DNA from: Treponemataceae bacterium | GTDB lineage: Bacteria; Spirochaetota; Spirochaetia; Treponematales; Rectinemataceae | Direction: 5' to 3' | Assembly (NCBI GenBank): GCA_963677895.2 | Contig: CAXXGJ010000013.1 | Span: 1-17,009 of the forward strand | DNA: 17,009 nucleotides | Part shown: piece after piece, positions 1 to 17,009 of the stretch | How the letters are laid out: each line of letters starts with the position of its first letter | Position numbering within the stretch: the first letter of the stretch is position 1 | Translations under genes and position numbers: made by a program | The notes under the pieces: generated by a model | What the model was told of the DNA's origin: nothing | Database searches by the model: none | The model's input: only the letters and a program-made list of their open reading frames with translations

Positions 1-401
1 TCGGCGGCGCCCAACCTGTCGTGTTCGGCGTCTCCCTGCCGCGGCGCCTTCTCGTCGCCTTTTATCATGAGGGCGAACTCCATGAGTTCAATTTTTCTAA
101 GTTCTGGACCGGATCCACGCAGCGGTTCGACTGCCCCGTGACCGACGAAAAGGTGGAATGGAATATCGACGCCTGGACGAGAAAGGCCAAAATAGAGATC
201 CGATTCTCCTGCCCGCGATCGACCATGCTGAACGTGAATTACGAAAATCCCGATGGGGACAAACGCCACAACGCCCTCTGGAACGGCGGTTTCGCCTCGG
301 GCTACGTGAAGCTCTCAAAAAAAACGTCTGCGGGCTGGGAGGAGATCGACACCTTCGACGGCGAATTGGGCGGCTGCGAATATGGGGAATACGACCGCTG
401 A
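1..401 (+). CDS. Tocopherol cyclase family protein, C-terminal part (5' truncated by window edge)
   Basis: The frame is open from position 3 (GGAQPVVFGVSLPRRLL...). The motifs EFNFSKFW, YENPDG-RHN-LWNGG and terminal GCEYGEY resemble bacterial tocopherol-cyclase-like proteins (recognition from memory, not searched). Confidence 0.6.
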   Translation, partial: GGAQPVVFGVSLPRRLLVAFYHEGELHEFNFSKFWTGSTQRFDCPVTDEKVEWNIDAWTRKAKIEIRFSCPRSTMLNVNYENPDGDKRHNALWNGGFASGYVKLSKKTSAGWEEIDTFDGELGGCEYGEYDR

Positions 402-427
402 TCCCAGCCGGCTTTCCGCCGGAAATG

Positions 428-895
428 TTATTCCGGTTTTCCAACCATCTCGAGAGCGCGATCCGATACGCCGAGAATCTTGTCCAGGTTCTCGGCTACC
501 ATGACGAACCCCGCGAGCTCCGATTCGGACAGCCCCGACGCGTAGGCTTTGACAAGTTGGTAACTTCTGTCCTCGATTTCCTTGATGAGTCTCCGCGCTT
601 TCGCGGAGAGGGATAATAGGACGGCGCGCCGGTCGGCTGGATCGGAGACGCGCGCCACGAGGTCTTCCGCCTCCAGGTGCTGAACGAGTCGGGTGGCCGA
701 GAAATGGGGGAGTTCGAGGACGGAAGCGACCTTGCCTATACGCAGGCCCGGATTGCGCCTGAGCAGCTGGAGCAGGCAGATCTCCTTGTAGCCCAAGCCG
801 AAATGGGTATAGAGGTCGCACTCGAAATGGTGGATCGCGCGGAGCGTGGCATAGAGCGCCGCGTCGACACGATCGCGTTCCGGAACCTTGGTCAG
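428..895 (-). CDS. MarR family transcriptional regulator (probable CTG start, about 155 aa)
   Basis: The wHTH segment IGKVASVLELPHFSATRLVQHLEAEDLVARVSDPADRRAVLLSLS contains the MarR DRR motif. The frame extends upstream of the 796 TTG to an in-frame TAA at 917-919. GGAGG lies 6 nt before CTG at 895-893. Confidence 0.85.
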   Translation of the reverse strand: MTKVPERDRVDAALYATLRAIHHFECDLYTHFGLGYKEICLLQLLRRNPGLRIGKVASVLELPHFSATRLVQHLEAEDLVARVSDPADRRAVLLSLSAKARRLIKEIEDRSYQLVKAYASGLSESELAGFVMVAENLDKILGVSDRALEMVGKPE

Positions 896-1371
896 ATGCC
901 GCCTCCGAGCGTTGCTTTACTATGCCGGATTTTTACGACAACCTTTCTGACTTCGCTTTTTCCGATTAGATCGCATGAAGGCATATGGGCGTCATGCGGA
1001 AAGAAAATCGCGAAATTATCAGGCTTGAGCGGAAAGGATCCGCCTTCTTTTCCCTCATAAAAACCAATATCTTTTTCTTCATTGAAGGATCCCGACGCGA
1101 CAAGAGCATCGAGGGGCGCGTAGTAGCATCTTTCTTCGCCCTGGATGAGGATCTGTATGTCTATATATTTTCTATGGGCTTCAAACGCAGCCTCGGGCAA
1201 CGTTTTCGTCGCGTACGACATGACGTTGACGATCACGTTATCTGTTTCGATAGGGTAGCTTCCGTCCGCCAGGATGGAAATATCGTTATCGAGAAGATAA
1301 TCGATGGCACAATCTATGTTTTTTGAAATTCCTTTATAAATTTTCAGCTTATCCAACTGGTCGAAGATCAT
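892..1371 (-). CDS. YhcH/YjgK/YiaL (NanQ/TabA-like) family protein
   Basis: MIFD start, FEAHRKYIDIQ and FAIFFPHDAHMP motifs and a KVVVKI end. GAGG sits before ATG 1371. Confidence 0.92.
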   Translation of the reverse strand: MIFDQLDKLKIYKGISKNIDCAIDYLLDNDISILADGSYPIETDNVIVNVMSYATKTLPEAAFEAHRKYIDIQILIQGEERCYYAPLDALVASGSFNEEKDIGFYEGKEGGSFPLKPDNFAIFFPHDAHMPSCDLIGKSEVRKVVVKIRHSKATLGGGI

Positions 1372-1438
1372 CGTAAACCTCATTAAGTATCAAGATAGAA
1401 TGATTATACTATATTCCCCGAAATCTTTTCGCATATAA

Positions 1439-2148
1439 CTATTTCGTGTCGTGAATTTTCAGATAATTCCGCGTCGAGACCTGCAGATGCTCGCGCATAA
1501 CCCGCTCGGCTTCATCGCCGTCGTTCTTTCGAAGAATTCCGAGCAGCTGTTTATGGTATTCAACGCCGCTCAAGTGACCTTCGGAAGGTATCAGCGCTTC
1601 GCGGATAATCGGTTTCAGCAAGCCGGTCATCGATTGGACGAAGGTGGCAAAATCGGGTTTTCGGAATACTGCGCGATGAGCGTATGGAACTGCAGGTCAT
1701 AATAAATTCGCTCTTCGGTGTTGTGCTGATTTTCGATCATTTTAACGATTGTTTCCTCGAGCGCGCCGAGCTGCTCCTCGCTCAGTCGATGCTGCGCCGC
1801 GAGGCGGCAGGCATAGGGCTCGAGGAGCAAGCGCATGTTGAATACATGCGTGTAATCGATGCAGTCCATCTGGATCATGCGCTTGATCACATCGATGAGG
1901 TTTTGGGTGCCGGGCTTGCAGGTATACGTTCCTCCGCCGGTGTGGGACTCGATCAGTTGCCTTTCCTTCAGGAGCTTCAGCGCTTCGCGTATCACCGGCC
2001 TGCTCACGCCGAAGTTGAGCGCGAGATCCTTTTCGGCGGGCAGCTTCTGCCCTGACTGGGCGGCATTCTGGATGATATAGTTTTCTATTTTCGCGGCGAC
2101 ATCTTCGTAGAGATTTCTCTTTTCAACCCGATAATCAATTTTATCCAT
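1439..2148 (-). pseudogene. FadR/GntR family regulator split by a 1-bp frameshift (or sequencing error)
   Basis: ORF 1627-2148 carries the GntR HTH (LPAEKDLALNFGVSRPVIREALK) and most of the FCD domain (DLQFHTLIAQYSENPIL). ORF 1439-1630 carries the FCD end (EYHKQLL...AERVMREHL). Adding one base near 1648 restores ENPIL-ATFVQS-MTGLL. Confidence 0.85.
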
Positions 2149-2181
2149 CGTCAAACCTCATTTTCCCTGAATCGTACAATA

Positions 2182-3471
2182 CTACATTTTGCCGAGCAAC
2201 CGCGGAACCCAAAGCACGACATCGGGAATGTACGTCACTACCAGCAAGACCGCGACTTCGGCGAAGATCATGGGGGCGATTTCCCTTATGATCACTTTCA
2301 TCTTCTCGCCGGAAATGCCGGTAACGATAAACAGAAGCATTCCATAGGGAGGAGTGCAGAGCCCGATCATCGTATTGAGCGTGAAAATCACGCCGAAATG
2401 CACCATGTCGATGCCGAGCTGCCTGGCGATGGGAACGAGAATCGGCAAGAGCACCAGCTGCAGCACCGCGGAATCGACGAACATTCCCAATATGAAAAGT
2501 ACGACATTGGTGAGGAGCAGGAAAGAGCCCCTCGTCGAAGCTATGGAAATGATGAGCTGGCCCGCGAGCTGCGGAAGCCTTTCCACGGAAATGATGTAGG
2601 AGAATACATAGGCCGAACCGAGCACGAGGCCGATTTGGCCCGTGGACTTTACGGTGTCTTTCAGCACCTGCAGCATCTGGCGCGGCCCCAGCGTCCTGTA
2701 GAATACGATGGCGATGATCATCGCGTAGAAACCGGCCACGGCGGCGGCTTCGGTGGCGGTCATCACTCCGGTATAGATGCCCACGAGAAGGATCACAGGC
2801 GTCAACAGCGCGGGGAAAGCGCTGAAAATCATGCCGAAAAATTGGCTGATCGTGTATTTGATGCCCTTCGGGTAATTGCGCTTCCTCGCGATGTAGGCGA
2901 CGTATATGCAGAGCGCGATGGCGAGCAGTATCCCGGGCACCATACCGGCCAGGAAGAGACTTCCAATCGACGCTCCCGCGATCACGCCGTATATAACAAG
3001 CGGAATCGAAGGCGGAAAGATCGGCCCTATGACGGCGGAGGCCGCGGTGATCGCGGCGCTGAAGCCATCGTCGTAGCCTTCTTTGCGCATGGCATCGATT
3101 TCCATAATGCCGAGCCCAGAGGCATCGGCGACGGCCGAACCGCTCATGCCGCTGAAAATCAACGACGCGAGCACGTTGACGTGCCCCAGGCCGCCTCGCC
3201 ATCTGCCGACGAGGACATTGGCAAAGCCGAATATCTTGTCGGTGATCTTCGAGGAATTCATGAGGTTGGCGGCGAAAATGAACAGAGGAACCGCGATGAG
3301 GATGAAATTATTGAACATCTTGGCCGAGAATATTTCCACCACGATGCTCATATCCATGCCTTTGAACATTAGGTAGGATGTCGCGCTGATGAGCATGCCG
3401 ATTCCGATCGGCATTTTGACGATGAAGGCGATCACCAGAAGCGAAAGCGCGATGATTATCTGATAGCTCAT
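2182..3471 (-). CDS. dctM: TRAP transporter large permease (DctM)
   Basis: 429-aa hydrophobic protein with the motifs AVPLFIFAANLM, FSGMSGSAVADA, PIFPPSIPLVIYG and GLCTPPYG. Confidence 0.96.
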   Translation of the reverse strand: MSYQIIIALSLLVIAFIVKMPIGIGMLISATSYLMFKGMDMSIVVEIFSAKMFNNFILIAVPLFIFAANLMNSSKITDKIFGFANVLVGRWRGGLGHVNVLASLIFSGMSGSAVADASGLGIMEIDAMRKEGYDDGFSAAITAASAVIGPIFPPSIPLVIYGVIAGASIGSLFLAGMVPGILLAIALCIYVAYIARKRNYPKGIKYTISQFFGMIFSAFPALLTPVILLVGIYTGVMTATEAAAVAGFYAMIIAIVFYRTLGPRQMLQVLKDTVKSTGQIGLVLGSAYVFSYIISVERLPQLAGQLIISIASTRGSFLLLTNVVLFILGMFVDSAVLQLVLLPILVPIARQLGIDMVHFGVIFTLNTMIGLCTPPYGMLLFIVTGISGEKMKVIIREIAPMIFAEVAVLLVVTYIPDVVLWVPRLLGKM

Positions 3472-3977
3472 ACCTGTGCCTCCACATCTCCGTTTTCTGT
3501 AGGATTCTTTTTAAGGCACTTCACGAGCCTGAAAACGCTGCGGCAAATAGTGATGACGACAAAAGGAACGAAGGCGAAATAGATGATGCCCAGCGGGAAG
3601 TTGAATACCGCGCTGTAGCGTTTCATATAGAATTTGTAGAACAGGAATGTCGCGGGTATCGGGATGCAGAAGAAAACGATGGTGAGTGAATAGTTGATAA
3701 TATCGAAGGCTTTCCTGACTTTTGGCGAGGCCGACTCATAGGCTATCGAAAACACGATGTGTTCATCGGTGCGGGACGCGTAGCAGGCGCCAAGCAAAAT
3801 CGTCCAAAGATAGCCGAACTGCGAAAGCTCGTAGGGCCATACCAGAGGATGCCTGAAAACATAGCGCGACACGATCTGCAGTATGAAGGAAAGGAATAGC
3901 GCGACGAACGCGGCTACGGGAATATATATCTCCAGGATATCAAGAAACAGGTGGAATAATTTCTTCGGTTTTGCCAT
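3468..3977 (-). CDS. dctQ: TRAP transporter small permease (DctQ)
   Basis: 169 aa with about 4 TM segments and the motif QIVSRYVFRHPLVWPYEL...HI. It lies between dctP and dctM, with an ATGA overlap with dctM. Confidence 0.93.
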   Translation of the reverse strand: MAKPKKLFHLFLDILEIYIPVAAFVALFLSFILQIVSRYVFRHPLVWPYELSQFGYLWTILLGACYASRTDEHIVFSIAYESASPKVRKAFDIINYSLTIVFFCIPIPATFLFYKFYMKRYSAVFNFPLGIIYFAFVPFVVITICRSVFRLVKCLKKNPTENGDVEAQV

Positions 3978-3992
3978 TCTACGCTCCTCGGG

Positions 3993-4023
3993 AAAAGGGA
4001 GAGCCGGAAATCCGGCTCTCCCT
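3993..4023 (-). terminator. Stem-loop after dctP (intrinsic terminator/attenuator or mRNA-stabilising hairpin)
   Basis: Perfect inverted repeat AGGGAGAGCCGGA-AA-TCCGGCTCTCCCT (3996-4023), followed on the minus strand by a short T run. Confidence 0.7.
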
Positions 4024-4034
4024 AGACATCTTGC

Positions 4035-5039
4035 TCAGTACTCGAGATTCTTGATCTTGTTGTAGAGATCCAGGTCCCAATCTTTCGTCATCTGTTTGTT
4101 GCTCAAATACGCTTTCTCCGTCGCCGTCATGAAAGCCTTGACGTCGGGGGTGATAATCTTCAGGCCTTTCGAGCGGAAGAATTCCAGATCGTTCTTTTCG
4201 CTTTCAAGATTGGCGGCATCATTCCAGGCCGTGATTTCCTTGATCGCCTTGGTCATTATCTGACGTTGATCGGCGCTGAGCGACTGCCATTTTTTCTCGT
4301 TGATGGCCACGCACATCGGTTCGATCACATGACCCGTCAGGACGATGGAGCTCGTGACTTCGTACCATTTCTGGGCTCTCGTCGTCGGGAGCGGATTGTC
4401 CTGACCGTCGATGGCGCCGGTCTGGAGCCCCTGATACACTTCGGCGAAAGCCATGGGGGTGGGGTTGGCGCCGAGAGCACGGCCCATGAACAGCCAGGCC
4501 GCCGAATTGGGCATTCGAAGGTTCACTCCCGCCAGATCGGCCGGCGTCTTGATATCGCGCCCGATATTGCGCATATCGAGATTCCTGGAACCGCAGTAAA
4601 GCGCTGTGAGCCATCGGACATTAAGTTTCTTGGCTACGTCCTCGGCGACCGTCTGTCCGATCGGTCCATCCATCACGGCGCGCATATGCTTCTGGTTTTT
4701 GAAAATGTATGCCGCGGTGAACATGTTGAGGTAGGGAAGCTGGTTCGAAATAAGGAAAGGAGAGCTGAACATCATATCGAGCGTGCCGCGCGCCACGGCG
4801 TCCACTTCGCCTTCCTGGGTCATCAGGCTGCCGTTGTCGTGAATTTCCAGCAGCAGGCTGCCTTTGGAAGCGCTCTCCACTTTTTCCTTGAGCATATACA
4901 TCGCCTTGACATAGTTCACGTCGGCCGACGCTTGCGTGGAGAAAACGATTTTCGTGGGCTGATTCCCCGCGGCGAATGCGGGCATCGCCATCAACGCGGC
5001 GGCAAATACGCAGATCAGAACCTTGCTGATTTTTCTCAT
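4035..5039 (-). CDS. dctP: TRAP substrate-binding protein (DctP/SiaP-like)
   Basis: Signal peptide ending in AFA, LRMPNS with the conserved carboxylate-binding Arg, and LGANPTPMAFAEVYQGLQTGAIDGQDNP. Confidence 0.95.
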   Translation of the reverse strand: MRKISKVLICVFAAALMAMPAFAAGNQPTKIVFSTQASADVNYVKAMYMLKEKVESASKGSLLLEIHDNGSLMTQEGEVDAVARGTLDMMFSSPFLISNQLPYLNMFTAAYIFKNQKHMRAVMDGPIGQTVAEDVAKKLNVRWLTALYCGSRNLDMRNIGRDIKTPADLAGVNLRMPNSAAWLFMGRALGANPTPMAFAEVYQGLQTGAIDGQDNPLPTTRAQKWYEVTSSIVLTGHVIEPMCVAINEKKWQSLSADQRQIMTKAIKEITAWNDAANLESEKNDLEFFRSKGLKIITPDVKAFMTATEKAYLSNKQMTKDWDLDLYNKIKNLEY

Positions 5040-5061
5040 AGGTAATTCCTCCCCTATTATT

Positions 5062-5841
5062 TCAGAGCCTATGGCCCTGTATTTCCCTTAAAATGCCGCG
5101 GACCTTGCGAGCTCCGCTCATTATGTGCAGATAGTCCGTTCCGGCGCTGATGAAGTTGATACCCTTGTCGTGCCAGTAGCGAAGCACTTCGGGATCGTCG
5201 CTTCCGGTCGATACGCCGACCGATTTTCCGGCCTTCTTCAATATCGCGACGGCGCGATCGATCAGGTCGCTCGTGTTCGGGTCGAACACCCTGTTGAGTT
5301 CGCCGATAGAACCCGAGAGATCGCAGGGCCCGAATATGAAGCAGTCGATCCAGGGGTTCTTTGCCATCTCCTCGAGATTGTCGACCGCGAGCTTGCTCTC
5401 GATCTGAACGCATCTGACCATGTCGAGGCTGCCTTTGCGAATGTATTCGTCGGCGTCATCGAAGCCGTAGCGGACAGCCCTCATCGGACCAAATCCGCGG
5501 TTTCCGTACGGAGGATAGAGCGTGCTTTTCATTGCCTTGTCGAGTTCCTCGGCGTTGTTCACGACGGGGAATATCAATCCGGTCGGGCCCATCTCCAGGA
5601 CTCTTTTCGCCAGGATCGCGTCGTTCCAGGGAATGCGGACGAGGGAGTTCACCCCCGCCGCCTTTGCCGCGATGATATGCTCGAGAAGAATATGATAGTC
5701 GATAGCGGCATGTTCCGTATCAATCCAGATGAAGTCATAATCGGCGTATCCGCAGAGCTCGGTTATGCAGCTGTCCGCGAGCGATACATGCATGCCGGCC
5801 AAAGGTTCGCGCTTTCTGAGCTGCTCTTTTAGCTGCGTCAT
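5062..5841 (-). CDS. HpcH/HpaI class II pyruvate aldolase (GarL/RhmA-like)
   Basis: Motifs DFIWIDTEH, LVRIPWND, YPPYGNRGFGP, VQIES and FIFGPCDLS. RBS AAGGAGAG. Confidence 0.93.
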   Translation of the reverse strand: MTQLKEQLRKREPLAGMHVSLADSCITELCGYADYDFIWIDTEHAAIDYHILLEHIIAAKAAGVNSLVRIPWNDAILAKRVLEMGPTGLIFPVVNNAEELDKAMKSTLYPPYGNRGFGPMRAVRYGFDDADEYIRKGSLDMVRCVQIESKLAVDNLEEMAKNPWIDCFIFGPCDLSGSIGELNRVFDPNTSDLIDRAVAILKKAGKSVGVSTGSDDPEVLRYWHDKGINFISAGTDYLHIMSGARKVRGILREIQGHRL

Positions 5842-5884
5842 CAATAGTCTCTCCTTTCCAAACGGGATGAAAAGCTGTAAAGCT

Positions 5885-5928
5885 GTATTACAGGTTTGAT
5901 TGTAATACCCATTTTTAAATTCTGTAAA
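5885..5928 (-). promoter_or_regulatory. Putative sigma70 promoter with overlapping inverted-repeat operator (candidate FadR/GntR site)
   Basis: TTTACA (5928-5923), 18-nt spacer, TACAAT (5904-5899) on the minus strand. The perfect IR GTATTACA-N8-TGTAATAC (5885-5908) overlaps the -10. Confidence 0.6.
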
Positions 5929-5961
5929 GGGAAAATCGAATTTTTTTAGTGGACGAGCCAG

Positions 5962-6597
5962 TCAGCCTTGGCTATGAGGCAGCATTTTGGCGTACAGGCG
6001 TGGCGCAGGCGAAAGATCAACGCAGACGATCGAAAGGCCGGCGCCCAAAGCTCCCGCGACCATTCCCCCCAGGATATCGGAAGGATAGTGAACCATCAGG
6101 TAGCAGCGGGAGGTGCCCATGAGGATGACAATTCCGAAGAAAAGCCAGCTCGCTTTTTTGTTTCCCTTGAAGAATAGGACGGTCATCGCCGCCATTGTCG
6201 CGGTGGCGTGGCCCGAGGGGAATGAGAATCCGTCCTCGGCGGGCGAGCCGACGAAGATCCACCATTCGCGGTAAAGAGAGCCCGCCGCGTCAAGGAAGGG
6301 CCTGGAGCGGCCGATCAAATCCTTCAATAGAATATTGGTAACGAGGGCGCCAAATACGACAGCGCCGAAAACGCAGGCCCCCGTTTTCCTCGTCTTCTTG
6401 AAGCCTAATAGAACAATCCCCAGAAGGAACATGCCGGCGCCCTTTTCCGCGACCATGCTTACCGCCTCGAAGATGCCGGTAAACCTCCCGTCGGTCATCC
6501 GGGCGAAGTCGTGAAGCGCGCGAAGAATGCCGCCGTCGAAACCCGAAAACGCGTCATTGAGCCATTGAGCGATGCCAGATACATCCATACAATCCAT
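5962..6597 (-). CDS. PAP2 family membrane phosphatase (undecaprenyl-diphosphatase-like)
   Basis: PAP2 motifs KxxxxRxRP (LKDLIGRSRP), SFPSGH and SRCYLMVHYPSD. The start could be 6588. Confidence 0.93.
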   Translation of the reverse strand: MDCMDVSGIAQWLNDAFSGFDGGILRALHDFARMTDGRFTGIFEAVSMVAEKGAGMFLLGIVLLGFKKTRKTGACVFGAVVFGALVTNILLKDLIGRSRPFLDAAGSLYREWWIFVGSPAEDGFSFPSGHATATMAAMTVLFFKGNKKASWLFFGIVILMGTSRCYLMVHYPSDILGGMVAGALGAGLSIVCVDLSPAPRLYAKMLPHSQG

Positions 6598-6753
6598 CCT
6601 TTCTCGAAACCGAATTTGCGGCTTCCTGGAAGCCTGGCAGAGTATGGCTCTCGCTCGGCCTCGATTTCGAGAAACGATTCGTCACCTTGGGCGACAGGAG
6701 AGGGTATTTTGCGACACTTTTCGTGTCATCGGTGATATTCGCCCTGAGTTCCG

Positions 6754-7365
6754 CTATTTTTTCAAGGATTTCCTCAGGAGGAGGAGGAGCTTCGATAGAA
6801 GGAGGAGTATCGAGAAGAGGGCGATATAGGGCTCTCTCGTCATCGTAAAGAAGAGAACCGCCAGGGTATGGAGAAAGATAGAAGCGCGCCGGCCGTAGAC
6901 GAGCGCCTTTTTGTCGTCGAAGAACTGGGCGGCAATCTCCACCGCTCCCAGGAGCGCGAGCATCGCCAGATGAATAAAAAAGACAGCCTTGATGGATGGA
7001 GAGGATGAATACCTGATCAGGCTGACGGTGCGGATGTACCCGCCATCGTTCTGGCTGTACAGGGGCAGGAAGATCAGGGCCAGCGCCAGTAGGTCAAGGA
7101 CGCCGAATACAAGGCTGTAGACCTTATCCAGACCAGCGGCGTTATCGCTCTCGGCGATAGTGATGAGTTCCTCGCCCGAAAGAAGGTCATCGATGGGGAC
7201 CTGAAAAACCTTGGAAATGTTCTTGAGCGCCTCTATGTTGGGGAATCCCCTGCCGCTCTCCCATTTCGACACGGCGGTCCTGGATATATTGAGCTTTTCG
7301 GCCAGCTGTTCCTGAGTCAAGCCGCTCTTCTTTCTGAAGAACTGCAGTTTTTCGTTGAATTCCAC
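6754..7365 (-). CDS. XRE/Cro-C1 HTH regulator with C-terminal transmembrane domain
   Basis: LTQEQLAEKLNISRTAVSKWESGRGFPNIEAL followed by about 4 hydrophobic segments. A GTG start at 7365 is likely (VEFNEKLQ). Confidence 0.9.
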   Translation of the reverse strand: MEFNEKLQFFRKKSGLTQEQLAEKLNISRTAVSKWESGRGFPNIEALKNISKVFQVPIDDLLSGEELITIAESDNAAGLDKVYSLVFGVLDLLALALIFLPLYSQNDGGYIRTVSLIRYSSSPSIKAVFFIHLAMLALLGAVEIAAQFFDDKKALVYGRRASIFLHTLAVLFFTMTREPYIALFSILLLLSKLLLLLRKSLKK

Positions 7366-7481
7366 GCTTCCCCCGCTCCGCGCACTCACGGACTTTCATC
7401 TTACCAAAACGTATGCCGAGTATTCTACTCTCGTATCAGGTTTTTATTGAGATCGCGCATTTTGCTGTCGATGTTTTGTCT

Positions 7482-7913
7482 ATGAAAATACTTAGGATCG
7501 CGGTGATAGCGCTGCATTTCTTTGTCGGCATGTTAGGCTTGTTGGGCGGATACGCGGCGGCATCGACGCCGGCGGGACCGTTTGGAATCTCGACGGATAT
7601 CTTGCGGAATGGCCCATTCCGCGATTTCTTTATTCCCGGACTGACGCTGCTCATCGTGATCGGGGTCGGGCACATAGCGACGGGAATAATTGTCTGGAAA
7701 AACGCGCGATTCGCCCCCTACATTCAGGGAGTGATGGCCGCCGTCACGCTTGGCTGGATCGTCATCCAGTGCTGGGTAATGGAAGAAATAAACGCCATGC
7801 ATATCGCGATATTCGCGATAGGAGCGGCGCAAGGCCTGTACGCCTTGTCCGTCGTCATGAAGCGGAAGATATTTCCCGCGAACATAATCCTGAAAATGCT
7901 GGGGAAAGCCTAA
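7482..7913 (+). CDS. Hypothetical 4-TM membrane protein
   Basis: Four hydrophobic stretches and the motif L-xx-PF-DF-IPGL-L seen in a conserved hypothetical membrane family. ATG 7482 is preferred over 7413 because it gives an MKILR N-terminus directly before TM1. Confidence 0.75.
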   Translation: MKILRIAVIALHFFVGMLGLLGGYAAASTPAGPFGISTDILRNGPFRDFFIPGLTLLIVIGVGHIATGIIVWKNARFAPYIQGVMAAVTLGWIVIQCWVMEEINAMHIAIFAIGAAQGLYALSVVMKRKIFPANIILKMLGKA

Positions 7914-7919
7914 GCGAAA

Positions 7920-8468
7920 TTACTTTCCTCGAATACCAACGTCGAGGTCGTACATAAGCCGGTCGAGACGCTTTCCCTTTCCGGGGTCCCTGGCGGGCAT
8001 ATGGAGAAGAATTTCCCGCGCTTCCCGTGGGACGCGCTCTATAGCCCAGCTGATCTCCCTGTCGCCTATGTTCGTATCCTCGGGATGGCTGAGTTCCAGG
8101 GCGAGCGCCGCATAGGCCGCCGGGCCGAGAATGTGCTTTGTCTGTTGGATATCAGCCAGGGGATGGGTGTAGGCGCTCGACGCCGCGAGGCATGCCGCAT
8201 TAGCGGCGGCCGATGCGGCCGGATCGCTCGATTCCCTGGCTGCGGCAAAGGCCGCCAGGGCGAGGGTACGCAGCTTTGCGGTCCTGGCGCCCCCGGCCGC
8301 GAATGTCCTGATTCCCTCAATGGCTTCGCGAGGGCGCGGATCCTCACCCGAATACGTTTCGTATATACCCAAGGCCCTCTCCGCGCAGTCCGCCTCCCAG
8401 CTGCCGAGCGCCCGCAGGGAATCGAGGCTTAGGGGGAAGTATTTGGATTCAGAAGAAACAGGTGCCAT
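7920..8468 (-). CDS. Imm5-like putative immunity protein (Ala-rich helical)
   Basis: W-ADCAERAL, DPRPREAIE and AAASAAANAA...AYTHP...HILGPAAYAA match my recollection of the Imm-5-like family. Confidence 0.7.
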   Translation of the reverse strand: MAPVSSESKYFPLSLDSLRALGSWEADCAERALGIYETYSGEDPRPREAIEGIRTFAAGGARTAKLRTLALAAFAAARESSDPAASAAANAACLAASSAYTHPLADIQQTKHILGPAAYAALALELSHPEDTNIGDREISWAIERVPREAREILLHMPARDPGKGKRLDRLMYDLDVGIRGK

Positions 8469-8490
8469 GTTTTCTCTCTTTCCTCAGTAA

Positions 8491-8516
8491 GTATAGGGTT
8501 GAAGCATCCGTCAGGT
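8491..8516 (-). repeat. Degenerate half attC (R'' and L'' only)
   Basis: The minus strand reads ACCTGAC-GGATG-CTTCAACC-CTATA directly after the S41 stop. This has the same L'' (CTTCAACC) and 5-nt spacer as the intact sites, but AAC has become GAC and the other arm is absent. Confidence 0.65.
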
Positions 8517-8517
8517 T

Positions 8518-9888
8518 TTACCTTCCTAGGTACTCCATCGCTTTATCATATACGGGATCGATTCCTTTTTTCAGGTCTTCAATTGTTTCATGAACCCTGA
8601 TATCGGGCAATATCGAAGCGCCTTCCTTGGCGAGCATTTCTTTATTGGCTCTTGCCCAGATATAGTGGGTTGTCGCGAACTTTATTTTCGTATATGGCAA
8701 GGTAATGGGATCGGACATGAAACCATAGCGAATGGAACCGTTCCCGACTTGGTCGCCTATGATGATTCCTAAATCATTGTCTTTGATCGCGACGACGAAA
8801 AAAGTCGCCGAGCTGAATGTTTGACGACTTGTTAAAACAACGATTTTTCCCGTAAAGGAAAGTTCGCTATTTTTTGGTACCATATGCCAAAGCCCTTTGG
8901 AGATTTTAACATTTCCATGTGGATAATTGGATTTCCAGCCATCGTAGACATAGAGATCCCTAGGCTTATCGATGATATACGAAAGAAATTCATTGCACCA
9001 GAAGCTGTTTCCTCCGGAATTATTCCTTAGATCAAGAATAAGGGAGGCTGCTTTATTCTTTTGCGCGAAAACGAACGCTTCATGCCAAAACTCGGAATAG
9101 CCTGTTTGAGGCAAAGAATTTAGCTGCACATATAAACTGTTCGAATCTGGAATAATGGTGTACGTATTGCCGGGCTTTATTTCAGTAGTATCGTTTCGGA
9201 ATTTTGCCGGGATAGCGTATGCGCTTGAGGCCGAAGGGAAGGTACATGCTAAGGTAATATTCCTTTTCTCATCATTTTGTACCACAGTTAGCTTAACTTC
9301 CTCTCTTTCATTCATCAACCCCAAATGAAGAAGAAGGAAATTGGATAGCATCAGGTCAGGGCTATACACTTTCTTATAGTCATCCTGGCCCATATCCGCG
9401 GGAATAAACTGATTGGCGATTTTTTCTATTTCCCCAACTGGCTTGCCGGATATGGCAATAATTTCCGAATAAAGAATATTGGTGGCCGAGGAATCAGTGA
9501 CAGAAATAATGACGAGCTTATTATCAAACCACCAAGCGCCAATGCCCATAGATTTTCCAACCGATGTATTGATTCTCGTGTGTCCGTCCCGCAACGAAGT
9601 GATGAATGGCCCGATTTCGTAATAGAAATCAGATGCATTGCTGACATTCTTAAGCCTCTGCGCAGTCATGGCGACTAGCTCGTCATAGTCATGAGATGAA
9701 ATTGTCTGTAAAGGAGTCTTGTAAAAACCAGCATGATTTTTACGAACGTAATCAGCAAGCACTAAAAAATCCTTTTGGTAGGGATTCTCCGCGTCGATAT
9801 TTTTATAGACATATGGATTTGATGTACAGGAAGATAAAAAAACAATAAGTATCATTATAAAAAGATGGATTCTTGATTGCGTTGACAT
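8518..9888 (-). CDS. S41 family (tail-specific) peptidase, predicted lipoprotein; cassette 4
   Basis: Lipobox-like FLSSC, DGHT, LILDLRNNSGG, TFSSA (catalytic Ser region), IIGDQVG and ILPDI. RBS GGAGG. Confidence 0.88.
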   Translation of the reverse strand: MSTQSRIHLFIMILIVFLSSCTSNPYVYKNIDAENPYQKDFLVLADYVRKNHAGFYKTPLQTISSHDYDELVAMTAQRLKNVSNASDFYYEIGPFITSLRDGHTRINTSVGKSMGIGAWWFDNKLVIISVTDSSATNILYSEIIAISGKPVGEIEKIANQFIPADMGQDDYKKVYSPDLMLSNFLLLHLGLMNEREEVKLTVVQNDEKRNITLACTFPSASSAYAIPAKFRNDTTEIKPGNTYTIIPDSNSLYVQLNSLPQTGYSEFWHEAFVFAQKNKAASLILDLRNNSGGNSFWCNEFLSYIIDKPRDLYVYDGWKSNYPHGNVKISKGLWHMVPKNSELSFTGKIVVLTSRQTFSSATFFVVAIKDNDLGIIIGDQVGNGSIRYGFMSDPITLPYTKIKFATTHYIWARANKEMLAKEGASILPDIRVHETIEDLKKGIDPVYDKAMEYLGR

Positions 9889-9902
9889 TATTCCTCCAAT
9901 TA

Positions 9903-10027
9903 ATCTAACGTTGGCTTAACCTTTAAAGCCTGGCCCGAGCTACTGCGAGGGATTGGCGTGCTTTCTAAATAGGATTCCTGCACAAACCATGACAAAAGGC
10001 TATATAAGGTTGAAGCAGTTGTTAGTT
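9903..10027 (-). repeat. attC site (125 bp)
   Basis: Minus strand: R'' AACTAAC, 5 nt, L'' CTTCAACC ... L' GGTTAAG, 5 nt, R' GTTAGAT. L'' has the extra unpaired base typical of attC. The site starts 5 nt after the HNH stop. Confidence 0.9.
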
Positions 10028-10032
10028 ATCTC

Positions 10033-10758
10033 CTATTGAATACTATTTATTGTGTTCTTGACTTCATCAATAGTATATGCCGGTTTCTTTCTATGTATAA
10101 TTGAATGACAATTAGGACAAAGCGGCCTTAAATCTTTAATCGGATCTACTTTATACTCATGCCTTATTGTTGATAATTCAATAATATGATGAACTTGTAT
10201 ATAATCTGCTCCAAGTATTCCATATACTTCTGAAAGTACTATTCCGCAAACAAAACATCTATTTCCATAATACTCTATACACTTTTTTCTTGCTTTCAAA
10301 TCTCTTTCATAAATATTTACATAGACTTTTTTTGCTTTTCCTTCAATATAGTCATCTTCACTTTCTGTTAACAAATAATTTTCTTCAATATTATTTATTA
10401 GACTATTATACTTTTGCCATATTTCTCGAATTCCATTAATTTTACCTTTCCCTAAATTTTCGAAGTAATCTATGTGCTTTATAACTGAGGATAAAGCGAC
10501 TTTTAGTACAGATAAACCTTCTTCATTATAAATATGGTTAAGATAATATTCAGTGGCATATTCTTGCATTGTCCGAGAGTAATATTTCCCCGTATGCATA
10601 TATTTATAATTATTAATATAAAATGTTGCTGAACTTCTATTAATATTATGTTTATTCCATAATTCATCCAATTCTGATGAAAGTGTATTACTATTGCTAT
10701 TTACTTTTTTTGCAGAGTTATACAGATCTTTGATCATTGCTTCAGTAATTTTAGACAT
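10033..10758 (-). CDS. HNH endonuclease, McrA-like (candidate type IV restriction enzyme); cassette 3
   Basis: C-terminal EG...YERD-xx-AR-xx-C...CFVC...IQVHH...DLRPLCPNCHSIIH zinc-HNH. RBS AAGGAG. Confidence 0.9.
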   Translation of the reverse strand: MSKITEAMIKDLYNSAKKVNSNSNTLSSELDELWNKHNINRSSATFYINNYKYMHTGKYYSRTMQEYATEYYLNHIYNEEGLSVLKVALSSVIKHIDYFENLGKGKINGIREIWQKYNSLINNIEENYLLTESEDDYIEGKAKKVYVNIYERDLKARKKCIEYYGNRCFVCGIVLSEVYGILGADYIQVHHIIELSTIRHEYKVDPIKDLRPLCPNCHSIIHRKKPAYTIDEVKNTINSIQ

Positions 10759-10789
10759 CTTTTCTCCTTTTTTTTCGCCAAAGGCGTCT

Positions 10790-10890
10790 TTCTAACATTT
10801 GTTTAACCTGCAAGGCCGTGTATTGGTGCATATTCTGCTGAGGAGCGTAGCGATCACAGGCAAAAAGTGTGACAATAGCATTGTCAGGTT
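10790..10890 (-). repeat. attC site lacking R'' and start of L''
   Basis: R' GTTAGAA and L' GGTTAAA are intact, and the arms AACCTG-CAA/TTG-T-CAGGTT and TATTG/CAATA pair. There is no AAC triplet at the expected R'' position (about 10900-10906), and the Shedu stop codon lies inside the arm. Confidence 0.75.
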
Positions 10891-12077
10891 TCTGACTCTT
10901 TAACAATGAATGATGCCCTTTCGAATAATTCATCATATGTTATTATTTCTATTCCACTAATGCTACGGCGAAATAATTCAAATGACGAGTATTTACTTTC
11001 ATTTATTCCATTATCAGTAACAAATTCATCTAAAGACCCAATAACCAAAAAAGCTCTTGGCTTATACAAAAACAATTGTTCACCAGTAAGATTATCTTCT
11101 ACATCTTTAACTTCTATTTTTGTTTTTATGTTTTCAATTGATCTTTGAATAGTTCGCTGCACTTGAGCAATAGCACCGGCTAATTCATCAGAAATTGCCC
11201 AGCTTTCACCACGATACGCATCTTTTATTTGCTTTAATAGTTGAGCTTTATGCGTTTTAATTTCAGCAAAACAAATTGAATTAATAATACCTCGTGTTTT
11301 TAATAAGGCATCAATTCGTTTTCCTCTTTGAAAAACAGTTGCACCACTCATAACTTGTTCAAGTTTTTTACCGTCTAGTGCTGCATTAAAAATATAGCTT
11401 AGTCCATATCCCATGATCCAAGTATTTAGTTCGAAATATTGTTGCCAAACAGATTCATCTCCATGACATTCGTGTTCAGCTTTGTAAGTGTCAAAATACA
11501 ATTCATCTTCAAGTAATTGCTTAAAAACTTCTAATTGTTGCTTTCTATATCCTAAAGCGACAATATCTTTTTTTGTGATATTATGTTTAATTGCATCAAT
11601 CAAAATATCTTGATTATCATTAACAATTCTAGAAGCTTGTTCCACTGAGAGCAAAACAGCATCCAATGCTGAATCATCGATTATTATTTTGTCTTGATTA
11701 TTTAAATTTGATTCATACAACCCCTTAAGAAAATTATACAGGTTTCTAATCTCAGAATCATGAAATGAATATGCTGATTTATGTGGATTTCCGGTATCAA
11801 CTGAAAATGTTTGAATTATCAAATCTTGTACTTGACGAGGATCTTCTATTAGTAATGCCTTCAACTGGTGTTTTCCGCCATGCTTTATTGCTAATAGGAT
11901 TTCATTCTTAACCTTAATGAATATCTTCTGTTCATCACTTTCCGTGACTTTATGAGCAAAGCGTTTTTTCTTTCCAGTAAATTTATCAGTAAACTCTCTT
12001 GATATATATAATCTTCCTTTTAAGCGTTGTTGAAAATATGAGTAATCTTCGGTATTGTATTCAGTATCAATAGCCAT
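10884..12077 (-). CDS. sduA: Shedu anti-phage nuclease SduA (DUF4263); cassette 2
   Basis: ESVWQQYFELNTWIMG, RIDALL, EIKT (PD-D/ExK), ELAGAIAQVQ, PRAFLVIG and FELFRR-EIITYDEL are the hallmark DUF4263 motifs. Confidence 0.92.
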   Translation of the reverse strand: MAIDTEYNTEDYSYFQQRLKGRLYISREFTDKFTGKKKRFAHKVTESDEQKIFIKVKNEILLAIKHGGKHQLKALLIEDPRQVQDLIIQTFSVDTGNPHKSAYSFHDSEIRNLYNFLKGLYESNLNNQDKIIIDDSALDAVLLSVEQASRIVNDNQDILIDAIKHNITKKDIVALGYRKQQLEVFKQLLEDELYFDTYKAEHECHGDESVWQQYFELNTWIMGYGLSYIFNAALDGKKLEQVMSGATVFQRGKRIDALLKTRGIINSICFAEIKTHKAQLLKQIKDAYRGESWAISDELAGAIAQVQRTIQRSIENIKTKIEVKDVEDNLTGEQLFLYKPRAFLVIGSLDEFVTDNGINESKYSSFELFRRSISGIEIITYDELFERASFIVKESET

Positions 12078-12110
12078 TCTTTATCTTTTTCTCCTCGGTC
12101 CGAAGGGTCA

Positions 12111-12176
12111 ACCTAACATTGGCTTAACCTTTAAATCCGTGCCAAAGGATTTATAAGGTTGAAGCAGTTGTTTGGC
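12111..12176 (-). repeat. attC site (66 bp)
   Basis: Minus strand: R'' GCCAAAC, AACTG, L'' CTTCAACC, TTATAAATCC loop GGATTTAAA, L' GGTTAAG, CCAAT, R' GTTAGGT. This is a near-perfect hairpin with two extrahelical bases. Confidence 0.93.
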
Positions 12177-12189
12177 AGATCTTAATTAT

Positions 12190-13302
12190 TTATTCTTCAG
12201 ATTTAGTATTTACTATTCTAAATGGCTGAGGAATTGTTTTTTCAGGTTCTTTTCTTGCATTTTTTAAATAATCAGTAATGCTTTTCTTTAAATCGACTCC
12301 CCATGTTGGATTTCTTTGATCATATATAATTACCCTTAAGTGCCGTAGATCGAATGGCACATCCTCCAAATTTCCTGAAATAAATATAACTGGTTTTGAT
12401 TTTGCATGTGACAATCCTAACTCATAAAATACATTCGGATTTTTTCCGGTTAAATCAGCTAACAACACTTTTGCCTTAACAATTTGTTCCCAAACTTGTT
12501 CAATAACGCTTCCTGATGAAAATAAGCTATCTGCTCTGATTGGCTCGTATCCAGCATCCTTAATTGCTGGTGCATAAAGGTCCTGATAATACTTATCAAA
12601 CCAATCACCAAATGGCATTAAAACAAAACAAGAATCCAAAAACTCTCTTGTACTAATTGGTTCTTTACTTATTATAGCTTCATCATTCCGAATTATCTCT
12701 CTAGTTGTTTTTTTAATGTCTAGAGGTTCATCAATTTTTTCCACTGGTGCAAATGCTTTTAAATACTCTAAATTGCTTTTATAATTTTTTATAAATGTTT
12801 CAACACGATCTCTTTGAACAGAAAACTCTTTTACTATAGTATTTATAAAGAATTCATCTTCTGGTGGTTTCTTACCTTTATAAAACTCATAAACATTTTT
12901 AAATAGATCAACATTCAAAAAAGAATCCATTAACGCTTTTTGGCGAATAGTTGAAGAAACTGGAGAAACTATATTTGATCCAATTTCTGTTATAGTAACT
13001 CTTACTTTAACACCAGATCCATCAACGAGACCATATAAATTTGCTGATCTAAGTTGTTCTCTAAATCTCCAATCTCCTGACTTATTAAAGCCAACAGCTT
13101 TTGCTAAATCTTCTGAATCAACCGGATTACCGGCATACTTTTCTTCTATAGCTTTTGGTATTTCTAAAGCTTCTTCAAGTGTCTGCTTCGGAAAATTCCA
13201 AGGAGAGTTGTTTTCAGTCTTTTTCTTATTTACTTTTTCAACAATAGGTTCAATTTCTTGTGCTTTATTTTCTATTTTACCTTCAGTCTGCTCAGTACTC
13301 AT
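12190..13302 (-). CDS. Winged-helix-like N-terminus fused to nucleoside 2-deoxyribosyltransferase/TIR-like domain; cassette 1
   Basis: C-terminal CFVLMPF...IRAD...LADLTGKNPNVFYELGLSHA...VPFDLRHLRVIIY. N-terminal FPKQTLEEAL...LAKAVG...SANLYGLV...ITEIG. ATG 13302 follows AAGGAGA. Confidence 0.8.
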   Translation of the reverse strand: MSTEQTEGKIENKAQEIEPIVEKVNKKKTENNSPWNFPKQTLEEALEIPKAIEEKYAGNPVDSEDLAKAVGFNKSGDWRFREQLRSANLYGLVDGSGVKVRVTITEIGSNIVSPVSSTIRQKALMDSFLNVDLFKNVYEFYKGKKPPEDEFFINTIVKEFSVQRDRVETFIKNYKSNLEYLKAFAPVEKIDEPLDIKKTTREIIRNDEAIISKEPISTREFLDSCFVLMPFGDWFDKYYQDLYAPAIKDAGYEPIRADSLFSSGSVIEQVWEQIVKAKVLLADLTGKNPNVFYELGLSHAKSKPVIFISGNLEDVPFDLRHLRVIIYDQRNPTWGVDLKKSITDYLKNARKEPEKTIPQPFRIVNTKSEE

Positions 13303-13335
13303 TTTATCTCCTTTCATTGTCTTGAATATTATTCT

Positions 13336-13352
13336 GCCTAACAATAATTAGA
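13336..13352 (-). other. Core recombination site at array head (attI-like or secondary attG-type site)
   Basis: The minus strand reads TCTAA-TTATT-GTTAGGC, a perfect GTTRRRY with no upstream attC hairpin. GTTAGGCAGA is complementary (9/10) to TCTGCCAAAC at the other end of the same cassette. Confidence 0.7.
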
Positions 13353-13379
13353 AGGTTCTTTAATATTACTCCTGTGTGA

Positions 13380-13835
13380 TCACCATTGATTCAGCTTCCT
13401 TAACGCTACTAGTGCCCTATCCAATCCATCCGCAAACTGCTTAGTATCCTTGGCTATCCTATGCGACCCTTTAGGCGAGGCCGGCGCCATGCCCAAAAAG
13501 CGGAGCTCGGCGGCGGCGTCGCGGAGGGAGCGGCGCTCGGAGGCGTTTTCTTTGGTGTAGAGTTCGCCACAGTCGTTGATCGCGGCAATGCCCGCTTCCG
13601 CGAGGCGCTCGGCGAAGGGGATGTCGCGGGTGACGACGAGGTCGCCTAACGCGGCGTTTCCTTCGATGAAATGGTCGGCGGCGTCAGGTCCCGCGGGCAC
13701 GAGGGTTGCGAGGGCTGGGGGAACGTCGGGGAGCTTGCGGGCCGAGACGAAGCGCACAGGGATGTTTGCGCTTCGGCGCACAAGGATAGGGCGGATGTCG
13801 CGCGGGGCGCTGTCCCCATCCACCCAGATCGTCAT
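13380..13835 (-). CDS. yaiI: YaiI/YqxD (DUF188/UPF0178) family protein
   Basis: MTIWVDGDSAP, GPDAADHFI, GDLVVTRDIPFA and C-terminal FADGLDR. ATGA overlap with the manA stop. Confidence 0.9.
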   Translation of the reverse strand: MTIWVDGDSAPRDIRPILVRRSANIPVRFVSARKLPDVPPALATLVPAGPDAADHFIEGNAALGDLVVTRDIPFAERLAEAGIAAINDCGELYTKENASERRSLRDAAAELRFLGMAPASPKGSHRIAKDTKQFADGLDRALVALRKLNQW

Positions 13836-15088
13836 GGCGACGCCTCGGGATCTAAATGAGAGGAGGCGAGGGAGCCTACGCGAGCGCGGTAGACCGTGCA
13901 GGGACCGCGAAGGGAATAGGATTTGCAGGCCGCGCCTACGAAGACGGATTCGCCTCGCTTGAGGATGATGGATGGATTGGCGCCGGAAGAGCAGTCGATG
14001 GTGGCCTGGCCCGCGGTGCAAAGAAGAATTTCGGGACCGTTTGGCTTCACTTCGGCGTGCTTCTGGTCGGAAAGATCGAAGCGCGAGAGGGCGAATTCGC
14101 GCGCCGGTGTAGGCCAGAAAACCTCGCGCGCGCCGGAAATACCGGCGACGGGCTCGATGAGCGTAGGCTCGGCCTTGAAATCGAGGGTGCCGAGGAGATC
14201 GTCGACATCGACATGTTTATGTGTGAGCCCGCCTCGGATCACGTTGTCGGAAGTGGCCATAATCTCGAGAATCGTCCCCTTCAGATACGCATGCATGACG
14301 CCAGCGGGAATATAGATGCCCTGCCCGGGCTCAAGGAAAAGCACATTCATGAAAAGCGGGGAGATCGCGCCCGGATCGTGGGGATAGTGCTGAAAGCACA
14401 TAAGGACGGTTTGTCCGGCGATTCTCGCGCCCTCATCCTCGCTCTTCGCGAGATCCCGCGCTCGGGAAGTCGCTTTAATTTCGAGCAGCGTCCTTTCTTT
14501 ATCGCGCAGGGCGAGGGCCTTCCCCAGAAGACCGCGCAGCGAGGCTTCAGCGTCGAGGGCCGAAAAACCGAAATACCCGCAGAGCTCGGGACCCAGCAAT
14601 TCCGCGGCCTCGCCCGCGCTCCTGAAACCGCAGAGCGCAGAAAAAGGCGAAAGGGCGACAGCCAGCTCGGGCTTGTGGTTCCTATCCTTGTAGTCGCGCT
14701 CGGGCGCCGATCGCGGCAGGCCGCGTTTTTCCTCGCGCTCGAAACCGATAGCTGCCCGCGCCTTGTCAGGGTGCACCTGAATGGAAAGGGGCATCGAGGC
14801 GGAAAGCGCCTTGAAAAGGAAGGGCAGGTCGTCGAACTCGGCGAAAACCTCCTCGCCGAGACTCTTCATGGGATTGTCGTGGATGTACTTCGGCAGAGGA
14901 AGAGCCTTGCCGTCCGGCAGGAGGAGAGAGGATGGAGCGTCCGGATGCGAGCCCATCCAGCATTCGGCCGAAGGCTTCCCTGAGTCGGTGACGACGCCGG
15001 CATAGAGCGAAAGTCCGTTATAGCTCCCCCACGCGTAGTTTCGTATCGTGTTTTCGAGCTTGAAAACGGGGGCCGAGGTATCTTTCAT
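13832..15088 (-). CDS. manA: Mannose-6-phosphate isomerase, class I
   Basis: YAWGS, AECWMGSHP, LPFLFK, PLSIQVHP, YKDRNHKPEL, HAYLKG and EIMATSDNVIRGGLT. The start at 15088 follows AAGGA. Confidence 0.96.
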   Translation of the reverse strand: MKDTSAPVFKLENTIRNYAWGSYNGLSLYAGVVTDSGKPSAECWMGSHPDAPSSLLLPDGKALPLPKYIHDNPMKSLGEEVFAEFDDLPFLFKALSASMPLSIQVHPDKARAAIGFEREEKRGLPRSAPERDYKDRNHKPELAVALSPFSALCGFRSAGEAAELLGPELCGYFGFSALDAEASLRGLLGKALALRDKERTLLEIKATSRARDLAKSEDEGARIAGQTVLMCFQHYPHDPGAISPLFMNVLFLEPGQGIYIPAGVMHAYLKGTILEIMATSDNVIRGGLTHKHVDVDDLLGTLDFKAEPTLIEPVAGISGAREVFWPTPAREFALSRFDLSDQKHAEVKPNGPEILLCTAGQATIDCSSGANPSIILKRGESVFVGAACKSYSLRGPCTVYRARVGSLASSHLDPEASP

Positions 15089-15155
15089 GATGTCGATTTT
15101 CCTTGCATCGCCTCGCATTGTACCAGCGCTGTCGAGATGGGGCAAGGAAAAAGCG

Positions 15156-17009
15156 TCAAGCGTCCAGGAATCGCTCCACTTCCAGGGCTATCGTCTCGAT
15201 GCCATCGGTGATCAGCTTGCATTTCGGGAGACTTTCTATGAAAAGCTGGCCGTATCGGGCCGTGGCGAGACGTTGGTCGAGAACGACGGCCACGCCCCTG
15301 TCGTCGGAGTGACGGATGAGCCTGCCGAAACCCTGCTTGAACTTGATGATGGCTTCGGGAACGCTTATTTCCATGAAGGAATTGCCGCCGCGCTTCTCGA
15401 CGGCCTCGGCGCGGGCCTGCTGGATGGGATCATTGGGAACCTTGAAGGGCAGCTTGGTGATGACGACCATCGAAAGCGTCTCCCCGGGCGCGTCGACGCC
15501 TTCCCAGAAGGAATCGGTCGCGAAGAGGACAGACGAAATGTCGTTCCTGAACATGGTGAGAAGCCGAGAGCGGTCGTCCATGCCCTGCCTGAAGCAGGTG
15601 ATGCCGGCCTTCTCCATGACAGGCTTGGCCTTCTCGAAGGTAGCCGAAAGGATGTCGTAGCTCGTGAAAAGGACCAGTGCCCGCCCCCTGGAGGCCGTGA
15701 GGAGGCGGACGACGGCGTCGCCCACGTAGCTTTTGAAAGCTTCCTTGGCCTTCTGCGGGCTGGGCGCCTGCGCGTCCACGGCCAGGATGGCGTTCGAGGA
15801 GAAGGGGAAAGGCGAGGGGTAGTGCTTCGTCTCCACGTCCTCGCGCTGCTTGGAAATGCCGATCCGCTTCATCCAGAAATCGAAGCTGCCGCCCACCGAC
15901 AGGGTGGCCGAGGTACAGACCACCGTCCTCACCTTCTCGAAGACCGAGCGTTCGAGGATGGCCGCCACCTCGAGCGGCGTGGCGTTGAACGAAATGAAGA
16001 TGTCCTTCTGCGAGGTGCGCGATTTTTCGAGCCAGAAGATCGTGTCCGGATTCGCGTCGAAATCCTTGAGCCTCGCGATGAGATCGGCCAACTCGTTCAG
16101 GCCCCGGGCTATGATCCGCGCCTCGAAGGCCGAAGGGTCCTGGGCGCGCGACTCGGGCAAGGCTTCCAGGATGTCGGCGATGATCTTCGTGAGGGCGAGA
16201 ATGGAGCGCTGGAGCCTGCCCGCCGGTTCGCAGACCGAGGAGACGATCTCCTGGTTTTTCTCCCTGAGCCGCAGGGTCGTCTCGGTCGATAAAAGGCGGA
16301 TGGCGGCGGCTTCCAGGTCCGACATCGAGGCCTGGATTTCCTTCACCGCCGGTTCGAAGGACTTGAGGAGGGATTTCCCGATCGCGGGGATGACGGAAAG
16401 CTTCGCGAGGGCGCCGAACTGTCCCGTCCTGTTCTTGCGCCAGAGCCGGGAGAGTTTCTTGACGACGGAAAACCGCGTAAAACTCTCGGTGAAGAGACTT
16501 GTCGCGCTCGCTTCGATCGAGTGGGCTTCGTCCAGGATCAAGGAAGAATAGGCCGGGAGGATGGAGGTCTGCTCGAGGCCCGAACCCCGCTGCCGGGAGG
16601 CCAGGTCGGCGAAAAGCAGGTGATGGTTGACGACGATGATCTGGGCGTCGGCCGCGTTTTTCCTGACCGAGATCACGTGGCAGCGCTCCCTGCTCGGACA
16701 GCGAATCGAAATGCAGGCGTCCGCCTCGGAGCAGACCTTGTTCCACACCTGATCCTCGACGCGGAAGGGCAGGTCGGCCCTGTCGCCGGAGCCGCCCGAT
16801 TCATCCCAGGCGAGAATGCGTTTGAGGGGGCTTTCGTCGTCCAAGAGAAGGCCTTCTTCCTCGATGGCCTCACCCAGCCGCCGCTTGCAGACATAGTTGG
16901 ACCTGCCCTTGACGAGGACTGCCTTCAGCTTTTTCTTGAAAATGGAGGCGACGAGGGGGATGTCCTTGGAGAAGAGCTGGTCCTGGAGGTTTATCGTGGC
17001 TGTGGAGAT
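15156..17009 (-). CDS. dinG: DinG/YoaA family Fe-S ATP-dependent DNA helicase (5' truncated by window edge)
   Basis: The frame is open to the window end (ISTATINLQDQL...KGRSNYVC). It has an Fe-S Cys cluster, VVNHHLL, DEAH, TSATL, FWEGVD, KLPF and QGFGRLIR. Confidence 0.93.
   Translation of the reverse strand: MSTATINLQDQLFSKDIPLVASIFKKKLKAVLVKGRSNYVCKRRLGEAIEEEGLLLDDESPLKRILAWDESGGSGDRADLPFRVEDQVWNKVCSEADACISIRCPSRERCHVISVRKNAADAQIIVVNHHLLFADLASRQRGSGLEQTSILPAYSSLILDEAHSIEASATSLFTESFTRFSVVKKLSRLWRKNRTGQFGALAKLSVIPAIGKSLLKSFEPAVKEIQASMSDLEAAAIRLLSTETTLRLREKNQEIVSSVCEPAGRLQRSILALTKIIADILEALPESRAQDPSAFEARIIARGLNELADLIARLKDFDANPDTIFWLEKSRTSQKDIFISFNATPLEVAAILERSVFEKVRTVVCTSATLSVGGSFDFWMKRIGISKQREDVETKHYPSPFPFSSNAILAVDAQAPSPQKAKEAFKSYVGDAVVRLLTASRGRALVLFTSYDILSATFEKAKPVMEKAGITCFRQGMDDRSRLLTMFRNDISSVLFATDSFWEGVDAPGETLSMVVITKLPFKVPNDPIQQARAEAVEKRGGNSFMEISVPEAIIKFKQGFGRLIRHSDDRGVAVVLDQRLATARYGQLFIESLPKCKLITDGIETIALEVERFLDA

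Follow-up and report, generated by a model that had tools for sequence, protein, structure and literature searches.

An integrase-less cassette array at an attI-like core behind yaiI, a likely satellite docking site for an integrase encoded elsewhere

The window, by which we mean the whole 17,009-nt stretch of DNA analysed here, carries on its minus strand a four-cassette array that lacks an integrase and begins at an attI-like core behind yaiI (Table 1). Judging from sequence comparisons, this core is likely to be a satellite docking site for the single chromosomal integrase of the genus, encoded elsewhere, a reading to which we assign a probability of roughly two in three. The yaiI site would then likely serve as a spare capture point for that integrase, because its core resembles the attI of the family and because the first cassette differs in six sister versions of the locus.

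Organization of the Array

The island (26-42% GC) lies between flanks of 52-66% GC and adjoins yaiI (PF02639). Its four ORFs, all on the minus strand, start 21-40 nt past a G|TTAG (at 13342, 12117, 10796 and 9909), and these junctions account for four of the six GTTAG motifs that this strand of the island contains. The initial annotation had described four AT-rich ORFs on one strand, inserted into GC-rich surroundings after yaiI and each framed by a core site and an attC. The arrangement stands, with the correction that the GC content of the gene of the S41-family peptidase is 41%; junctions are present at all four Gs, but only two of the four attC sites are intact, and what precedes G13342 is an attI-like core and not an attC. 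Contigs from sequencing run X1, which may itself be the source sample, match 9389-13611 with zero differences. Apparent joints between attC sites stem from the repeated arms and were left out of account.

Table 1. Features of the yaiI cassette island, listed in the direction of the minus strand (positions refer to the window).
Feature	Position	Strand	Description
yaiI/DUF188	13380..13835	-	64% GC; fixed left anchor, no cassette; end of a run of dinG-like helicase, manA and yaiI
attI-like core	13336..13358	-	16 nt + G|TTAGGC; crossover after G13342; 37 nt past the yaiI stop
Cassette 1 ORF (ORF1)	12190..13302	-	370 aa; N-terminal helical domain and C-terminal NDT/Rcl-type N-glycosidase fold (TIR-like)
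Intact short attC	12111..12176	-	66 nt; internally shortened member of the attC family of the genome
Cassette 2 ORF, Shedu nuclease SduA	10884..12077	-	397 aa; PF14082 E 8.7e-29; PADLOC SduA E 1.2e-144
Damaged attC	10790..10904	-	L'-R' arm intact (G10796); R''/L'' corrupted
Cassette 3 ORF, HNH endonuclease	10033..10758	-	241 aa; PF01844 E 9e-7; PADLOC mREase_IV E 1.5e-5 (weak)
Intact long attC	9903..10027	-	125 nt; typical for the family
Cassette 4 ORF, S41-family peptidase	8518..9888	-	Lipoprotein-like N-terminus (by eye); oldest cassette; no defence match
attC half-site (R''-L'' stub)	8492..8516	-	Directly past the S41 stop
Imm5-like gene	7920..8468	-	62% GC; resident gene

attC Sites

A covariance model trained solely on 41 attC sites of another contig (C39) gave 102 bits for 9903-10027 and 69 bits for 12111-12176, so that the cassette array proposed initially passes on a model built without its own sites. 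The site after the Shedu gene (10790-10904) reached 21.8 bits with the same model, having lost the AAC of R'' while the Shedu stop codon occupies the place of L'', and the stub at 8492-8516 was missed by the model and formed no hairpin on folding. The two high-scoring sites fold with R''/R' and L''/L' pairing and an extrahelical base, which the other two sites fail to do; the folding z-score was -4.3 for the 66-nt attC and -1.5, unexceptional by itself, for the 125-nt attC. With two full attC sites and no intI nearby, the locus is a CALIN, defined in the available passages of Cury et al. (2016; PMC4889954) as at least two attC sites with intI not nearby.

The further attC copies anticipated by the initial annotation are found on C39, where 51 near-uniform sites of the same family span 46 kb in an array cut by the contig ends. 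By this model, the attC sites of the window and of this large main array form one family. Weak attC matches also occur on C25 and C9. A search (R1) detected no attC in the genomes G002, G013 and G042, where such sites are probably unassembled or diverged.

The attI-Like Core

We scored the core with a matrix of 13 unique intI-adjacent attI 16-mers from relatives (Rectinemataceae), chosen by eye and including three from the same genus. Its score of 13.8 falls within the range of 11.2-20.6 that comprises 12 of the 13 true attI sites in leave-one-out scoring, and 11-12 of its 16 bases are identical to the attI of two relatives. The attI of G019, which was outside the training set, scores 16.2 and has CTAATTATT|GTTAG in common with the window, whereas scores are lower for the right arms of attC sites (median 4.3, maximum 13.0, n = 46). 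By these scores, the 16-base stretch to the left of the crossover agrees in register with the true attI cores of the family. Of 264,649 candidate triplets in G000, the genome of the window, the matrix ranked the window core 6th and those of two sister versions 5th (C4) and 11th (C28), ranks that drop to 33, 176 and 151 for window, C4 and C28 when an AT-rich background is used; the start of another satellite, C6:173455, reached rank 7 without the matrix having been informed of it. Heads score at least 8 in six of eight satellite versions of G000 and in five of the six satellites examined in G001, the lowest scores of sister heads being 5.1 (G001) and 3.5 (C5).

Only 37 nt separate the yaiI stop codon from G13342 (22-40 nt in five scored relatives), which leaves no room for an intI or for an attI platform of ~160 nt. 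In a promoter/terminator scan, the gap that separates yaiI from the head showed no promoter-like site, such as the Pc that accompanies an attI, and no terminator-like one, the promoter scan being overall at chance (18 sites vs. 17.1 expected). We discounted the possibility that the head is a mere -10 box because neither inspection by eye nor the scan showed a -35 at a proper distance, and we rejected an origin as the leftover right arm of an attC on the grounds that AA stands at -7/-6 as in attI, not at -8/-7, and that the GAA at -16 is present.

Sister Versions of the Locus and Other Satellites

Six versions of the yaiI locus have a readable first ORF (the window, G000:C4, G000:C28, G001, G002 and L070), and each of the six has a first cassette of its own at the same G; two further short loci (L069 and G017) also differ to the right of the G. 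These versions are drawn from mixed assemblies and are mutually kin. Older cassettes are displaced distally across them, which corresponds to integron polarity: a cassette for a 107-aa protein, 74% identical to that of a G001 main-array cassette and thus from one of the families that satellites and main arrays have in common, is joined at the G in G002 and stands behind a full attC in C4, C28 and G001, while the window is without it and has the S41 cassette joined exactly at G|TT. The S41 cassette itself is common to all five versions reaching that far. Repeated insertion at one point and an age order from proximal to distal, which characterize an attI, are thus both seen by comparison. The versions also lend support, at the level of sequence, to the earlier view of the site as a cassette hotspot served in trans, and relatives do not hold the four genes as a fixed block. 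The proposed right border at imm5 had to be given up, as 2.3-17 kb of other DNA lie between S41 and Imm5 in sister versions.

Other arrays of the genus begin at similar cores. A second locus, beside a gene which we take to be DUF72-like, occurs in three versions with three different first cassettes; the G001 cassette at this site looks GNAT-like by eye. The array on C18 of G000 begins at a decayed attC arm rather than at an attI-like head. For a satellite of G001 that neighbours a type I RM locus, the orthologous flank was found in none of five genomes, and among four relatives only G005 has the flank of the C6 satellite, where it lacks the head.

Location of the Integrase

At the yaiI locus no intI adjoins the attI-like core and array, as it would in a complete integron, and the array is flanked by host genes over 3.6 kb upstream and 8.5 kb downstream. 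The initial statement that the window holds no tyrosine recombinase was confirmed, since none was seen by eye among its ORFs and a TIGR02249 profile search of the G000 genome gave no match on this 17-kb contig; the same search returned seven tyrosine-recombinase matches, none near the cut-off, and tblastn with the IntI of relatives gave matches of ~30% only. While the suggested search for intI thus found none in G000, an intI above the cut-off is present in both same-genus genomes and in 17 of 24 genomes of the family. Where its placement could be compared, it lies on a contig other than that of yaiI or 1.4 Mb away. Because orthologues of the usual neighbours of intI are also missing from G000, a 93%-complete mixed assembly, its intI is probably unassembled.

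Proposed Mechanism and Alternative Explanations

In the mechanism that we propose, new cassettes enter at the G and push older ones distally, as the comparison shows, with single cassettes missing precisely at G|TT. IntI would act in trans by attC x attI-type recombination, and since the recognised bases lie to the left of the crossover, the site would survive each insertion and could be reused. Satellite cassettes might be read through from upstream housekeeping genes, and useful large defence genes would therefore be retained, the decay of distal attC sites fixing their genes in place. More tentatively, and with less than even odds, the genus might possess a distributed integron, in which a single IntI would act on a number of minimal attI cores, each having arisen on its own within ordinary intergenic DNA by evolution from attG to attI, the satellites being a deployed arm with large defence cassettes and the main array storing small ones.

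It seems unlikely to us that the head represents a genomic hotspot of the attG type (Loot et al.; 10.1101/2022.09.11.507474), i.e. a chance AT-rich GWT site often hit by IntI, whose likeness to attI would be the look of any good target. Such sites, which are said to differ from attI, comprise a centrally cut GWT with 9 nt to either side, among them a CRGM on the right, and as we propose for yaiI, IntI inserts cassettes there outside the integron, with expression from resident promoters and loss of attC being possible. Several features would suit this explanation: the head is a short stretch within an unremarkable gap between genes, it is no copy of an attI platform (the G001 attI region had no blastn match in G000), and some heads carry G|TA and G|CT variants. 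Of 49 distinct yaiI loci in other lineages, 44 lack the head, which therefore arose locally. In pairwise conservation the core (0.74) exceeds the 20 nt upstream (0.50) but does not stand out above the four-fold sites of yaiI (0.69), which gives no support for selection on it. However, the published hotspots need their 9 nt on both sides, whereas the likeness of the yaiI site to attI is confined to its left side and the site stays in use after insertion; in all occupied versions, cassettes have taken the place of its original right flank, with the position of CRGM at +6 to +9, yet the site was reused in six versions, which is the behaviour of an attI. The two readings partly merge, because Loot et al. 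suggest that attI derived from such attG hotspots.

An origin of the array as the remnant of an integron that was once complete and lost its intI here by deletion, or as a piece of the main array relocated by rearrangement, is improbable and already largely refuted. Both are standard origins of CALINs in the available text of PMC4889954, the distal attC sites are decayed, G001 has an IS-scrambled tail of its own main array, and in G019, which belongs to another genus, none of five outlying attC loci has a clean head and most adjoin IS-like genes. But true attI sites lie 136-170 nt past intI, whereas the G lies 22-40 nt past the yaiI stop with no remnant between, and intI of the same genus sits beside an Fe-ADH gene on other contigs. 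Nor does the window contain a transposase-like ORF (by eye), and a moved piece would not give different first cassettes at one fixed G. We consider it very improbable that the site is a former satellite attI, now dead, with the array frozen in a strain that has lost intI. G000 does lack an intI and two of the four attC sites are damaged, but the missing orthologues of the intI neighbours in this incomplete assembly, the 51-site near-uniform array cut by contig ends and the intact attC of the first cassette all speak against it.

Relation to Known Systems

CALINs, fixed-locus CALINs (Xanthomonas) and defence cassettes have all been published. In the parts of PMC4889954 available, integration at secondary sites is named as one possible origin of CALINs, half of the integrase-less cassette clusters occur in genomes with intI elsewhere, and IntegronFinder is said to seek attI solely by exact match to classes 1-3; compared with the CALINs treated in these parts, the entry point here is a cognate attI-like core, whose reuse is seen by comparison. 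The Xanthomonas CALINs (10.1101/2025.06.18.660453) likewise occupy a small number of conserved positions on the chromosome, separate from the one locus that bears intI, but the sections available attribute them to ancestral activity and mention no attI-like head, whereas here the proximal cassettes turn over among close strains. The Treponema-type sedentary integrons of Wu et al. (2013; PMC3607928) have one attI each according to the passages seen, which do not treat Rectinemataceae, whereas several attI-like heads are found in this one genus. In the literature searched, from which subscription journals were mostly absent, there was no description of one integrase serving several cognate attI-like heads. 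The locus offers a testable answer for one lineage, in the form of a 23-base host site that behaves like an attI and has natural variants for comparison. Should the site prove functional, an attI would be able to originate de novo, and a CALIN could be an active point of cassette capture instead of debris.

Defence Content

At E ≤ 1e-8, and with generic "mad2" methyltransferase matches removed from both sides, PADLOC matched 16 of 47 satellite ORFs vs. six of 209 main-array ORFs (Fisher p = 5e-9), an enrichment that is partly a length effect because PADLOC favours long known proteins, with a p-value overstated because the versions are kin from mixed assemblies. The claimed enrichment for immunity genes (three of four in the array) is borne out for satellites over main arrays on average and not for every satellite, since defence genes make up just 1 of the 17 ORFs in two satellites of G001. 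Cassettes outside the main array are also larger (median 1631 vs. 826 bp). In the sedentary integrons described in the available portion of Darracq et al. (10.1101/2024.07.02.601686), defence cassettes are small and lie inside the big array, whereas here most of the recognisable ones lie outside it and are larger; the same portion lists Shedu as the second commonest system in cassettes and also names PD-T7-4 and type IV restriction.

In the window, the assignment of SduA as Shedu-type is strong, and an anti-phage role is predicted for it: the protein has the DUF4263/SduA_C domain, with the D...EIK motif from residue 256 onward, and would constitute a single-gene system. The HNH protein and ORF1 are defence candidates only. 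A McrA-type (type IV) restriction enzyme, as suggested initially, would combine an HNH domain with a domain recognising modified DNA; the former protein has the HNH domain, but its mREase_IV match spans the HNH part alone, and an NCBIfam search gave no match; the S41 gene has no PADLOC match. First positions of such satellites provide a short list of candidate defence genes, among them the unnamed ORF1 family, with 2,659 homologues at E ≤ 1e-20. ORF1 itself has a single-domain PADLOC match (E 1.2e-9), and in a fold search it found no whole-length match, its best sensible matches being NDT/DNPH1/MilB (E ~2e-3); Glu294 is conserved in its NDT-like domain. It is 30% identical to the protein of a main-array cassette on C39.

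Cassette array adjoining yaiI

The window is an entire 17-kb contig (C13) of a 3.5 Mb assembly (93% complete, 5.5% contaminated), and the close relatives of its manA are Rectinemataceae spirochaetes. An AT-rich island separates yaiI from an Imm5-like gene and has four ORFs on the minus strand, every one starting 21-40 nt past a G|TTAG motif; they encode an unnamed protein of 370 aa, Shedu, an HNH nuclease and an S41 peptidase. A covariance model trained on 41 attC sites of another contig recovered the two intact sites of the window. The initial annotation, which had all four ORFs framed by core sites and attC hairpins, thus stands for the core motif, but only two attC sites are intact, the others being one that is damaged and one half-site. 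Cassettes, many of those on contig C39 included, frequently begin with a short hairpin leader of the conserved GAC(G/C)CC-TT(C/T)GG type, which lies after G|TT and ahead of the ribosome site.

Features of the window in and around the cassette array
Feature	Position	Covariance score	Remark
yaiI	13380-13835		One border of the island
attI-like head	13336-13358 (-)		Crossover after G13342
attC	12111-12176	69 bits	Intact
Leader hairpin	12080-12110
attC	10790-10904	21.8 bits (weak)	R'' box lost
Leader hairpin	10765-10790
attC	9903-10027	102 bits	Intact
attC half-site (stub)	8492-8516	Missed by the model
Sugar-acid uptake genes	1627-5844		Ordinary; GntR-like regulator, TRAP-type transporter, HpcH-like aldolase (labels by eye)

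Turnover and polarity at the yaiI locus

The assembly (G000) contains three yaiI copies (protein 91-92% alike, flanks 95-98% identical), most simply explained as co-binned sister strains. Two relatives (G001, G002) and a metagenome contig (L070) bring the versions whose first ORF can be read to six, no two of them with the same ORF: 370 aa, 1086 aa (NACHT), 296 aa (DUF4145), 600 aa (AAA_21 ATPase), a remnant of the 107-aa type and 492 aa (ATPase). The junction is always G|TT or G|TA and follows the yaiI stop by a few tens of nucleotides. This comparison across relatives bears out the proposed acquisition hotspot and speaks against a fixed block of four genes. L069 and G017 (another genus) have a site of the same kind, the sequence ending before an attC could appear. 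In contig C135 of G017 (L057) the same head, 22 nt after the yaiI stop, precedes a cassette-type leader, and the contig ends 280 nt on; the ORF starting there is presumably a type I RM methyltransferase. Among 49 distinct yaiI loci (62 rows surveyed, 13 duplicates dropped), 44 lack such a site, which is found only in G001, G002, L069, L070 and G017.

In G002 the 107-aa cassette immediately follows the G; in G001 and in contigs C4 and C28 of G000 a full attC precedes it. The window lacks this cassette, and its S41 has the junction precisely at G|TT. All five versions reaching that far share S41, which in four of them runs on without attC to a gene resembling FAD oxidoreductases (label by eye) or to the remnant of that gene. 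The age order is integron-like, with new cassettes at the head and old, decayed ones at the tail, and the identity of the attC sites, the attI-like head, the turnover and the polarity are all established at this locus. Contig C4 also carries (13170-20150) a ~7-kb insertion of transporter-like genes, flanked by a duplicated segment that comprises the 3' end of S41 and the beginning of the gene after it.

The head resembles attI

Sixteen attI sites (13 unique 16-mers) were picked by eye in relatives as G|TT 136-170 nt after intI, and a matrix built on the 16-nt stretch that precedes this G was scanned over the 264,649 triplets of G000 that read G(T/A)T or GTA. The heads of the window, C4 and C28 ranked 6th, 5th and 11th, dropping to 33, 176 and 151 with an AT-rich background; rank 7 was the start of the C6 satellite (a small cassette cluster away from the main array). 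The attI of relative G019, outside the training set, scored 16.2 and has CTAATTATT|GTTAG in common with the window. Right arms of attC sites reached a median of 4.3 and a maximum of 13.0 (n=46). A copied attI platform is ruled out as origin of the window head, with room for only 37 nt and no blastn match. Over eight versions, 7/16 positions are invariant in the core versus 1/20 upstream; pairwise identity of the core (0.74) about equals that of yaiI four-fold sites (0.69), and conservation therefore gives no demonstration of selection on the core.

Six of eight satellite versions in G000 have heads scoring at least 8, the exceptions being C5 (3.5) and C18, which begins at a decayed attC arm. 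In G001, where the set examined leaves out the main array's IS-scrambled tail, five of six satellite heads have scores of 8.5-18.6; the head at yaiI scores 5.1. A second shared satellite locus has three different first cassettes in three versions. Against the generality of heads counts G019, with a clean head at 0/5 outlying attC loci. Two tandem satellite arrays of G001 (L122-L123, C3:1635-1654 kb), mostly of non-defence cassettes, have heads sharing 12 upstream bases (duplicated head).

Main array and integrase

A genome search for further window-type attC arms found 51 sites on C39 (46 kb, 33% GC) and small clusters on seven other contigs (C2, C4, C5, C6, C18, C28, C30). C39 (L082-L084) is a sedentary integron array; its attC sites measure ~125 nt, and its small cassettes encode GNATs, four toxin-antitoxin types and methyltransferases. 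No intI above cut-off was found in the G000 contigs. Since orthologues of the genes flanking intI in the genus are absent too, and C39 is broken off by contig ends, the integron head is probably unassembled. The search covered 41 genomes, counting G000, and 24 of them have an intI over cut-off, among these both same-genus genomes and 17 of 24 family members. In relatives it points towards the array, as likewise in the Treponema integron (PMC3607928). Family IntI frames (400-570 aa) extend at the N-terminus past the part covered by the TIGR02249 model. An integrase with a RHSFATH-like motif (L155:10263-11648, G063:C7) is directed away from its array; other family members are co-directional. The attC sites of G001 number at least 150 and lie mostly behind intI in a 140-kb array; its three intI copies (L063-L065) are on three contigs with similar upstream genes, probably from co-binned strains.

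Proposed mechanism and known systems

The array is real and largely fits the initial reading, with a sharper mechanism proposed for it. The IntI of the distant integron would insert cassettes in circular form at the head, whose core, lying to the left, would outlive each insertion event. Transcription from the yaiI operon probably continues into the cassettes; a scan found no terminator-like site and no clear promoter between yaiI and the head. The damaged third attC would bind Shedu and HNH into one excisable unit.

By definition the array is a CALIN and not a complete integron. Souque et al. mention attI-like secondary sites (PMC10127599); fixed-locus CALINs in Xanthomonas (10.1101/2025.06.18.660453) and Shedu cassettes (Darracq et al., 10.1101/2024.07.02.601686) are likewise reported, and Loot et al. 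described off-platform cassette insertion at attG (10.1101/2022.09.11.507474). We found no literature report of several cognate attI-like heads per genome, on which Figure S8 of Loot et al. (attG motifs) and the Xanthomonas supplementary tables may bear.

Defence content

The claim that the array is rich in immunity genes holds for Shedu, a strong defence call; the HNH nuclease is a weak type IV candidate, and S41 has no defence match in PADLOC. For the first ORF (12190-13302, minus strand) we infer a defence role: its predicted structure (pLDDT 80.7) combines a helical N-domain with an NDT/Rcl-type C-domain, it has a single PADLOC effector-domain match, and of 2,659 homologues all 120 among the matches listed are unnamed or hypothetical.

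At E<=1e-8, with generic 'mad2' methyltransferase matches removed from both sides, PADLOC matched 16/47 satellite ORFs versus 0/59 (C39) and 6/150 (G001) main-array ORFs (Fisher p=5e-9), a comparison in which kin are not independent and long known proteins are favoured. The C39 sample is 59 of 78 called ORFs (short and antisense ones excluded), the G001 sample the longest 150 of 170, and the satellite count excludes the C6 PDC-M19 pair and C30 RT-PolA genes (cassette status unclear). In two G001 satellites matches are almost absent (1/17 ORFs). Median cassette length is 1631 bp in short satellites (13 cassettes, one length roughly estimated, G001 non-yaiI satellites outside the set) versus 826 bp in C39.

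On C6, a satellite cassette at an attI-like head (L089:5409-6815) carries a reverse transcriptase of the UG17 type (PADLOC E 4e-131), preceded by a 191-aa ORF; the PDC-M19A/B pair comes after this array. In a prophage-like region of C30 (L091:2695-5863), an ORF-less first cassette and attC are followed by a UG9-type reverse transcriptase (two ORFs) and a PolA-like gene. Satellites on C3 of G001 (L124:10928-19455 and L125:8232-15550) have cassettes made up of two-gene systems, with DUF4297-HerA and NucC located in a prophage-like region and Hachiman HamAB adjoining a type I RM locus.

Follow-up and report, generated by a model that had tools for sequence, protein, structure and literature searches.

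Among the closest described systems is Swarozyc, in which the single-gene protein KpSwz is reported to combine a DUF4062 TIR-like NADase with an HTH/winged auxiliary domain and to be activated by the phage portal (10.64898/2026.05.01.722283). Type II retron effectors are described as carrying an N-terminal NDT domain and a C-terminal DNA-binding domain (PMC7736814), and the NDT effector of retron-Ec86 is reported to deplete NAD+ (PMC13276650). Single-gene anti-phage cassettes have also been documented in integrons, with those in the first position described as expressed and working (10.1101/2024.07.02.601686); the terms TIR, HTH, NAD and deoxyribos- do not occur in the main text of that paper. 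Here, we describe a 370-aa protein (P0001) encoded by an integron cassette, which is credibly an uncharacterised but common single-gene candidate and a variant of the known NDT/TIR-effector logic.

The window, by which we mean the whole 17,009-nt stretch of DNA that was analyzed, is contig C13 of an assembly (G000) of 3.5 Mb in 39 contigs that is 92.8% complete and 5.5% contaminated. The cassette extends exactly from 12117 to 13341 (1225 bp) and has the features of an integron gene cassette: a single ORF that is bounded by a GTTRRRY core and by an attC able to form the R/L-box hairpin on its bottom strand (Table 1). On this strand, the attC has a folding energy of -13.8 kcal/mol versus a shuffle mean of -5.3 (z of -4.8, with 1 of 300 shuffles equally low), and its kin are found ~55 times on another contig (C39) of the assembly and singly on further contigs. 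The GC content of the P0001 gene is 0.32 versus 0.61 for the backbone, and an AGGAG ribosome-binding site precedes the ATG, which lies ~39 bp from the cassette start. The initial annotation had proposed a complete one-gene cassette with these limits, in the first array position and encoding a 370-aa protein with the motif NPNVFYELG. All of this is borne out: the limits, single ORF and attC agree, the motif occupies residues 288-296 of the minus-strand ORF, and the cassette lies directly behind an attI-like site, beginning ~37 bp past the DUF188 stop. On the 3' side of the P0001 cassette, we observe a Shedu cassette, an HNH cassette and then an S41 peptidase gene. Shedu and HNH were rejected as partners of P0001, as they are separate cassettes and Shedu is absent among the 150 scanned neighbours of the family.

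Table 1. Features of the P0001 locus, in window coordinates.
Feature	Position	Strand	Remarks
Third cassette: HNH nuclease, weakly type IV restriction-like	10033..10758	-	Context
Second cassette: Shedu SduA	10884..12077	-	PADLOC E 1e-144; Pfam SduA_C over cut-off; context
attC closing the P0001 cassette	12111..12176	-	66 nt; recombination point 12117
P0001 gene, 370-aa wHTH + NDT/TIR-like protein	12190..13302	-	ATG 13302, stop 12190
C-domain, residues 218-362	12217..12651	-	NDT/MilB/TIR fold; F226, E294 and D318 conserved
Flexible linker, residues 185-217 (about 34 aa)	12652..12750	-	29-38 aa in the family, ~11% identity
N-domain, about residues 34-184	12751..13203	-	Winged helix and second helical subdomain
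attI-like site	13337..13357	-	No adjacent integrase; core G/TTAGGC, its G at 13342
DUF188 (YaiI/YqxD) backbone gene	13380..13838	-	Last of the dinG-manA-DUF188 run

The attI-like site matches 16 of the 21 bases of an attI-like site found beside IntI in the same-genus genome G301, with equal spacing. With no IntI in the window and no integrase above cut-off in a TIGR02249 search of the whole G000 assembly, P0001 opens, as its first cassette, an array that lacks an integrase and is located at an attI-like hotspot, rather than being part of a complete integron with IntI beside attI. IntI is likewise missing next to the site in the other four versions that we compared, and the IntI genes that do occur in the same-genus genomes (three in G301 and one in G302) are located away from this locus. 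At the three G301 integrase loci (L148, L151, L154), IntI and the first cassettes are co-oriented, and attI lies downstream of the integrase gene.

The five versions compared comprise three in G000 (C13, C4 and C28) and one each in G301 and G302. The three G000 versions are ~95% identical in the backbone, and because the same locus was assembled three times at this identity, the assembly probably mixes strains. The S41 peptidase terminates all five versions, while the first cassette varies: it is the P0001 gene in C13, a 1086-aa NACHT protein in C4 (site at about 7970), a DUF4145/PD-T7-4-like protein in C28 (site at about 14315) and a 600-aa AAA_21 ATPase in G301 (C3, L138). In G302 (C47, L139), there is no ORF of at least 90 aa before the peptidase, and the site is apparently empty. 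The NACHT, DUF4145 and AAA_21 ATPase cargoes all look defence-like. A conserved 107-aa gene, absent from the window, lies 5' of the S41 peptidase in three versions of the locus (L144:3516-3836, L143:4438-4758 and L138:7565-7885), and the one copy scanned has no Pfam or PADLOC match. On another contig of G000 (C6, about 171280-173480), a similar attI-like site is followed by a solo cassette, which carries a small gene and a 468-aa reverse transcriptase. This arrangement may be akin to the SLATT + RT (DRT10/UG17) systems. As for expression of the P0001 cassette, no sigma-70 promoter matches between manA and the cassette (in a scan that was overall at chance, 15 vs 11.9) and no terminator matches after DUF188 (also overall at chance, 6 vs 5.7). 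Read-through out of the housekeeping genes upstream, with DUF188 as a possible source, is the probable origin of P0001 transcripts.

The fold of the C-domain was compared with solved structures, where the best match is MilB (Z of 14.1, rmsd of 2.9 over 133 aligned residues), followed by a TIR-STING (Z of 13.1, rmsd of 2.4, 118 aligned) and several NDTs (Z of 12-12.5), while Foldseek ranks NDTs first. The domain has the flavodoxin-like fold of this superfamily with a Glu, the predicted nucleophile, on helix C. In a comparison of the family profile with Rcl/DNPH1 (E of 3e-5), E294 falls on DNPH1 E104, and E294, F226 and D318 are invariant in 120/120 homologues and kept in a second subfamily. The NDT/TIR-like domain and the putative catalytic Glu of the NPNVFYELG motif, both proposed in the initial annotation, thus hold up, and Glu294 is likely the nucleophile of a predicted N-glycosidase. 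By sequence, PADLOC matches the C-domain alone to its CBASS-TIR effector model (E of 1e-9), and the Pfam PF05014 score is 15.3 versus a cut-off of 28.8.

Residues around the predicted active site bear on the substrate. F226 aligns with position 17 of MilB, 13 of Rcl and 7 of NDT, as counted from structural-alignment start offsets and assuming an ungapped strand 1. In MilB, F17 is described as accommodating ribose, with F17Y reverting the preference to deoxyribose (PMC10603095). Because Phe226 occupies the position of MilB F17 and DNPH1 Y24, we infer a ribose-bearing substrate, for which NAD+ is the most likely candidate and an NMP the alternative. The triad Asp (DNPH1 D80) shows no clear conservation, with its position taken by I/V270 in the HMM register or by the invariant Q269 one residue off; at the Q269 position, most of the wider C-domain family carries Asp, and E268 adjoins the triad-Asp position. 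This pattern would fit a substrate such as NAD+, in which the ribose bears a good leaving group. The phosphate-binding Ser98 of DNPH1 aligns with N288.

A two-copy homodimer model scores 0.43 versus 0.00 for the best control, a mark reached by 20/30 solved pairs and 1/23 monomers. The score lies just at this mark, and it may stem from solved NDT dimers that the model had memorised. The model runs share at least 92% of their contacts with pLDDT of at least 75, and the modelled interface is symmetric (residues 287-301, 265-272, 316-319 and 358-361). It is formed by the third helix of the P0001 domain, the same as in the dimer described for DNPH1. Taking sequence and modelled dimer together, the C-domain leans closer to NDT/MilB than to canonical TIR domains.

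The AF2 model of P0001 consists of two folded domains (pLDDT mostly >90 at about 31-180 and 221-360) joined by a linker that is disordered, with pLDDT <50 at residues 193-214. Modelled alone, the N-domain has a pLDDT of 93 and pTM of 0.88. Its fold matches as a whole are weak, every one of them below Z of 8, and consist of 3bhw (uncharacterised), FokI, BrxA, N.BspD6I and SspB (Z of 5.4-6.9), while its first winged helix matches MarR-type regulators (Z of 5-6). These models and weak matches support the winged-helix or helical N-terminus predicted from the sequence. The charged linker predicted alongside it is indeed rich in charged residues, while its net charge is nearly neutral (-2). The 30 residues before the N-domain have a median net charge of +6 in both subfamilies and -1 in P0001 itself.

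Foldseek returned nothing for the N-domain at E≤0.001, and a search of its profile against PDB sequences returned only TubR, at E of 0.54. DUF7226 is weakly matched by 4/78 family members, and the Atlas points to DUF5343 (0.85-0.86, as a lead only), making the N-domain distantly DUF7226/DUF5343-like. Overall, we regard it as a probable nucleic-acid-binding module. One Atlas cluster combines this N-domain with a different effector, CAP12-TIR (score of 0.86, again a lead only). Distant N-domain relatives without an NDT domain are found at L146:984-1826 and L147:1060-1893, both on the minus strand, and by eye, an overlapping gene downstream of the latter has a PLD-like motif.

A total of 3602 proteins match P0001 at E≤1e-10, part of which may match through the C-domain only. 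The best 120 of these 3602 mostly share 53-61% identity across 89-100% of the length, derive by name from Planctomycetes, Nitrospirota, Proteobacteria, Verrucomicrobia and Patescibacteria, and are all called hypothetical where named. We resolve two subfamilies that are ~30% identical to each other, with per-domain conservation of 63-90% within each (63% for the N-domain and 76% for the C-domain in subfamily 1). The N-domain occurs in 1/69 genomes of the host family and in 3/401 genomes of another phylum, and the gene has a GC content below that of its flanks in 49/57 family loci. The family is thus large, patchy and strongly conserved across phyla. A paralogue of the second subfamily (P0271) forms its own cassette on contig C39 (38430-39494). 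This contig (L109-L111) is a 46-kb array of ~55 cassettes that is cut at both contig ends and includes an AbiJ_NTD5 + NDT-like cassette (16644-17426); as the C39 list illustrates, integron arrays also carry many non-defence cassettes. Across the family, an attC lies 3' of the gene in 5/75 loci by script, plus L025 and L022 by eye, indicating that most members are not cassettes.

Searches of other sequence collections returned few relatives. A single-protein query against genome contigs found only 1 locus, the hits from PLSDB plasmids, INPHARED phages and IMG/VR comprise C-domain matches and no full-length relative (at 80% coverage), and an N-domain search of plasmids gave no match. Pfam and NCBIfam have no match to P0001 over cut-off and PADLOC has partial ones only, such that there is no full-length match to a named system, which by the initial annotation would have removed the novelty. 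We found no paper on this family, members of which could be listed as predictions in supplementary tables, and none on DUF5343; the main texts of DefensePredictor, PMC13069673, PMC11350192 and 10.1101/2024.07.02.601686 contain no matching system. The C-domain alone is promiscuous, being fused to TIR_2, SIR2, CAP12-TIR, AbiJ_NTD5 and SWIB, and also to REC, PAS/GAF, SpoIIE and periplasmic-binding domains. The latter fusions mean that the C-domain is not defence-specific.

In the neighbourhoods of family genes, no neighbour family recurs in more than 3/82 loci, which rules out a fixed partner gene. The absence of an RT, cyclase or other partner, as first read from this cassette, thereby extends to recurrent partners across the 82 loci. 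The neighbours include type II and III RM, Mrr, DrmD, Drt8, AbiE, AbiJ, AbiU2, SIR2 and TIR-TM, as well as several PDC candidates, and many are housekeeping genes. The initial annotation had tied a defence function to defence-enriched homologue neighbourhoods. We examined this in 150 of 177 neighbour ORFs through Pfam, 92 of them also through PADLOC with the rest counted as misses, against a control of 142 ORFs around 38 arbitrary positions in one genome (G000). With raw PADLOC matches at E≤1e-20, there is no enrichment (17/63 family loci versus 12/38 control loci, p of 0.65), as ABC ATPases and proteins of that kind produce cross-hits. When matches are required to cover at least 60% of the profile, a filter picked post hoc after the raw result, they are found for 18/150 family ORFs versus 5/142 control ORFs (p of 0.008) and, counted by locus, for 15/63 versus 4/38 (p of 0.12). 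The expected enrichment is thus missing from the raw test and modest after the post-hoc filter, at the level of ORFs.

A second gene of the same C-domain family lies nearby in 6/82 loci (L020, L025, L061, L063, L066 and L086), among which are fusions to SIR2 and to CAP12-TIR, and a TIR_2 gene is coupled upstream of the family gene in 1/82 loci (L055). At L086:1311-4301, the family gene is directly 5' of a SIR2 + NDT-like fusion with a ThsA-like N-terminal part, a Thoeris-like pairing that is seen once in the 82 loci. At L112:9434-15581 (G065), a divergent full-length homologue (28%) is immediately followed downstream by a type III restriction-modification pair.

We lean slightly towards P0001 being a stand-alone, horizontally spread defence effector that is predicted to deplete NAD+ or nucleotides. 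The gene would have reached this genome as an integron cassette at the attI-like hotspot, and its C-domain, a predicted member of the NDT/MilB/TIR superfamily, would act as an N-glycosidase and form dimers through the catalytic helix. Two N-domains on flexible linkers, behind basic tails, would bind a conserved infection cue, which is more likely a nucleic acid, favoured by a narrow majority of our judgement, than a phage structural protein, to which we give a distinctly smaller share. Clustering or release of the N-domains would then turn the enzyme on, and the depletion of NAD+ or nucleotides would abort infection. In a variant that is possible but doubtful, P0001 is a retron-free counterpart of the Eco1 effector in which the FokI/BrxA-like N-domains act as a pair that senses the state of DNA directly. 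Here, the N-domains would engage phage DNA, or be released upon degradation or modification of host DNA, and would switch on cleavage of NAD+ or ribonucleotides without requiring an RT, msDNA, a second messenger or a partner. Dimers of the NDT type ordinarily need no trigger to be active, which speaks against our preferred reading of a stand-alone depleting effector, as this would require an off-switch. An off-switch becomes unnecessary if P0001 is instead a constitutive NDT-type dimer acting as a non-suicidal glycosidase of narrow specificity, which removes a modified base in DNPH1/MilB-like sanitising of phage modified or damaged nucleotides, either free or in nucleic acid tethered by the N-domain. 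Such an enzyme agrees with the NDT-like modelled dimer and with DNPH1, MilB and NDTs being the closest to P0001 in both sequence and structure, whereas Phe226 speaks against deoxynucleotide substrates, the DNPH1 Ser98 position is N288, the triad Asp is not clearly kept, and an enzyme that hydrolyses free nucleotides would have no need for an N-domain of such high conservation. We consider the narrow glycosidase unlikely.

Two further explanations take P0001 to be something other than a self-contained effector. As a non-defence one-component regulator or stress module, its wHTH would bind DNA and its NDT-like domain would bind or turn over a nucleotide ligand. The fusions of the C-domain to REC, PAS/GAF, SpoIIE and periplasmic-binding domains, the MarR-like first wHTH, the weak defence enrichment of the neighbourhoods and a cross-phyla conservation that is unusually high for an arms-race gene all point in this direction. 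On the other hand, there is no conserved regulated neighbour, the distribution is patchy, low-GC and mobile, those whole-domain fold matches whose function is known are DNA-recognition modules of restriction or defence, and the catalytic Glu is invariant, such that we rate a regulator as improbable, on a par with the narrow glycosidase. Slightly less probable still is a nucleotide-signalling accessory that acts in trans, either as a ThsB-like maker of an ADPR-derived signal or as a ThsI-like effector awaiting a TIR-made signal. The six loci with a second C-domain-family gene, the coupled TIR gene in L055 and the reported use of a CMP-hydrolase effector by Thoeris VIII (10.64898/2025.12.03.692087) would fit such a role. 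However, the second C-domain genes are mutually unrelated outside the shared domain, the other 76 loci, many of them short, have no such gene, P0001 travels alone as a cassette, and no SMODS cyclase was found in the 92.8%-complete assembly.

If confirmed, the assignment of P0001 as a stand-alone defence effector would name a large family that is missed by current defence annotation and would provide an NDT-fold effector that acts without a retron or second messenger. Both subfamilies exist as cassettes in this assembly, and the integrase-less attI-like site would be a compact source of further defence candidates.

When compared with the described systems, P0001 falls outside retrons, CBASS, Thoeris and Swarozyc. 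CBASS and Pycsar effectors (Cap12 TIR-STING, PycTIR) resemble it in that the TIR of TIR-STING is tied with MilB as the best fold match, while P0001 has no STING, SAVED or TPR domain and no match to PF10137, no cyclase is present in the cassette or the scanned neighbours, and G000 has no PF18144. Thoeris VIII shares with P0001 the use of a hydrolase as effector, as ThsI is described as having a CMP-hydrolase domain (10.64898/2025.12.03.692087), but Thoeris is a two-gene operon of TIR and effector, whereas the P0001 family has no recurring partner. The NDT/DNPH1(Rcl)/MilB enzymes (PF05014) share the fold, the catalytic Glu, the modelled helix-C dimer and the MilB-like Phe; P0001 differs in adding a conserved N-domain and in not clearly keeping the triad Asp and phosphate-binding Ser. 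Like the documented single-gene defence cassettes, it is a streamlined single-gene first cassette, although no integrase adjoins its array and the site yields no promoter match.

The closest parallels are with the retron Eco1/Ec86 effector and Swarozyc. The former has the same two domain classes as P0001 in reversed order. Retron Eco1/Ec86 has an msr-msd upstream; the P0001 cassette offers only about 39 bp before the ATG, probably too little room for one. No retron RT is linked in the window, the two RTs of G000 being on other contigs, and the one RT among the 150 scanned family neighbours is Drt8-like. Relative to Swarozyc, P0001 has no match to DUF4062 (PF13271) at E≤0.1, its enzyme domain is C-terminal whereas DUF4062 is N-terminal in Swarozyc, and its dimer is modelled through helix C while KpSwz is described with an AB interface. 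The KpSwz AUX domain is absent among the N-domain matches, from libraries that may lack AUX, and both domains are of the winged-helix class. P0001 and Swarozyc nevertheless share a single-gene design, a catalytic-Glu enzyme of the TIR/NDT superfamily joined to a winged-helix module, and a patchy distribution in defence settings. By analogy, the mode of action of P0001 is probably like that of Swarozyc or of the retron-Eco1 effector.
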